From the NCBI RefSeq assembly GCF_041916015.1, contig NZ_JAYSAH010000019.1, positions 353 to 64,352 of the forward strand: a stretch of 64,000 bases of DNA, in the 5' to 3' direction. Shown piece by piece: positions 1 to 64,000 of this stretch; the stretch's first letter is position 1; every line of letters starts with the position of its first letter. Origin of the DNA: Sphingopyxis sp. GTDB lineage: Bacteria; Pseudomonadota; Alphaproteobacteria; Sphingomonadales; Sphingomonadaceae. A model generated the notes under the pieces. The model searched no databases. It was not told where the DNA came from and worked only from the letters and a program-made list of their open reading frames with translations. Both the position numbers and the translations under genes were made by a program.

Positions 1-2
1 AG

Positions 3-149
3 CGCCGCGCCGACTTGCTGCCGAGGCATGGCTACAGTTTAGTCGTTCTCAATGTGGATGAATTCGCGCACGATAGGGCCAAGCGCCTGCTCAGGACCCA
101 TCAAGATCAGGCCATTGTCAGCCGCCGCCTTGCAAGTTTTATCGGCTGA
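3..149 (+). CDS. 3' end of a CDS truncated by the window edge; hypothetical protein, possibly nuclease-like
   Basis: Open frame from base 3 to TGA at 147-149 (RRADLLPRHGYSLVVLNVDEFAHDRAKRLLRTHQDQAIVSRRLASFIG*), co-oriented with the next gene 28 bp downstream. Product not established. Confidence 0.45.
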   Translation, partial: RRADLLPRHGYSLVVLNVDEFAHDRAKRLLRTHQDQAIVSRRLASFIG

Positions 150-177
150 TTAATGGATATCAAGGCAATGGTGCAAA

Positions 178-954
178 ATGGCTAATGAACCTCGCACCCC
201 ACGGCTTGCTGTCTTGATTGACGCAGATAATGCATCCTCCCGGATCGCACCGCGCCTTTTTGAAGAGATTGCCAAGATCGGTGAGGCAAGTGTTCGCCGC
301 ATTTACGGCGATTTCTCCGGGACTAGGCTTAAATCATGGGCCGACGTTCTCGCCACGCATGCGATCAAGGCGCACCAGAACTTTGCGTACACCAGCGGCA
401 AGAATGCTTCGGATATCGCTTTGGTCATCGACGCGATGGATCTTTTGCATACCGGTCGGTTCGACGGGTTTTGCCTTGTCTCTTCCGACAGTGATTTTAC
501 CGGGCTGGCCTCGCGTATCCGTGAGCAGGGGATCGATGTCTACGGCTTCGGAGAGCAGAAAACTCCCGAGAGCTTCCGGCAAGCCTGTCGCCGTTTCATC
601 TACACCGAGAACCTACTGCCGGAGGCGCAAACGTCAGATGAACTTGGCCGACTGGATACCCGTCCGGCTAGCGTAAAGAAGTCGCCCACTGCTGCCGCAC
701 CCTTGATCCGAACTGCCATCTCACAGCTCGATGATGAAGGGGGCTGGGTGCCTCTAGGGCGGGTGGGCCAACGCCTCGCAGCGCTCGCCTCAGACTTTGA
801 CCCCCGAACTTATGGTGAAAGCAAGCTGAGCGACCTGGTCGAGAAGGCCGGCGGCTTTGACTCACGCAGAACGGAGACCGGGCATTTGCAAATCCGGGTC
901 TCTCCGTCTGGGAAGACGGGCCAACCTAAACCCCAAAAGGCAACAGCCGGATGA
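178..954 (+). CDS. NYN (LabA/DUF88, PIN-like) RNase with C-terminal OST-HTH/LOTUS domain
   Basis: Motifs LIDADN, RRIYGDF, GKNASDIALVID and SSDSDF; C-terminal GWVPLGRVG...FDPRTYGESKLSDLV is typical of OST-HTH. Confidence 0.9.
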   Translation: MANEPRTPRLAVLIDADNASSRIAPRLFEEIAKIGEASVRRIYGDFSGTRLKSWADVLATHAIKAHQNFAYTSGKNASDIALVIDAMDLLHTGRFDGFCLVSSDSDFTGLASRIREQGIDVYGFGEQKTPESFRQACRRFIYTENLLPEAQTSDELGRLDTRPASVKKSPTAAAPLIRTAISQLDDEGGWVPLGRVGQRLAALASDFDPRTYGESKLSDLVEKAGGFDSRRTETGHLQIRVSPSGKTGQPKPQKATAG

Positions 955-1007
955 AAGCCCGGCTGCCTCCTTGCGCTAACCAATACCTTTTCTGACGCCT
1001 TTGGGGC

Positions 1008-1028
1008 ATGCGACCGATAATGTCGTAC
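1008..1028. promoter_or_regulatory. Palindromic operator ATGCGAC-N7-GTCGTAC, DriD/WYL-box-like
   Basis: Perfect CGAC-N7-GTCG core ending 20 bp upstream of ATG 1049; 12/14 match to ATACGAC-N7-GTCGTAT, the Caulobacter DriD consensus as I recall it. Confidence 0.5.
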
Positions 1029-1048
1029 ATGGGTCATATCAAAGCGCG

Positions 1049-2512
1049 ATGAGCAGAAATATTCGAACAAGCACCACTGATCCGATCCAGATCCCTACAC
1101 TTCCGGCCGCATCAGGACGCATCGGCATATCCTTCTGTCCAGGAAAACAAGGGCCTGCGCTCGCTGGCTTTACCTGGAAGCGTGATCTTGCGACCGATCT
1201 AGACGCGGTGCGTGGGTGGGGGGCTGCCGCTGTCGTCTCTCTGATTGAGAAGCACGAGATGGAGCTGCTGGGGGTCGCAGACCTGGAGACTGCGGTTGCT
1301 GCGCGTGGGATGGAATGGTTTCATCTCCCAATCCCCGACGTCACCGCTCCTGGCGAGGAATTCGAGCAACGATGGCACACGGCCGGAGCCCGGCTGCGCA
1401 GTCTACTCACCGACGGGAAAAGCGTCTTTATCCATTGCCGGGGAGGGCTGGGCCGAGCCGGCACAGTGGCGGCGAGACTGCTCATCGAACTTGGCCTTGC
1501 TGACGCTAGTGGTGCAATCGCTCACGTTCGTGGCGTCAGGCCTGGCGCCATTGAGACGAAGGCACAAGAAGATCACTTGCGAGAGATCGAGCGTATCTAT
1601 GATTGCTCATATGGCTGTTTGGTTGGACTGGCGGTCGGAGATGCTGTGGGGGCGACGCTCGAGTTCAAGCCGCGCGACAGCTATGCCCACATCACGGACA
1701 TGGTCGGGGGAGGGCCATTCGGCTTGGATGCCGGGACCTGGACCGATGACACCTCCATGGCCCTTGCGCTGGGAGAAGCTCTGCTCGCCAGCGCGGCCAA
1801 GGGCTCGGCGTTTGAGCCGGGAGAAGCACAACGGCGCTTTGTCGATTGGTGGAGGAACGGCGCCTTCAGTCCCACGGGCAGTTGTTTTGATATCGGGATC
1901 GCAACCCGGCAGGCCCTTTCTCGGTTCGAGGAAACGGGCGACCCGATTGCCGGCTCGACCGATCCGTACTCAGCAGGCAACGGCTCACTAATGAGGCTCG
2001 CGCCAGTCGCGATCTGGGGGATACAGCAAGATCCCGCAGTAGTGACACGAGTAGCCCGCCTACAGAGCATGACCACGCACGCTGCAGATGCGTGCCTCGA
2101 GGCCTGTGAAGCGTATGCACTGGTCTTGCGGGCGGCTATCCTAGGTGCCGACTTTGAGGAAGCACTGGCGGTTCCCTCGGGCGAATATGGACCGGAGGTC
2201 GGTCCAATCATGGCCGGTAGCTGGCGCGGGAAAGCACGCGATCAGATTGCGAGCAGCGGATTCGTCGCGCACAGCCTCGAAGCAGCGATCTGGTCCGTGG
2301 CAAACACGACGAGCTTCGACGACGCAGTGCTGTTGGCAGCCAACCTCGGTGAGGATGCCGACACTACTGCCGCAATTGCCGGGCAGTTGGCTGGCGCAAT
2401 TTACGGCGCATCGTCGATCCGCCGATCATGGCTAGAAAAGCTGGCATGGCGCGACAAAATTGAGAATCTCGCGCGTAATCTGGCGTTCCCGGCAGTCGCG
2501 CTCTCAAACTAA
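1049..2512 (+). CDS. Fusion of a CX5R (CDKN3/dual-specificity-like) phosphatase and an ADP-ribosylglycohydrolase (ARH/DraG family)
   Basis: N-terminal HLPIPD loop and HCRGGLGR P-loop (1433-1456). C-terminal GDAVG, WTDDT (from 1739), GNGSLMR and GEDADTTAAIAG motifs. ATG 1049 preferred over TTG 1001. Confidence 0.9.
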   Translation: MSRNIRTSTTDPIQIPTLPAASGRIGISFCPGKQGPALAGFTWKRDLATDLDAVRGWGAAAVVSLIEKHEMELLGVADLETAVAARGMEWFHLPIPDVTAPGEEFEQRWHTAGARLRSLLTDGKSVFIHCRGGLGRAGTVAARLLIELGLADASGAIAHVRGVRPGAIETKAQEDHLREIERIYDCSYGCLVGLAVGDAVGATLEFKPRDSYAHITDMVGGGPFGLDAGTWTDDTSMALALGEALLASAAKGSAFEPGEAQRRFVDWWRNGAFSPTGSCFDIGIATRQALSRFEETGDPIAGSTDPYSAGNGSLMRLAPVAIWGIQQDPAVVTRVARLQSMTTHAADACLEACEAYALVLRAAILGADFEEALAVPSGEYGPEVGPIMAGSWRGKARDQIASSGFVAHSLEAAIWSVANTTSFDDAVLLAANLGEDADTTAAIAGQLAGAIYGASSIRRSWLEKLAWRDKIENLARNLAFPAVALSN

Positions 2513-2693
2513 CGTCGCGGCCGATACATGGCAGCGATCGGCGGCGTTGCTGTTCGGCCCGCATTGCTGCCCATGGGCACATAATGTGTCATGCTTGATG
2601 CCCTATCGGTGAATTAGCGGATAATGCGTCAGGTTCGACCCTTTACAGAAGGCCCCCGGCGGCGGGATCAGACGGCAGGCTTGGCCCAATTAC

Positions 2694-3818
2694 CTACAAC
2701 GGGATCTTGGTCCCAGAAATACGTGCGGGGTCCAAGCCTGCCTCCTCCGGCTGGAGGAACCGCGGTTTCGATTTGTCTGGATCAAACGAGGCGCCCGTCT
2801 TCCACATTGCCATCATGATCACAGCGAGCTTCCTTGCGACGGCAACGCGAGCCTTGAGAAATCCGATCTTTGTTGCCAGCCGGAGGCCCCAAGTACGCAA
2901 TGAACTTTCGGTTTTGATTGTGCGAAGCAGCACGGTGGCTGCCGTGATTAGGTGCGACCTGGTCAGCTTGTTTCCGTAACGGCTGATCCGGCCGCGGCGC
3001 GCGGTGGCGCCGGATTGATACAGATTGGGCGTTAGGCCGAGATAAGGCCCGACATCTTGATTGCTTCTAAAGCGGTACGGGTCTCCGACGGCGCTGTAAA
3101 ATGACAGCGCTGTAATTGTCCCAACGCCAGGAATCGTCTGAAATCTGGCGCAAACCGGGATGCTGGCGGCCATTGTGCGCATCTTTCGATCCATATCCCA
3201 GATATGAGAGCGCAGTTCTTCTCCCATCCTGACCAGGGGATCCAAATCGACGCGGATCGTCACGCCGTTGGTCCTCAAAAGCCTGAGTTGATTCGCGACT
3301 TCAGCTGCGAGCGATCCTCGCCCATGCAGGAGCTTGATACTGGCACCGTGCAATCTGAATATGGACTGGAGCAGCGCATCCGTCCTGGCTCGATGCTTTA
3401 GCAGGGTTCGACGGATGTTGATCATTATCCGGATGTCCTGGTGCTCCACCGGTTTGATGAAAACATGGGGACCGAAGGACTGCGCCAGTCGGCCAAGCTC
3501 AGCGAGACCTTTGGCATCATTCGCATCAGTCTTTTGACGTCGGATCGCCAGGAATTTGCTTGATTTGCGAACGTCGACGACTTGAACGGGAAACCCGAAT
3601 GAACGGAGATCCCGAACCATTTGAGTGCCGACACCGGCCTCGATCGTAATAGACTGGACAGGCTCAACGCCGAACCGTCGAAGGATATCTCTTATCGGAG
3701 CAGCGCGGGTCTCAGTCATTGCCTCGAAGAAAACGTGTCCTTCGACATCGACGAGGCAGACCGCAGTCTCCAAGTGGCCGGCGTCGAGGCCGACCCAGTA
3801 GCGCAGGTGCCGTGGCAT
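2694..3818 (-). CDS. IS110-family transposase/recombinase (DEDD RuvC-like domain plus Tnp serine domain)
   Basis: GLD12, IE60, KTD98ANDA (D101), TIPGVG, YLGLTPNLYQSG, ARKLAVIM; GGGAG RBS before the ATG. Confidence 0.9.
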   Translation of the reverse strand: MPRHLRYWVGLDAGHLETAVCLVDVEGHVFFEAMTETRAAPIRDILRRFGVEPVQSITIEAGVGTQMVRDLRSFGFPVQVVDVRKSSKFLAIRRQKTDANDAKGLAELGRLAQSFGPHVFIKPVEHQDIRIMINIRRTLLKHRARTDALLQSIFRLHGASIKLLHGRGSLAAEVANQLRLLRTNGVTIRVDLDPLVRMGEELRSHIWDMDRKMRTMAASIPVCARFQTIPGVGTITALSFYSAVGDPYRFRSNQDVGPYLGLTPNLYQSGATARRGRISRYGNKLTRSHLITAATVLLRTIKTESSLRTWGLRLATKIGFLKARVAVARKLAVIMMAMWKTGASFDPDKSKPRFLQPEEAGLDPARISGTKIPL

Positions 3819-3937
3819 TGTGCTCCCGTACGACGTTTGTTTCTTTCGCTTGCCCTACTGACCTTGTCGGGGCTGTCCGACTAGGATTCGTCCTCCGGCA
3901 TGTGATAGTGAGGTAGGAAATCGAAGGAGATGATAGG

Positions 3938-4549
3938 ATGGGGCCGCGGGAGGCGTTGGATGGCCTAATCAGCGAGCGAGGAGAGACCTACGCATCAATT
4001 TCGCGCCTCCTCGGGAGAAACTCGGCATACATCCAGCAGTTCATTAAACGAGGTTCTCCAGTCCGCCTTGACCAAAGCGATATAGCGCTGCTGGCATTGC
4101 ATTTTGACGTGCCCGTAGAGAAGCTCGGTGGAAAGGAGGGGCCGACGGTCGGGCAGCGTTCGATAGTCAAAGTCCCCTTGCTGAACGGGACAGGTAACGA
4201 TTCACGCTCACAATGGCGGCTGGTTGATGCGGCTTGGCTCGGTCGGCTGTGTGATCAGCCCGCCAGTGTCGCAATCTTGCCAATCGTTGGCGAGGCGATG
4301 GAGCCCACCCTCTGCAATGGCGACGAGGTTATGATTAGCCGAGTTCGCTTCCAGGAAAGCGTGCGTGAAGGCCTTTACGCCATCCGTGGGTCTTCTGAAA
4401 TCTTCGTAAGGCGAATAGCGATCGACCCAACGAAGAACCGTCTGACCGTTCTTACTGACCACCCTGCATATCCGAGCTGGCAGGGCATCCCGCGCAAGGG
4501 CGTCGATATTGTCGGCCGGGTGATCTGGATCGGAGCTCGGGTGACCTAG
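3938..4549 (+). CDS. HTH + S24-like (LexA/CI-type) transcriptional regulator with degenerate peptidase active site
   Basis: N-terminal HTH (TYASISRLLGRNSAYIQQFIKRGSP); S24 fold motifs VGEAMEPTL, GDEVMI, GLYAI, FVRRI, IVGRVIW. Confidence 0.8.
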   Translation: MGPREALDGLISERGETYASISRLLGRNSAYIQQFIKRGSPVRLDQSDIALLALHFDVPVEKLGGKEGPTVGQRSIVKVPLLNGTGNDSRSQWRLVDAAWLGRLCDQPASVAILPIVGEAMEPTLCNGDEVMISRVRFQESVREGLYAIRGSSEIFVRRIAIDPTKNRLTVLTDHPAYPSWQGIPRKGVDIVGRVIWIGARVT

Positions 4550-4759
4550 CTGTCATTATGACACCGCGCTGCCTGAGGCTCTAAGCGGCCATCCCAGCGT
4601 GCGATGCTGGTGCGGAGCAAGATGGGTAGCAGTCGCGCTGGCTGGGAGGTGAAACGACGACTCGCACAAGCGCAGTCGGACAAAGCGCAGGCCATGAATC
4701 TTTCACCGTGAACGCTGATGTGCGGAGGCTGAGCAGCCGCAGTGCCGAATTAGCGCGCT

Positions 4760-4780
4760 GCTACCTAGAGAGCTACCTAG
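4760..4780. repeat. Tandem direct repeat GCTACCTAG x2 (4760-4768, 4772-4780), possible integrase arm-type sites
   Basis: Exact 9-bp repeats with a 12-bp period, ~65 bp from the tRNA 3' end. Confidence 0.5.
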
Positions 4781-4845
4781 CACAAAAATGCTCTCAATCG
4801 CCCGATCCGGCGACCTTAGTATCTGATTGAAAAGTAGGGGGAAAA

Positions 4846-4921
<76 letters not shown>

Positions 4922-5033
4922 ACATGCCGGTTTCGGCATTCTTTGCGGGGCGGGGAAACTCCCTGTCTCGCGAAGAGAGCGCGCCGCTATCATGGGGTTG
5001 CGCGCTTGGCAATGCCCTTCGCGAAAATTTTTC

Positions 5034-6140
5034 TCAATGAAAGCGGCGGGTGCCGGTTTTACTGTCGTTTTCGACCGCCAGGATGATACCGACACAGGTC
5101 ATGATCGTCAGCATCGACGAGCCGCCATAGGAAAAGAGCGGCAGCGGGATACCGACCACCGGCGCCATGCCCATCACCATCGACAGGTTGATCGCGATGT
5201 AGAAGAAGATCGTCATCGTGAGGCCGGCCGCAGTGAGCTGACCGAAGCGGGTACGGGCGCGGAGCGCGACGCGCGTGCCCCAGCGGATCAGCAGGAAGAA
5301 GGCGAAGAGCAGGCCGAGCCCGCCGATCAGCCCCCATTCCTCGGCCATCGTTGCGAAGATGAAATCGGTGTGGCCCTCGGGCAGATAGTCGAGGTGGCTC
5401 TGCGACCCGTTGAGGAAGCCTTTGCCGCCGATCCCGCCCGATCCGATCGCGATCTTCGACTGGCTGATATGATAGCCGGCGCCGAGCGGATCGCTTTCGG
5501 GATCGAGGAAGATCAGCACGCGCTTCTGCTGATAGTCGTGGAGCATCGAGAAGAGTACCGGCAACGCCGCGGCGCCCGCGGCGCCGGCGCTGCCGAACCA
5601 CCAGAAGGGCAGGCCGGCGACAAACATCACCACCACGCCGCCGATGCAGATCGCGAGCGCGGTGCCGAGGTCGGGCTGGAGCATGACGAGCGCGGCGGGA
5701 ACGCCGATCGCCGCGAGCGCGGGCCAGAGCGCGGTGAAGGTACGCGTGTTGCCCGGCGGCAGCTGCGCGTAGAAGCGTGCAAGCGCAAGGACGATCGCGA
5801 CCTTCATCAGTTCTGACGGCTGAAGGTTCATGAAACCGAGGTTGAGCCATCGCTGGCTGCCGCCGCCGACGAACCCCAGCAATTCCACCGCGACGAGCAA
5901 CAGCAGCACGCCGAGATAGCCGAGATAGGAGAAGTCCTCGAATATCCGGAGCGGCATGCGGCTGATGCCCAGCATGATGGCGAGGAAGACGAGGAAACGC
6001 ACGCCCTGCTGCCATGCCCAGGGCGACCAGCTGCCGCCCGCCGCCGAATAGAGGACGAGGAGATCGAAGACGACGATCGAGCTCAGCAGCGCGATCAGCT
6101 TCCACGGGATGCGCTGGATGGCGGGCGGAACGGGGATCAT
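5034..6140 (-). CDS. rodA: Rod shape-determining SEDS protein RodA
   Basis: GGSQRWLNLGFMNLQPSELMK, QPDLGTA, SKIAIGSGG, LPEGHTDFIF, PLPLFSYGGSS; ATG 6140 overlaps the mrdA stop (ATGA). Confidence 0.95.
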   Translation of the reverse strand: MIPVPPAIQRIPWKLIALLSSIVVFDLLVLYSAAGGSWSPWAWQQGVRFLVFLAIMLGISRMPLRIFEDFSYLGYLGVLLLLVAVELLGFVGGGSQRWLNLGFMNLQPSELMKVAIVLALARFYAQLPPGNTRTFTALWPALAAIGVPAALVMLQPDLGTALAICIGGVVVMFVAGLPFWWFGSAGAAGAAALPVLFSMLHDYQQKRVLIFLDPESDPLGAGYHISQSKIAIGSGGIGGKGFLNGSQSHLDYLPEGHTDFIFATMAEEWGLIGGLGLLFAFFLLIRWGTRVALRARTRFGQLTAAGLTMTIFFYIAINLSMVMGMAPVVGIPLPLFSYGGSSMLTIMTCVGIILAVENDSKTGTRRFH

Positions 6141-8044
6141 TGCGCGAGCCCCGGATCGGGCGCTGCAATGCCGGCCTTCCACGCGGCATAGCTGCGGTCC
6201 ATGCGATCCTTGATCGTGCCGCCCCAGCCGGCCTCGAAGGTTTCGAGCGCCTCCATCCCCTTTTCGCGATCGTAGATGAAAGTGAAGATGTCCTTCGCGA
6301 CCGGCGCGGCGGCGCGGCTGCCGCCCATGCCGTGCTCGATGATGACCGATATGGCGTAGCGGGGATCGTCGACGGGCGCGAAGCCGATGAACAGGCCGTG
6401 GTCGCGAAATTTCCACGTCCCGCCCTTGCCGTTGCCGGTGTTGAGCCCGCGCACCTGCGCGGTGCCGGTCTTGCCCGCCATCGTAATCCCGTCGAGCGGC
6501 AGGCGGCTGCGCCCGGCGGTCCCTCCCGGCCCGTTGACCACGAGGTCCATGCCCAGCCGCGCGGTGGCGAGCGCCTCGGCGGAGAAGGGGAGGGGATCGT
6601 TCTTGAAGTGCCGGTTGACGAGGCGCGGATAGAGGCTGCGGCCCGAGGCGATGCGCGAGGCCATGACCGCGAGCTGGAGCGGATTCACGCTGACATAGCC
6701 TTGGCCGATCACGGCGTTCAGCGAATCCGACGCCGACCAGGGTTGGTGGTATTTCTTCATCTTCCACGCGCTGTCGGGGATCGTCCCGAACCGCTGGTTG
6801 CTGCCCGCAAGCTGGAATTCCTCGCCGAGCCCCATCAGGCGTGCGGTCGGTGCGATCGCGTCATAGCCCAGCCGGTCGGCAACCCAGTAGAAATAGCTGT
6901 TGCAACTCTTCATGATCGCATGCGGCATGTCGAGGCTGCCGTGCGTGCCGAGGCAGCGGAAGAAACGGTTACCGAGGCGGTAGCCGCCGATGCAGGTGTG
7001 GCGCTCGCTGGGATCGATGCCATGGCCGATCGCGGCGATCGCGGCCATCGGCTTCAGCGTCGATCCCGGCGGATAGAGGCCGCGCGTCGCCTTGTTGATC
7101 AGCGGCTGGTGATCGTCGGCGCGCAGCCAGCTATATTCCGAATTGCTGATCCCGTCCGAAAAGCTGTTCGGGTCGAAGCTCGGCATCGAAACGAAGGCGA
7201 GGATGTCGCCGGTCAGCGTGTCGATGACGATCGCCGCGCCGGATTCGGGGCCCATGCGCCGCGCGGCATATTCCTGCAGGTCGGCATCGATCGTCAGATG
7301 GACGGTCTTACCCTGCGTGTCGGGCTGGGTCGACAGTTCGCGCACCACCTTGCCGCGCGCGGTGACTTCGACGCGCTTGGCGCCGGGCTTGCCACGCAGC
7401 ATGGTCTGGAAATATTTCTCGAGCCCGTCCTTGCCGGTCTTGTAGCCGGGTGTGATGTAAAGCGGGTCCTTGACCTTCTCATATTCCTCGGCGGTCGGTG
7501 CGCCGACATAGCCGATCAGATGGCCGACCGCGGCGCCGGTCGGATAGTTGCGTGCAAAGCCGCGCTGCGGCGCGATGCCGGGAAGCTCGGGGAGGTGGAC
7601 GAGGATCGAGCTATATTCCTGCTCGGTCATGTCCTCGGCGACCGCGACCGGCTGAAAGCCCGATGCGGCTTTCAGGTCGCGCTCGATCCGCTCCATCGCG
7701 TCGCCGTCGAGCCGCAGCAGCGTCTTCAATTGCCCGAGCACCAGATCCTTGTTGTGGAGGCGGTCGGGAATGATGTCGACGCGCAGCGAAACGCGGTTGT
7801 TGGCGAGCGCCTTGCCGTGGCGGTCGACGATCCACCCGCGGCGCGGCGGAACGAGCGTCAGATTGACGCGATTGCTTTCCGACTGAAGCACATAGCGTTC
7901 GTTATCGACGACCGAGATATAGGCCATGCGCGCCGCGAGCGCGCCGAACAACGCTGTCTGCGCGCCGCCGACGACGATCGCGCGGCGGGTGAAGGTGATG
8001 CCCCTCCAGGCTTCGGTAATGGGTGGGCTCTTCTTGCCGAACAT
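6137..8044 (-). CDS. mrdA: Penicillin-binding protein 2
   Basis: PPGSTLK (SxxK), SCN (SxN) and GKTGTAQ (KTG) motifs; located in the mre operon. Confidence 0.95.
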   Translation of the reverse strand: MFGKKSPPITEAWRGITFTRRAIVVGGAQTALFGALAARMAYISVVDNERYVLQSESNRVNLTLVPPRRGWIVDRHGKALANNRVSLRVDIIPDRLHNKDLVLGQLKTLLRLDGDAMERIERDLKAASGFQPVAVAEDMTEQEYSSILVHLPELPGIAPQRGFARNYPTGAAVGHLIGYVGAPTAEEYEKVKDPLYITPGYKTGKDGLEKYFQTMLRGKPGAKRVEVTARGKVVRELSTQPDTQGKTVHLTIDADLQEYAARRMGPESGAAIVIDTLTGDILAFVSMPSFDPNSFSDGISNSEYSWLRADDHQPLINKATRGLYPPGSTLKPMAAIAAIGHGIDPSERHTCIGGYRLGNRFFRCLGTHGSLDMPHAIMKSCNSYFYWVADRLGYDAIAPTARLMGLGEEFQLAGSNQRFGTIPDSAWKMKKYHQPWSASDSLNAVIGQGYVSVNPLQLAVMASRIASGRSLYPRLVNRHFKNDPLPFSAEALATARLGMDLVVNGPGGTAGRSRLPLDGITMAGKTGTAQVRGLNTGNGKGGTWKFRDHGLFIGFAPVDDPRYAISVIIEHGMGGSRAAAPVAKDIFTFIYDREKGMEALETFEAGWGGTIKDRMDRSYAAWKAGIAAPDPGLAQ

Positions 8045-8053
8045 CGAGCGAAT

Positions 8054-8575
8054 TTATCTGCGTTTCAGGCGGAAATTGTCAAACTTCCCCGTCAAGCGAA
8101 GGAAGAGCGGAACGAGGAGGACCGAAACGATGATCTGCGGCGCGACGAGCCCCAGAACACGTCCCGTTGCGGCGTGGGGATGCGTGAGCAGCGCCGCGAG
8201 AGCCTGGATGATCGCGACAAGTAAAGCGCCAATCGCCCAGTCGTGAAAAAAACCGCGCCAATAGATGCGCTGCGAGAGATAGGCGATCGCGATGCTGGCG
8301 GCGGTCCACAGGAAGACCGCGGTGCCGATCGGCGCACCGCTGAACAGATCGTCCCACAGGCCGAGCGGCAGGCCGATCCACACCGGCCACATCTCGGTCC
8401 TGAGCAGTTGCCACGACAGGAAGAAGAGCAAGCCGAGCGGCGGCAGCACCGGCGAGCTTGCGACGAGCGGCAGCATCAGCGGCAGCGCCGAGGCGACCAT
8501 CACGCTCGCGATCGGCACGACAAGCATCCGCCAGCGCGAGGCCGGCTCGCCGAGGCGGGGTCCCTTCGGGGTCAT
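8054..8575 (-). CDS. mreD: Rod shape-determining protein MreD
   Basis: Hydrophobic 173-aa protein with GLWDDLFSGAPIG, between mreC and mrdA. Confidence 0.85.
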   Translation of the reverse strand: MTPKGPRLGEPASRWRMLVVPIASVMVASALPLMLPLVASSPVLPPLGLLFFLSWQLLRTEMWPVWIGLPLGLWDDLFSGAPIGTAVFLWTAASIAIAYLSQRIYWRGFFHDWAIGALLVAIIQALAALLTHPHAATGRVLGLVAPQIIVSVLLVPLFLRLTGKFDNFRLKRR

Positions 8576-9480
8576 GGCGCCTTCGGGACTTCGGGGATGG
8601 CGCCCGGCGCAGGCTTCAGCAACTGCGCTTCGGCGTCTTCCGGTGTATAAGGACGCAGCACCGACACCGCATCGACCTTTGCCGGGTCGGCGAGCGGGCG
8701 GGCGAGCGCGCCGTCATTCTGGCGGCGCACGACGATCGCGACCGGGATGTTGGGCGGATAGAGGCCGCCTGTACCTGAGGTGACGAGGATGTCGCCGGGC
8801 TTGAACGGATTGTTCGCGATATTGAGCGTGCGGACGTCGAGGTCGCCGTTGCCGCGGCCATAGGCAAGCGCGGGCAGGCCATCGCGCGCGCGGCGGACGG
8901 GGACGATCGTGTCGATGTCGGTGATCAGCAATACCTGCGACACCGATGGTCCCGACCCCAGCACGCGTCCGATCAGCCCGTCGGCACCGCGCACCGGCTG
9001 TCCGGCCGCGACGCCGAGATTGCGGCCGATGCTGAGCAGAGCGATGCGCTTGCTGCTCGTCGAGGTCGAGGTGAGGAGATAGCCGTTGGCGATCGCGCTC
9101 TTGTCGGTTTCCTGCAGCTTGAGCAGCGCCTTCAACTGGCGATTCTCTTCCTGCAGCGAGCTGGTCGCGACGAGCTGCCGCCGCGTCTCGGCGAGCTCCT
9201 TGCGCAGCCGCCGGTTCTGCGACCCCGCGCCGACATAGGCCGACACGGCATCGTCGATGCCGGAGATCGAGCCGATCACCGACCGGGTGGCGCGCGCTAC
9301 CGGCGCCGTCACCTCCTGGCTGGCGAGGCGAAGCTGGGCGAATCCGACGGGGTCAGCGACCGACAGGATCGCCAGCAGCAAGCCCGCCACCGCCCCGGTC
9401 ACCGCAATGACATAGGCAGCGAACAGGCTGTACTGAGCCTTTCGGGATTGCCCCGGACGCCGATGTGCCGGGCGGACCAT
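8572..9480 (-). CDS. mreC: Rod shape-determining protein MreC
   Basis: N-terminal TM, coiled coil (EENRQLKALL), GLIGRV, GDILVTSGTGGLYPPNIPVA. Confidence 0.92.
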   Translation of the reverse strand: MVRPAHRRPGQSRKAQYSLFAAYVIAVTGAVAGLLLAILSVADPVGFAQLRLASQEVTAPVARATRSVIGSISGIDDAVSAYVGAGSQNRRLRKELAETRRQLVATSSLQEENRQLKALLKLQETDKSAIANGYLLTSTSTSSKRIALLSIGRNLGVAAGQPVRGADGLIGRVLGSGPSVSQVLLITDIDTIVPVRRARDGLPALAYGRGNGDLDVRTLNIANNPFKPGDILVTSGTGGLYPPNIPVAIVVRRQNDGALARPLADPAKVDAVSVLRPYTPEDAEAQLLKPAPGAIPEVPKAP

Positions 9481-9497
9481 GAGTCAGAAGCCTTCGA

Positions 9498-10544
<1,047 letters not shown>

Positions 10545-10741
10545 CTACACTGTTTCCTGTCATCGGCGCCGCCGGCCCTGAATGGACCGCCGCCCCTGTC
10601 GCAATTATATCCGCGTGCCCGGCCGGCGACAGCTACAATCAGGGGGAGATTCCGGCTCGTCCGTCAGGAGTGGCTGGACAAAATGATGCGGGCTGTGCGG
10701 GTGGGTCGCGATTTGCGTCCGACTGCGCTAGGAGAGGCTTT

Positions 10742-12556
10742 ATGTCAATACGCCGCCTGCCGGAAAAGCTCGTAAATCGGATCGCAGCCGGTGAAGTGGT
10801 TGAAAGACCCGCCGCGGCGCTGAAAGAACTGGTTGAAAACGCCATCGACGCCGGTGCGACTCGCATTTCGGTGCGAATCGCCGAGGGCGGAATATCGCGG
10901 CTGGAGGTCGAGGATGACGGCTGCGGCATGACCGCCGCCGACATGGCGCTCGCGCTCGAACGCCACGCCACGTCGAAGCTGCCCGACGACGCGATCGAGG
11001 ATGTGACGACGCTGGGCTTCCGCGGCGAGGCGCTGCCCTCGATCGCCAGCGTCGCGCGGCTGACGCTCGAAAGTCGGGTGGCGGGCGGCGACGGGTGGAA
11101 GCGCGTCGTCGACAATGGCGCGGTCGCGGCCGAAGGACCGGCGGCGCTTGCGAAGGGCACCCGCGTCCTCGTCGAGGATCTGTTCGCGCGCGTTCCGGCG
11201 CGGCGCAAGTTTCTGCGCAGCGGGCGCAGCGAATATGCCGCCTGCCTCGACGTCGTGAAGCGGCTCGCGATGGCGCGGCCCGATATCGCCTTCGCCGTCG
11301 AACATGACGGGCGCCGCGTGCTCGACGTGCAGGGCGGGCAGGACCGGCTCGCGCGCGTCGCCGCGCTGACCCAGCGCGAACTCGCCGCGAACAGCATCGG
11401 CGTCGATCTCGACCGCGGCGAGGTGCATCTCGGCGGCGTGATCAGCCTGCCGACCTACAACCGCGGCATCGCCGATCATCAATATCTGTTCGTCAACGGC
11501 CGCCCGGTGAAAGACCGGCTGCTGGTGGGCGCCTTGCGCGGCGCATACGCCGACCTGCTCGCACGCGACCGCCATCCGGTCGTGGCGCTGTTCCTCGACA
11601 TTCCGACGAGCGAGGTCGACGTGAACGTCCATCCCGCGAAGACCGAAGTGCGTTTCCGCGACCCGCAGCTCATCCGCGGGATGATCGTGGGGGGGCTCCG
11701 CCGGGCGCTCGACGAGCATGGCTTCCGCAGCGTCCAGCGCCCCGCCGAGGCCGCGCTCGCCGCGTGGCAGCAGGAGCCGCTGCGCCCCCCTGAGCCCGCG
11801 ACCGGCTTCCTCTTCGGCCGCCGGACCGAGCCCGCGGTGCATCTGTTCGGCACCGACGCGCCGCCGCCGGGCGAGGATGTCGCGCGCGTCTATGACCGGC
11901 TGGTGCCGTTTGCCTCCGCCGCGCCGATCGCGGGGCGCGCCGAGGTGGCCGAAATCGCACCGCCGCAGGCCGACGAACATCCGCTCGGCATCGCGCGAGG
12001 GCAGATCGCGAAGACCTATATCGTCGCCGAAGCCGAGGACGGCCTCGTCATCGTCGATCAGCACGCCGCGCACGAACGCCTCGTGCTCGAACAGCTCCGC
12101 CGCGGCATGGGCGGACAGGCGGTGCAGTCACAGGGCTTGCTGCTGCCCGAGGTCGTCGAACTCGACGAGCCCGCGTGCGACCGGCTCGAAGCCGCGTCGC
12201 CGCAGCTTGCCGCGCTCGGCGTCGAACTCGAACGCTTCGGCCCCGCCGCGGTGATGGTGCGCGCGACCCCCGCGATGCTCGGGCCGATCGATTGCCACAA
12301 GCTCGTTACCGATATCGCCGATGATCTCGCGGGCTACGACGCGGCGCTCGGCCTGTCGGAAAAGCTCGAACTCGTCGCCGCGACGATGGCGTGCCACGGC
12401 TCGGTGCGCGCGGGGCGGACGCTGAACGTCGCCGAGATGAACGCGCTGCTTCGCCAGATGGAGGTCACGCCCCACTCGGGGCAGTGCAACCACGGGCGGC
12501 CGACGTGGGTGAAGTTGCAGATGGCGGACGTGGAGCGACTGTTCGGCCGTAAATGA
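10742..12556 (+). CDS. mutL: DNA mismatch repair endonuclease MutL
   Basis: NRIAAGEVVERP, HATSKL, GFRGEALPSI, DQHAAHER, MACHGS, CNHGRPT; start at ATG 10742. Confidence 0.97.
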   Translation: MSIRRLPEKLVNRIAAGEVVERPAAALKELVENAIDAGATRISVRIAEGGISRLEVEDDGCGMTAADMALALERHATSKLPDDAIEDVTTLGFRGEALPSIASVARLTLESRVAGGDGWKRVVDNGAVAAEGPAALAKGTRVLVEDLFARVPARRKFLRSGRSEYAACLDVVKRLAMARPDIAFAVEHDGRRVLDVQGGQDRLARVAALTQRELAANSIGVDLDRGEVHLGGVISLPTYNRGIADHQYLFVNGRPVKDRLLVGALRGAYADLLARDRHPVVALFLDIPTSEVDVNVHPAKTEVRFRDPQLIRGMIVGGLRRALDEHGFRSVQRPAEAALAAWQQEPLRPPEPATGFLFGRRTEPAVHLFGTDAPPPGEDVARVYDRLVPFASAAPIAGRAEVAEIAPPQADEHPLGIARGQIAKTYIVAEAEDGLVIVDQHAAHERLVLEQLRRGMGGQAVQSQGLLLPEVVELDEPACDRLEAASPQLAALGVELERFGPAAVMVRATPAMLGPIDCHKLVTDIADDLAGYDAALGLSEKLELVAATMACHGSVRAGRTLNVAEMNALLRQMEVTPHSGQCNHGRPTWVKLQMADVERLFGRK

Positions 12557-12655
12557 TGGAGCCAGGCCGCTGGCAATTTGGTCAATTGTCAGCGGTAGCT
12601 CGGGTGACCTTGGCTGCGGACCTCGGCGCTCCGCCGGACCCGATATTCGCAAGCG

Positions 12656-13552
12656 CTACTGTGCCCGGACCACCCTGTATCCCTCAGCCGCCAGCATCGC
12701 CGGCACGCCGTCGTCGCCCACCAGATGTCCGGCGCCCACCGCCATCAGCACGGTGCCGGGCCGGTCCATCCGCCGCTTCACCCACGCGGTCCAGCGCCCG
12801 TTGCGGTCGGTGATGATCGCCTTGCGCGCCGCAGGAACCTTATCGACGTCCTCGTTCACGACCTTCGCCAGTGCGTCGGCATCGCCGCGCGACCAGGCGG
12901 CGGTCATTGCGAGTACGTCGCTTTGGGCATGCGCCGCATTTTCAGCGGCCTGGACGAGCAAAGCGCGCTGGGTCGCGGGGTCGAGCGTCTCGAACAGCAT
13001 CAGCTGCGTCCGCGCGCTTTCGAGCCCGCTGATCGGCTTGCCGGCCTTTTGAAAGGCGGCGGTCAGCCCCGCCTCGACGCCGTCGGCGGGTGACAGTTCG
13101 GCGCGCTGCGCGACGCGCTGGCCCATCTGGACGAGGACCGCCCAGTCGTCGAGCGTGTCGCCGCCGAAGTCGCCATCGCCCTCGATCGCGCGATAGCCCG
13201 CGAGCGCCGGCCCCGACAGCCGCGCCTTCATCGCCAGCGGCGCGCTGCGCGGGGCGAGTTCCCGAAATATCTCGCCCGCGGCGGCGAGCTCGCGCGGCGA
13301 GAGTTCGAGCATCAGTTCGTCCGCCGCGCCGATCGCATCGGCGACCTTGCCGCGGTCCCAGTCGGTCCCCGCGGGCAGGGCGTGCATCGTGCCCAGCATA
13401 TAGATATGCGTGTCGGCATCTTCGACCAGCCACATCGCCGGCCGTGCCTCCACCTCCGGCTGCGTCTGGCATGCGGCGAGCAGCAACGGCAGAAGGGCCG
13501 CCGCAAGGCGGCGACCCTTCGTTTTGGGAATGGCGGTCCCGGCAGGCGTCAC
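12656..13552 (-). CDS. TraB/GumN (TIKI/TraB-like) family lipoprotein
   Basis: LLLAAC lipobox, YMLGTMH, GVE, GLES, DRN, AVGAGHL; GTG start overlaps the upstream stop (GTGA). Confidence 0.85.
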   Translation of the reverse strand: MTPAGTAIPKTKGRRLAAALLPLLLAACQTQPEVEARPAMWLVEDADTHIYMLGTMHALPAGTDWDRGKVADAIGAADELMLELSPRELAAAGEIFRELAPRSAPLAMKARLSGPALAGYRAIEGDGDFGGDTLDDWAVLVQMGQRVAQRAELSPADGVEAGLTAAFQKAGKPISGLESARTQLMLFETLDPATQRALLVQAAENAAHAQSDVLAMTAAWSRGDADALAKVVNEDVDKVPAARKAIITDRNGRWTAWVKRRMDRPGTVLMAVGAGHLVGDDGVPAMLAAEGYRVVRAQ

Positions 13553-14478
13553 TGGACCCGCGTCACTTTCAGGCCGCGTTCCTTCAGATAGTCCTGGACG
13601 CTCTTCTGGCCTGCGAGATGGCCTGCGCCGACCGCGACGAAGACCGTGCCGGGCTTGTCGAGCCGTGCCTTGATCTGGTCGGCCCAGCGCGCGTTGCGGT
13701 CCCAGAGCAGGATCTTGGTCAACTCGGGGGTCGCCGACATGCTCTCGTTCATCGTATTGGCGAGATTGACGGTGTCGCCCTTGCTCCACAAGGTCACCAT
13801 CGTGTCGAGCTGCGGACCCAGCTTGTCGACATCCTTCACCGTGGCATTGAGGAAGGCGATCTGGCCGTCCTCGGGAAGCGCGTCGAAGAAGCCGAGCTGC
13901 TCTTCGAGCGTCTCGAAGCCCGAAATCGGCTTGGTCGCTGTCTTGGCGGCGGCGGTGAGCTGCATCTCGGCGCCCTGCGTCGGATCATAGCCGAGCTTGG
14001 TCAGCGGCAGGACCGACAGGGTGACCGCGGCGAACCAGGGCTTGAAGGCATCGAATGCGGCGACCGGGACGCCGAGGCTGGTAAGCGCCGCCTGATAGGC
14101 CTTGAGCGCGTCGGGATCGAGCTTGGCCGACAGGGTCGTGCCGCTCTTGTCCATCGCGAGCGGCATGGTGACCTTCGCGGCCTCCGCCTGATCCTCGGGC
14201 AGCACCATTTCGAGCACCAGCTCGTCCGACTTGTCGAACGCCTTCTTCACGGCGCCGTCGAACCAGCCGAGGCCGGGCTTCAGCACATGCACGGTGCCGA
14301 AGAGATAGATGGTCGTGTCGGCGTCCTTGACCGTCCACATGCCGGGCTTCGCGGCGGCCATCGTTGTGGCCGCGGCCTCCGGCTCCTTGGCGAAGACGGT
14401 ATTGCCGGGCACCAGCGTGCAGGCCGCAAAGGGGATGACCGCGCTGCCGGCAACGAATGTCTTGAACCAGCTTTTCAT
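13549..14478 (-). CDS. TraB/GumN family exported protein
   Basis: Signal peptide, YLFGTVH, GFETLEEQL, DRNARW, AVGAGHL; GAAAGG RBS before ATG 14478. Confidence 0.88.
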   Translation of the reverse strand: MKSWFKTFVAGSAVIPFAACTLVPGNTVFAKEPEAAATTMAAAKPGMWTVKDADTTIYLFGTVHVLKPGLGWFDGAVKKAFDKSDELVLEMVLPEDQAEAAKVTMPLAMDKSGTTLSAKLDPDALKAYQAALTSLGVPVAAFDAFKPWFAAVTLSVLPLTKLGYDPTQGAEMQLTAAAKTATKPISGFETLEEQLGFFDALPEDGQIAFLNATVKDVDKLGPQLDTMVTLWSKGDTVNLANTMNESMSATPELTKILLWDRNARWADQIKARLDKPGTVFVAVGAGHLAGQKSVQDYLKERGLKVTRVQ

Positions 14479-14539
14479 CGAAAAACACCTTTCAGTCATG
14501 GCCTTATGGCCGGATTAAGCAGGGAAGGGGAGGGGAAAG

Positions 14540-14971
14540 TCAGCGGAATTTGAGCCAGAGATAGACCGCGAGGTTCACGGCCATCGACAGCAGGAACAGC
14601 AGCATGGCGTTGGGGCTGGGTGCCAGCGCGGCGCGGTGGAGCACCCACCATACCGGCGTGGTGAAGATGAAGGCATACCATCCCCAGGTACTCGCCCACA
14701 CCCACGCATGTTCTTCATGATCGTCGATCGAACGATGATAGAAGATCATCGCGATCGCCAGGCCGAGCGACCATGTGATCGCAGCGCCGATTGCGAAACC
14801 CGGCGTGAGGGCGCCATTGCTCAGTAACTCGATCGCTGCCCGATCGTGCGGTTGGTCCGCGGTCATCCATCCGCCGATGATGCCGCCGATCACCGCTGCA
14901 AAGCCGAGCGAGAACCAGTAGCGCTTCCGGCGCGGCGACATCGGCTGCTTGGCGGTCTTGCCGTCAGTCAT
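14540..14971 (-). CDS. Hypothetical integral membrane protein (about 4 TM)
   Basis: Four hydrophobic segments; start overlaps the end of the XRE gene. Confidence 0.75.
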   Translation of the reverse strand: MTDGKTAKQPMSPRRKRYWFSLGFAAVIGGIIGGWMTADQPHDRAAIELLSNGALTPGFAIGAAITWSLGLAIAMIFYHRSIDDHEEHAWVWASTWGWYAFIFTTPVWWVLHRAALAPSPNAMLLFLLSMAVNLAVYLWLKFR

Positions 14972-15176
14972 GGCCGTTTCCTTCAAAACCATCGTCGAAA
15001 ATCTCCTCAATCGGCATCTCGAAAAGCCGGGCGAGCTTGAAGGCGAGCGGCAGCGATGGGTCGTATTTGCCCGTTTCGATCGCATTCACTGCCTGCCGCG
15101 ATACGTCGAGCCGGTCGGCCAGTTCGGCCTGGCTCCAGTTCCGCATCGCCCGAAGCACCTTCAGCCGGTTCTCCAT
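14964..15176 (-). CDS. XRE/Cro-C1 family HTH regulator
   Basis: NRLKVLR...WSQAELADRLDVSRQAVNAIETGKYDPSLPLAFKL. Confidence 0.93.
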   Translation of the reverse strand: MENRLKVLRAMRNWSQAELADRLDVSRQAVNAIETGKYDPSLPLAFKLARLFEMPIEEIFDDGFEGNGHD

Positions 15177-15200
15177 GCATCACCTCTGGTCATCAAAGCA

Positions 15201-15279
15201 TGACATTGTGTCAGCTGTTATTGACTAAATGACATGATTCGTTGACTATGTCAATAACGCTTTCCATTTTGCAATGGAA
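15201..15279. promoter_or_regulatory. Operator array upstream of the XRE gene
   Basis: TGACA-N3-TGTCA (15201-15213); TTGAC-N3-GTCAA (15242-15254); 9-bp inverted repeat GTTATTGAC/GTCAATAAC (15217-15225, 15250-15258); TTCCATT-N4-AATGGAA (15262-15279). Confidence 0.55.
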
Positions 15280-15393
15280 GGATGACACGGATGTGAGGCG
15301 GGCGCGCCATATCGACGCAGCGGTCCTTGACCACGCGGCGCCGCTGCGCCAAGGGCGGCAGAGATTGTTGCACCTGCGAAAGACGGGGAAAAG

Positions 15394-16317
15394 GTGACCG
15401 AAAGGGCGGAAAAGAAAGTCCTCAGCTTTCAGGACATGATCCTGACGCTGCATGCCTATTGGAGCGCGCGCGGCTGTGCGATTCTTCAGCCTTATGACAT
15501 GCGCGTCGGGGCGGGCACCTTTCACCCCGCGACGACGCTGCGCAGCCTTGGTCCCGAGCCGTGGAACGTCGCCTATGTCCAGCCGAGCCGCCGCCCGACC
15601 GACGGCCGCTATGGTGAGAACCCGAACCGGCTCCAGCATTATTACCAGTATCAAGTGATCCTGAAGCCGTCGCCCGCCGACCTGCAGGAGCAGTATCTGG
15701 GCAGCCTCGCCGCGATCGGCATCGACCCGCTGCTCCACGATATCCGCTTCGTCGAGGACGATTGGGAATCGCCGACGCTCGGCGCGTGGGGCCTGGGCTG
15801 GGAAGTCTGGTGCGACGGGATGGAAGTCACCCAGTTCACTTACTTTCAGCAGATGGGCGGCTTCGACTGCAAGCCCGTCGCGGGCGAGCTCACCTACGGG
15901 CTCGAGCGCCTCGCCATGTATATCCAGAACGTCGACAATGTGTACGACCTGCGCTTTTCCGACGCGGTCGGCGACGTTGCGGCGCTGAGCTATGGCGACG
16001 TGTATCTGGAAAACGAACGGCAATTCTCGAAATGGAATTTCGAGGTTGCCGACACCGACACGCTATTTGCGGGTTTCAAGGCGGCCGAGGCCGAATGCCA
16101 GCGCGCGATCGCGGCGGGCGTGCCGCTCGCGGCCTATGATCAGGCGATCGAGGCGAGCCACCTGTTCAACCTGCTGCAGGCGCGCGGCGTAATCAGTGTG
16201 CAGGAACGCGCCAACTACATGGCGCGCGTCCGCGACCTCGCCAAGGGCAGCTGCAAGGCGTGGATCGACAGCCAGTCCGAAAACTGGACCGCAAAATATC
16301 CGGGGTGGACGCTGTGA
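15394..16317 (+). CDS. glyQ: Glycine--tRNA ligase alpha subunit
   Basis: [46 protein letters not shown]. Confidence 0.98.
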
Positions 16318-18533
16318 CCGACTTTCTTCTCGAACTGCGCAGCGAGGAAATTCCGGCACGGATGCAGGCCGGTGCGCGCGCCGAGCTGGAAAAATTGTTC
16401 CGCGCGCAATTGAGCGCTGCCGGGCTAGAAACGGGCGACCTCACCATCTGGTCGACCCCACGCCGCCTCGCGCTGATCGCCAAGGGTTTGCCCGAAGCGA
16501 CTGCAGCGGTCAGCGAGGAACTCAAGGGCCCGCGCAGCAGCGCGCCGCCGCAGGCACTCGAAGGCTTCCTCCGCAAGACGGGCCTGACTCAGGACCAGCT
16601 CGAAGACCGCGACGGCGTGTACTTCGCCGTGATCGACAAGCCTGGCCGCGCGACCGCCGAGGTGCTCGCCGAGGCGATCCCCGCGATCGTCCGCGGCTTT
16701 TCGTGGCCCAAGTCGATGCGCTGGGGCAAGGCCAGCGCGAGTAGCGAAAGCCTGCGCTGGGTGCGCCCGCTGTCGGGCATCGTCGCGATCTTCGGCGAAG
16801 ACTTGGTTGCGTGTGAAGTTAGCGGGATTTCCGCGGGTTTCGTGACGCGCGGCCACCGCTTTCACTGCCCGGGCGAGATTACGATCGGATCGGCGGCCGA
16901 CTATGCCGAAAAGCTGCGTGCGTGCCACGTCATCGTCGACCATGAGGAGCGGCAGGCGATCGTCCGCGACGGTGCCGCGAAAGCCGCAGCTGACGCCGGG
17001 CTGACGCTCGTCGAGGATGAGGGGCTGGTGATCGAGAATGCCGGACTCACCGAATGGCCGGTGCCCTTGCTCGGCCGCTTCGACGAAGTCTTCCTCGAAG
17101 TGCCGCCCGAGGTCATCCAGCTCACCGCCCGCGTGAACCAGAAATATTTCGTCGTGAACGGCGCCGACGGCAAGCTCGCCAACGGCTTTGTCTGCACCGC
17201 GAACATCGACGCGAAGGACGGCGGCGCGGAGATCGTCGCGGGCAACCGCAAGGTCCTCGCCGCGCGCCTCTCCGATGCGCGCTTTTTCTGGGAACAGGAC
17301 CAGAAGAAGACGCTCGCGCAGCATGCGGAGAAGCTGGCGAACATTACCTTCCACGAAAAGCTTGGCACCGTCGCCGACAAGGTCGAGCGCGTCGCGAAGC
17401 TTGCCGAATGGCTTGCGAGCGAAGGCATCGTCCCGAACTGCGACCCCGCGCTCGCGCGGCAGGCGGCCGAGCTCGCAAAGGCCGACCTCGTCACCGAAAT
17501 GGTCGGCGAATTCCCCGAGCTACAGGGCCTGATGGGCGGTTATTACGCCCGCGCCGAAGGCCTGCCCGATGCCGTCGCCGACGCGATCCGCGACCATTAC
17601 AAGCCGGTCGGGCAGGGCGATGACGTCCCGATCGCGCCGGTGACGGTGGCTGTGGCGCTGGCGGATAAGCTGGATACGGTCGTTTGCTTCTTTGCTATCG
17701 GGGAAAAGCCAACGGGATCGAAAGATCCGTTTGCCCTGCGGCGCGCGGCTCTTGGTATCCTGCGCACGCTAGAAACTTCCGGTCTTTCGTTGGGTATGGT
17801 TGAAGCTATCGAGAAGGCGCATCTGCTGTACATTGAGAGACTTGCGGTCGGCATCAGTTTCTCTGATCTTCCCAAACCAGCTGATGGCAATAAGGGCGGC
17901 TTTTCATTTAGATCATCAGCCGATGCCACGGCCATCTACATTGGCGAAAAATTGGTCGTTACGGTTCCGACGCCCGAGGCAGGCACTTTTAAGCGTTACC
18001 TTGAGGCTAAGCAAAGCCCTGATGTACTCGAGCTACTCAACTTCTTCGCAGACCGCCTCAAAGTTCAGCAACGCGAAGCCGGTGTCCGTCATGACCTGAT
18101 CGACGCAGTTTTCGCGCTCGGGGGCGAAGATGATCTTGTTCGCCTGCTCGACCGCGTGAAGGCGCTGCAGGCGTTCATGGCGACCGAGGACGGCACCAAT
18201 CTGCTCGCGGGCTACAAGCGAGCGGCGAATATCCTGAAGCAGGCGGGCGAGGTGAGCGGTACTGCTGCCGCGGCGGCGCCGACCGACGCCGATGCCGCGT
18301 TGCTCGCCGCGCTCGACACCGCCGAACCCGCGGCCTCCGCCGCCGTCACCGAAGAACGCTTCACCGACGCGATGGCGGCGCTCGCCAGCCTGCGCGCGCC
18401 GATCGACGCCTTTTTCGAGGGCGTGATGGTCAACGATCCCGACGAAGCGGTGCGCGCCTATCGCCTCGGCCTGCTCGCGCGATTTACCGGCGCGGTGCAT
18501 GGCGTCGCGGATTTCTCGAAGATCGAGGGCTGA
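16314..18533 (+). CDS. glyS: Glycine--tRNA ligase beta subunit, with an internal low-GC insertion
   Basis: [46 protein letters not shown]; GTG 16314 overlaps the glyQ stop. Confidence 0.97.
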
Positions 18534-18645
18534 CGCGGGCGTTATGTGCCGCAGCTTATAACGAACGAAGTAATTCTGAATCGACCAAACACGATTGCAT
18601 ACCTACCCAGCCGCAACCTCCTCCCCGGGGCAGCAGGAGCATGAC

Positions 18646-21303
18646 ATGACGAAGATGGTGCATTTGTTCGGCGGAGCGGCCACGACGGCCGAACGCTCGA
18701 AGGAATTGCTCGGCGGTAAAGGTTCGAACCTTGCCGAAATGGCCTCGATCGGCCTGCCGGTGCCCCCGGGCTTTACGATCACCACCGACGTCTGCACCGC
18801 CTACTATGCCAATGGCGAGCAATTCCCGGCGGGTCTGGTCGAGGATGTCGCTGCGGGTATCGCGCATATCGAGGAGATCACCGGCAAGCGCTTCGGCGAC
18901 GCCGCCGATCCTTTGCTCGTCTCGGTGCGTTCGGGCGCGCGCGTGTCGATGCCGGGGATGATGGATACCGTCCTCAACCTCGGGCTCAACGACAAGACGG
19001 TCGTCGGCCTGTCCGAAGCTTCGGGCGACCCGCGCTTCGCGTGGGACAGCTATCGCCGCTTCGTCCAGATGTACGCCGACGTGGTGATGGGGCTCGACCA
19101 TGCCGAGTTCGAGGAAGCGCTGGAGATCGCGAAGGAAGACAAGGGCTTCTACCTCGACACGGAGATGACCGCCGAGGATTGGCAGGCGCTGGTCAAGGAA
19201 TATCAGGCGATCGTCGAGCGCGAAACCGGCGCGCCGTTCCCGCAGGAACCGAACGACCAGCTGTGGGGCGCCGTCGGCGCGGTCTTCGCGAGCTGGGAAA
19301 GCGACCGCGCGAAGGTCTATCGCCGCCTGAATTCGATCCCCGGCGAATGGGGCACCGCGGTCAATGTGCAGGCGATGGTGTTCGGCAATATGGGCGACAC
19401 CTCGGCGACCGGCGTCGCCTTCACGCGCGATCCTGCCACGGGCGAGCGCGCCTGGTACGGCGAATGGCTGATCAATGCCCAAGGCGAAGATGTTGTTGCG
19501 GGCATCCGAACCCCGCAATATTTGACGAAGATCGCGCGCGAAAAGGCGGGCGCCAAGCCGCTGTCGATGGAAGAGGCGATGCCCGAAACCTTCGGCGAGC
19601 TCGGCCGCGTCTTCGACACGCTCGAAACGCATTATCGCGACATGCAGGACATCGAGTTCACCGTCGAACGCGGGACGCTCTGGATGCTTCAGACTCGCTC
19701 GGGCAAGCGCACCGCCAAAGCGGCGCTGCGCATCGCTGTCGAGATGGCCGCCGAAGGGCTGATCACCGAAGAGGAAGCCGTCGGCCGCGTCGATCCGGGC
19801 GCGCTCGACCAGCTTCTCCACCCGACGCTCGACCCGAAGGCGCCGCGCGACGTGCTGACGAAGGGGCTGCCCGCCAGCCCCGGGGCCGCGTCGGGCAAGA
19901 TCATGTTCGATGCCGACAGCGCCGAAAAGGCCGCCGGCATGGGCGAGGCGGTGATCCTCGTCCGCGTCGAAACGTCGCCCGAGGATATCCACGGCATGCA
20001 CGCGGCGAAGGGCATTTTGACCGCGCGCGGCGGGATGACCAGCCACGCGGCGGTCGTCGCGCGCGGCATGGGCCGCCCCTGCGTTTCGGGCGCGGGCGGG
20101 CTGGCGATCGACGGCAACGCGCGCGTGCTGCGCGTCGCGGGGCGCGAACTGCGCGAAGGCGACATCCTGACCCTCGACGGTTCGACCGGCGAGGTGATGG
20201 CGGGCGAGGTTCCGACCCTGCTGCCCGAACTGGTCGGCGATTTCGGCACGCTGATGGGCTGGGCCGACAAGGTCCGCCGCATGAAGGTGCGCACCAACGC
20301 CGAAACCCCCGCCGACGCGCAGGTCGCGCGCGATTTCGGTGCCGAGGGCATCGGCCTTTGCCGCACCGAACATATGTTCTTCGATGCCGCGCGCATCACC
20401 GCGGTGCGCGAGATGATCCTCGCCGACAGCGAGGACGGCCGCCGCGCCGCGCTCGCCAAGCTGCTGCCCGAACAGCGCGGCGACTTCGCCGAGATCTTCC
20501 GCGTAATGGCCGGGCTGCCCGTGACCATTCGCCTGCTCGATCCGCCGCTCCACGAATTCCTGCCGACGCGCGAGGAGGATTTCGCCGATGTTGCCGCCGC
20601 CGCGGGCGTCGGGATCGAGGCGCTCAAGGCGCGCGCCAACGAGCTTCACGAATTCAACCCGATGCTCGGCCACCGCGGCTGCCGCCTCGGTGTCACCTAT
20701 CCCGAAATCTATGAGATGCAGGCGCGCGCGATCTTCGAGGCGGCGTGCGACGTCGCCGCCGAAACCGGCGCCGCGCCGATCCCCGAGGTGATGATCCCGC
20801 TGGTCGCGACGCGCCGCGAGTTCGACCTGATGAAGGCGGTCGTCGATGCGCAGGCCAAGGCGGTGTTCGCCGAAAAGGGCCGCGAGATCGCCTATCTCGT
20901 CGGCACGATGATCGAACTGCCGCGCGCCGCGCTGATGGCGGGCGAGATCGCCGAAACGGCCGAATTCTTCTCCTTCGGCACCAACGACCTCACCCAAACG
21001 ACGATCGGCATCAGCCGCGACGATGCGGGCCGCTTCCTGACGCAATATGTCGACAAGGGCATTTTCGTCACCGACCCCTTCGTCAGCCTTGATGTCGAGG
21101 GTGTCGGCCAACTCATCGAACTTGCCGCAGCGCGCGGTCGCGGCACGCGGGCGGGCATCAAGCTCGGCATCTGCGGCGAGCATGGCGGCGATGCGCCGAG
21201 CATTCATTTCTGCGAGAAAACGGGGCTCGATTACGTCAGCGCCTCGCCTTACCGCGTGCCGATCGCGCGGCTTGCGGCGGCGCAGGCGGCCCTCAGAAAA
21301 TAA
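18646..21303 (+). CDS. ppdK: Pyruvate, phosphate dikinase
   Basis: LLGGKG, SVRSGARVSMPGMMDT, GGMTSHAAVVARGMG, FSFGTNDLTQ, GICGEHGGD; GGAG RBS. Confidence 0.98.
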   Translation: MTKMVHLFGGAATTAERSKELLGGKGSNLAEMASIGLPVPPGFTITTDVCTAYYANGEQFPAGLVEDVAAGIAHIEEITGKRFGDAADPLLVSVRSGARVSMPGMMDTVLNLGLNDKTVVGLSEASGDPRFAWDSYRRFVQMYADVVMGLDHAEFEEALEIAKEDKGFYLDTEMTAEDWQALVKEYQAIVERETGAPFPQEPNDQLWGAVGAVFASWESDRAKVYRRLNSIPGEWGTAVNVQAMVFGNMGDTSATGVAFTRDPATGERAWYGEWLINAQGEDVVAGIRTPQYLTKIAREKAGAKPLSMEEAMPETFGELGRVFDTLETHYRDMQDIEFTVERGTLWMLQTRSGKRTAKAALRIAVEMAAEGLITEEEAVGRVDPGALDQLLHPTLDPKAPRDVLTKGLPASPGAASGKIMFDADSAEKAAGMGEAVILVRVETSPEDIHGMHAAKGILTARGGMTSHAAVVARGMGRPCVSGAGGLAIDGNARVLRVAGRELREGDILTLDGSTGEVMAGEVPTLLPELVGDFGTLMGWADKVRRMKVRTNAETPADAQVARDFGAEGIGLCRTEHMFFDAARITAVREMILADSEDGRRAALAKLLPEQRGDFAEIFRVMAGLPVTIRLLDPPLHEFLPTREEDFADVAAAAGVGIEALKARANELHEFNPMLGHRGCRLGVTYPEIYEMQARAIFEAACDVAAETGAAPIPEVMIPLVATRREFDLMKAVVDAQAKAVFAEKGREIAYLVGTMIELPRAALMAGEIAETAEFFSFGTNDLTQTTIGISRDDAGRFLTQYVDKGIFVTDPFVSLDVEGVGQLIELAAARGRGTRAGIKLGICGEHGGDAPSIHFCEKTGLDYVSASPYRVPIARLAAAQAALRK

Positions 21304-21310
21304 TCGCGCA

Positions 21311-21341
21311 AAGGGGGTTGCGCGACTCCGCGCAGCCCCTT
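21311..21341. terminator. Hairpin after ppdK, overlapping the likely tRNA promoter
   Basis: AAGGGGGTTGCGCG-ACTC-CGCGCAGCCCCTT stem-loop; contains TTGCGC followed by TAAAGG and a GC-rich discriminator. Confidence 0.5.
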
Positions 21342-21357
21342 AAAGGCGCGTCTCCAC

Positions 21358-21434
21358 GCACCCGTAGCTCAGCTGGATAGAGCACCAGACTACGAATCTG
21401 GGGGTCGGACGTTCGAATCGTTCCGGGTGCGCCA
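21358..21434 (+). tRNA. tRNA-Arg(ACG)
   Basis: GCACCCGTAGCTCAGCTGGATAGAGCACCAGACTACGAATCTGGGGGTCGGACGTTCGAATCGTTCCGGGTGCGCCA: 77 nt, anticodon ACG, encoded CCA. Confidence 0.97.
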
Positions 21435-21562
21435 TTCCCCTTCTATCGGCGAAAATTCTGGCGCGAGGTCGCGCCCGCGCATAGCTATGCGCTGTTGCAT
21501 CGCCGCTGCGCGTGCGACATTCCGGCGCCGACCCGGCTGCAACGGACCGGCAAGGGAGAGTC

Positions 21563-22534
21563 ATGAGCGAAGCCATTGTCACGGTCGATATCGGCGGCAC
21601 CCACGCGCGCTTCGCGATTGCGGATGTCGAGGCGGGGCGGGTCGTCTCGCTCGGCCCCGAAACGACGCTCCACACGAAAGATCATGCGAGCTTCCAGACC
21701 GCCTGGCAGGAATTCGAGCGTCAGCAGGGCGGGGCGCTGCCGCGCGCGGTCGCGATCGCGATCGCCGGCCCGACGCGCGGCGAGATCATCCGATTCACCA
21801 ACAATCCCTGGATCATCCGTCCGGCGCTGATCGGCGAGAAGCTGAATGTCGATCGCTATGCGCTCGTCAATGATTTCGAGGCGGTGGGACACGCGGTGGC
21901 GCAGGCCGAGGCGCGCTATTTCGAGCGGCTGACCGGACCCGACGCGCCGCTTCCCGCGAAGGGCACGATCAGCGTCATCGGCCCCGGCACCGGGCTCGGG
22001 GTCGCGCATGTCTGGCGCGACGACACCGGCTATCGCGTCCAGGCGACCGAGGGCGGGCATATCGACTTTGCGCCGCTCGACAGCATTGAGGATGCGATCC
22101 TCGCCCGCCTGAGAAAGCGCCACCGCCGCGTGTCGATCGAGCGTATCGTGTCGGGCCCCGGGATCGTCGATATTTACGAAACATTGGCGAGCATGGAGGG
22201 ACGCGCGATCACGCCGCAGGGCGACCGCACCATCTGGACGGCGGCGATGAGCGGCGAGGATGCGCTGGCCGCTGCCGCCGCCGATCGTTTCTGCCTGTCG
22301 CTCGGCAGCGTCGCGGGCGACCTTGCGCTCGCGCAGGGGGCGAGCGGCGTCGTGATCGCGGGCGGCCTTGGCCTCCGCATCCGCGACCAGCTCGTCCGTT
22401 CGGGCTTTCCTGAGCGTTTCGTCGCCAAGGGCCGGTTCGAGAATTTCATGGCGGCGCTGCCCGTCAAGCTGATCACCCATCCCCAGCCGGGATTGTTCGG
22501 CGCGGCCGCGGCCTTCGCGCGCCAGCGCGGCTGA
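21563..22534 (+). CDS. glk: Glucokinase
   Basis: DIGGTHARF, LVNDFEA, GPGTGLGVA, EGGHIDF, SIERIVSGPG; GGGAG RBS. Confidence 0.95.
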   Translation: MSEAIVTVDIGGTHARFAIADVEAGRVVSLGPETTLHTKDHASFQTAWQEFERQQGGALPRAVAIAIAGPTRGEIIRFTNNPWIIRPALIGEKLNVDRYALVNDFEAVGHAVAQAEARYFERLTGPDAPLPAKGTISVIGPGTGLGVAHVWRDDTGYRVQATEGGHIDFAPLDSIEDAILARLRKRHRRVSIERIVSGPGIVDIYETLASMEGRAITPQGDRTIWTAAMSGEDALAAAAADRFCLSLGSVAGDLALAQGASGVVIAGGLGLRIRDQLVRSGFPERFVAKGRFENFMAALPVKLITHPQPGLFGAAAAFARQRG

Positions 22535-22577
22535 AATTCCGCTGGCGCACGCCGACGAAAATCGGCAGCAAGGGGGC

Positions 22578-23318
22578 ATGTCCTCGCGCCCCGTCCTCGG
22601 TATTATCGCCTGCAACCGCACGGTCGGGAGCGAGGTCGCGCAGGTGGTGATCAACCGCTATGCGACCGCTGCAATGCGACACGCCGATTGCGCGGCGCTG
22701 ATCATCCCGTCGCTTCCCGATTATATGAAGGCGAGCGAGGTCGCGGGGCGGCTCGACGGCGTGCTGCTGACCGGCACCCCCTCCAATGTCGAGCCGGCGC
22801 GCTATGGCGACCCGGCGGCGGGGGAGGGGCCGTTCGATCCCGACCGCGACTGCATGATGCTTGAATTGGTCGAAGCGGTGATTGAGGCGCAGCGGCCCTT
22901 GTTCGGTATCTGCCGCGGCTTTCAGGAAATCAACGTCGCGCTGGGCGGGACGCTGCGGCGCGACACGTCGGCGAACGAGCATCTGCTGCATCACCATGCC
23001 GCCGGCGGCGTGGCGTTCGATGCGATGTTCGACCATCATCACAAGGTCGATCTGGTCGAGGGCGGGCTGCTCGCGGAGGCCTATGAAGTACCATCGCTCG
23101 ACGTGAACTCGGTGCATTATCAGGGCATCGGCCAGCTTGCCGACGGGCTGATTGTCGAGGCGCGGGCACCCGATGGGCTCGTCGAGGCGTACAGCGCGCG
23201 TCCGAACGGCGCGCCCTTGCTTGCAGTGCAATGGCATCCCGAATGGGCGGCGGACGATCATGAGCAGAGCCAGACCTATTTCCGCCTGCTCGGGCGGGCC
23301 CTGCGGGGCGCGTTATGA
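22578..23318 (+). CDS. puuD: Gamma-glutamyl-gamma-aminobutyrate hydrolase (peptidase C26)
   Basis: LDGVLLTG, FGICRGFQEINVALGG, VNSVHYQ, AVQWHPE; lies in the polyamine cluster. Confidence 0.85.
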   Translation: MSSRPVLGIIACNRTVGSEVAQVVINRYATAAMRHADCAALIIPSLPDYMKASEVAGRLDGVLLTGTPSNVEPARYGDPAAGEGPFDPDRDCMMLELVEAVIEAQRPLFGICRGFQEINVALGGTLRRDTSANEHLLHHHAAGGVAFDAMFDHHHKVDLVEGGLLAEAYEVPSLDVNSVHYQGIGQLADGLIVEARAPDGLVEAYSARPNGAPLLAVQWHPEWAADDHEQSQTYFRLLGRALRGAL

Positions 23319-23396
23319 ACCGCTGCGTTACCCGCTATAACCGCTACCTCGCACGGCTCGGATTTTCGCCCTGACCGGAAAGCCAGCTTCTCGTCT

Positions 23397-23478
23397 CCGT
23401 TCGTGTCGAGCGAAGTCGAGATACCCATCGTCGTGGCGCAGGGTCGAGGGACATCTCCACCGCGCCCGATGCGAACGG
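23397..23478. repeat. Degenerate palindromic REP-like element (CCGTTCGTGTCGAGCGAAGTCGAGA ... GCGAACGG)
   Basis: Terminal arms CCGTTCG/CGAACGG; the left arm is intact and the right arm decayed. Confidence 0.55.
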
Positions 23479-23501
23479 ACTTCTGGATCAGGAACAAATA
23501 T

Positions 23502-24875
23502 ATGCCCCGCAATCATGACATCGCCGAACTGCGCCGCCTCGACATCGCGCACCATCTGCCCGCGCAGGCCGACTGGGCCGAGATCGAAAGGCTAGGCGGC
23601 AGCCGCATCATCACCCATGCCGAGGGCGCGTACATCACCGATGGCGACGGCCACCGCATCCTCGACGGCATGGCGGGCCTCTGGTGCGTCAACGTCGGCT
23701 ATGGCCGCGAGGAGTTGGTCGAGGCGGCGGCGGCGCAGATGCGCGAGCTGCCCTTCTACAACACTTTCTTCAAGACCGCGACGCCGCCGACGGTGACGCT
23801 CGCGGCAAAGGTCGCCGAACTCACGGGCCAGCGCCTGCCGCATATTTTCTTCAATGCGTCGGGCAGCGAGGCGAACGATACCGTCTTTCGCATGGTGCGC
23901 CACTATTGGAAACTGAAGGGCGAGCCGAAGCGCACGGTCTTCATCAGCCGCTGGAACGCCTATCATGGATCGACCGTCGCTGGCGTCTCGCTCGGCGGGA
24001 TGAAAGCCATGCACGCGCAGGGCGACCTGCCGATCCCCGGTGTCGAACATGTCCGCCAGCCGTATTTCTATGGCGAAGGGCAGGGGATGAGCGAGGAGGA
24101 TTTCTGCAACGCCTGCGTGAAGGCGATCGAGGACAGGATCCTCGAGGTCGGTCCCGAAAATTGCGCCGCCTTCATCGGCGAGCCGGTGCAGGGCGCGGGC
24201 GGCGTGATCATCCCGCCGAAGGGCTATTGGCCGAAGGTCGAGGCGGTCGTCCGCAAATATGGCCTGCTGCTGGTGTCCGACGAGGTGATTTGCGGCTTCG
24301 GGCGTACCGGCAAGATGTGGGGGCACGAGACGATGGGCTTTACCCCCGACCTGATGCCGATGGCGAAAGGGCTGTCGTCGGGTTACCTCCCGATATCCGC
24401 CACCGCGGTCGCTAGCCATGTCGTCGATGTGCTGAAGACCGGCGGCGATTTCGTCCATGGCTTCACTTACTCGGGGCATCCGGTCTGCGCCGCCGTGGCG
24501 CTCAAGAATATCGAGATCATCGAACGTGAGGGACTCGTCGAACGCACCGGCAGCGTCACTGGCCCGCATCTGGCGAAGGCGCTCGCGACGCTGAACGATC
24601 ACCCGCTCGTCGGGGAAACGCGCTCGATCGGCCTGCTCGGCGCGCTTGAGATCGTCGCCGACAAGGAAAGCCGCGCGCGCTTTGGTGGCGCCGAAGGAAC
24701 GGCGGGACCGCTGGCGCGTGACGCCTGCATCGCGAACGGGCTGATGGTGCGCGGCATCCGCGACACGCTGGTCATGTGCCCGCCGCTGATCATCACGACC
24801 GAACAAATCGACGAGATGGTTGCCATCATCCGCAAATCTCTCGATGAGATCGAACCCAGACTCCGCGCACTCTAA
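23502..24875 (+). CDS. Class III PLP aminotransferase (putrescine/polyamine-pyruvate, SpuC-like)
   Basis: LDGMAGLWCVNVGYG, SGSEAND, EPVQGAGG, DEVICGFGRTG, MAKGLSSGY, HGFTYSGHP. Confidence 0.9.
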   Translation: MPRNHDIAELRRLDIAHHLPAQADWAEIERLGGSRIITHAEGAYITDGDGHRILDGMAGLWCVNVGYGREELVEAAAAQMRELPFYNTFFKTATPPTVTLAAKVAELTGQRLPHIFFNASGSEANDTVFRMVRHYWKLKGEPKRTVFISRWNAYHGSTVAGVSLGGMKAMHAQGDLPIPGVEHVRQPYFYGEGQGMSEEDFCNACVKAIEDRILEVGPENCAAFIGEPVQGAGGVIIPPKGYWPKVEAVVRKYGLLLVSDEVICGFGRTGKMWGHETMGFTPDLMPMAKGLSSGYLPISATAVASHVVDVLKTGGDFVHGFTYSGHPVCAAVALKNIEIIEREGLVERTGSVTGPHLAKALATLNDHPLVGETRSIGLLGALEIVADKESRARFGGAEGTAGPLARDACIANGLMVRGIRDTLVMCPPLIITTEQIDEMVAIIRKSLDEIEPRLRAL

Positions 24876-24895
24876 AGAGGAAAGTTCAAACCTTT

Positions 24896-25834
24896 ATGCC
24901 ATCCGGCCTTTTTGCCCTGCTCGACGACGTTGCCACCATCGCCAAGGTCGCAGCTTCGAGCATCGACGATATCGGTGCCGCGGCGTCGAAGGCCGGGGCC
25001 AAGGCGGCGGGGGTCGTGGTCGACGATACCGCGGTGACGCCGCGCTATGTGACCGGCTTTACCCCCGACCGCGAACTGCCGATCATCTGGCGGATCACCA
25101 AGGGATCGCTGTTCAACAAGCTGGTGCTGATCCTGCCGGCGCTGCTGCTGCTCTCGACCTTCCTGCCGTGGGCGATCACGCCGCTCCTGATGGTTGGCGG
25201 CGCCTATCTCTGCTTCGAGGGCGCCGAGAAGGTCATCCATTCGCTCCAGGAGGACAAGACGAGCCTCGCCGAGGATGCCGAGATCGTCGCCGACAAGAAT
25301 CACGAAGAGACGATGGTGAAGGGCGCGGTGCGTACCGATTTCATCCTGTCGGCGGAGATCATGGTGATCGCGCTGAACGAAGTGCTCGACGAGCATCTGG
25401 TGATGCGCGGCGCGACGCTCGCGCTCGTCGCGGTCATCATCACCGTCGCGGTCTATGGCGTCGTCGGGCTGATCGTTAAGATGGACGACATCGGCCTTCA
25501 CATGGCGAAGGAAGGCAATAAGGCGCGCCGCGCGGTCGGGCGCGGTTTGGTCGATTTCATGCCGAAGCTGCTCGCCGCGCTCGCGACGATCGGCACCGCG
25601 GCGATGCTGTGGGTCGGCGGTCAGATCGTGCTGCACGGGCTTCACGAATATCATATCGGCGGCATTGCCGAAGCGCTGGAAGCGCTGGCGCATTCCGTCG
25701 CGGGAGGCCTGCCGCTTGAAGGGCTTTGGACCTGGCTGATCAAGGCCGCCGGCGACGGCATCTTCGGGCTGTTGCTGGGCGGGGTGATCGTCGGGGTTTT
25801 GCACGTCCTGCCGGGCAAGAAAGCGGCGCATTGA
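24896..25834 (+). CDS. DUF808 (YedI-like) inner membrane protein
   Basis: GLFALLDDVA, GVVVDDTAVTP, RELPIIWRI, AVRTDFILSAEIM, VKMDDIGL. Confidence 0.9.
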   Translation: MPSGLFALLDDVATIAKVAASSIDDIGAAASKAGAKAAGVVVDDTAVTPRYVTGFTPDRELPIIWRITKGSLFNKLVLILPALLLLSTFLPWAITPLLMVGGAYLCFEGAEKVIHSLQEDKTSLAEDAEIVADKNHEETMVKGAVRTDFILSAEIMVIALNEVLDEHLVMRGATLALVAVIITVAVYGVVGLIVKMDDIGLHMAKEGNKARRAVGRGLVDFMPKLLAALATIGTAAMLWVGGQIVLHGLHEYHIGGIAEALEALAHSVAGGLPLEGLWTWLIKAAGDGIFGLLLGGVIVGVLHVLPGKKAAH

Positions 25835-26069
25835 CCTTTTGATCTCACTGGGAGCCTCAAAAAAGCCTCGCATACGTACATATGATTCGTGTCTTTTGTG
25901 GCTTTAAGGCGACAAAGGATACGTATGGGCGCGTCGGAAATGTCTCCTTTGTCGCTTTAAGCCCTGCGGCTTCAGGCGAACGACATCGAATGCCATGCGA
26001 CGGAGAGAAAGAGCCGAAGATCGGGCTCGCACATTAAAATAATGTAGGAAAGTTTTTTCGGGATGGGCG

Positions 26070-27200
26070 TCAGCCCAGCAACACGACGGGGCTGTCCGCG
26101 CGCCAGTGCATGCTGACCTTGTCGTCCCAGGTGAAATCCTCCTGGTCGTGGCGCGACAGGTTCGGACGGGAGACGCGCAGACGGGCGCCCGATTCGAGCT
26201 CGATCTCGAACAGGGTGATGTCGCCGAGATAGCTCATGCCCTTGATGACCCCGCGTGCGAAATTATGGCCGTCGGGGGCGTCCTGTGCCGCTGCGCGCAC
26301 GGCTTTTCCTTCGCCTGGAACGTGGAGATAGATTTTCTCGGGCCGCAGTGCGATCCAGACATCTGCGCCGTGCGGGCCGGTGACGCCATGATTGAGATAG
26401 ACCTTGCCGAGTCCCGGGCAGTCGACCGCGGCCTTGTCGGGTTCGTCGAGGATCAGCTTGCCCTCGAAGATATTTACCGACCCGACGAAATCGGCAACGA
26501 AGCGATTGGCCGGATATTCGTAAAGGTCGGATGGAGTGGCGAGCTGCGCGACCTCGCCCTTGTTGATCACGCCGATACGGCACGCCATCGACAGCGCTTC
26601 GTCCTGATCGTGGGTAACGGTGACGAAGGTGATGCCGACCTTTTCCTGCAATTCCGAAAGCTCGAACTGCATCTGCGCGCGCAGCTTGGCATCCAGTGCC
26701 GACAGCGGTTCGTCGAGCAGCAGCACCTTCGGCCGCATGACGAGGCTGCGCGCGAGCGCGACGCGCTGGCGCTGGCCGCCCGACATCTGGTCGGGCATGC
26801 GGCTCTCGAACCCGCCGAGCTTGACGAGATCGAGCGCCTCGGCAACGCGGTCGCGAGTCTCACCGCCCTTCACGCCGGCGATCTTCAGGCCGTAGGCGAC
26901 ATTGTCGGCAACGCTCATGTGCGGGAAGACGGCATAGCTCTGGAACACCATGTTCACCGGCCGCCTGTTCGGCGGGATGCCCGCCATATCCTGCCCGTCG
27001 ATCAGGATGCTGCCCTCCGTCGGCAGTTCGAAGCCCGCGATCATGCGGAGCAAGGTCGTCTTGCCGCAGCCCGACGGACCGAGCAGCACGAAGAATTCCC
27101 CCGCGAGAATGTCGAGGCTGACATTATCGACCGCCGCGACCTTGCCGAAGCGTTTGGTGACATTCCGAATCTGGATGATCGGTTGTTTGGCGTCGGTCAT
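26070..27200 (-). CDS. Polyamine ABC transporter ATP-binding protein (PotA/PotG family)
   Basis: GPSGCGKT, MSGGQRQRVALAR, LLLDEP, VTHDQDEA, TOBE domain. Confidence 0.93.
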   Translation of the reverse strand: MTDAKQPIIQIRNVTKRFGKVAAVDNVSLDILAGEFFVLLGPSGCGKTTLLRMIAGFELPTEGSILIDGQDMAGIPPNRRPVNMVFQSYAVFPHMSVADNVAYGLKIAGVKGGETRDRVAEALDLVKLGGFESRMPDQMSGGQRQRVALARSLVMRPKVLLLDEPLSALDAKLRAQMQFELSELQEKVGITFVTVTHDQDEALSMACRIGVINKGEVAQLATPSDLYEYPANRFVADFVGSVNIFEGKLILDEPDKAAVDCPGLGKVYLNHGVTGPHGADVWIALRPEKIYLHVPGEGKAVRAAAQDAPDGHNFARGVIKGMSYLGDITLFEIELESGARLRVSRPNLSRHDQEDFTWDDKVSMHWRADSPVVLLG

Positions 27201-27202
27201 GA

Positions 27203-28048
27203 TCAGTGGGTTTCCGCGATGGCCTTCACGCCCTGAAGCTTCAGCGCGATGGCGGTCAGGACGATGGTCAGGATGATGAGGATGGTCGAGGCCGCATTGA
27301 CCTCCGGCGTCACCGAGAAGCGGAGCATCGAATAGACCTTCACCGGGAAGGTCACGGTGTCGGGGCCGCTGGTGAAATAGGTGATGACGAAATCGTCGAG
27401 GCTGAGCGTGAAGGAGAGCAGCGCGCCCGCGACGAGCGCCGGGCGCATGTGCGGGATCAGCACGTCGCGGAACATCTGCCACTCGCCCGCGCCGAGGTCC
27501 TTTGCGGCCTCCTCCTGCTCGCGGTTGAAGCTTGCGAGGCGCGATCGCACGACCATGGTGACGAAGGGGAAGCAGAAGGTGATGTGCGCGATGGTGATCG
27601 CGCCCAGATTAAGCGGCCAGACGAGATCGGTCGGCCAGTGGAGCCCTTTGGCGAAGAAGATCAGGAAAGCGACGCCCATGCAGATTTCGGGAACGATGAT
27701 CGGTAGCGAGATCGTTCCATCGACCGCGCCCTTGAACGGGAAACGGAAGCGCCAGAGCATCACCGCGGCAATGGCGCCGAGAATCAGACTGAAGATCGTC
27801 GCGAGCGCGGCGATGGTCAGCGAATTGATCAGCGCTTCGATCAGCGAGTCGTTGTTCAGTGCCTTGTCGTAATATTTGAGCGTGAAGCCGCGCCAGACGA
27901 CGTTGCGCTTGCTGTCGTTGAAGCTGAAGATCATCAGCACGATGAGCGGCGCATAAAGGAAGACCATGACCGTGCCGACCCAGAGCCGCATCCACAGGGT
28001 GCGGCTATATTCGAGCGGCGCTACGGGCGAGCGGGAGAAAAGTGCCAT
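27203..28048 (-). CDS. Polyamine ABC transporter permease (PotC/PotI family)
   Basis: FLYAPLIVLMIFSFN, EEAAKDLGA, LSLDDFVITYF, PEVNAAST. Confidence 0.92.
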   Translation of the reverse strand: MALFSRSPVAPLEYSRTLWMRLWVGTVMVFLYAPLIVLMIFSFNDSKRNVVWRGFTLKYYDKALNNDSLIEALINSLTIAALATIFSLILGAIAAVMLWRFRFPFKGAVDGTISLPIIVPEICMGVAFLIFFAKGLHWPTDLVWPLNLGAITIAHITFCFPFVTMVVRSRLASFNREQEEAAKDLGAGEWQMFRDVLIPHMRPALVAGALLSFTLSLDDFVITYFTSGPDTVTFPVKVYSMLRFSVTPEVNAASTILIILTIVLTAIALKLQGVKAIAETH

Positions 28049-28953
28049 CAGCCGGCCTCCGGCACTTTCCGGCGCAGCGATTGCAGCGCGATCAGGATGA
28101 ACATCGCATAGATGAGGATGAAGGACAGCGCCGATCCGAAAGGCCAGTCGTTCGCCTTCTTGAACTGCCGTTCGATGACGTTCGCGATCATCTGGCTGTC
28201 GGTCCCACCCATCAGGTCGGGGGTGAGATAGGCGCCGAGCGCCGGGATCAATGTGATCATCACCCCCGCGACGATCCCCGGCGCGGCGAGCGGCACGACG
28301 ATCCGCATGATCGTGCGGAAATGGCCGGCGCCGAGATCGAGGCTCGCCTCGATCAGGCTGCGGTCGAGCCGGTCGAGCGCCGCGTAGAGGGGGAGAACCA
28401 TGAAGGGCAGGTGGACATAGACGAGCCCGAAGACGACCGCGAAATTGTTGAAGAGGAGTTGCACCGGCTCCCATGTCGGCAGTGGCTGGAGCCCGGCCAG
28501 CGTCTTCACCCAACTCGCGCCGCCCCACAGCATCCCGAGTCCCTTGTTGGCATAGCCCTGCTGCCCGAGCAGGATCATCAGCGCATAGGTGCGGACGAGG
28601 AGGTTGGTCCAGAAAGGCAGCATGATGCCGAGGAGCAGCCAGGGCCGCCATTTGTCGCTGGCGAAGGTGATCGCCATCGCGACGGGAAAGCCGACGATCA
28701 GGCAGATCAGGGTGACGAGCGCGGCGACCGCGAAGCTCTTGCCGAAGATACTGAGGTAGAGCCACTCGGTCGCGCGCTTGTAATTGTCGAGCGTGCCCGA
28801 AATGCGGATGTCGTTGAGTCCGGCATTGTGGCCGAAACTATAGGCCCAGACGATCGCCATCGGGACGACGAAAAACGCGATCGTCCAGAGCAGGGTCGGC
28901 AGCGACACCGCCGCGAACACCCTTTTGTTGGCTTTCCAGTCCTGCTCGGCCAT
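28048..28953 (-). CDS. Polyamine ABC transporter permease (PotB/PotH family)
   Basis: LPFWTNLLVRTYA, LPFMVLPLYAAL, EASLDLGA, NDWPFGSA. Confidence 0.92.
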   Translation of the reverse strand: MAEQDWKANKRVFAAVSLPTLLWTIAFFVVPMAIVWAYSFGHNAGLNDIRISGTLDNYKRATEWLYLSIFGKSFAVAALVTLICLIVGFPVAMAITFASDKWRPWLLLGIMLPFWTNLLVRTYALMILLGQQGYANKGLGMLWGGASWVKTLAGLQPLPTWEPVQLLFNNFAVVFGLVYVHLPFMVLPLYAALDRLDRSLIEASLDLGAGHFRTIMRIVVPLAAPGIVAGVMITLIPALGAYLTPDLMGGTDSQMIANVIERQFKKANDWPFGSALSFILIYAMFILIALQSLRRKVPEAG

Positions 28954-28998
28954 CCCCCCGATGCCTCCAGACTATAATGTGTTTGCGATATTACACTC

Positions 28999-29081
28999 CG
29001 TCATTGCGAGCGAAGCGAAGCAATCCAGGGTGATTTGCACCCGCTCTGGATTGCCGCGGGCCTTCGGCCCCCGCAATGACG
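28999..29081. repeat. Palindromic repeat family A, copy 1 (CGTCATTGCG...GCAATCC...GGATTGC...CGCAATGACG)
   Basis: Nested inverted repeats shared with the copies at 34488 and 62455; extra terminal CGCAATGACGA at 29085-29095. Confidence 0.8.
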
Positions 29082-29117
29082 AGGCGCAATGACGAAGCTG
29101 TTGAACGCGCCCACGGC

Positions 29118-30224
29118 TTACGCCGCCCGCACCTTGGTGAAGGCTTCCTCGTAAAGCGGTTGCAGCTTTTCGTTGAACTTCGCATATTCGCAGCGCGCGA
29201 GGACGTCGGCGGGCGGATAAATGACGGGATTGTTCTTGTAGCTGTCGGGCATCAGCGCCTTCGCCGCGGCATTGGGGGTCGGGAAGAGGATCGTCTCGGT
29301 GATCTTCTTGTCGACCTCGGCATCGAGCATATAGTTGATGAAGGCGTGTGCGTTCTTCGGGTGCGGAGCCCCCTTCGGGATGCACAAGGTGTCCGAATTG
29401 AACTGGCTGCCTTCCTTGGGCACGACGAAATCGAGGTCGTCGTCCTCGGTCATCACCTGCGCGATGTCGCCATTATATTCGAGGACGACGTCGCAGTCGC
29501 CCTTCATCAGCAGATCCTGCCCGTCGTCCTCGTGGAATTTCTTCACATAGGGCTTTTGCTTGATCATCATCGCCGAGATCGTCTCGATATCGGCGGGGGT
29601 CAGCGCGTTGACCGACTTGCCGAGATATTTGCCGTAGAGACGGTACATGTCGCCGGCCTCGGACAGCCAGGCGATGCGGTCCTTATATTCGTCGCTGTCG
29701 AACAGCACCTTCCAGCTGTCGGGCTTCGTCTTCACCTTCGACTTGCGATAGCCGATGCCGAGCACCAGCCAGGTATAGGGCATCGAGAATTTGCGGCCCG
29801 GGTCGTAATCGACGTTGATGAAGCTCGGGTCGATATTCTTGATGTTCGGAATCTGTGCATGGTCGAGCGGCTGGAGCATGTCGGCGCGGATCATGCGCTC
29901 GACGAAATCGTTCGACGGGACGATCACGTCATAGCCGGGATTGCCCGCCTTGAACTTCGCGAACAGCGTGTCGTTGCTGTCGAACAGGTCCATCGTGACC
30001 TCGACGCCGGTCGCGCTCTTGAAATCGTCGAGCGTCGTCTCGCCGATATAGGTGTCCCAGTTGTAGAAGTTGAGCTTGGCTTCCTCGCCGTTCGCGAGCT
30101 TCTTGCCTTCGCCCTTGCCGCACGCCGCGAGGCCGCCGAAGCTGATCCCGACCGCGGCGACGCCCATGGCCTGAAGCAACGAACGACGGCCCCGGCTTTG
30201 CCCGAGAAACTCTTTCAGATCCAT
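29118..30224 (-). CDS. Polyamine ABC transporter substrate-binding protein (PotD/PotF family), Tat-type leader
   Basis: RRSLL leader, NFYNWDTYI, YDVIVPSND, PKEGS, AHAFINYML. Confidence 0.92.
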   Translation of the reverse strand: MDLKEFLGQSRGRRSLLQAMGVAAVGISFGGLAACGKGEGKKLANGEEAKLNFYNWDTYIGETTLDDFKSATGVEVTMDLFDSNDTLFAKFKAGNPGYDVIVPSNDFVERMIRADMLQPLDHAQIPNIKNIDPSFINVDYDPGRKFSMPYTWLVLGIGYRKSKVKTKPDSWKVLFDSDEYKDRIAWLSEAGDMYRLYGKYLGKSVNALTPADIETISAMMIKQKPYVKKFHEDDGQDLLMKGDCDVVLEYNGDIAQVMTEDDDLDFVVPKEGSQFNSDTLCIPKGAPHPKNAHAFINYMLDAEVDKKITETILFPTPNAAAKALMPDSYKNNPVIYPPADVLARCEYAKFNEKLQPLYEEAFTKVRAA

Positions 30225-30328
30225 GGCCGGCCTCCCTGTTTGTTTCGCGAAGCTGACTCAATAATCGCGGCTTGGAAAGAGGCTTTTTTGCGCTGCAGCA
30301 GAAATCTTTGGAAGATAGTTGCTTCGTT

Positions 30329-31720
30329 TCAGGCGTTCCGCAGATACCAGTCGTAATCGAGGGTCGGGACGACGCTGAAATAATTGTCCTGCTCGACGCG
30401 CTTGACGATGCTGAACATGTCGACGAAGCGGGTGCCGAGGTAGTCGCGCATCAACTGCGAATTGTGGAAGCGATCGACCGCGGCGAACCAGTTCGACGGC
30501 GGCTTGTCGTCGCCCGAAGCGTCGCGATCATAGCCATTGCCGACCACCGCGGCGCCCGGATCGGTCTTGGATGCCATGCCGTGATGCATCCCCGCCAAGA
30601 CGGCGGCGACCGCGAGATAGGGGTTCGCATCGGCGCCGCAGGCGCGATGCTCGACATGGCGGCTCGCGGGCGGCCCGGCCGGGATGCGAAAGGAAACGGT
30701 GCGGTTGTTGACGCCCCACGTTGGCGCGACCGGGGCGTAGCTGTTCGCCTTGAAGCGGCGATAGCTGTTCGCATGCGGCGCAAAGAGCGCGAAGCCGTCG
30801 CCGACGCTGGCGATCATGCCGCCGATCGCGTGGCGCAGCGCGGGCGTCCCTTCGGGATCGTCGCTCGCGAAGATGTTGGCGCCTGCCGTGTCGTCGACCG
30901 ACACATGGATATGCATCCCGCTGCCCGCCTGATCGGCGAAGGGTTTCGCCATGAAGGTCGCCTCCAGCCCGTGCGCCTGCGCGATCGCCTTTACGAGGCG
31001 CTTGTACATGATCGCATCGTCGCAGGCGCGCAGGGCGTCCGGCTTGTGGCGCAGCGTCAGCTCGAACTGGCCCGGCGCGAATTCGGAGATCGCGCTTTCG
31101 AGCGGCAGGCCCTGCGCATCGGCCGCGGCATAAAGCGCGTCGAAGAAGGGCCGGAAATCGTCGAGCTCGCGCAGGCCATAGACCTCGACATTGCGCGGCG
31201 TGTCGCGGCTGTAGGCGGGCCGGGCGGGGCGGATGCGCCCATCGCGCGCGCGGCGCGGATCGACGAGATAGAATTCGAGTTCGACCGCGAGCACCGGGGT
31301 CAGGCCGTCGGCCGCGAAGCGATCGAGAACGCGCCCGAGGACATGGCGCGGGTCGAGGTCGTGCGGGGTGCCGTCGAGCTCGTAGAAGCTGGTCAGGAAC
31401 TGCGCGGTCTGCTCGCCGCCCCACGGGGTACGGACGAGGGTGCCGGGAACGGGCTTCATCGAGCGGTCGGCGTCGCCATCCTCCCACACGAGGCCGGTCT
31501 CGACCGTATCCTGCCCCGTGATATCGACGACAGTGATCGAGCCGGGGAACATGCGGCCGCTGTCATAGACCGCGAGCACCTCGTGCCGGCGCAGCCGCTT
31601 GCCCCGCGGAACGCCGCCCATGTCGGTGTAGATCATCTCGATCGAATCGACGTCGGGATTGGCCTTGAAAAAGGCCTCCGCCTCCGACCGCGGGGCGATC
31701 ACGCCCGATGATTTCGACAT
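30329..31720 (-). CDS. Glutamine synthetase family protein (gamma-glutamylputrescine synthetase, PuuA-like)
   Basis: RGKRL, AVELEFYL, SEFAPGQFE, FMAKP, GSGMHIH, EHRACGADANPY. Confidence 0.88.
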   Translation of the reverse strand: MSKSSGVIAPRSEAEAFFKANPDVDSIEMIYTDMGGVPRGKRLRRHEVLAVYDSGRMFPGSITVVDITGQDTVETGLVWEDGDADRSMKPVPGTLVRTPWGGEQTAQFLTSFYELDGTPHDLDPRHVLGRVLDRFAADGLTPVLAVELEFYLVDPRRARDGRIRPARPAYSRDTPRNVEVYGLRELDDFRPFFDALYAAADAQGLPLESAISEFAPGQFELTLRHKPDALRACDDAIMYKRLVKAIAQAHGLEATFMAKPFADQAGSGMHIHVSVDDTAGANIFASDDPEGTPALRHAIGGMIASVGDGFALFAPHANSYRRFKANSYAPVAPTWGVNNRTVSFRIPAGPPASRHVEHRACGADANPYLAVAAVLAGMHHGMASKTDPGAAVVGNGYDRDASGDDKPPSNWFAAVDRFHNSQLMRDYLGTRFVDMFSIVKRVEQDNYFSVVPTLDYDWYLRNA

Positions 31721-31733
31721 TATGTTTCGCTCC

Positions 31734-33002
31734 TTACCCCAATCGGTCGCGCAGCGCATACCAGAGCAATCCGAGCGTGGCGAGCGGTCGGCGCAGCCAT
31801 TTCCCGCCGGGGAAGGGCTGCGACGGCAGGCTGGCGAGAATGTCGAACCGCTCGGCGGTTCCCGCCATCGCCTCGGCGATCAACTCGCCTGCGAGCGTCG
31901 TCACCAGCGCGCCATGCCCCGAAAAGCCGTGCGCGAAAAAGACGTTCCCGCGCCGCCCGATATGCGGCAGCCGGTTCCGTGTCACCGCGACCGCGCCGCC
32001 CCAGCCATAGTCGATCTTCGCATTAGCGATCTGCGGAAAGACCTCCGCCATGAACGGCCGCACGAAGGCCGCGATGTCGCGCGGCGGCGTTTGCGAATAG
32101 CGCTCGCCGCCGCCGAAGATCAGGCGCTTGTCGGCCGAGAGGCGGAAATAGTTGAGCACGAACCGGCTGTCGGCGACCGCGGCGTTGCTGGGCAGCAGTT
32201 CATCGGCGTTCGCGAGCGGTTCGGTCGCGATATTATAGTTCATGATCGGCACCGTGTAGCGGCCGAGATCGGGTTCAAGATCGCCGATCCAGCTATCGGT
32301 CGCATCGATCACATAGCGGGCGCCGATGATTGTTCGTTCGGTGATGAGTTCGATAGGGTCGCAACAGGATCGATCGATTACATGTACCCGATCATTTTCC
32401 CGAATGCGGACGCCCGCTGCCTCCGCGGCTTTTGCCAGGCCGACGGCATAGTTCAGCGGATGAAAATGCCCGCCTTGCGGATCGTAAATGCCGCCGTGGT
32501 ATAATGGGCTCGCGATATGCGCGGGCATGTCAGCCTTTTCGACAGTTTGGCTGTCATAACCGAACCGTCTCGCCAGACAGTCCGCTTCTTGCTGCATCGC
32601 GTCAAAATCCTTGGGCGTCCATGCCGCCTCCAGATGTCCGGCCTTCAGGTCGCAGGCGATGCCGTATTTTGCGATTCTCGCCTTCACCCGGTTGTCGCGC
32701 CAGCAGAGGTCGAACAGCGCATCGGCGCGCTCGCTGCCGAATTCCGCTTCCAGTTCCGAAGCCGACCAGCGCAGGCCGGGTATCAATTGCCCGCCGTTGC
32801 GTCCCGATGCTCCGAAACCGATTCGTTCGGCTTCGACGAGAATGACCGAAAAACCCCGCTCTGCACAGGCGAGCGCCGCGCTGAGTCCCGTAAAGCCGCC
32901 GCCGATGACCGCAACATCGCAACGGTCGTCGCCCTGGTCGGGGCGCGGGTGCCATGCGTGCGCGGTCGCCGCATAATAGCTATGGCTCAGCGGATCGGTC
33001 AT
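31734..33002 (-). CDS. FAD-dependent oxidoreductase (gamma-glutamylputrescine oxidase, PuuB-like)
   Basis: IGGGFTGLSAA, GASGRNGG, HPLNYA, NYFRLS, GFSGHG. Confidence 0.88.
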   Translation of the reverse strand: MTDPLSHSYYAATAHAWHPRPDQGDDRCDVAVIGGGFTGLSAALACAERGFSVILVEAERIGFGASGRNGGQLIPGLRWSASELEAEFGSERADALFDLCWRDNRVKARIAKYGIACDLKAGHLEAAWTPKDFDAMQQEADCLARRFGYDSQTVEKADMPAHIASPLYHGGIYDPQGGHFHPLNYAVGLAKAAEAAGVRIRENDRVHVIDRSCCDPIELITERTIIGARYVIDATDSWIGDLEPDLGRYTVPIMNYNIATEPLANADELLPSNAAVADSRFVLNYFRLSADKRLIFGGGERYSQTPPRDIAAFVRPFMAEVFPQIANAKIDYGWGGAVAVTRNRLPHIGRRGNVFFAHGFSGHGALVTTLAGELIAEAMAGTAERFDILASLPSQPFPGGKWLRRPLATLGLLWYALRDRLG

Positions 33003-33015
33003 GGCCGTAGGCGGA

Positions 33016-34362
33016 TCAAACCCGCATCAGCAGATGTTCGCGTTCCCAGCTCGACACCACCGATTGATAGTTGAACAGCTCATAGTCCTTTACCGCGAAG
33101 AAGATTTCAAAGAAATCGTCGCCGAGCAGATTGCGGACCTTCTTGCACGAGGCGAAGCGGTCGAGCGCTGCCTCCAGCGTGCGCGGCAGGGTCCGCGCGC
33201 GGTTGTATGCGCTGCCGGTGATCGGTTTCGGCGGCACCATGCGGTCGACCATCCCGATATAGCCGCAGACGAGCGACGCCGCGATCGCCAGATAGGGATT
33301 GCTGTCGGCACCCGGCAGGCGGTTCTCGACGCGGCGGTTGTGGCGGTCCGACACCGGCACGCGGAACCCGCACGAGCGATTGTCGACGCCCCATTGCACG
33401 TTGATCGGCGCCGCGCTGTCGGGGCGCATCCGGCGGAAGCTGTTCACATTGGGCGCCCACATCGGCGAGATTTGCGGCATGAAGCGGATGAGGCCGGCGA
33501 CATAGGAACGGAAGGCCGCGCTGTCGCGCCCGTTCGCGGTCGCGAAAAGATTGCGCCCGGTCTCGGCATCGACAATCGACTGATGGATGTGCATCGCGCT
33601 GCCCGGCTGGCCCGCCATCGGGTTCGCCATGAAAGTCGCATAGACATCGTGCTGCTTCGCGACGTTGCGAACGACGCGCTTGAATAGAAAGACCTCGTCG
33701 GCGAGGCGCAGCGGGTCGCCGTGGATGAAATTCACCTCGAGCTGCGCCGCGCCCATTTCGTGGATCATCGTGTCGATATCGAGCCCCATCAGCTCGCAAT
33801 CGTCATAGATATGATCGATGATGTCCTCATATTCGTTCATCGCCTCCAGCCCGTATGGCTGACTCGCGGTCTCGCTGCGTCCCGACTGGCCGACGGGGGG
33901 CGTCAGGGGGAAATCGGGGTCGGCGTTCTGCGAGACGAGATAGAATTCGACCTCGGGCGCGATGATCGGCTTCCAGCCCTTGTCGGCATAGAGGGCGAGC
34001 ACCCTCTTCAGGATCGTGCGTGGTGCGATGTCCACCTCGGTCCCGTCGCCGTTATACGCATCGGCGATCACGAAGGCGGTCGGCGAGGTGAAGCCCGGCG
34101 CGACGCAAATCGTGTCGGGGTCGGCGAGCAATATCTTGTCGGGGTCCTTGTCCCAGATGTCGTCGATATCCTCCGGATAATGACCGTCGATGGTGCAGAT
34201 GAAGACGCTGCCCGGAATGCGCAGCGACTTGTCCTTGACCGAGGAGAGGAACTTCCTGGCGGGCAGAACCTTGCCGCGCTGGACCCCGTTGATGTCGGGG
34301 ACGATACATTCGACTTCGTCGATCTTGTGGTCGCTGATCCATTGTTCCAGATTGACTGACAT
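33016..34362 (-). CDS. Glutamine synthetase family protein (second PuuA/PauA-like paralogue)
   Basis: VPDINGVQRGK, APEVEFYL, HEMGAAQLE, GSAMHIHQS, ENRLPGADSNPY. Confidence 0.9.
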   Translation of the reverse strand: MSVNLEQWISDHKIDEVECIVPDINGVQRGKVLPARKFLSSVKDKSLRIPGSVFICTIDGHYPEDIDDIWDKDPDKILLADPDTICVAPGFTSPTAFVIADAYNGDGTEVDIAPRTILKRVLALYADKGWKPIIAPEVEFYLVSQNADPDFPLTPPVGQSGRSETASQPYGLEAMNEYEDIIDHIYDDCELMGLDIDTMIHEMGAAQLEVNFIHGDPLRLADEVFLFKRVVRNVAKQHDVYATFMANPMAGQPGSAMHIHQSIVDAETGRNLFATANGRDSAAFRSYVAGLIRFMPQISPMWAPNVNSFRRMRPDSAAPINVQWGVDNRSCGFRVPVSDRHNRRVENRLPGADSNPYLAIAASLVCGYIGMVDRMVPPKPITGSAYNRARTLPRTLEAALDRFASCKKVRNLLGDDFFEIFFAVKDYELFNYQSVVSSWEREHLLMRV

Positions 34363-34487
34363 GCGCCCCCGATTGGGCCGAGAAGCCGACCCGGTTGTGG
34401 ATGCGCGCAGCCTATCGCGAAGTCGGACGGAGCGCCAGAGGGCGGGTTTTGGGCATTGCCAGAGCAGCCGCCTGGCGTCAGATTAAG

Positions 34488-34589
34488 CATCGTCATTGCG
34501 ACCCCGGCGAGAGCCAGGGGAAGCAATCCCGAGCGGTTCGCGCACGCCCTGGATTGCCGCGCCGCCTTCGGCTCCTCGCAATGACGATG
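34488..34589. repeat. Palindromic repeat family A, copy 2
   Basis: CATCGTCATTGCG/CGCAATGACGATG 13-bp terminal inverted repeat with internal hairpins. Confidence 0.8.
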
Positions 34590-34610
34590 TTTGGGAAGAG
34601 GAGCATCGCG

Positions 34611-35924
34611 GTGAAGGGTGACAATGACGTTCTGGCTTCCTTCTGGATGCCCTTTACCGCCAACCGCGCGTACAAGGCGAACCCGCGCCAACTCGTGTCG
34701 GCGAGCGGGATGCACTATCAGTCGGCCGACGGGCGCACGATCCTTGACGGCACCGCGGGCCTCTGGTGCTGCAATGCCGGGCATTGCCGGCCCGAGATCG
34801 CCGAGGCGATCGCAAAGGCCGCGACGACGCTCGATTTCGCGCCGACCTTTCAACTCGGTCACCCGCTGCCATTCGAGCTCGCGCAGCGGGTCGCGGCGCT
34901 GATGCCTGCGGGGCTCGACCGCATTTTCTTCACCAACAGCGGGTCGGAGTCGGTCGATACCGCGCTCAAGATCGCGCTCGCCGTCCAGCGCGCGAAGGGG
35001 CAGGGGACGCGCACCCGGCTGATCGGGCGCGAGCGCGGTTATCATGGCGTCGGCTTCGGCGGGATCAGCGTCGGCGGGATCGTCGGCAATCGCCGCACGT
35101 GGCAGGGGCTGCCGGGCACCGATCATCTTCGGCACACGCACGACCTCGCGCGCAACGCTTTCACGCGCGGTTTTCCGCAGTATGGCGCCGAACTCGCCGA
35201 CGATCTTCAGCGCCTCGTCGATCTGCACGGAGCCGAGACGATTGCGGCGGTGATCGTCGAGCCGATGGCGGGCTCGACGGGCGTCCTCATTCCGCCGGTC
35301 GGCTATCTCCAGCGGCTACGCGAGATTTGCGACCGGCACGGCATCCTCCTGATCTTCGACGAGGTGATCACCGCCTTCGGGCGCGTCGGCGCTGCGACTG
35401 CGGCGGAGGCGTGGGGCGTCACCCCCGACATCATCACCATGGCGAAGGGGCTCACCAACGCCGCGGTGCCGATGGGCGCGGTCGCGGTGAAGCGCGAACT
35501 GCACGACGCGGTGATCGAGAGCGTTGCCGGCGGGATCGAGCTGGCGCACGGCTATACTTATTCCGGCCATCCGCTCGCGAGCGCGGCGGGGCTCGCGACG
35601 CTCGACCTCTATGCGCGCGAGGGGCTGTTCGAGCGCGCGAACGAACTGGCCGCTTATTGGGAGGATGCGGCCTTCAGCCTGAAAGGCCGGAGGCACATCA
35701 TCGACATCCGCACGACCGGACTCGTCGCGGGCATCGAGCTCGAACCGCGCCCCGGCGCGCCGACGGCGCGCGCAATGGAATTGTTCCACGCCTGTTTCGA
35801 CAACGGTCTGCTCGTCCGCGCGACCGGCGACATCATCGCGCTGTCGCCGCCGCTGATCGTCGAAAAGGGCGAGATCGACGAGATGTTCGGAAAGATCGGC
35901 GACCTGCTGAACACGATCGGCTGA
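34611..35924 (+). CDS. Class III PLP aminotransferase (omega-amino acid-pyruvate type)
   Basis: FWMPFTANR, LDGTAGLWC, NSGSESVDTA, EPMAGSTG, DEVITAFGR, MAKGLT; GAGGAG RBS before GTG 34611. Confidence 0.9.
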   Translation: MKGDNDVLASFWMPFTANRAYKANPRQLVSASGMHYQSADGRTILDGTAGLWCCNAGHCRPEIAEAIAKAATTLDFAPTFQLGHPLPFELAQRVAALMPAGLDRIFFTNSGSESVDTALKIALAVQRAKGQGTRTRLIGRERGYHGVGFGGISVGGIVGNRRTWQGLPGTDHLRHTHDLARNAFTRGFPQYGAELADDLQRLVDLHGAETIAAVIVEPMAGSTGVLIPPVGYLQRLREICDRHGILLIFDEVITAFGRVGAATAAEAWGVTPDIITMAKGLTNAAVPMGAVAVKRELHDAVIESVAGGIELAHGYTYSGHPLASAAGLATLDLYAREGLFERANELAAYWEDAAFSLKGRRHIIDIRTTGLVAGIELEPRPGAPTARAMELFHACFDNGLLVRATGDIIALSPPLIVEKGEIDEMFGKIGDLLNTIG

Positions 35925-36053
35925 TACCGCCGCAGATTTGCCACGGCCTGCGGAATGAAAGGATCGGCTGTGCCGGAACGGGACAAGCCTGATATGGTCA
36001 ATGCGGGCGAAATGCAGTAGGGGGCCGAAACGCCGGAACAGGCGAATCCCCCA

Positions 36054-37163
36054 TTGAAACAGGTTTTTACCGTGCCCTTTGCCTTTCGTTACCTCGCCCC
36101 GGCGGTCGTCGCGGCGTCGCTCGCGGCCTTGCCCGCTCTTGCCCAGTCGGCATCGCCGGTCACCGGCATCGATGCGCTCAAGGAATGGAATCTCGTCGTC
36201 CTCGGCAATCTCGAATCCTCGTCCGAGGTCGAGGGACGAACGTTCGTCGGCGGGAACCTCACGGGCAATTCGTCCAATTACAACATTCGCGGCGGCGCGC
36301 CCTCGGCCAACGGCCAAGCTGGGCTGACCGTCGTCGGCGATGTCACCGGCGGGCACAAGAATCTCAACAACGGATCGGGCGCCGTTGTTGGCGGCAATGT
36401 CAGCAGCGGTTTCAATCTCAACGGCGCACCCCAGACGGTGAAGGTCGGCGGGACGATCAGCAACACCAACGTCAACCAGAACACCGTCGTCTCGAACCTC
36501 GGCGCCACGGACCCTGCCTTCACGGTTCAGCTCCAGCAGCAGAAGACCCGGCTCGCCGACAGCATGGGCAGCCTGTCGTTCGCGATGGGCACGCTCGCGA
36601 CGAACAGCCAGTTCAGCGTCCAAGGCAATCGCGGCGTCTTCACCGCGCAGCCCGATGCGAAGGGGATGGCGGTGTTCAACATCACCGCCGCCGACCTCGA
36701 CAAGATCGGCGAGATCCAGTTCAACCTGAACGGCGCCGACACCGCGATCGTCAATGTCAGCGGGCGCTCGATCACCCTCAACGACAATTTCCTCGGCGGC
36801 ACGAACAATCTTGGCGAGCATGTGATCTGGAATTTCCCCGATGCCGAGGATTTGAAGCTCACGACCGCGTGGGGCGGGTCGGTGCTTGCGCCGCTCGCCG
36901 ATGCCGAGACGCGCAATTACATCCAGGGATCGGGCGTGTTCGGCAGCCTCAAGCAGAATGGCGAGATGCACGTCGGCACCTATGCGGGCCATTATTCGCC
37001 GCCGCCGGCGGGCGGTTCCTCGTCGGGCGGATCGTCCGGCGGGTCGAGTTCGGGCGGCGATCCCGTTCCGGTGCCCGAACCGGGCATGGTCGGCCTGTTC
37101 GGGCTGAGCGTCGCGGGGCTGATCTATCTGCGCCGTCGCCGCGCGAGGCGCGACGGCGAGTAG
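36054..37163 (+). CDS. Secreted choice-of-anchor A-like surface protein with PEP-CTERM sorting signal
   Basis: Signal peptide (ALPALA-Q), EVEGRTFVGGN, VIWNFPDA, GSVLAP, Gly/Ser linker, then VPVPEPGMVGLFGLSVAGLIYLRRRR. Confidence 0.8.
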   Translation: MKQVFTVPFAFRYLAPAVVAASLAALPALAQSASPVTGIDALKEWNLVVLGNLESSSEVEGRTFVGGNLTGNSSNYNIRGGAPSANGQAGLTVVGDVTGGHKNLNNGSGAVVGGNVSSGFNLNGAPQTVKVGGTISNTNVNQNTVVSNLGATDPAFTVQLQQQKTRLADSMGSLSFAMGTLATNSQFSVQGNRGVFTAQPDAKGMAVFNITAADLDKIGEIQFNLNGADTAIVNVSGRSITLNDNFLGGTNNLGEHVIWNFPDAEDLKLTTAWGGSVLAPLADAETRNYIQGSGVFGSLKQNGEMHVGTYAGHYSPPPAGGSSSGGSSGGSSSGGDPVPVPEPGMVGLFGLSVAGLIYLRRRRARRDGE

Positions 37164-37167
37164 GGGC

Positions 37168-38400
37168 TCAGGCCTCGCCGCTTAGCGGGAAGGTCACCGA
37201 CACGCGGGTGCCCTTGCCCAGCTCGCTTGCGATGTCGAGCTGCCCCTGGTGGCGCTCGCTGATGTGCTTGACGATCGCGAGGCCGAGCCCGGTGCCGCCG
37301 ACCGATCGGCTGCGCGCTTCGTCGACGCGGTAGAAGCGCTCGGTCAGGCGCGGCAGATGGTCGGGGGCGATGCCGTCGCCCTCGTCGGTCACCGACAGAC
37401 GCACGCGCTTGCCCTCGCGTGCCAGTTCGACCGTGACCGGGGTGCCGGGTCGGCCGTATTTCATCGCGTTCGAGATGATGTTGTGCGCGAGCTGAGCGAG
37501 CTGCGCCTCGTCCCCCAGCATTGGCTGGCGGGCGTCGTCGATTCGCGTGACGACGTCCCTTGGGCGGGCCTGTTCGCTGTCGCGGAGCTGGCCGACGGTG
37601 CTCCGCACGATCGCGGCGAGATCGACCGGCGTCGTCGGACGCCGGAAACGGTCGGCCTCGACGCGCGAAATCGACAGGAGGTCGATGACGAGTTGCTGCA
37701 TCCGCCGGGCTTCGCGCTCGATGATCGACAGGAAGCGGTGGCGGGTCGGCGGGTCGGCGTCGCCGTTCATGTCCTGCAGCGTTTCGACATAGCCGAGGAT
37801 CGCCGCCAGCGGCGTGCGAAGCTCGTGGCTCGCGTTGGCGACGAAATCGGACCGCATCCGGTCGGCCGCGTCGATCGCCGAGCGGTCGGACAGAAAGATG
37901 ATCCGGTCGCCGCCGGATAAGGCCGCGATGCGCATCGTCCAATGCTGGCCGGGGCGCGGAAAGTCGACGAGGTTGAGCGTTTCGGCCGGCCCGTCGCCGT
38001 GCGCCTGCGACAGCCATTCGGTCGCGGCGGGGTGACGGATCGCGGTGCGGATGTCGGCGCCGACGATATGGCGGCCGAGCAGGCGGACCGCGGCGTCATT
38101 GGCGATCGTCACGATCTTGTCGGCGGTGCCGATCAGCGGCTCCTTTTCCTGATCGACCCATTGTGCGAAATCGGGATGGCGGAGCAGCGAGATCCGGGCC
38201 GGTTCGGGGGGAGGCGAATGGTCAGCGATGACGGCCGGCGCGGCGGGGGCGATCGCAGTATAAACGGTCACGGCCCCGATGCCCCCCGCCAGGGCCAGAA
38301 TCGCGATCGATAGCGCGTCCCCACCCGCGAGTGAGGCGAATATGATCGCCACGACGATCAGCGTCAGCGCGACGGCAAGACTCGACAGGCGATCGAACAT
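37168..38400 (-). CDS. phoR: Sensor histidine kinase, PhoR-like
   Basis: DFVANASHELRTPL, NIISNAMKY, DEGDGI, RFYRVDEARSRSVGGTGLGLAIVKH. No cognate regulator adjacent. Confidence 0.7.
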   Translation of the reverse strand: MFDRLSSLAVALTLIVVAIIFASLAGGDALSIAILALAGGIGAVTVYTAIAPAAPAVIADHSPPPEPARISLLRHPDFAQWVDQEKEPLIGTADKIVTIANDAAVRLLGRHIVGADIRTAIRHPAATEWLSQAHGDGPAETLNLVDFPRPGQHWTMRIAALSGGDRIIFLSDRSAIDAADRMRSDFVANASHELRTPLAAILGYVETLQDMNGDADPPTRHRFLSIIEREARRMQQLVIDLLSISRVEADRFRRPTTPVDLAAIVRSTVGQLRDSEQARPRDVVTRIDDARQPMLGDEAQLAQLAHNIISNAMKYGRPGTPVTVELAREGKRVRLSVTDEGDGIAPDHLPRLTERFYRVDEARSRSVGGTGLGLAIVKHISERHQGQLDIASELGKGTRVSVTFPLSGEA

Positions 38401-38550
38401 CCCGGTGCGCCTCGCACGAAGCGGAGCTTCGTGGCAAGGCCGTTCGCGGCGGTTACGCTTTTCCGCGGCGGTGTCTCAAAGCGGGATGGCGCGGCGAGAC
38501 GGAACGGTCTTCGCTTTTCCTCACCGCCTCATTGGGTTATGCGCGAGGTC

Positions 38551-38964
38551 ATGGAAAACAGCGACATTCCGCCCGAAAGCACCCTGTCTGGCGACGAGGC
38601 CGTTCCCTCGCGGCGCAAGATGCTGGCGCTCGGCGCGGCCGGCGTCTCTGCGGCGCTGACGATCCGTCCCGCCTTCGCGCAGACCGCGGTCTCGGTGATG
38701 AACTGCCAGATTCCCGTGCCGGGGCCGTCGGGCGCCGGAAAATATATCGATGCGTCGGGCAAGCTGGTGCCTGCGGGGACCAAGGGCGCCTTTCCGGGCT
38801 CGCCGCGCCCCTTCACCGGCGAAGAGGTCAAGCGCGCGTTCCGCGGCCAGACGCTGCCGGGCGCGACCTACAACCAGTCGCAGGCCTATCTGCAATATAT
38901 CCGGCGCTTGCAGGCGGGGCAGAGCGGCTTTACCTGTTTCGCTTCCATCCAGATGCCGCGCTGA
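38551..38964 (+). CDS. Hypothetical Tat-exported protein
   Basis: SRRKML twin-arginine motif, hydrophobic core, AFA-Q cleavage site; codon usage as in host genes. Confidence 0.7.
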   Translation: MENSDIPPESTLSGDEAVPSRRKMLALGAAGVSAALTIRPAFAQTAVSVMNCQIPVPGPSGAGKYIDASGKLVPAGTKGAFPGSPRPFTGEEVKRAFRGQTLPGATYNQSQAYLQYIRRLQAGQSGFTCFASIQMPR

Positions 38965-39022
38965 CCATCGCTTCCCTGTCTGCGATGGCGGCGCGGTCGC
39001 ATCGCAGACAAAAGGGATTGAT

Positions 39023-40024
39023 GTGAAACTTGCTTCGCTCAAGCATGGCCGCGACGGACGGCTTGTCGTCGTTTCTGACGACCTCGCCTGGTATGCCGAC
39101 GCCGGCCAGATCGCGCCGACGCTGCAGGCGGCGCTCGACGATTGGGCCGAAGCGGCACCGCGGCTCGCCGCGCTCGCCGAGGACCTCAATCACGACGCGA
39201 TTCCGAAAGAGCGGTTTCACGAGCATGAGGCAGCCTCGCCGTTGCCGCGCGCCTATCAATGGGCCGACGGTAGCGCCTATGTGAACCATGTCGCGCTGGT
39301 GCGGCAGGCGCGCGGTGCGGAAATGCCCGACAGTTTCTGGCACGACCCGCTGATGTATCAGGGCGGCAGCGATGCCTTTCTGGCGCCGCGCGACCCGATT
39401 CCGCTCGGCGATCCGGCGTGGGGTTGCGACATGGAGGCCGAGGTGGTCGTCGTGACCGGCGACGTGCCAGCGGGGATCGATGCGGTCGCGGCGCGCGAGT
39501 ACGTCCTGCTCGTCGGGCTGACCAACGACGTGTCGCTGCGCGGGCTGATCCCGCCCGAACTCGCCAAGGGCTTCGGTTTTTTCCAGTCGAAACCGTCGAG
39601 CGCGATGTCGCCGGTGTTCGTGACCCCGGAGGCGCTCGGCGCGCGCTGGCAGGACGGCAAGCTGCACGGGACGCTGTGCGTCGATCTCAACGGCCAGCCG
39701 CTCGGCCGCGCCGATGCCGGTATCGACATGACCTTCGATTTCGGTCAGCTGATCGCGCACGCCGCGAAGACGCGCAATCTGGGCGCGGGGACGATCATCG
39801 GGTCGGGTACGGTCTCGAACCGCGACGCGGACGGCGGGCCGGGCAAACCGATCGGCGAGGGCGGGCTGGGCTATAGCTGCCTTGCCGAAGTCCGCACCGT
39901 CGAAACCATCCTGCAGGGGGAGGCGAAGACCCCGTTCATGCAGAAGGGCGACACGGTCCGCATCTGGATGGACGACGATCGCCACCACAGCATCTTCGGC
40001 GCGATCGAGCAGACGGTGGGATGA
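39023..40024 (+). CDS. Fumarylacetoacetate hydrolase family protein
   Basis: MKLASLKHGRDG, PLPRAYQWADGSAY, DMEAE, NDVSLR, GFFQSKP, GSGTVSN. Confidence 0.92.
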   Translation: MKLASLKHGRDGRLVVVSDDLAWYADAGQIAPTLQAALDDWAEAAPRLAALAEDLNHDAIPKERFHEHEAASPLPRAYQWADGSAYVNHVALVRQARGAEMPDSFWHDPLMYQGGSDAFLAPRDPIPLGDPAWGCDMEAEVVVVTGDVPAGIDAVAAREYVLLVGLTNDVSLRGLIPPELAKGFGFFQSKPSSAMSPVFVTPEALGARWQDGKLHGTLCVDLNGQPLGRADAGIDMTFDFGQLIAHAAKTRNLGAGTIIGSGTVSNRDADGGPGKPIGEGGLGYSCLAEVRTVETILQGEAKTPFMQKGDTVRIWMDDDRHHSIFGAIEQTVG

Positions 40025-40028
40025 AACG

Positions 40029-40057
40029 AAAAAGGGGCGGGAAAATCCCGCCCCTTT
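40029..40057. terminator. Bidirectional intrinsic terminator between the FAH gene and tadC
   Basis: AAAGGGGCGGGA-aaa-TCCCGCCCCTTT, a perfect 12-bp stem with A/T tails between convergent genes. Confidence 0.85.
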
Positions 40058-40082
40058 GCATCGGGCCGGACTGGCCTTTGCG

Positions 40083-41114
40083 TCAGCCCATGACGCCGCC
40101 TAGCGCATCCTTGAGCGAACAGGCCGCCGGGCCGAGAATGACGATGAACAGCACCGGCAGAATGAAAAGGATCAGCGGCACCGTCATGATGGCGGGAAGG
40201 CGCGCGGCCTTTTCCTCGGCGCGCATCATGCGTTCGTTGCGGAACTCGGCTGACAGGACGCGAAGCGCGCTGGCGAGCGGCGTACCATATTTCTCGGTCT
40301 GGATCATCGTCGTGACGACGCCCTTCACCGATTCGAGATTGACGCGGTAAGCGAGATTCTCGAACGCTTGGCGGCGTTCGGTCAGAAAGCCGAGTTCGAT
40401 CGAGGTCAGCGCGAATTCTTCGCCAAGCTCGGGATAAGCGCGGCCCAATTCCCGCGATACGCGCGAGAAGGCGGCATCGACGGTCAGCCCGGCCTCGGCA
40501 CAGATGACGAGCAGATCGAGCGCGTCGGGAAGGCCCTTGCGGATCGCGTCGGTGCGCTTCTGCCGCTTGTTATCGACGAACAGGTCGGGCGCCTTATAGC
40601 CGAGAAGCAGCGCGGCCATGGTGAAGCCGGCGCGCTTGAACGGCGTCATGTCGGGCCACATATCCAGCCAATAGATCAGGATGAAGGCGGTCGCGCCGAA
40701 CAGGATCGGCAGCACGAGGCGGCCGAAAATGACGGTGACCGCCAGATCCTTGGACCGGATGCCGGCCTGGGCCAGCTTTTGCTGGACTTCCTTGATCTGA
40801 GCTTCCTGCAGGACCTGCAGGCGGCCGAGGAAGGTCCGCATCTTGTCGGCGGTCTGGTTCTTGCGGACCAGCTTCGCCCGGCGCTTCGCGGTCGAAGCGG
40901 TGATGCCCGCCTTCAGCTGTTCGCGGCGATCGTTCAGCGCCTTGACGCGCTTCGCCATCGGATTGCGGACGGTCAGCGCGCCATAGATGGCGAAGAGTAC
41001 CGCGCCGACGCCGACTGCCGCCAGCATCGTCGCGGCCCAGACGACATCGACGCCCATCAGCGTCGGGCCCTGCTGCGCTCCCGAAAAGGCGGAAAGAAGA
41101 AGATTGCTGTTCAT
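40083..41114 (-). CDS. tadC: Tad pilus inner membrane platform protein TadC
   Basis: LPDALDLLVICAEAGL, QTEKYGTP, AEEKAARLP. Confidence 0.93.
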   Translation of the reverse strand: MNSNLLLSAFSGAQQGPTLMGVDVVWAATMLAAVGVGAVLFAIYGALTVRNPMAKRVKALNDRREQLKAGITASTAKRRAKLVRKNQTADKMRTFLGRLQVLQEAQIKEVQQKLAQAGIRSKDLAVTVIFGRLVLPILFGATAFILIYWLDMWPDMTPFKRAGFTMAALLLGYKAPDLFVDNKRQKRTDAIRKGLPDALDLLVICAEAGLTVDAAFSRVSRELGRAYPELGEEFALTSIELGFLTERRQAFENLAYRVNLESVKGVVTTMIQTEKYGTPLASALRVLSAEFRNERMMRAEEKAARLPAIMTVPLILFILPVLFIVILGPAACSLKDALGGVMG

Positions 41115-41123
41115 CGTCCGCCC

Positions 41124-42101
41124 TCAGATCTCGAAACTGATCATTTTTTTCATGATGAACGCACCGATGCTCATCCAGACGAGTCCGCCGAGGCCGGTGA
41201 TCATCAGACGCTGCTCTGAAAAGAAACCCGCAAGATATTCGGGGTTCATGGACCAAACGATGCCGAACACGAAGAAAGGCAGGGCGCCGACGATATAGGC
41301 GGACGCCTTGGCTTCCGACGACATCGCCTTGATCTTCAGCTTCATCTGGGCGCGCTTGCGGAGCACATCCGACAGATTCGCGAGTGTTTCGGCGAGATTG
41401 CCACCCGTTTCGCGCTGGATCGCAATGGTGATGCAAAAGAATTGGAATTCAGCCGTGTCGAGCATTTCGGCCGATTCCTGGAGCGCCGCCTCCATCGTGT
41501 TACCGATGCGGATGCGTTCGACGACGGCCCTGAATTCCTCGCCGACCGGTCCCGGCAGTTCGTGGCTGACGACCTGGAAGGTTTCGGTGACCGGAAGGCC
41601 CGATTTCAAACCGCGAACGAGCAGGTCGATCGCGTCCGGAAAGCGGCTGGTGAATGCGTTGACCCTTTTCTTGATGAGCCGCCCGACAAGCATGTGCGGC
41701 AGGCCAATCCCGACCATCAGGCCCGCCATCACCGCGAGCAGGAAAGGCGTGCGCAAGACGAGCAGCCCGCCGGCCGCCGCGACGAATACGCCCATGCACC
41801 AGAACATATATTGGGTGATGTGCCAGTTCTTGCCGGTGCGGCGCAGACGCTTTTCCATCAGCTCGCGGCGCGGCATCAGGTTGGAGAGGGTGGTCCCCGT
41901 TTGTCCGCCGACTGCCTGGACCGTCTTTCGCATCTGCGCGGCGACGACGGCTTCGGTCGATGCGGCGTGCCGGTCGCGAACCGACGCCAGGCGGCGGCTC
42001 TTGGCCTTGCCCGCCGAGGGGCCGGCAAAAGCGAGGACGAGCATCGCAAGCGCCACGACAGCGGCGGCGATGGTCAGAATCATGGGCAGATCGAGGTTCA
42101 T
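41124..42101 (-). CDS. tadB: Tad pilus inner membrane platform protein TadB
   Basis: FPDAIDLLVRGLKSGLP, IQRETGGNLAETL, KAMSSEAKASA. Confidence 0.93.
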   Translation of the reverse strand: MNLDLPMILTIAAAVVALAMLVLAFAGPSAGKAKSRRLASVRDRHAASTEAVVAAQMRKTVQAVGGQTGTTLSNLMPRRELMEKRLRRTGKNWHITQYMFWCMGVFVAAAGGLLVLRTPFLLAVMAGLMVGIGLPHMLVGRLIKKRVNAFTSRFPDAIDLLVRGLKSGLPVTETFQVVSHELPGPVGEEFRAVVERIRIGNTMEAALQESAEMLDTAEFQFFCITIAIQRETGGNLAETLANLSDVLRKRAQMKLKIKAMSSEAKASAYIVGALPFFVFGIVWSMNPEYLAGFFSEQRLMITGLGGLVWMSIGAFIMKKMISFEI

Positions 42102-42170
42102 GATGGCCCTTTATCGGCTTCCAGCTTCAGGGTGTGCGGCGATCCGGCGTTCCGGAGTGCCGCGGTGCCC

Positions 42171-43445
42171 TTATTTTGCGCCCTTTTTCGCGACCAGCGT
42201 CCCAAGACCGCCGAGCTTGCCGAGCAGCGAGCCGCCGTTCGGTTTCGCCTTTGCGACGGCTGCGTCCTCGGCGCTTTCGTCGGCGCCATCGACGATGGTC
42301 CGCATCAGGCTCGTCCACGGCTGCGACGCCTTGGTTCCCTTGCACAGTTCGGCATAGGATTTGCCGAGTTTCGCGGCCTGGCTGACCAGTTTGGGATCGA
42401 ACGGAATGACGATGTCGATCGGACGCTCGATCGACGATTCGAAGTCCTTGCGTGAAAGTTCGCCGATCGCGGTCTGAAACTTGTTCGCAACAAGAACCAC
42501 GCGCGCGCCCGGAACATTCTGCTTGAACCAGGACAGCAGACGGATCGTGTCGCGCGCGCCCGCCAGGGTTACATCGCTGACGAGCAGGATCGTGCCGGCT
42601 TCCTGCACCAGGTGCGGGAAAGGGATCAGGACATGGCGCGGGATGTCGACAATCGTCATCTCGAAGGCATTGCGCAGTTCCTCTTCCAGCTGGAAGAAGG
42701 CCGAACCATCGGTCATCACCGGCTGATGGATCGGCGCTTCGGCCGACAGCAGGCTGAGCTTGTCCGATGCGCGGACCATCGCGCGCTCGATGAACAGGCC
42801 ATCGATGCGGCTGGGATTGTCGATCGCGTCGATCAGGCCGCGCCCCGGCTCGAGGTCGAGCGTGAGCGCGCCGGTCCCGAAATGCACGTCGAGATCGAGC
42901 AGCGCGGTCTGGCGATCGCCCTGTTCGCTCATCACCCACGCCAGCGAGGTCGATACGAGCGACGCGCCGACACCGCCGCGCACGCCGACGACCGCCATCA
43001 TGTGATGCGGCTTGTCGTCGTGGATGTCGGCATGCTTCGGCGCCGACAGCATGGCCTGCGCCATGGTGAAGCTTTCGCGGACCTGGTCGAGCGACAGCGG
43101 CTTCAGCAGATAATCCTGGATGCCGCTCGACAGAAGGTCGCGGTACAGACGCACGTCGTTCACCTGACCCGCCGCGATCACCACGGTGCCGGGCTCGCAG
43201 ACTTCGGCCAGTGCGTTGATGTCGTTGATCGGATCTCCCGATTCCGACATGTCGACGAACAGGATGTTCGGGCTCGCCGACACCGAGAGCGACTGGACGG
43301 CGTTGCGAAGGCCGCCCTTGTTGCACTTCTCGATCGGCCAGCCCATGTCGGCCGATGCGACGCGGATCAGCTCCAGCGTGTCGTCGTCACAGACGAAGGC
43401 ATTGAAGGGATCACGCAGCCCGGCTGCTTTGAAAGGAGCGTTCAC
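42171..43445 (-). CDS. cpaE: Pilus assembly ATPase-like protein CpaE/TadZ
   Basis: Receiver-like N-terminus, GVRGGVGAS, LLDLDVHFG; GTG 43445 overlaps the cpaD stop. Confidence 0.9.
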   Translation of the reverse strand: MNAPFKAAGLRDPFNAFVCDDDTLELIRVASADMGWPIEKCNKGGLRNAVQSLSVSASPNILFVDMSESGDPINDINALAEVCEPGTVVIAAGQVNDVRLYRDLLSSGIQDYLLKPLSLDQVRESFTMAQAMLSAPKHADIHDDKPHHMMAVVGVRGGVGASLVSTSLAWVMSEQGDRQTALLDLDVHFGTGALTLDLEPGRGLIDAIDNPSRIDGLFIERAMVRASDKLSLLSAEAPIHQPVMTDGSAFFQLEEELRNAFEMTIVDIPRHVLIPFPHLVQEAGTILLVSDVTLAGARDTIRLLSWFKQNVPGARVVLVANKFQTAIGELSRKDFESSIERPIDIVIPFDPKLVSQAAKLGKSYAELCKGTKASQPWTSLMRTIVDGADESAEDAAVAKAKPNGGSLLGKLGGLGTLVAKKGAK

Positions 43446-44089
43446 TTGCCGCCTCCGCTGTTGCTGGTTGCCGTATCCTTGAGTTCGCCGGCGCCCGTCT
43501 GGGGCTTTTCGCGATAGGTCTTGATGGCCCGCGTTGCCGAGTTCGGATCGTTGACCGTTGCCCGGTTGCCCTTGATCAGGTCGTTGGGATCCGCGACCAT
43601 CGCGGCAAGATTGCTGTTCGTCGCGCAGCCGTAGTTGGACGAGGTCGCATTGTTGAAATTGATCGACGACTTGCTCGACCAGTCCGGACAGCCTGGCACC
43701 TGGGCCGACGCGCGGGTCACAACCACGCGAACATATCCCGAAGGAATCGCGCCCGTCGTGACCGGAACATCCTGGCTCAGCAGCAGGCCGCGGCGTTCGA
43801 CCAGCGTGCGGATCGTCGATTGCGCTTCGCCCGCGCCATAGACCGACGGATCCTCGATCGCGACCCGGTCGCCATAGCGAACGCCCATCGCGTCGAGCCA
43901 TCCCTGCAGACGGCCCTGCTCGCTGGGGGCGAGGTCGCCGCTGCCGACCGCGACGTCGAACTGATAGATGGTGTTGCGGACGACCGGCTGGTGGACCGAG
44001 TCCAGGCTTCGGTTGCTGTTGGCGGTCCCCGTACAGCCCGCCAGCGATGTTGCCAGGGCGAGGGCGGTCCAAGTTGCGATTGTCTTCAT
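43442..44089 (-). CDS. cpaD: Pilus assembly lipoprotein CpaD
   Basis: LAGC lipobox, SVHQPVV, PGCPDWS, NYGCATNSNLAAMVADPNDL. Confidence 0.9.
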   Translation of the reverse strand: MKTIATWTALALATSLAGCTGTANSNRSLDSVHQPVVRNTIYQFDVAVGSGDLAPSEQGRLQGWLDAMGVRYGDRVAIEDPSVYGAGEAQSTIRTLVERRGLLLSQDVPVTTGAIPSGYVRVVVTRASAQVPGCPDWSSKSSINFNNATSSNYGCATNSNLAAMVADPNDLIKGNRATVNDPNSATRAIKTYREKPQTGAGELKDTATSNSGGGK

Positions 44090-44114
44090 CACTCTGCTCC
44101 CCAAAACCACCACG

Positions 44115-45680
44115 TCACTTCTTGTTCAGGCTGAAGCCGGGTGCGGCTTCGCCGCCGCCGCCGCGCGTGCGATCGGCATCCCCGACCGTCGTGTCGAGCG
44201 ACGGCTTCGGCCGTTCGCCGCCGGTTACGCCGTCGCTGGTCTGGTTCGTCAGCAGGCGAGCGAGGTCGTTGGCATCCCGATAGGCATCGGTCGGCAGCTT
44301 GATCTCGTTCGCCGAAACCGGCTGGACCAGATATGGCGTGACGACGATGACAAGCTCGGTCTCGCCGCGGCGGAAGCTGTCCGACTTGAACAGCGTGCCG
44401 AGGATCGGCACGTCGCCAAGCCCGGGCATCTTGTCGATCGCGCCGATCGAGCGGTTGTTCATCAGGCCGGCGATCATGAAGCTTTCGCCCGAGCCCAGCT
44501 CGACCGTCGTCTCCGCGCGGCGGATCGTCAGCGCCGGGATCTGGAACCCCTGCATTTCGATCGCGCCTTCGGTCGACAGTTCCGACACTTCGGGCCGCAC
44601 GCGCAGGCTGATGCGGCCGTTCGACAGCACCGTCGGCGTATAGGCCAGGCTGACACCATATTTGCGATATTCGATCGTCGTGCCCGCGAAATTGCCGGGG
44701 ATCGGGATCGGGAATTCGCCGCCCGCGAGGAAATCGGCGGTTTCACCCGAAATTGCGGTCAGGTTCGGCTGCGCCAGCGTCGCCACGAGCCCCGAACGTT
44801 CGCCCATGTCGAGCGAAGCCATCAGGTCGAGGCCGAACAGGCGGCCTGCGCCGGCAAGGCTGCGGGTGCCCGACGGAGTGGTGAACTGGTAGCTGGTGCC
44901 CAGATACTGGCTGTTGATCGGCTGGCCGGTAACCGGGTTATAGGGTCGCGGGACCGAGCTGCCCGGGAAAACGGCGGTAGGCGCCTGAATGTCGGAGATC
45001 GTGCCGGGCGTGCGACCGCCGAACACACCGCCGAGAAATCCGTTTCCGAGCGGGCCGTCGCGGTCGCGGGTCAGCAGGTTGCCGCTGATTTCCTTGACAA
45101 GCGAGCGGTTCACCTCGGCGATGCGGACCTGCAGGTTGACCTGCAGCGGCGTCGCGGTGCGGAGGCGCGAGAGCACCTTGGTCTGTTCGCCGACGAACGC
45201 CTGTACCAGCCGTTCGGCTTCGGCCGCGTCGTCGGGCGACGCCACGGTGCCGGTGAGGAGGACGAAGCCGTTCATCGTGTTCGAGTTGATCTTCGCATCG
45301 GGCATCGCCAGCGTCAGCATCTGGTCGATCGTCTCGATATTGTTGCCGACGCGGGCGACGGTCGAATAGACCACCCGGCCGCTGGCGTCGGTCGCGTAGA
45401 TGCTCGTTTCGCCCGGCGTCTTGCCGAAGACATAGAGCTGGCGGCCCGAGCGGACCTGGACGTCGGCGACCTTGTCGTCGGCGACGAAGACGTCGGTCAT
45501 CGGCGCCGACAGGCTCACCAGGCGGCCGCGGCCGACCGACAGGTCGATGCTGCTGCTGGCATTCTGCGTCGCCTGAGCCGAAGCCTGCTGCGCCGGGGCC
45601 GACACGAGGGTCGCCGCGACGAGGCCGATGGCCAGGGTGCGGGCGAGCGCGGCCGCCTTGAAGTGGAGTTTGCTGGTCAT
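44115..45680 (-). CDS. cpaC: Pilus secretin CpaC/RcpA
   Basis: QVNLQVRIAEV, LAQPNLTAISGETADFLAGGEFPIP, ETTVELGSGESF, ETELVIVVTPYLV. Confidence 0.95.
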   Translation of the reverse strand: MTSKLHFKAAALARTLAIGLVAATLVSAPAQQASAQATQNASSSIDLSVGRGRLVSLSAPMTDVFVADDKVADVQVRSGRQLYVFGKTPGETSIYATDASGRVVYSTVARVGNNIETIDQMLTLAMPDAKINSNTMNGFVLLTGTVASPDDAAEAERLVQAFVGEQTKVLSRLRTATPLQVNLQVRIAEVNRSLVKEISGNLLTRDRDGPLGNGFLGGVFGGRTPGTISDIQAPTAVFPGSSVPRPYNPVTGQPINSQYLGTSYQFTTPSGTRSLAGAGRLFGLDLMASLDMGERSGLVATLAQPNLTAISGETADFLAGGEFPIPIPGNFAGTTIEYRKYGVSLAYTPTVLSNGRISLRVRPEVSELSTEGAIEMQGFQIPALTIRRAETTVELGSGESFMIAGLMNNRSIGAIDKMPGLGDVPILGTLFKSDSFRRGETELVIVVTPYLVQPVSANEIKLPTDAYRDANDLARLLTNQTSDGVTGGERPKPSLDTTVGDADRTRGGGGEAAPGFSLNKK

Positions 45681-45681
45681 C

Positions 45682-46722
45682 TTACTTACCCCCAACCGGA
45701 ACTTCGGTCATCTTGTCGCCGCGCGTCACGCGGACCACCGGGCCCTGCACGACAGGTGCTCCCATCCGCGCGGGCGATCCGCCGCCGGCATAAGCCTGCT
45801 GCGGCTGCGGTTGCTGCCGCGGAGCCGACACGCGGCCGCTCACGGGTATCCAGAAGCGCGAAACGTCGCCGCCCGTCGTTGCCGAACCCTTGCTCGCGGT
45901 CGGCCGCGCGGCGGCTTCGGCCAGCATCTTCTTTTCGGCTGCGGTGCCGCCGCCAGCGGGAACATTGACTGCACCCGACGCGATCGCGGCTTCCAGGTCG
46001 CCGCTGCTGTCCGCGAGCGGACGAAGCGAGAGCGACAGCTTGCCCATGTCCTGCGCAACGGCGATCTTTTCCGCGATCTCCGGCGTCGCCTCGAGCGTCA
46101 CGGTTCCGAAGGTGCGGACCGGCGTCTTGCCGGTTTCGTCTTCGGCGTCGTAGCGCTGGTCGGTCGCGAGCACGCGGACGTTGCGGACGATCGTTTCGGC
46201 GGTGTAGAGTTCGTCGTCGGGATAGGCACTGCCTTCCTTGACCGAAATCTTCTGCGCCAGAACCACATCGACGCGGTCGCCCGGAAAGACGAAGCCGGCG
46301 ACGCCCTGTTCCTGCGACACGCGTACCGTTACGGCGCGCATGCCCGGGCCGAGCGCCGCGGCGAGGAAGCCGCGGTCGTCGGGATGGACGAGCGCGCCCT
46401 GCGTCAGCGGCTGGCCCGCGGTGATCGGATAGCGCACGACCGTACCGACCAGATTCTGGACGTCGGTCTTGTCCTTCAGGAAATAGGCCTTTTCGACCAA
46501 TTCCTTCGGCCAGGGCTGAAAGCGGAAGCTGTCCGGGCCGATGATGGTCCCCGATGGCAGCTGCCGGGTTGCGACAAGGATCATCGGGCCGTTGATGTCC
46601 GGCGCAGCCGCTGCGCGAGCGGCCGGTGCCGACGAACCGCGCATCATCTGGTTGACCCCGAACGCCGCGCCGATGGCGATCACCAGCGCGCCGACGATCA
46701 GCATTATTTTTCGCGTATCCAC
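45682..46722 (-). CDS. cpaB: Flp pilus assembly protein CpaB/RcpC (SAF domain)
   Basis: LGPGMRAVT, GVAGFVFPGDRVDV, NVRVLATDQ, VTLEATP. Confidence 0.93.
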   Translation of the reverse strand: MDTRKIMLIVGALVIAIGAAFGVNQMMRGSSAPAARAAAAPDINGPMILVATRQLPSGTIIGPDSFRFQPWPKELVEKAYFLKDKTDVQNLVGTVVRYPITAGQPLTQGALVHPDDRGFLAAALGPGMRAVTVRVSQEQGVAGFVFPGDRVDVVLAQKISVKEGSAYPDDELYTAETIVRNVRVLATDQRYDAEDETGKTPVRTFGTVTLEATPEIAEKIAVAQDMGKLSLSLRPLADSSGDLEAAIASGAVNVPAGGGTAAEKKMLAEAAARPTASKGSATTGGDVSRFWIPVSGRVSAPRQQPQPQQAYAGGGSPARMGAPVVQGPVVRVTRGDKMTEVPVGGK

Positions 46723-46766
46723 GATTTTCGCCTCCTAACGCCAGCCAGAGGTGGTGGCGCTTGCCC

Positions 46767-47255
46767 TCAACTCGATGCGATAAACTGAAAGTGGTTAAGA
46801 TATTGTTGGTGAAGCGCCCAAAGCCCCGCAATTGCGATCGCGACCCCATAGGGAACCTCTATCGCCTTGTCGGAAGGGCGGATTTTCGACCGGACCAGCA
46901 TCACGGCGGACAGGATTCCGCCCCCGATCGCCATGATTGTCAGCGCCGGAACGATCAGCGGCAGCGGAATCCATAACATTACCGCGCCGATCATCTTCAC
47001 ATCGCCGCCGCCCATCGCGCCGATCGCGAAGAGGCCGGCGAAGAGCAGGAAGACCGCGAAAGCGGCGCCGAACTGCAGCGGAATATCGGGCCAGATCGAC
47101 CATCCCGCGGCGAACCAGAAAGGGATCGCGAGCAGCGCCATCGCGGCATTGAGTCCGTTGGAGATGGTGCGCGACCTGAGGTCGCTAACCGCCGCGGCGA
47201 TCATCAGCACGCCGAGCAGGGCCATCAGGCCAAGGGAGACAAAGCCGCTTTGCAT
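46767..47255 (-). CDS. cpaA: Prepilin peptidase CpaA/TadV (A24)
   Basis: SDLRSRTISN, MGGGDVK, VPYGVAIA. Confidence 0.9.
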   Translation of the reverse strand: MQSGFVSLGLMALLGVLMIAAAVSDLRSRTISNGLNAAMALLAIPFWFAAGWSIWPDIPLQFGAAFAVFLLFAGLFAIGAMGGGDVKMIGAVMLWIPLPLIVPALTIMAIGGGILSAVMLVRSKIRPSDKAIEVPYGVAIAIAGLWALHQQYLNHFQFIASS

Positions 47256-47349
47256 CGGCTTTCCTCTACGCAATATGGCTTACCAAAGAGTAACCATCTT
47301 CGCCGTGCAGCGGGTTGCATTCCCGCGTGCAGCCGATATGCGGCGGCGC

Positions 47350-48480
47350 ATGACCCACCTGCCGCCATCCTCTACCGACGTGCTGATCGTCGGCGCGGGT
47401 ATCGCAGGCGCCAGCCTGGCCGCCGCGCTGGCTCCCTATCGCCGGGTGCTGCTGGTCGAGGCCGAGGATGCGCCCGGCTATCATGCGACGGGACGGTCGG
47501 CGGCCTTCTGGCACGAAACCTATGGCGGGGCTGGGGTGCAGCCGCTGTCGGTCGCCTCCTTCGCGATGCTGAACGATCCGCCGCGCTTATTTTCGGATCG
47601 CGGGTTCCTGTCGCCGCGCACGGCGCTCAATCTCGCGCGGCGCGAGGATGCGGCGGCGGTGGATGCGTTCACTGCGCGTTTTGCGGCGCAGGGCGTCCCC
47701 GTCGAGCGGATGGCGGGCGCCGCGATTGAGCGCCTCGTTCCGGGCCTTCGGCCCGAGTGGAGCGAGGCCGCTTATGAGCCTGCGTGCAGCGACATCGACG
47801 TCGGCGCGCTGCACGCCGCCTATCTGCGCGCGGCGGCGCGCGGCGGTGCGGTACTCGCGACGCGCGCCCGGCTCGACGGTGCGCGGCGGACGGGTGCGGG
47901 GTGGGAGGTCCGGCTGGGCACCTCGGTGGTCCACGCCGACGCCATCGTCAACGCGGCGGGCGCCTGGGCGGATCGCGTCGCCGAAGCCTGCAGCGCCGCG
48001 CCGATCGGTATCAGGCCCTATCGCCGGACGGTGGCGCAGGTGCGGCTGGGCGTACCCATTCCCGCCAGCCTTCCGCTGGTCGTCCATCTCGGCGGCGATT
48101 TCTATTTCAAGGGCACGGGCGAGGGACGTATCTGGCTGAGCCCGCACGACGAGACGCCCTCTGAACCGTGCGACGCGGCGCCTGAGGAACTCGATGTCGC
48201 GCTCGCGATCGACCGCCTGCAGCAGGTCGTCGACTGGCCGGTCGCCGCGGTCGAGCGCAAATGGGCGGGGCTGAGAAGCTTCGCCCCTGATCGCCTGCCG
48301 GTGTTCGGCGCCGATCCGCATGCCGCCGGCTTTTACTGGTGCGCGGGGCAGGGCGGTTTCGGAATTCAAACCTCGCCCGCGATCGCAGGACTGCTCGCGG
48401 CGGAACTCGGCGCGCCTGCGCCGGACCGGGTGATCGCGGCGGTTGATGCTGCGCCCTTTGCGCCCTCGCGTTTCTTTTGA
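47350..48480 (+). CDS. FAD-dependent oxidoreductase (DAO/DadA-like family)
   Basis: VGAGIAGAS, HATGRSAA, NAAGAWAD, WAGLRSF, GQGGFGIQTSPA. Confidence 0.88.
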   Translation: MTHLPPSSTDVLIVGAGIAGASLAAALAPYRRVLLVEAEDAPGYHATGRSAAFWHETYGGAGVQPLSVASFAMLNDPPRLFSDRGFLSPRTALNLARREDAAAVDAFTARFAAQGVPVERMAGAAIERLVPGLRPEWSEAAYEPACSDIDVGALHAAYLRAAARGGAVLATRARLDGARRTGAGWEVRLGTSVVHADAIVNAAGAWADRVAEACSAAPIGIRPYRRTVAQVRLGVPIPASLPLVVHLGGDFYFKGTGEGRIWLSPHDETPSEPCDAAPEELDVALAIDRLQQVVDWPVAAVERKWAGLRSFAPDRLPVFGADPHAAGFYWCAGQGGFGIQTSPAIAGLLAAELGAPAPDRVIAAVDAAPFAPSRFF

Positions 48481-48569
48481 TCGTCTAGCGGCTTGCGCGG
48501 CGAAACGGGCGGATTACCATGAGCTTGGCCGCGCCATCCCCGGCGCGGCCTGACCTTGTGGAGGATGGC

Positions 48570-48746
48570 ATGGCCCATTATTTCGAGATCAAGAAGAACA
48601 AGAAGGGCGAATTTGTCGCCTATTTCAAATATAATAGCGAAACGATCTTCTGGACCGAGGGCTATAGCAGCAAGGCTTCCGCCAAGAACGCCATCGAGTC
48701 GATCAAGAAAAATGGTCCTCCGGCCGAAACGCGCGAAGCCGAATGA
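48570..48746 (+). CDS. DUF1508 (YegP-like) small protein
   Basis: FEIKKNKKGEF...NSETIFWTEGYSSKASAKNAIESIKKN; GGAGG RBS. Confidence 0.85.
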   Translation: MAHYFEIKKNKKGEFVAYFKYNSETIFWTEGYSSKASAKNAIESIKKNGPPAETREAE

Positions 48747-48764
48747 CGAATGAAGCGCGGGCGT

Positions 48765-49217
48765 TCAGCGCGCCCGCGCAACCTCCAGCGCCGCGTCGCT
48801 CGCGAGCTTGTCGGCCAGTTCATTGTCGCGGTGCCCGGCATGGCCCTTGACCCACAGCCATTCGATCGTGTGCCGTTTCGCCTCGGCGATCAGGCGCTGC
48901 CACAGATCGGCGTTGGCGACCGGCTTTTTCGCGGCGGTCTTCCAGCCGTTCCTCTGCCAGCCGTGGACCCATTTGGTGATGCCGTCACGGACATAGACGC
49001 TGTCGGTCGACAGTTCGACGTTGCACGACCGTTTCAGCGCCGCAAGCGCCTCGATCGCCGCCAGCAGTTCCATGCGGTTGTTCGTCGTGTCGGGCTCGCC
49101 GCCCGAAAGCGTTTTCACGACATCGCCCCAGCGCAGCACCGCGCCCCAGCCTCCGGGTCCGGGGTTGCCCTTGCACGCGCCGTCGGTGACGACGATCACC
49201 GTCCGTCCCTCGCTCAT
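48765..49217 (-). CDS. rnhA: Ribonuclease HI
   Basis: [42 protein letters not shown]. Confidence 0.97.
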
Positions 49218-50176
49218 GCGGTCGTGAACAGGCTTGCAGCGTCGGCGGCCTGATAGCGGCGCAGGCGGTTGAGGAAGGGCGCCGGGTCCTTGCGCGTGAC
49301 GAGCGCGTCGGCGGGGGTATGTACCCAGTCGTGGGCGCGGGTCAGCAGGAAGCGCAGCGAGGCGCCGCGCGCGAGCAGCGGCAGCGCGGCGATTTCCTCG
49401 GGCAGCAGCGCTATTTCGCGGGCATAGCCGCGCATCAGCGCATGGGCGCGGTCGGCATCGCAGCGGCTGCCATCGGTCGAAAAGGCCCAGGAGGCATGGG
49501 TGACCGCGACATCATAGGCGCGATAGTCGGTCGCCGCGAAATAGAAATCGATCAATCCCGTCACCGTTTCGCCGAGCATCAGCACATTGTCGGGAAAAAG
49601 GTCGGCATGGATGACATGCGCGGGAAGATCGGCGGGCCAGTTCGCGTCGAGGAAGGCCAGTTCCGCATCGACGGCCGCCTGCAAGCCGGGAATCACCGTA
49701 TCGAGGTCGCCCGCCGCTTCGGCCACGCCGCGCCAGTAGCGACGCCCCATGCTGTTCTCACGCGCGCCGCTGAAATCGGCGACGGCGCGGTGCATTGTGC
49801 CGAGCGCCGCCCCGGCAGCTTGGCACTGGCCCGCCGTGGGCTTGGTCAGCGAGATGCCGGGCAGGAACTGGATGATGCAGGCGGCGCGGCCCGCGATCTG
49901 CTGGATGGCGGTGCCGTCGCGGTCGCGGATCATCGCGGGAACCGGGCAGCCCCTGGCCGCGAGGTGGCCGAGCAGATCGACGAAGAAAGGAAGGTCGCCC
50001 ACCTGAACGCGCTTTTCGTAGAGCGTCAGGATGAAGCGGCCGCCGGTCGTTTCGAGCAGGAAATTGCTGTTCTCGACCCCCTCGGCGATCCCCTTGCACG
50101 AGATCACCGTTCCGATGTCGTAGCGGGCGACGAGCCCGGCGAGGTCGTCGGGATCGACGTGCGTGTAAACGGCCAT
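49214..50176 (-). CDS. thrB: Homoserine kinase (type II)
   Basis: [40 protein letters not shown]. Confidence 0.95.
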
Positions 50177-51174
50177 TACGCGTTCGCCGGATCGAGCCCG
50201 CGCGGGAGCTTGAAGACCATATTTTCCTCGGCGGTTACGACGACATCCTCGACGATGCGCCGGTGCGCCGCGACTGCATCGATCACTTCGCGGACGAGCG
50301 TTTCGGGCGCGCTCGCGCCCGCGGTGACGCCGAGCGTGCCGATGTCGGCCAGCCAGGCGGGATCGATGTCGCTGCCGCGCTGGACGAGATGCGCGGGGGT
50401 ACCAAGCCGCTCGGCGACCTCGACAAGGCGCAGGCTGTTCGAGCTGTTCGGCGCGCCGATCACGATCATCCGGTCGCAGCCGCCGGCGATCGCCTTCACC
50501 GCATCCTGCCGGTTCGAGGTCGCATAGCAGATATCCTCGCCGCGCGGGCCCGCGATCGACGGGAAGCGATGCTGCAGCGCGGCGACAATATCGCGCGTGT
50601 CGTCGACCGACAGCGTCGTCTGGGTCAGGAAAGACAGCATGTCCGGGTCGGCGGGCGCGAGCCCTGTGACATCGTCGACCGATTCGACCAAGGTCATCGC
50701 GCCTTCGGGCAACTGGCCGAGCGTCCCGATCACCTCGGGATGGCCGGCATGGCCGATGAAGATGATGTGCCGCCCGCCCTCATGCGCGCGTTCGGCCTGG
50801 CGATGAACCTTCGACACCAGCGGGCAGGTCGCGTCGATATAGTCGAGCCCGCGCGCCTCGGCCTTGGCGGGGACCGCCTTGGGCACACCGTGCGCGCTGA
50901 ACACGACCGGAACGCCGTCGGGAACCTGATCGAGCGATTCGACGAAAATCGCGCCCTTGGCCTTCAGCGATTCCACGACATAGCGGTTGTGGACGATTTC
51001 GTGGCGGACATAGACCGGCGCGCCGAAACGGACGAGCGCCAGCTCGACGATGCGGATCGCGCGGTCGACCCCGGCGCAAAAGCCGCGCGGCGCCGCGATC
51101 AAAACCCTCAGTTCCGGGGCTTGTTCCGTGCTTTCGCCGCCTTCGGGGCGCGCCAGGACATGGGGTGCGTTCAT
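50176..51174 (-). CDS. ispH: 4-hydroxy-3-methylbut-2-enyl diphosphate reductase
   Basis: [44 protein letters not shown]. Confidence 0.97.
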
Positions 51175-51333
51175 GATGCGCGCGCTCTAGCGCAGCACGG
51201 CCTGTCGGGTAAAGCGGCTTCGTCCTGTTGCGCCTCGTTCATCGCACCGATAAGAAGCGGCGCGCATGGAGCTTCGAACAATCGGTTCGTCGAGCCTGCC
51301 CGAGATTTGGAAAGCCCGGTTTCTATGATGTTC

Positions 51334-51999
51334 ATGCCCTCTTCGCCCCGAAAGATCATCGCCGTGCTGTGCGGAACCGCGGCCATGGCGACGGCGGCCG
51401 GCTGCGCGAAGGACAATGACATCGACGTGTCGGGCGGCGGCGCGGGCATCACCGCGACGCGTAGCACCTGCCCCGCGGTCGCGGTTCCGGCCTATACCGG
51501 GGATATCACCCTTTTTGACCCCGCGGCGAGCCGCGATGCGCGCGCGATCGACGTGGTGGCGACAATCACCAACCTCACGCCGCAGTGCAACGATCAGGGC
51601 GAAAAAGTCTATCAGCTCGCCGATTTCGACGTGATGGCGACCCGCCGCGACGCCGGGCCTGCGCGCACGGTGACCTTGCCCTATTTCTCGACCGTCGTGC
51701 AGGGCGGCACCGCCGTCGTCGCGAAGCGGATCGGCCAGGTGACGGTGAGCTTTGCCGAAGGGCAGGTGCGCGGCACCGGGCACGGCCAGGCGTCGGCCTA
51801 TGTCGACCGCGCGGCGGCGACGTTGCCCGCCGACATTCAGGAGCGCATCACGCGCCGCCGCAAGGCGGGCGAGGAAGATGCCGCGATCGACCCGCTGAGC
51901 GTTCCCGAGGTCCGCGCCGCGGTGCAGCGCGCGAGCTTCGAACTGCTCGTCGGTTTCCAGCTCACGCAGGACCAGCTCGAATATAACGTCCGACGATAG
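51334..51999 (+). CDS. Hypothetical lipoprotein
   Basis: AAGC lipobox after a hydrophobic leader; conserved-looking CPAVAVP and ELLVGFQLT; host codon usage. Confidence 0.75.
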   Translation: MPSSPRKIIAVLCGTAAMATAAGCAKDNDIDVSGGGAGITATRSTCPAVAVPAYTGDITLFDPAASRDARAIDVVATITNLTPQCNDQGEKVYQLADFDVMATRRDAGPARTVTLPYFSTVVQGGTAVVAKRIGQVTVSFAEGQVRGTGHGQASAYVDRAAATLPADIQERITRRRKAGEEDAAIDPLSVPEVRAAVQRASFELLVGFQLTQDQLEYNVRR

Positions 52000-52147
52000 G
52001 ACGGGCGGCGGCGCAGTCGCGCCGTTCGCTTTCGCTTGTGCCCTGCCGCGCTGAGGCAGGGCTTTTCGCGTGCCTCTGGCTGGATTAGGGCGCTCGCGAT
52101 AGTTCCATATAGACGGATTGTTCCGTCAAACTGAGGATAGGCCCGCC

Positions 52148-53875
52148 GTGACCCTGTTCAGCCGTTTCTCCGATCATATCGACACCGCGCTCGATGCGCT
52201 CGTCGCCCGTGATGCGCTTCCCGCCGGGCTCGACCGTAGCCCGATCAGCGTCGAGCCGCCGCGCGATCCGTCGCACGGCGATGTCGCGACCAACGCCGCG
52301 ATGGTGCTCGCCAAGCCCGCGGGGACCAATCCGCGCGCGCTCGCCGAGCTGCTCGTCGCCGAACTCGGCGCGCTCGACGAGGTGACCGAGGCGAGCGTCG
52401 CGGGGCCGGGCTTCATCAATCTGCGGCTCGCCGATGATAGCTGGCGCGACGAACTGGCGCTGATCCACGCCGAGGGCGGCGATTACGGCCGCTCGGCGAT
52501 GGGCAAGGGGCTGCGCGTCAATGTCGAATATGTCTCGGCCAACCCGACCGGCCCGATGCACGTCGGCCATTGCCGCGGCGCGGTCGTCGGCGACGCGCTC
52601 GCCGCGCTGCTCGAATATGCGGGGCACAAGGTCATCCGCGAATATTATGTCAACGACGCGGGCGCGCAGGTCGACGTGCTCGCGCGCTCGGTGCACGTGC
52701 GCTACCGCGAGGCGCTGGGCGAGGAGATCGGCGCGATCCCCGAGGGGCTCTATCCCGGCGATTATCTGAAGCCCGTCGCCGAGAAGCTCGCGGCCGAATA
52801 TGGCGACCTTTATGTCGGCGCGCCCGAGAGCGCGTGGCTCGGCCTGTTCCGTGCCGAGGCGGTCAGCGCGATGATGGACATGATCCGCGCCGACCTCGCC
52901 AAGCTCGGCATCCACCACGACCTCTTCTCGTCGGAAGCCGAATTGCAGGCCGAGGGCAAGCCCGCCGCCGCCGAAAAGTGGCTGCGCGACCATGGCCTCG
53001 TCTATGATGGTCAGCTCGAGGCACCCAAAGGCGAGACTCCCGAGGATTGGGAGCCGGTCGAGTTGCCGCTGTTCCGCTCGACCGAATTCGGTGACGATCA
53101 GGACCGTCCGATCAAGAAGTCGGACGGCAGCTGGACCTATTTCGGGGCCGACCTTGCTTATCATTTCCAGAAAAGCCGGGACGCCGACGAACTCATTGAC
53201 ATCTGGGGCGCCGACCATGCGGGCACCGTCAAGCGGATCAAGGCGGCGGTCGCGGCGCTGACCGGTGGCAAGACGCGGTTCGACGTCAAGCTGGTCCAGA
53301 TGGTCCGGCTGCTCAAGAATGGCGAGCCGTTCAAGATGTCGAAGCGCGCGGGCAATTTCGTCACGCTCGCCGACATCGTCGACGAGGTCGGCAAGGATGC
53401 GGTGCGCTTCACGATGCTGACGCGCAAGGCCGACGCGCAGATGGACTTTGACTTCGCCAAGGTCGTCGAGGCGTCGCGCGACAATCCGGTCTTCTATGTC
53501 CAATATGCCCATGCGCGGATCGCGTCGCTGAAGCGCAAGCTCGCCGAGGCAGGCGTCGATGCGGCGGCTCCCGATACCGCACGGCTCGACGACTATGAGC
53601 TCGGGCTGGTCAAGCTGCTCGCGCAATTCCCGCGGATCGTCGAGGCTGCGGCGTCGGCGCGCGAGCCGCATCGCATCGCTTTCTTCCTCGGCGAGGTCGC
53701 TGCGGCGTTCCACGCGTGGTGGAACATGGGTAACGATCGCCCCGAGGCGCGTGTCATTTTGGCAAACGATCCCGAACTGACCGCGACGCGGCTTTATTTG
53801 GCCGACGGAATCGGGCAGGTTATCCGAAACGGGCTCCACCTGATGGGAGTGGAAGCCCTTGAGGAGATGAGCTGA
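52148..53875 (+). CDS. argS: Arginine--tRNA ligase
   Basis: EYVSANPTGPMHVGH (HIGH-like), REYYVND, WGADH, MSKRAG, QYAHARI. Confidence 0.98.
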   Translation: MTLFSRFSDHIDTALDALVARDALPAGLDRSPISVEPPRDPSHGDVATNAAMVLAKPAGTNPRALAELLVAELGALDEVTEASVAGPGFINLRLADDSWRDELALIHAEGGDYGRSAMGKGLRVNVEYVSANPTGPMHVGHCRGAVVGDALAALLEYAGHKVIREYYVNDAGAQVDVLARSVHVRYREALGEEIGAIPEGLYPGDYLKPVAEKLAAEYGDLYVGAPESAWLGLFRAEAVSAMMDMIRADLAKLGIHHDLFSSEAELQAEGKPAAAEKWLRDHGLVYDGQLEAPKGETPEDWEPVELPLFRSTEFGDDQDRPIKKSDGSWTYFGADLAYHFQKSRDADELIDIWGADHAGTVKRIKAAVAALTGGKTRFDVKLVQMVRLLKNGEPFKMSKRAGNFVTLADIVDEVGKDAVRFTMLTRKADAQMDFDFAKVVEASRDNPVFYVQYAHARIASLKRKLAEAGVDAAAPDTARLDDYELGLVKLLAQFPRIVEAAASAREPHRIAFFLGEVAAAFHAWWNMGNDRPEARVILANDPELTATRLYLADGIGQVIRNGLHLMGVEALEEMS

Positions 53876-54708
53876 TGGCGGGGAATGACGCGGATCAGGA
53901 CGGCGCTGGCCGGAATGAAGGGGGCCAGAACGACGGCGGCCAGAACGATGGCGGTTTGGGGCTGGAAGGCGAGGACCGGCTGCCCTGGCTCGAAGCCGCC
54001 GACGATTATGACGAGGATGGCGAGGTTTCGCCCGTCCGCCTGCTGGTGATGGTGCTCGGCGGCCTGCTGCTGATCGGCGCCGTGCTGGGCGGCCTCTGGT
54101 GGCTCCAGAACGGCGGTGCGCGCGGGCAAGGCGAACTTATCGCAGCGCAGAAAGGCAATTATAAGGTCGCCCCGAAGAGCGATGGCGCGAAGACGTTCGA
54201 GGGCGAGGGCGATGCGAGCTTCGCCGCGACCGAGGGCGCCGCGCCCGGTGGTAAGGTCGATCCGACGCGGATGCCCGAGGAGCCGGCGGTGACGCCGGCT
54301 GAGCGTGAAGCCGCCGCCAAGGCCGAAAAAGCCAAGGCGGATGGCGAGAAAGCGGCAGCGGCGAAGGCCGAAGCCGCGCGCATCGCGGCGGCCGACAAAG
54401 GCAAGCCCAAGCCGGCTGCGATGTCGGTCAAGACGGCCGAAGCCGGCGCGAAAGACGCTGCACCGGCGGGCGGAACGGGGATGATCCAGCTTGGAGCGTT
54501 CAGCAGCGAAGCCGCGGCGAGCAGCGCCTGGACGAACCTGTCGAAGCGCTTTCCCTATCTCGCGAGCCTCGGCAAGTCGGTGTCGCCCGCGAAGGCCGGC
54601 GACAAGACCGTCTATCGCTTGCGCGCCTCGGCGGGATCGGCCGCCAATGCCGCATCGCTGTGCGGAAAATTGCGCGTTGCGGGTGAAAATTGCGTCGTCG
54701 TCCGCTGA
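53875..54708 (+). CDS. SPOR-domain cell division protein (FtsN-like)
   Basis: DRLPWLE N-terminus, one TM, Ala/Lys-rich linker, IQLGAFSS...YRLR SPOR domain; follows argS. Confidence 0.85.
   Translation: MAGNDADQDGAGRNEGGQNDGGQNDGGLGLEGEDRLPWLEAADDYDEDGEVSPVRLLVMVLGGLLLIGAVLGGLWWLQNGGARGQGELIAAQKGNYKVAPKSDGAKTFEGEGDASFAATEGAAPGGKVDPTRMPEEPAVTPAEREAAAKAEKAKADGEKAAAAKAEAARIAAADKGKPKPAAMSVKTAEAGAKDAAPAGGTGMIQLGAFSSEAAASSAWTNLSKRFPYLASLGKSVSPAKAGDKTVYRLRASAGSAANAASLCGKLRVAGENCVVVR
53908..53952 (+). repeat. In-frame 15-bp tandem repeat, 3 units (GRNEG/GQNDG/GQNDG)
   Basis: GGCCGGAATGAAGGG, GGCCAGAACGACGGC, GGCCAGAACGATGGC. Confidence 0.75.
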
Positions 54709-54802
54709 TTCGGCCCGTTTGGCCGCACCGGACATTGGTTCGCCTCTTTCGCCGTGCCATGTTGGGTCCGAGGGGGCGCCGGCCTATGGAGGTTGACGCA
54801 CG

Positions 54803-55810
54803 ATGATACCCGCGATTTTCGGGCTTTCGGGCCTGACCCTGACCGATGACGAGCGCGCCTTTTTTCGCGACAGCGAGCCTGCGGGCTATATTCTCTTCGG
54901 TCGCAATATCGAGAACCGCGAGCAGTTGCGGCGTTTGACCGACGATCTGCGCAGCCTCGACGGGCGCACTAACCTGCCGATCCTGATCGATCAGGAAGGC
55001 GGCCGGGTCGCGCGGATGAAGGCGCCCGAATGGCCCGATTTCCCGAGTGGCGCGGCGTTCGATGCGCTCTATGAGCGCGCGCCCGCGAGCGCGATCGAGG
55101 CGGCGCGGCTCAACGCGATGGCGCTGGCGTCGATGCTTTCGGAAGTCGGGATCACCGTCGATTGCTTGCCGCTGCTCGACGTGCGCCAACCGGGCGCCAG
55201 CGACGTGATCGGCGACCGCGCGCTCGGCAGCGAGCCGATGCGCGTCGCCGCGCTCGGCCGCGCGATCCTGAGCGGGCTGCAAGATGGCGGCGTCGTCGGC
55301 GTCGTCAAGCATATCCCCGGCCATGGCCGCGCGATGCTGGACACGCACGAGGCGCTGCCGACGGTCACCGCCTCGGATCATGATCTGCAAAGCGATCTCG
55401 CCCCCTTCGCGGCGCTCCGCGACGCGGCGATGGCGATGACCTGCCATGTCATTTTCGACGTATGGGATGCCGAGCGCCCTGCGACGCTGTCGCCGGTGGT
55501 GATCGACAGCATCATCCGCCAGCGCGTCGGGTTCCACGGCCTGCTGATGACCGACGACCTCGACATGAAGGCACTGTCGGGCGATGTTCCGTCGCGCGCC
55601 GCCGATGCGATCGCCGCCGGGTGCGACATCGCGCTCAATTGCTGGGCAAAGATGGACGACATGATCGGGATCGCCAAGGCGCTCGATCCGATCAGCACGC
55701 TCTCTCTCGCACGGCTCGAAGGCGCGATGGACCGCATCGTCGGCGACTCCGATCCGCGGCAGTTTGCGGTGCTCGTCGATCAGCGCGACGCTCTGCTGGC
55801 GCTGACCTGA
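54803..55810 (+). CDS. nagZ: Beta-N-acetylhexosaminidase (GH3)
   Basis: LIDQEGGRVAR, KHIPGHG, DTH, MTDDLDMKAL. Confidence 0.95.
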   Translation: MIPAIFGLSGLTLTDDERAFFRDSEPAGYILFGRNIENREQLRRLTDDLRSLDGRTNLPILIDQEGGRVARMKAPEWPDFPSGAAFDALYERAPASAIEAARLNAMALASMLSEVGITVDCLPLLDVRQPGASDVIGDRALGSEPMRVAALGRAILSGLQDGGVVGVVKHIPGHGRAMLDTHEALPTVTASDHDLQSDLAPFAALRDAAMAMTCHVIFDVWDAERPATLSPVVIDSIIRQRVGFHGLLMTDDLDMKALSGDVPSRAADAIAAGCDIALNCWAKMDDMIGIAKALDPISTLSLARLEGAMDRIVGDSDPRQFAVLVDQRDALLALT

Positions 55811-56580
55811 TGGAAGAGCTGCCGCTCGCCTTCGACCTGGCTCCGGCGGCGGCAGAGCGCGAGGATGCGTTGCAGCTCAATCTCGACAGCTGGGAGGGGC
55901 CGCTCGACCTGCTGCTGACGCTCGCGCGCAGCCAGAAGGTCGATCTCCGGCAGATCTCGATCCTCCAACTCGTCGAGCAATATCTCGCCTTCATCGCCGA
56001 AATGCGCGCGAAGCTGGAGGTCGCGGCCGATTATCTGGTGATGGCGGCGTGGCTGGCCTATTTGAAATCGGCGCTGCTGCTGCCAAAGGACCCGCTCGAG
56101 GAGCCGTCGCCCGACGAGCTGGCGCTGCGGCTGCAATTGCGGCTCCAGCGGCTCGCAGCAATGCGCGAGGCGGCGGCGCGGCTGCTGGCGCGCGACCGGG
56201 TCGGGCGCGACGTCTTCCTGCGTGCCAAGCCCGAAGGGCTGCGCGACGTCAAGGTACGGCGCTGGGATGCGAGCCTTTACGATCTTCTGTCGGCCTATGG
56301 GCAGGTCAAACTCAGGACCGAGCCCGTCGTGCATATGGTGGCGCGGCGCCCGGTGATCACGCTCGACGCCGCGCTCCAGCATCTCGAACGGATGATCGGG
56401 GTGCGGCTCGACTGGGCCGAGCTTTCCGATTTCCTGCCATCCGACTATCAGGGGCCGCTGCGGCGGTCGGCGATCGCATCGAGCTTCGTGGCGGCGCTCG
56501 AACTGGCGCGGCAGGGCCGGGTCGATCTCAAGCAGAACGGCGCGTTCGAGCCGCTTTATCTGAAGGCAGCCGGAGCATGA
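55810..56580 (+). CDS. scpA: Segregation and condensation protein A
   Basis: WEGPLDLLLTLAR, ADYLVMAAWLAYLKS, SSFVAALELARQG. Confidence 0.95.
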   Translation: MEELPLAFDLAPAAAEREDALQLNLDSWEGPLDLLLTLARSQKVDLRQISILQLVEQYLAFIAEMRAKLEVAADYLVMAAWLAYLKSALLLPKDPLEEPSPDELALRLQLRLQRLAAMREAAARLLARDRVGRDVFLRAKPEGLRDVKVRRWDASLYDLLSAYGQVKLRTEPVVHMVARRPVITLDAALQHLERMIGVRLDWAELSDFLPSDYQGPLRRSAIASSFVAALELARQGRVDLKQNGAFEPLYLKAAGA

Positions 56581-57170
56581 TCGACGATCTGGAACGCGCG
56601 ATAGAGGCGATGCTGTTCGCGAGCGACGAACCGCTCGATGCGCGGCAGGTAGCGGGACGACTTGGCGACGAAATGACGCCAGGCGCGGTGCGCGCGATCA
56701 TCGTGGCGATCGCCGAACGTCACGCCGGCAGCGGGATCGAACTCGTCGAGCGCGGCGGTCACTGGCATTTCCAGACGCCCGCCGACCTCGCCCATCTGCT
56801 CCGCCGCGAGCGTGACGACCCGCGCAAGCTGTCGCGCGCGGCGGCCGAGGTGCTGGCGATCGTCGCCTATCACGAGCCGGTCAGCCGCGCCGAGATCGAG
56901 GCGATCCGCGGCGTCCAGACGTCGAAAGGCACACTCGACGTGCTGATGGAAGCCGAGTGGATCGCCCCAGCCGGGCGCCGCGAGGTTCCGGGGCGGCCGC
57001 TGATTTACAGGACGACCGACGCTTTCCTGCAGCATTTCGGCCTCGCCAGCCGCAAGGACCTGCCGGGAATCGAGGATTTGCGCGCAGCGGGCCTGCTCGA
57101 TCCCGTCGATCTCGCCTTCGAGGAGGCGATGGGCGAACTGGACCTAGTAAAAGATGGGGAAGAGGCCTAG
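56577..57170 (+). CDS. scpB: Segregation and condensation protein B
   Basis: IEAMLFASDEPL, LSRAAAEVLAIVAYHEPVSRAEIEAIRGV, FLQHFGL. Confidence 0.95.
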   Translation: MIDDLERAIEAMLFASDEPLDARQVAGRLGDEMTPGAVRAIIVAIAERHAGSGIELVERGGHWHFQTPADLAHLLRRERDDPRKLSRAAAEVLAIVAYHEPVSRAEIEAIRGVQTSKGTLDVLMEAEWIAPAGRREVPGRPLIYRTTDAFLQHFGLASRKDLPGIEDLRAAGLLDPVDLAFEEAMGELDLVKDGEEA

Positions 57171-57195
57171 ATAAAGGCCTCAAGGAGAATTCAAG

Positions 57196-57423
57196 ATGGG
57201 TAGCTTTAGTCTCGTTCATTGGCTTGTCCTGGGCCTGATCATCCTGCTGTTGTTCGGCAAGGGACGCTTCTCGGACATGATGGGCGACGTCGCCAAGGGT
57301 CTGAAGAGCTTCAAGAAGGGCATGGCCGACGACGACACGCCGCCGCCCGCGCCGCGCCAGATCGACGGCCAGCGGGCGCCCGACGCGACCCCGACGCCGA
57401 CCGCGGAAACCGAAATCCGCTGA
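57196..57423 (+). CDS. tatA: Twin-arginine translocase TatA
   Basis: MGSFSLVHW...[25 protein letters not shown]. Confidence 0.95.
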
Positions 57424-57455
57424 CCGCGGTCCGTTCGCGGGGGAAAGTTTAGTTC

Positions 57456-57848
57456 ATGTTCGACGTCGCGCCCACCGAGTTGCTGCTCGTCGTGGTGGTG
57501 GCCTTGGTCGTCATCGGCCCCAAGGACCTTCCCAAGGCGATGCGTTTTGTCGGCAAATGGGTCGGCAAGGCGCGCGGCATGGCGCGCCATTTCCGCTCGG
57601 GGCTCGACACGATGATGCGCGAGGCCGAGCTCGAAGAACTCGAAAAGCAATGGCGCGCGCAGAACGACGCGATCATGCGCGAATTTCCGCGGGTCGATGA
57701 GGCGGGGGCAGGGACGCCGCCCTTGCTGCCCGCCGGGGACACGAGCGCGCCGACGACCGAAGCGCCGCCCGAAAATCCCGATTTCGCCGCAGCGGCGACC
57801 AAGCCCGAAACCCACGAAATACCGCCGCGGGACGGACCGCTGCCATGA
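57456..57848 (+). CDS. tatB: Twin-arginine translocase TatB
   Basis: MFDVAPTELLL...VIGPKDLP. Confidence 0.95.
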   Translation: MFDVAPTELLLVVVVALVVIGPKDLPKAMRFVGKWVGKARGMARHFRSGLDTMMREAELEELEKQWRAQNDAIMREFPRVDEAGAGTPPLLPAGDTSAPTTEAPPENPDFAAAATKPETHEIPPRDGPLP

Positions 57849-58651
57849 CGGTGGAAACGCCGGTTACGGCTGACGAGGATGGCGCCGGCGGCAAGATGCC
57901 GCTGCTTGACCATCTGATCGAGCTCCGCTCGCGCCTGCTCAAATCGCTGCTCGCGATCGGGGCGGCCTTTCTGCTCTGCCTCTATTTCGCGCGCGCCATT
58001 CTGACTGTGCTCGTTCACCCGCTTACCGAGGCGGGGCTAAAGAAGCTCATCTATACCAAGCCGACCGAAGCCTTTTTCGTCGAGATGAAGGTCGCGCTGT
58101 TCGCCGCGATCATGCTGGCCTTTCCGGTGATCGCGAACCAGCTGTGGAAATTCGTTGCGCCGGGTCTCTATCGCAAGGAAAAGCGCGCGCTGCTGCCCTT
58201 CCTGTTCGCGACGCCGATCCTGTTCGCGACGGGGGCCTGCTTCGCCTATTTCGTCACCATCCCAACCGCGCTGCACTTCCTGTTCGGATTCCAGCGCGAC
58301 CTGGGGGGCGTGACGCAGGAGGCGCTGCCCGCGACCGGCGAGTATATCTCGTTCATCATGCAGTTTCTGATGGCGTTCGGCATCGCCTTCCTGTTGCCGA
58401 TCCTGCTGATGCTGATCGAGCGCGCCGGGCTGGTCACGCGCGAGCAGCTGATCGGCGCCCGCCGCTACATGATCGTCGGGGCCTTCGCGATCGCCGCGGT
58501 CTTCACGCCGCCCGACGTGCTGAGCCAGCTGTTGCTCGCGATCCCGCTGGTGCTTCTCTATGAGCTGTCGATCGTCGCGATATGGTTCACCCAGCGCCGA
58601 CGCAAAACAGGCGCCGAAGCGGCGCCTGTCGAGCCTCTCGAAGAGGCTTAG
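57845..58651 (+). CDS. tatC: Twin-arginine translocase TatC
   Basis: MPLLDHLIELR, FVAPGLYRKE, AVFTPPD. Confidence 0.96.
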   Translation: MTVETPVTADEDGAGGKMPLLDHLIELRSRLLKSLLAIGAAFLLCLYFARAILTVLVHPLTEAGLKKLIYTKPTEAFFVEMKVALFAAIMLAFPVIANQLWKFVAPGLYRKEKRALLPFLFATPILFATGACFAYFVTIPTALHFLFGFQRDLGGVTQEALPATGEYISFIMQFLMAFGIAFLLPILLMLIERAGLVTREQLIGARRYMIVGAFAIAAVFTPPDVLSQLLLAIPLVLLYELSIVAIWFTQRRRKTGAEAAPVEPLEEA

Positions 58652-58671
58652 GGTAAGCGGGCAACGCCCGA

Positions 58672-58800
58672 TCAGTGGATGGCGTCGCTACCCGCCTGGC
58701 CGACCGATTCGATATCGCGGCCAGCACCCTTCACCGTATTGCAGCCAGCGACCAGAAAGCTGGCGAGCAGGGTGAGGAGGATTACACGGACACTCGTCAT
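58672..58800 (-). CDS. Entericidin A/B family small lipoprotein (below the ORF-track length cut-off)
   Basis: MTSVRVILLTLLASFLVAGCNTVKGAGRDIESVGQAGSDAIH*: lipobox VAGC, signature CNTxxGxGxD, GAGGTG RBS. Confidence 0.88.
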   Translation of the reverse strand: MTSVRVILLTLLASFLVAGCNTVKGAGRDIESVGQAGSDAIH

Positions 58801-59022
58801 ATTCTTCACCTCTCAGGAACTGGTGCAAAATGGCCCGGCACGCTTTCGAGGGGGGGGGAGGGAATGCGGGCCGGGCCAATGTTGCTGAGCAGCGCTGCGG
58901 GGGGGCGATGACCGCTGCTCGAATGGGAAACGACCGGCGCGGCGGATAAGTTCCCGAAAAAAATTGCGGCGATGAATTTTTTTTCGCGATTCTTTTGAAT
59001 CGCTTGAATCTCAAGGTTTTGA

Positions 59023-60483
59023 TCAACTCATCGCAGTGAGGCCGCTCAGGACCGCGAGCCCCAGGAACGAGAAAAAGCCCATGATGTCGGTCAACGTGGT
59101 CACGAAAACCGCCGACGAAACCGCGGGGTCGATGTCGAACCGGTCGAGCGTCACCGGAACCAAGATGCCCGCAAGCCCCGCGACCAGATTGTTAATCAGC
59201 ATCGCCGAGGCGATGACGATGCCGAGCAGCGGATTGCCGAAGATCAACGCGGTTCCGGTGCCGATCAGCACGCCGAGCGACAGGCCGTTGACCGTCGCGA
59301 TGCGGAATTCGCGGAAGATCATGCGCAGCGTGTTCGATGCGGTCAGCTGATTGGTCGCGATCGCGCGCACGGTGACCGCCAGCGTCTGCGTGCCCGCATT
59401 GCCGCCCATGCCCGAGACGATCGGCATCAGCACCGCGAGCAGCGCGAATTTGGCGATCGCACCCTCGAAGAAGCCGACGACCGATGCGGCCAGCATTGCG
59501 GTGCCGAGATTGACGACCAGCCAGCTCAGCCGGGTGCGGATCGTCATGGCGATCGGTTCGTTGATGTCGCCGTCGCCCGCGCCGGACAGGCGAAGGATGT
59601 CCTCGCCAGCCTCTTCCTGAATGATGTGGACGATATCGTCGACGGTGATCATGCCGACGAGGCGCCCGGCCTTGTCGACGACCGCCGCGGAGATCAGCGC
59701 ATATTTCTGAAAGCGCAGCGCGACCTCTTCCTGGTCCATATCGACCGGGATCAGCGTCTGTTCGCGTTTCATCAGGTCGCTGATCGCAATGGTGCGCGGC
59801 GCGCGCAAGATCCAGCTGAGCTGACAGGTGCCGACCGGGCGGTGCATCGGATCGACGACGAAGATTTCCCAGAAATCGGTGGCGAGATCGACATCCTCGC
59901 GGAGGCGGTCGATCACGTCGCCGACGGTCACATGCTCGGGCACCGCGACATATTCGCGCTGCATCAGGCGCCCGGCGGTTTCCTCGGGATAGGAGAGGGC
60001 GTCCTCGATCGCGGCGCGATCCTCGGGCTCCATCGCCTGGAGGACGGCCTGCTGCTCGTCCTCCTCCATGTCCTCGATGATCGCGACGGCGTCGTCGGTA
60101 TCGAGTTCGGACGCGATTTCGGCCACTTGCTCCGGCGCGAGCAGATCGATCAGCCGCTCGCGCACATGGTCGTTCATCTCCGCGAGCACGTCGGGCGAGA
60201 CCATGTCGCCGAGGACATGTGCGAGCAGCGGACGATCCTCGTCCGAGACGAGCTCGAACAGGTCGGCGATGTCGGCGGGGTGGAGACGGCCGACGCGATC
60301 ACGCGCCGCCTCGACCTCGCCGGCTTCGGCAAGGTCGATCACGTCGCGGACGAAGGCCGGCTTCAGCCGGTCGTCCTCGTCGAGTTCGGTTTCAGCCTCG
60401 CGCTGCGCCGGGTCGCGATCGATCTCGCGATCGTCGGTGATGATCGCGTCGTCAGGGGGCAGGGATTCTTCGCGTTTGTCCAT
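59023..60483 (-). CDS. mgtE: Magnesium transporter MgtE
   Basis: LHPADIA, ETAGRLM, CBS pair, MPIVSGMGGNAGTQ, DPAVSSAVFVTTLTD. Confidence 0.95.
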   Translation of the reverse strand: MDKREESLPPDDAIITDDREIDRDPAQREAETELDEDDRLKPAFVRDVIDLAEAGEVEAARDRVGRLHPADIADLFELVSDEDRPLLAHVLGDMVSPDVLAEMNDHVRERLIDLLAPEQVAEIASELDTDDAVAIIEDMEEDEQQAVLQAMEPEDRAAIEDALSYPEETAGRLMQREYVAVPEHVTVGDVIDRLREDVDLATDFWEIFVVDPMHRPVGTCQLSWILRAPRTIAISDLMKREQTLIPVDMDQEEVALRFQKYALISAAVVDKAGRLVGMITVDDIVHIIQEEAGEDILRLSGAGDGDINEPIAMTIRTRLSWLVVNLGTAMLAASVVGFFEGAIAKFALLAVLMPIVSGMGGNAGTQTLAVTVRAIATNQLTASNTLRMIFREFRIATVNGLSLGVLIGTGTALIFGNPLLGIVIASAMLINNLVAGLAGILVPVTLDRFDIDPAVSSAVFVTTLTDIMGFFSFLGLAVLSGLTAMS

Positions 60484-60652
60484 CGCGCGGTCCTCCCTGG
60501 AATGTGCGGCGTGTGATGTGGCTTCCGGCTTCCCCCTAGTCCCGCCGCCGCATGATGGCAACGCCGCGGAGCATGCTTTTTGTGCAATTAGGGCGTGGCT
60601 TTGCGGCGCGGCGCGGCTATGGGTCCGGCAAATCCCAAGCAAGGAGCAAATC

Positions 60653-61105
60653 ATGTCCGACCAGACGCTCACCCTTTCGCTGTCGACCGGCGATGTCGTC
60701 ATCCGCCTGCGCCCCGATCTCGCGCCGCAGCATGTCGAGCGGATCACGACGCTTGCCAAGGAAGGCTTTTACGACGGCGTCGTCTTTCACCGCGTGATCC
60801 CCGGCTTCATGGCGCAGGGCGGCGACCCGACGGGCACCGGCATGGGTGGCAGCAAGCTGCCCGATCTGCCGCAGGAATTCAGCAGCGAGCCGCATGTCCG
60901 CGGCGTCTGCTCGATGGCGCGCGCGCAGAACCCGAACAGCGCGAACAGCCAGTTTTTCATCTGCTTCGAGGACGCGCGCTTCCTCGACAATCAATATACC
61001 GTCTGGGGCGAAGTGATTGAAGGCATGGAAAATGTCGACGCGCTGCCCAAGGGCGAGCCGCCGCGCGAGCCGGGCAAGATCGTCAAGGCGACGGTTTCGG
61101 AATAA
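60653..61105 (+). CDS. Cyclophilin-type peptidyl-prolyl isomerase
   Basis: FYDGVVFHRVIPGFMAQGGDPTGTG, SMARAQNPNSANSQFFI; AAGGAG RBS. Confidence 0.95.
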   Translation: MSDQTLTLSLSTGDVVIRLRPDLAPQHVERITTLAKEGFYDGVVFHRVIPGFMAQGGDPTGTGMGGSKLPDLPQEFSSEPHVRGVCSMARAQNPNSANSQFFICFEDARFLDNQYTVWGEVIEGMENVDALPKGEPPREPGKIVKATVSE

Positions 61106-61184
61106 TCTCCCTTTCGCTCTTTTTGTGCGAGCGGCGGTGAGTTCGCTTGCGCGTCAGGAGCGCGATCGGGGAATTATATGGCTG

Positions 61185-61270
61185 CGTGCTCCCGCGAAGG
61201 CGGGAGCCCATCTCCGGCAGGATCTGTTTCGAACCGCCGGATGATGGGTCCCCGCCTTCGCGGGGACACG
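61185..61270. repeat. REP-like doublet (CCCGC-GAAG-GCGGG hairpins) between convergent genes
   Basis: 28-bp inverted arms 61185-61212 and 61243-61270 (24/28 match), each folding into its own hairpin. Confidence 0.85.
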
Positions 61271-61296
61271 CGTGCGCTCTATCGGGATGATTTTTC

Positions 61297-62430
61297 TTAC
61301 TCTCCCACGAACCCGTTCAGCCGTTCGCAGGCGGCGATCCAGTCTTCCTTGAACGCCTGCACGACCTGTCCGGCGCCCATCGCCTCGTTCATCAGGCCCA
61401 CGCCCTGGCCGACCCAATAGGTCGCGAGCGCCTTGGCGCCTTCGTGGCCGCCCTCCGACAATTTGTCGATCTTGCGGAGCGCGGGTTCGCTAACCAGTGA
61501 TTGCAGCGGCATGGGAAGCGGCTTGGGCGCGCCTTCGGCTTCCCACGCGTCGGTCCATGGCGAGCGGAGCTGGCGCGAGGGCTTGCCCGTGCGACTCTTC
61601 GACCGCACCGTGTCGCGCGAGGTCGCGGCGAGCATCTTTTCCTTCACGACCGGATTGGTTTCGGCCTCGGCCGTGGTCAGCCACACCGATCCGGTCCAGG
61701 CGCCATGCGCGCCCATCGCCATCGCCGCTGCCATCTGGCGTCCGGTGACGATGCCGCCCGCCGCGAGGATCGGCGTGGTCGCGCCGACCGCCTCGACCGC
61801 TGCCGCGACCTCGGGCACCAGCACCATCGTCGCGACCTCGCCGCAATGGCCGCCCGCCTCGCCGCCCGCGACGACGAGGATATCGACCCCGGCGCGGACC
61901 TGCGCCAGCGCATGATCGCGGGTGCCGACGAGTGCGGCGACCGGAACGCCGTGCCGCTTGCCGAGGTCGAGCATCAGTTGCGGCGGCACCCCGAGCGCGT
62001 TGGCGATGAGCTTGATCGGGTGGCGGAAGGCGACTTCGAGCAGCTTGGCCGCGCCATCCTCGCGCAGATTCTCGCCGAAGCTCTGCCGCGCCTCCGCCGC
62101 AGCGTCGAGCCCGGCGGCATCGACGTCGAACTTGCCGAGCAACTCGGCGGCGAACTGCTTGTGGCTGTCGGGCACCTTGGGCAGCGCCGAGGGCGCCTCG
62201 CCCTTGCCCGCGAAGCTGTTCGGCACGATCAGGTCGACGCCATAGGGCAGGCCGCCGATATGCGCGTCGATCCATGCCAATTCCTCTTCGAGCCGCTCGG
62301 GCGGCAGCGAGGCAGCGCCGAACACGCCCATGCCGCCCGCCTTCGACACCGCGACGACGACGTCGCGGCAGTGCGAGAAGGCGAGCAGCGGAAATTCGAT
62401 TCCGAGCATCGTGCAGATGGGGGATTGCAA
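61297..62430 (-). CDS. Nitronate monooxygenase / 2-nitropropane dioxygenase-like flavoenzyme
   Basis: FPLLAFSHC, GGEAGGHCG, LAAGGIVTGRQ, GSVWL, YWVGQGVGL; TTG 62430 with GGGAG RBS. Confidence 0.88.
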   Translation of the reverse strand: MQSPICTMLGIEFPLLAFSHCRDVVVAVSKAGGMGVFGAASLPPERLEEELAWIDAHIGGLPYGVDLIVPNSFAGKGEAPSALPKVPDSHKQFAAELLGKFDVDAAGLDAAAEARQSFGENLREDGAAKLLEVAFRHPIKLIANALGVPPQLMLDLGKRHGVPVAALVGTRDHALAQVRAGVDILVVAGGEAGGHCGEVATMVLVPEVAAAVEAVGATTPILAAGGIVTGRQMAAAMAMGAHGAWTGSVWLTTAEAETNPVVKEKMLAATSRDTVRSKSRTGKPSRQLRSPWTDAWEAEGAPKPLPMPLQSLVSEPALRKIDKLSEGGHEGAKALATYWVGQGVGLMNEAMGAGQVVQAFKEDWIAACERLNGFVGE

Positions 62431-62454
62431 TTTTCTTCTCCCGATTACCCCACG

Positions 62455-62549
62455 CGTCATTGCGAACCCGGTGCAGCCGGGTGACGCAATCCAGGGCGGT
62501 TCGCGCCGATTCTGGATTGCCGCGTCGCCTTCGGCTCCTCGCAATGACG
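62455..62549. repeat. Palindromic repeat family A, copy 3
   Basis: CGTCATTGCGA/TCGCAATGACG termini; shares CTGGATTGCCGCGyCGCCTTCGGCTCCTCGCAATGACG with copy 2. Confidence 0.8.
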
Positions 62550-62637
62550 GAGTGGGCTTGGCTATTGGCATCTATGTCAGCGACAGTTGACGTAAACGTC
62601 AAGTTGATTTGCTACGCGAGCCGATTATCGCGGGCTT

Positions 62638-63483
62638 ATGACCCAATTTTCTCTCCCCGGTTTCGACCTCGACGCTTTCGTCCGCAGCACGCTGGCCGAA
62701 GATCTCGGTTCGGGCGGCGACATCACCTCGATGGCGACCATCCCTGCCGATGCGCGCTTTTCAGGCGTGATGGACAGCCGCGATGCGATCACCGTCGCGG
62801 GATTGCCGATCGCCGAGCGATTCTTTCGCGCGCTCGACCCGGCGATGGAGATCGAGATATTGGTCGAGGAGGGCGAGAGCGTACCCGCGGGTAGCGACCT
62901 GATGCGGCTGTCGGGCAATGCGCGCGCGATGCTGACCGCCGAACGCTCGGCGCTCAACACGGTGCAGCACCTGTCGGGAATCGCGACGATGACGCGCACC
63001 TATGTCGATGCGCTGGCCGGGGGAGCGACACTGCTCGACACGCGCAAGACGATTCCCGGCCTGCGGGTGCTGGAGAAATATGCGACGCGGATGGGCGGCG
63101 CGACGAATCACCGCATGGGCCTCTGGGACGCGGCGATGATCAAGGACAATCATGTCGCGGTCGCCGGATCGGTCGAGGAGGCGGTGCGGCGCGCGGTCGC
63201 GGCGGGGATCGAGAACATCATCGTCGAGGTCGACCGGGTAGATCAAGTCGAGCCGGCGCTGAAGGCCGGGGCAACGCACCTGCTGCTCGACAATATGGGG
63301 CTCGACGCACTGCGGGAGGCGGTCGGACAAGTCGGCGGCCGGGTGCCGACCGAAGCGTCGGGGGGCGTGCGGCTCGACACGATCGGCGCGATCGGGGCGA
63401 CAGGGGTGACCTATGTCTCCGTGGGCCGCCTCACGCAGTCGGCGCCGGCGGCGGACATCGGGCTCGACTTTGCGCTGGCTTAG
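62638..63483 (+). CDS. nadC: Nicotinate-nucleotide diphosphorylase (quinolinate phosphoribosyltransferase)
   Basis: LAEDLG, AERSALN, LDTRKTIPGLR, NHRMGLWDAAMIKDNH, LLDNM, EASGG. Confidence 0.97.
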   Translation: MTQFSLPGFDLDAFVRSTLAEDLGSGGDITSMATIPADARFSGVMDSRDAITVAGLPIAERFFRALDPAMEIEILVEEGESVPAGSDLMRLSGNARAMLTAERSALNTVQHLSGIATMTRTYVDALAGGATLLDTRKTIPGLRVLEKYATRMGGATNHRMGLWDAAMIKDNHVAVAGSVEEAVRRAVAAGIENIIVEVDRVDQVEPALKAGATHLLLDNMGLDALREAVGQVGGRVPTEASGGVRLDTIGAIGATGVTYVSVGRLTQSAPAADIGLDFALA

Positions 63484-64000
63484 CGCCGCCGCGCTTGCGC
63501 TGGTCCCGGTCGCGGCGCAGGCGCAATCGCTTGCCTGCTCCGCGCCCGACCGCATTCCCGTCCCGCGCCTCGAACAGCCGCGCCGCGGCGAACCCGTTCG
63601 CAAGCCGCCGGTCGCAGGCTATCTGCTGACATTGAGCTGGTCGCCGCAGCATTGCGCGGGGGTTCGCAGCGCCAGGGACGCGCGCGACCGCTTCCAATGC
63701 TCGGGCGAGAGTGGCCGCTTCGGTTGGGTGCTGCACGGGCTGTGGCCCGAGGCCGACAATCCGGGCTATCCGCAATGGTGCCGTCCGGCAAAGATCGTCC
63801 CGCAGCCAGTGCTGCGCCGGCATATGTGCATGACGCCTTCGGCGCAGCTGCTCCAGCATGAATGGGCCAAGCACGGGACCTGCATGAGTCCTCACCCCGC
63901 AGCCTATTTTCGCGCCGCCGAGATATTGTTCCGTACCGTGCGCTTCCCCGACATGAAGCGGCTCGCCGCAGCGCCGCAGACCGCCGGTAGCATCCGCCGC
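63470..64000 (+). CDS. Secreted ribonuclease T2 family protein (runs off the window end)
   Basis: TTG start overlapping the nadC end; signal peptide MRWLSAAALALVPVAAQA; LSWSPQHC, CAS I LHGLWP (from 63731), CAS II HEWAKHGTC. Confidence 0.9.
   Translation, partial: MRWLSAAALALVPVAAQAQSLACSAPDRIPVPRLEQPRRGEPVRKPPVAGYLLTLSWSPQHCAGVRSARDARDRFQCSGESGRFGWVLHGLWPEADNPGYPQWCRPAKIVPQPVLRRHMCMTPSAQLLQHEWAKHGTCMSPHPAAYFRAAEILFRTVRFPDMKRLAAAPQTAGSIRR

Follow-up and report, generated by a model that had tools for sequence, protein, structure and literature searches.

The glyS locus and its AT-rich segment

The window analysed here, a stretch of 64,000 nucleotides, carries the genes of both GlyRS subunits on its forward strand. 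The product of glyS matches the Pfam family tRNA_synt_2f over its full length (PF02092, E=2e-183) and bears a C-terminal DALR domain (DALR_1, E=9e-8); together with the adjacent glyQ, these features identify it as the GlyRS beta subunit. Its best solved relative, as determined with HMMER, is the E. coli GlyRS beta subunit 7yse_C (E=9e-109). The upstream gene is glyQ, and PF02091 was assigned to the glyQ genes at syntenic loci.

An AT-rich stretch lies in the second half of glyS. Positions 17761-18060 contain 154 G or C in 300 (51.3%), the lowest value of any 300-bp window of the 64 kb; the mean of these windows is 0.649 (sd 0.044), and 0.06% of them are equally low. The GC content of 17401-17460 is 0.70, and this recount confirms the contrast of 51% with 70% reported in the initial annotation. 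GC3 drops from ~0.85 to ~0.5 over roughly 17640-18110, a span that includes conserved flank codons, as had been proposed from the codons alone. This is the sole intragenic GC3 dip of the 64-kb window, where the remaining low-GC patches are intergenic or fall in the upstream parts of stop-to-stop ORFs. An apparent dip at 5037-6860 was rejected as an out-of-frame stretch upstream of a gene that resembles those of RodA/FtsW-like membrane proteins. The features of the locus are the following, all on the + strand.

15394..16317, +, glyQ, GlyRS alpha subunit, the ORF directly upstream of glyS
16314..18533, +, glyS, GlyRS beta subunit, 739 aa, with a GTG start that overlaps the glyQ stop
17640..17708, +, left edge of the exchanged tract, where GC3 begins to fall and the end of helix H18 differs between alleles
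17667-17708, +, end of helix H18 (14 residues), allele-variable
17709..17744, +, 12-residue motif forming a loop and the N-terminus of helix H19, with nearly invariant amino acids and AT-rich codons
17745..18041, +, hypervariable region (HVR), 99 codons, 51.5% GC
17796-17846, +, second helix of the HVR in the AF2 model, after the rest of H19 and before a loop
17847..18029, +, the actual insertion, 61 residues without E. coli GlyS counterpart, opening with a 14-residue stretch and ending in SPDVL
17901-17966, +, three-stranded beta sheet of the HVR in the AF2 model
17985-18011, +, short helix of the HVR in the AF2 model
18042-18062, +, right anchor FFADRLK, whose R corresponds to E. coli R531 (PMC9908026)
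18042..18110, +, right anchor with its conserved flank, where GC3 is still lowered in this genome
18207..18479, +, DALR-type anticodon-binding domain (DALR_1, residues 635-725), downstream of the HVR and separate from it

The segment is framed by two elements that contact the tRNA. In E. coli, the loop and N-terminus of H19 read acceptor-stem base pairs 1-4 and U73, the acceptor-stem contacts being G473, D474, D476, R481 and R482, and R531 contacts the tRNA backbone (PMC9908026). Both elements, the G473-R482 loop/helix H19 and the R531 equivalent, are present in the GlyS of the window, and the 12-residue motif and FFADRLK hardly vary among 120 sequences from Sphingopyxis and 78 from Alphaproteobacteria. 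With the domain limits of PMC8464048, the HVR site falls between these two contact elements in the C-terminal (ATL / AlaRS-Mid1-like) half of the HD domain (PMC9908026, PMC8464048). The site is fixed, as initially suggested; its placement beside the anticodon-binding region has to be refined, since it lies just N-terminal to that domain and outside it. The 90 residues counted at first (L486-L575, between a 16-residue motif and NFFADRLK) are confirmed, this numbering agreeing with the GTG start at 16314, but E. coli GlyS has 32 residues there instead of the roughly 35-40 given initially. In agreement with an insertion, the HMMER alignment to 7yse_C is broken between query residues 514 and 576.

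A full-length AF2 model built from a shallow alignment was unusable (pLDDT 54). A model of residues 440-742 from a deeper alignment reached a mean pLDDT of 88.8, with confident helices in the DALR-type domain and values of 66-78 in the insert. According to this model, the module projects from the distal end of helix H19, within the ATL/Mid1-like half of the HD domain. The structural comparison proposed in the initial annotation thus gave a predicted ordered secondary structure, and Foldseek recovered from the 440-742 model only GlyRS and ArgRS-type anticodon-binding domains. The composition of the HVR is that of a globular protein and not of low complexity, and the module is predicted to be a folded, functional surface appendage.

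Diversity and exchange of the cassette

Alignment of 120 Sphingopyxis GlyS sequences, the comparison suggested at the outset, gave a conservation of 0.9-1.0 save for residues ~455-578, where it falls to ~0.2. Outside the HVR these proteins are 88-99.8% identical; their HVRs form 66 unrelated classes of 24-118 residues. Inserts of variable length, from 24 to 134 residues, occupy the same site at 78 alphaproteobacterial loci, and all of the 5,426 E. coli genomes compared are collinear at the equivalent region. No DNA similarity between HVR classes was detected in any frame or strand, which eliminates alleles related by frameshift or inversion. The arrangement is that of a replacement cassette: a fixed site, mutually non-homologous alternatives and a flank conservation of 0.95-1.0.

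The class carried by a strain does not follow its backbone. Unrelated HVRs were found in 196 of the 239 Sphingopyxis pairs with at least 97% flank identity. Class sharing rises from 3% at 92-98% flank identity to 39% at 98-99% and reaches 94% from 99% upward, and the HVR class is independent of backbone identity between 92 and 98%. The backbone of the window is 97% identical to those of P0003, P0004, P0006 and P0007, all of which carry other HVRs; P0002, the sole sequence among the 120 with the HVR of the window, has a backbone only 92% identical. The swappable hypervariable module postulated from this single gene is therefore borne out.

The mode of exchange can be observed directly in one pair of loci, L087 and L088. 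These are 100% identical over 4.2 kb upstream and carry non-homologous HVRs, a situation that demonstrates replacement by homologous recombination. Their glyQ genes are likewise 100% identical despite the different HVRs, so that glyQ does not co-vary with the HVR. Past the 4.2 kb, identity decreases to 0.96 and then 0.78, and after the HVR at least 1.5 kb align at 0.85-0.95. The imported tract, 0.85-0.95 identical to the recipient where alignable, is consistent with a congeneric donor; as it spans 2 kb or more, an ordinary import from another species, with a different HVR aboard, could also account for it. A second set of breakpoints comes from activated sludge, where the contigs of co-occurring strains leave the sequence of the window at 17677/17678 and rejoin it at 18042-18051. 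Read depth there is 17-29 in the HVR as opposed to mostly ~50-90 in the flanks, and several HVR alleles are found among co-resident populations of one sludge community. Both the mismatch between cassette and backbone and the recombination breakpoints are therefore seen, and the exchange through conserved flanks suggested in the initial annotation is supported by L087 and L088, identical over 4.2 kb and yet with different modules, and by the sludge breakpoints.

These junctions delimit a cassette that extends from the end of helix H18 (~17678) to FFADRLK (18042) and carries its own copy of the invariant 12-residue loop reading the acceptor stem, followed by the variable module. At the left edge, conservation among the 120 Sphingopyxis GlyS decreases to 0.74-0.81 and dS to the closest backbone relative jumps to 1.9. 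The left motif has a mean GC3 deficit of -0.22 across 10 codons in 74 genes; invariant in amino acids and yet AT-rich in codons, it must travel with the cassette. On the average of the same 74 genes, the deficit ends sharply at the right motif. Homologous recombination thus exchanges whole alleles, and its breakpoints fall within the conserved flanks or beyond them.

HVR identity exceeds flank identity in one class pair only, P0081/P0089 (0.94 vs 0.92), which corresponds at the DNA level to L084/L085 (nucleotide identity 0.92 vs 0.88), and never does so in comparisons with genome loci of other genera. Homogenisation of the flanks by cross-order exchange was rejected, the same-codon fraction of the right flank being no higher than that of the rest of the gene. 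With an HVR excess in one pair and flanks that are not codon-homogenised across the order, these comparisons do not demonstrate recent inter-genus transfer.

Searches for a known domain or a source gave little. No Pfam family matched the 92-aa insert segment of the window (17760-18035) at E<=1, or the 99-aa HVR and 39 other HVR classes at E<=0.01, and the same 40 classes yielded a single marginal PADLOC match (E=0.005), which is at chance level. No anti-phage defence or sensor domain known to Pfam or PADLOC was thus found in the 40 classes, and the decoy or sensor domain envisaged initially is not supported for known types. An exhaustive HMMER search of 1.84 billion cluster representatives returned two weak matches, both in repetitive proteins. 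P0241, a low-complexity repeat protein, was judged spurious; P0242, whose beta-hairpin repeat carries no annotation and matches at 32-42% identity across 26-41 residues, offers no more than a weak lead. Metagenome scans found no example of the HVR class of the window. Searches with short queries (the insert, or the insert and its flanks) returned nothing or short fragments and missed even P0001 and P0002, and are therefore uninformative on carriers.

Constraint on the alleles and competing explanations

Purifying selection acts on the module within a class of alleles, and its AT-richness persists. In four class pairs, dN/dS of the HVR is 0.03, 0.07, 0.20 and 0.20, to be compared with 0.08-0.12 for the backbone. 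The lowest value, 0.03, is that of the HVR of the window against L081, and on this basis an antisense ORF at 17597-17935 was set aside as a gene. GC3 of the HVR in these four pairs is steady at 0.49-0.63, against 0.81-0.87, after a dS of 0.35 to >2. More generally, the insert has the lower GC3 in 61 of the 73 alphaproteobacterial genes compared (mean difference 0.19). This persistent low GC3 may arise because heterologous alleles form no heteroduplex DNA and would thereby be spared GC-biased gene conversion; against this, one class has a GC3 of 0.54 in one species (L020) and of 0.96 in another (L041).

In several class pairs the module is also more diverged than the surrounding backbone. HVR dS is 2.3 between the window and L081, for a backbone dS of 0.57, and pS of the HVR is 0.81 between L001 and L086, for a backbone dS of 0.43-0.52, and the limits of this divergence are abrupt. 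In two of five class pairs, the age of the allele lineages exceeds that of the backbone. The purifying selection could reflect nothing more than the harm that misfolding does to an essential enzyme. The module is itself probably dispensable for aminoacylation, since relatives carry minimal alleles of 24-25 residues and E. coli has ~32 residues.

These results make it probable that the low-GC stretch is an allele of an in-frame, hypervariable replacement cassette of glyS, with the origin and upkeep described here. Variation of this kind in a housekeeping enzyme is apparently unusual and undescribed. As to what maintains it, many old alleles might be kept by selection for being different, and the leading guess, purely conjectural, would have the surface of the module recognised by an antagonist that binds GlyRS, either a phage protein or an interbacterial toxin. 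A phage protein binding a host aminoacyl-tRNA synthetase is exemplified by the T4 factor modifying E. coli ValRS (Muller & Marchin 1977, as cited in PMC8076793). Possible signs of balancing selection are the allele lineages older than the backbone and the several alleles of one community; most contrasts are between species. Indeed, to judge from backbone dS values of 0.3-0.6, pairs with different HVR classes are probably mostly different species, and co-occurrence in near-identical or co-resident backgrounds is limited to L087/L088 and the sludge reads. It can be proposed only tentatively, as a possibility with the odds rather against it, that GlyRS has across the Alphaproteobacteria an "MHC-like" polymorphic surface beside its reader of the tRNA acceptor stem, whose ancient constrained modules, numbering dozens to hundreds, would be kept by negative frequency-dependent selection against phage or toxin proteins that dock there and hijack or poison the synthesis of glycyl-tRNA.

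An unlikely explanation accepts the constrained appendage and dispenses with selection for diversity. Ancient modules would be fixed per species and moved by ordinary interspecies recombination, and the number of alleles would result from the inability of heterologous alleles to homogenise instead of balancing selection. The near-constant sharing of a class at 99% flank identity or above and its randomness below 98% fit this explanation, as do the long, ordinary-looking tract of L087/L088 and clades such as Phenylobacterium (L062-L064), where a GC-ameliorated module is vertically inherited. It leaves unexplained the origin of more than 100 unrelated, individually constrained modules at one site and the persistence of lineages older than their backbone, and the alleles coexisting in a single sludge community argue against it.

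Less likely still is a neutral, indel-prone surface loop, functionally irrelevant, in which very fast drift mimics unrelatedness. The tolerance of the site for 24-134 residues, the existence of minimal alleles and the failure to match a known domain are in line with such a loop, and in several inter-genus class pairs the dN of the HVR is indeed 1.5-3 times that of the backbone. However, the dN/dS of 0.03-0.20 within classes is akin to that of the enzyme core, no residual DNA similarity subsists between classes even at a backbone dS of 0-0.5, and the boundaries of divergence are sharp; the globular composition and the ordered secondary structure predicted by AF2 also contradict drift.

The one-off horizontal import of a glyS piece from a low-GC donor, which would make the segment un-ameliorated foreign DNA in this genome alone, is improbable and already largely refuted. 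The entry of the GC3 dip into the conserved flanks and the jump of dS in the left flank are what such an import would produce. The low GC3 is nevertheless common to the modules of most of the alphaproteobacterial glyS genes and is held in the four class pairs over long divergence, the only other known carrier of the HVR of the window, L081, is also a Sphingopyxis, and the exchange directly seen in L087/L088 looks congeneric; the term "foreign" used initially is therefore not retained. The sequence was found in no low-GC taxon, phage or plasmid searched: tblastn and blastn against phage and plasmid collections and IMG/VR returned ordinary glyS genes or nothing.

A small selfish in-frame element (RPE, MITE or mini-intein), one of the initial suggestions, or a programmed diversification (DGR or silent-cassette conversion) is extremely improbable, even if the cassette keeps the reading frame of an essential gene and L081 has, elsewhere in glyS, an in-frame insertion that looks like a repeat. 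The segment is single-copy in the 64 kb, without a silent cassette, and has no terminal inverted or direct repeats; its RNA folds no better than shuffles (z = +0.7), and no internal promoter, terminator or structured RNA was detected above shuffle expectation, nor any Rfam match. Inteins are recognised by a Hint splicing domain, a nucleophile both at the N-terminus and at +1, and an HN motif at the end; they usually comprise at least 130 aa, with or without an endonuclease. The segment starts with AALG, its last residues are ELLN, with F as the next, and no intein or endonuclease domain was found in it with Pfam. A DGR or a silent-cassette system would have a related template or silent copy nearby and would give adenine-focused or patchwise variation between homologous alleles. 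Targeted mutagenesis by a DGR or a silent cassette is contradicted by the non-homologous alleles and their low dN/dS (0.03-0.20), the repeat scan of the window having shown no second copy.

Finally, an assembly chimera or mis-binning in this metagenome-assembled genome, conceivable because the sludge metagenome holds more than one Sphingopyxis strain and its read depth falls across the HVR, has a negligible probability: Logan unitigs from two independent activated-sludge studies (X1, 17564-17880 and 17851-18621; X2, 17648-18413) cross both junctions with 0 differences, which settles the coverage check called for initially, the reading frame is intact, and complete isolate genomes, such as CP009122, CP039250 and CP013342, have the same architecture.

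Relation to known systems and significance

Several known systems resemble the glyS cassette in part. The target-recognition domains of the HsdS subunits of type I restriction-modification systems are unrelated, often AT-richer modules placed between conserved segments and swapped by homologous recombination, with many alleles per genus. The swapping of units through conserved parts is common to both; HsdS is however non-essential and its modules have a role in DNA specificity, whereas GlyS belongs to an essential cytoplasmic translation enzyme. The pneumococcal pbp mosaics are interspecies tracts of raised divergence with breakpoints in conserved sequence and, like the glyS tracts, lie inside an essential gene, but their blocks are homologous at ~80% identity and selected by antibiotics, whereas the core of the glyS block is without homology between alleles. 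Rickettsia palindromic elements add in-frame peptide segments to housekeeping proteins, whose function is kept, as the HVR does in GlyS; these elements are multi-copy, palindromic and inter-related, in contrast to the single-copy, non-palindromic and class-specific HVR.

Replacement flexible genomic islands (O-antigen and glycosylation clusters), whose diversity has been attributed to phage pressure, share with the HVR a fixed locus, non-homologous alternatives, a depressed GC content and homologous exchange (PMC4033161). They are multi-gene, kilobase-scale and encode exposed structures; the glyS cassette covers 0.07-0.4 kb of one reading frame in an intracellular enzyme. The insertion domains of aminoacyl-tRNA synthetases (Ins1-3 of human GlyRS) and the insertions of RNA polymerase are, like the HVR, in-frame surface insertions beside functional elements, but such insertions are homologous and lineage-fixed, whereas the HVR is unrelated between close strains.

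Housekeeping enzymes, aminoacyl-tRNA synthetases among them, are regarded as markers that change slowly and by vertical descent. In glyS, however, more than 100 unrelated alleles occupy one segment with sharp limits, right next to the reader of the tRNA acceptor stem. Should an antagonist be the cause of this diversity, GlyRS would be a site of conflict of bacteria with phages or toxins that had gone unnoticed, and the module a handle for finding the attacker. If there is none, the locus would offer a clean test of why high-GC genomes keep a high GC3: two stable GC3 regimes in one gene, at one expression level, argue against translational selection. Should the MHC-like reading be true, glyS would amount to an intragenic experiment in which the loss of pairing, and with it of GC-biased gene conversion, lowers GC3. 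In practical terms, glyS phylogenies, ANI/AAI values and MAG binning and assembly will be disturbed here in Sphingomonadales, Rhodobacterales, Caulobacterales and Hyphomicrobiales, and in the read data the contig breaks and drops in depth are located exactly at the HVR.

The low-GC segment of glyS

The initial annotation had drawn attention to a segment of low GC content in glyS, whose surroundings are organized as follows:

15394-16317, + strand: glyQ, alpha subunit of the glycyl-tRNA synthetase (GlyRS)
16314-18533, + strand: glyS, beta subunit of GlyRS (GTG start, 739 aa)
17745-18041, + strand: hypervariable region (HVR) of glyS, 99 codons
18207-18479, + strand: DALR anticodon-binding domain, 3' of the HVR
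from 18595, + strand: ppdK

The recomputed GC content of 17761-18060 is 154/300 (0.513) versus 0.70 in 17401-17460, in agreement with the 51% and 70% announced. This is the lowest-GC 300-bp stretch of the whole 64 kb (mean 0.649, sd 0.044), only 0.06% of the 300-bp windows being as low, and all the remaining low-GC patches are intergenic or upstream of genes. GC3 drops from ~0.85 to ~0.5 between ~17640 and ~18110, and this drop takes in the codons of the conserved flanks, as had been noticed. GlyS possesses here 90 residues versus 32 in E. coli GlyS, close to the 35-40 initially stated; 61 residues (17847-18029) have no equivalent in the E. coli protein (7yse_C). An assembly artefact, initially considered as a refuting option, can be dismissed because exact Logan unitigs from two independent activated-sludge metagenome studies cross both junctions. 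The window itself originates from an activated-sludge population, and the unitigs of run X1 (covering 17564-17880 and 17851-18621) and of run X2 (17648-18413) show 0 differences to it. A 112-aa ORF on the minus strand (17597-17935) overlaps the segment; strong purifying selection on the sense frame speaks against treating it as a gene.

The HVR is bracketed by KDPFALRR and FFADRL, motifs of the tRNA contacts described in PMC9908026, which reports that R531 of E. coli GlyS touches the tRNA backbone. The domain housing the site is now called ATL and is homologous to AlaRS Mid1 (bioRxiv 10.1101/2023.05.29.542759). Immediately downstream of the HVR, 36 residues (18042-18149) are near-invariant between genera of Sphingomonadales that share 55-70% identity in the remainder of GlyS; since codon identity is not elevated, this stretch reflects a constraint at the protein level and not a recent exchange. 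Elsewhere in glyS, at 17265-17500 (residues ~331-400), the metagenome locus L081 is locally very divergent (dN 0.24, dS 1.4) with an insertion at 17463, and in one X1 contig position 17401 is followed directly by 17471, so that 69 bases are missing. This is a second, rarer variable spot, located in the HD domain.

A multi-allelic cassette exchanged by homologous recombination

The 120 closest GlyS proteins (665-797 aa, named sources nearly all Sphingopyxis) are 88-99.8% identical outside the HVR (median 94%). Column conservation, 0.9-1.0 along the protein, falls to ~0.2 at residues ~455-578, and the segment between KDPFALRR and FFADRL, 24-118 residues long, distributes into 66 classes without detectable mutual similarity. 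Unrelated segments are found in 196 of the 239 pairs having at least 97% flank identity. The proportion of pairs sharing a class is 3% at any flank identity of 92-98%, rises to 39% for 98-99% and reaches 94% from 99% upwards. The backbone of the window GlyS (the protein outside the HVR) is 97% identical to proteins with different HVRs, and the single other carrier of its HVR, P0002 from L081, has a backbone identity of only 92%. The search for unrelated inserts of variable length proposed for the Sphingomonadales gave the same picture in 78 loci (Sphingomonadales, Rhodobacterales, Caulobacterales, Hyphomicrobiales and relatives), with a site of 24-134 residues, and 108 HVR classes of at least 60 residues were counted in the whole sample. 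No break in collinearity occurs over the equivalent 601 bp in 5,426 complete E. coli genomes; 170 of these are 90-95% identical to E. coli glyS (L090:1400-2000) and one 86%, which suggests that imported glyS alleles may to some extent occur in this species too.

The exchange itself is visible between L087 and L088, two loci on contigs of two sequencing runs whose accessions lie close together. Their DNA is 100% identical over 4.2 kb (the genes upstream, glyQ and 1.2 kb at the start of glyS), the identity decreases to 0.96 and then 0.78 across the 200 bp preceding the HVR, the HVRs are non-homologous (90 and 43 residues), and the rest of glyS is 0.85-0.95 identical. Further downstream, a 153-aa ORF is found in one locus only and ppdK is mosaic. 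This pattern reads as a tract brought in by homologous recombination from a donor of the same genus, its left boundary lying shortly 5' of the HVR. The two glyQ genes are the same despite the unlike HVRs, and no co-variation of glyQ with the HVR was found. Likewise, sludge contigs of co-resident strains depart from the window at 17677/17678 and rejoin it at 18042-18051, and the sludge read depth is 17-29 in the HVR versus mostly ~50-90 in the flanks. Over 74 genes, the mean GC3 deficit amounts to -0.21 within the HVR, -0.22 in ten codons of the invariant left motif, -0.12 in the ten codons before it and about zero further upstream; it is gone at FFADRL. The exchanged unit therefore begins where helix H18 ends, stops at FFADRL and includes its own copy of the tRNA-reading loop. 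With 66 unrelated classes and mapped breakpoints, the swappable hypervariable module postulated at a fixed site is borne out: the glyS patch is a multi-allelic, in-frame replacement cassette swapped by homologous recombination. It is of the same kind as the allelic cassettes of HsdS target recognition domains (TRD) and replacement islands, from which it differs in lying inside an essential synthetase.

Constraint, age and composition of the modules

In four class pairs with available DNA, the HVR dN/dS is 0.03, 0.07, 0.20 and 0.20, versus 0.08-0.12 for the backbone, which indicates purifying selection and not drift. The composition is that of a globular protein (S, Q, Y, M, I and F enriched; A, G, P and V depleted). 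An AF2 model of GlyS residues 440-742 (mean pLDDT 88.8, good) predicts helix H19, a second helix matching the E. coli one, then a loop, a three-stranded beta sheet and a short helix, these last elements at pLDDT 66-78 with only two sequences informing that part of the alignment. Each allele is a constrained and probably structured appendage. Sphingopyxis, Novosphingobium, Sphingobium and Sphingosinicella include minimal alleles of only 24-25 residues, whose GC3 is normal, and aminoacylation therefore very probably does not require the module. The 40 long HVR classes gave no Pfam match and no PADLOC match beyond chance, and no credible relative of the window module was found among 1.84 billion cluster representatives. 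The beta-sheet part (17901-18011) resembles the repeated unit VSVYVGERLVGFVP..AG.FSAY of P0242, an unannotated 565-aa repeat protein with no Pfam match. Several of its repeats align over 26-41 residues at 32-42% identity, which may reflect either distant kinship or coincidence.

The dS values of HVR and backbone are about equal in L084/L085 (0.35 vs 0.43), L091/L092 (0.54 vs 0.33) and L093/L094 (0.44 vs 0.48). The HVR is much deeper in window/L081 (dS 2.3 vs 0.57) and in L001/L086 (pS 0.81 and dN 0.29 vs 0.43-0.52 for the backbone dS, the transitions being sharp). In these comparisons, HVR divergence is decoupled from backbone divergence. Related classes span genera and even orders (e.g. L011/L025, L014/P0120, L027/P0011, L058/L065). 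In every such pair, similarity is lower in the HVR than in the backbone, and flank codon identity is not raised across the order; the comparisons therefore reveal old allele lineages, none of which demonstrates a recent transfer between genera.

The cassette had been described as foreign-looking. Its low GC is real, but a recent foreign donor is not retained, since GC3 is low in both members of every class pair (0.49-0.63 vs 0.81-0.87 in the backbone), and host-like in clade-fixed modules (Phenylobacterium L062-L064) and in the common minimal allele. The low GC therefore belongs to the polymorphic modules as such. Translational selection cannot account for the contrast within glyS, since expression is the same along the gene. 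Heterologous alleles, forming no heteroduplex DNA, may escape GC-biased gene conversion and so keep a low GC3. The picture is not uniform, L020 and L041 of one class having a GC3 of 0.54 and 0.96.

Maintenance of the diversity and neighboring insertions

Cassette variation is unexpected for a housekeeping enzyme. We infer that the diversity is kept because being different pays, and its most plausible cause would be a GlyRS-binding antagonist; a phage protein that binds a host synthetase, the T4 factor modifying E. coli ValRS, provides a precedent (Muller and Marchin 1977, as cited in PMC8076793). According to the main rival explanation, the modules are equally constrained and diversity itself is not selected, accumulating since unlike alleles cannot be homogenised. 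These hypotheses are directly testable. No description of this glyS region was found in the full text of open-access papers and bioRxiv, a scope that makes this absence weak evidence. A repeat or mobile element, including the small in-frame selfish element proposed initially, is rejected, the HVR being single-copy in the 64 kb, without terminal repeats and with a folding z-score of +0.7. An intein, a DGR target and derivation from other alleles by frameshift or inversion were rejected as well; no carrier of the HVR turned up in the phage and plasmid collections searched, and no promoter, terminator or Rfam RNA was found there.

The neighboring genes vary too. An ORF of ~150 aa with a DUF559 (Vsr-like endonuclease) fold occurs sporadically between glyQ and glyS in distant alphaproteobacteria (L081:3546-4001; also L045, L046, L033, L064 and L075), a pattern that resembles a free-standing selfish endonuclease gene. 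It is absent from the window, where glyQ and glyS overlap; in ~16 of 72 loci the two genes are separated by 430-580 bp. Between glyS and ppdK, some genomes carry an ORF of 153-156 aa (L081:6413-6883, L001, L002, L003, L022, L085, L087, L089, L091) that others lack (the window, at 18534-18594, L082, L084, L086, L088). It has no Pfam match, its N-terminal hydrophobic stretch is a possible membrane segment, and its presence is uncorrelated with HVR class. The anticodon-binding domain of the L081 glyS is interrupted by a further in-frame insertion (L081:6020-6148, equivalent to window ~18242-18261), of which ~130 bp repeat the 3' tail of the DUF559 ORF (L081:3858-3998); a comparable, 'PAFAGATE'-like insertion occupies this site in P0104. 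The L081 insertion has the appearance of a GC-rich repeat that entered the gene in frame, recalling the Rickettsia palindromic elements. Finally, ppdK of the L081 metagenome contig is called as two ORFs of 619 and 266 aa (L081:6970-9629), owing to either a frameshift or a sequencing error.
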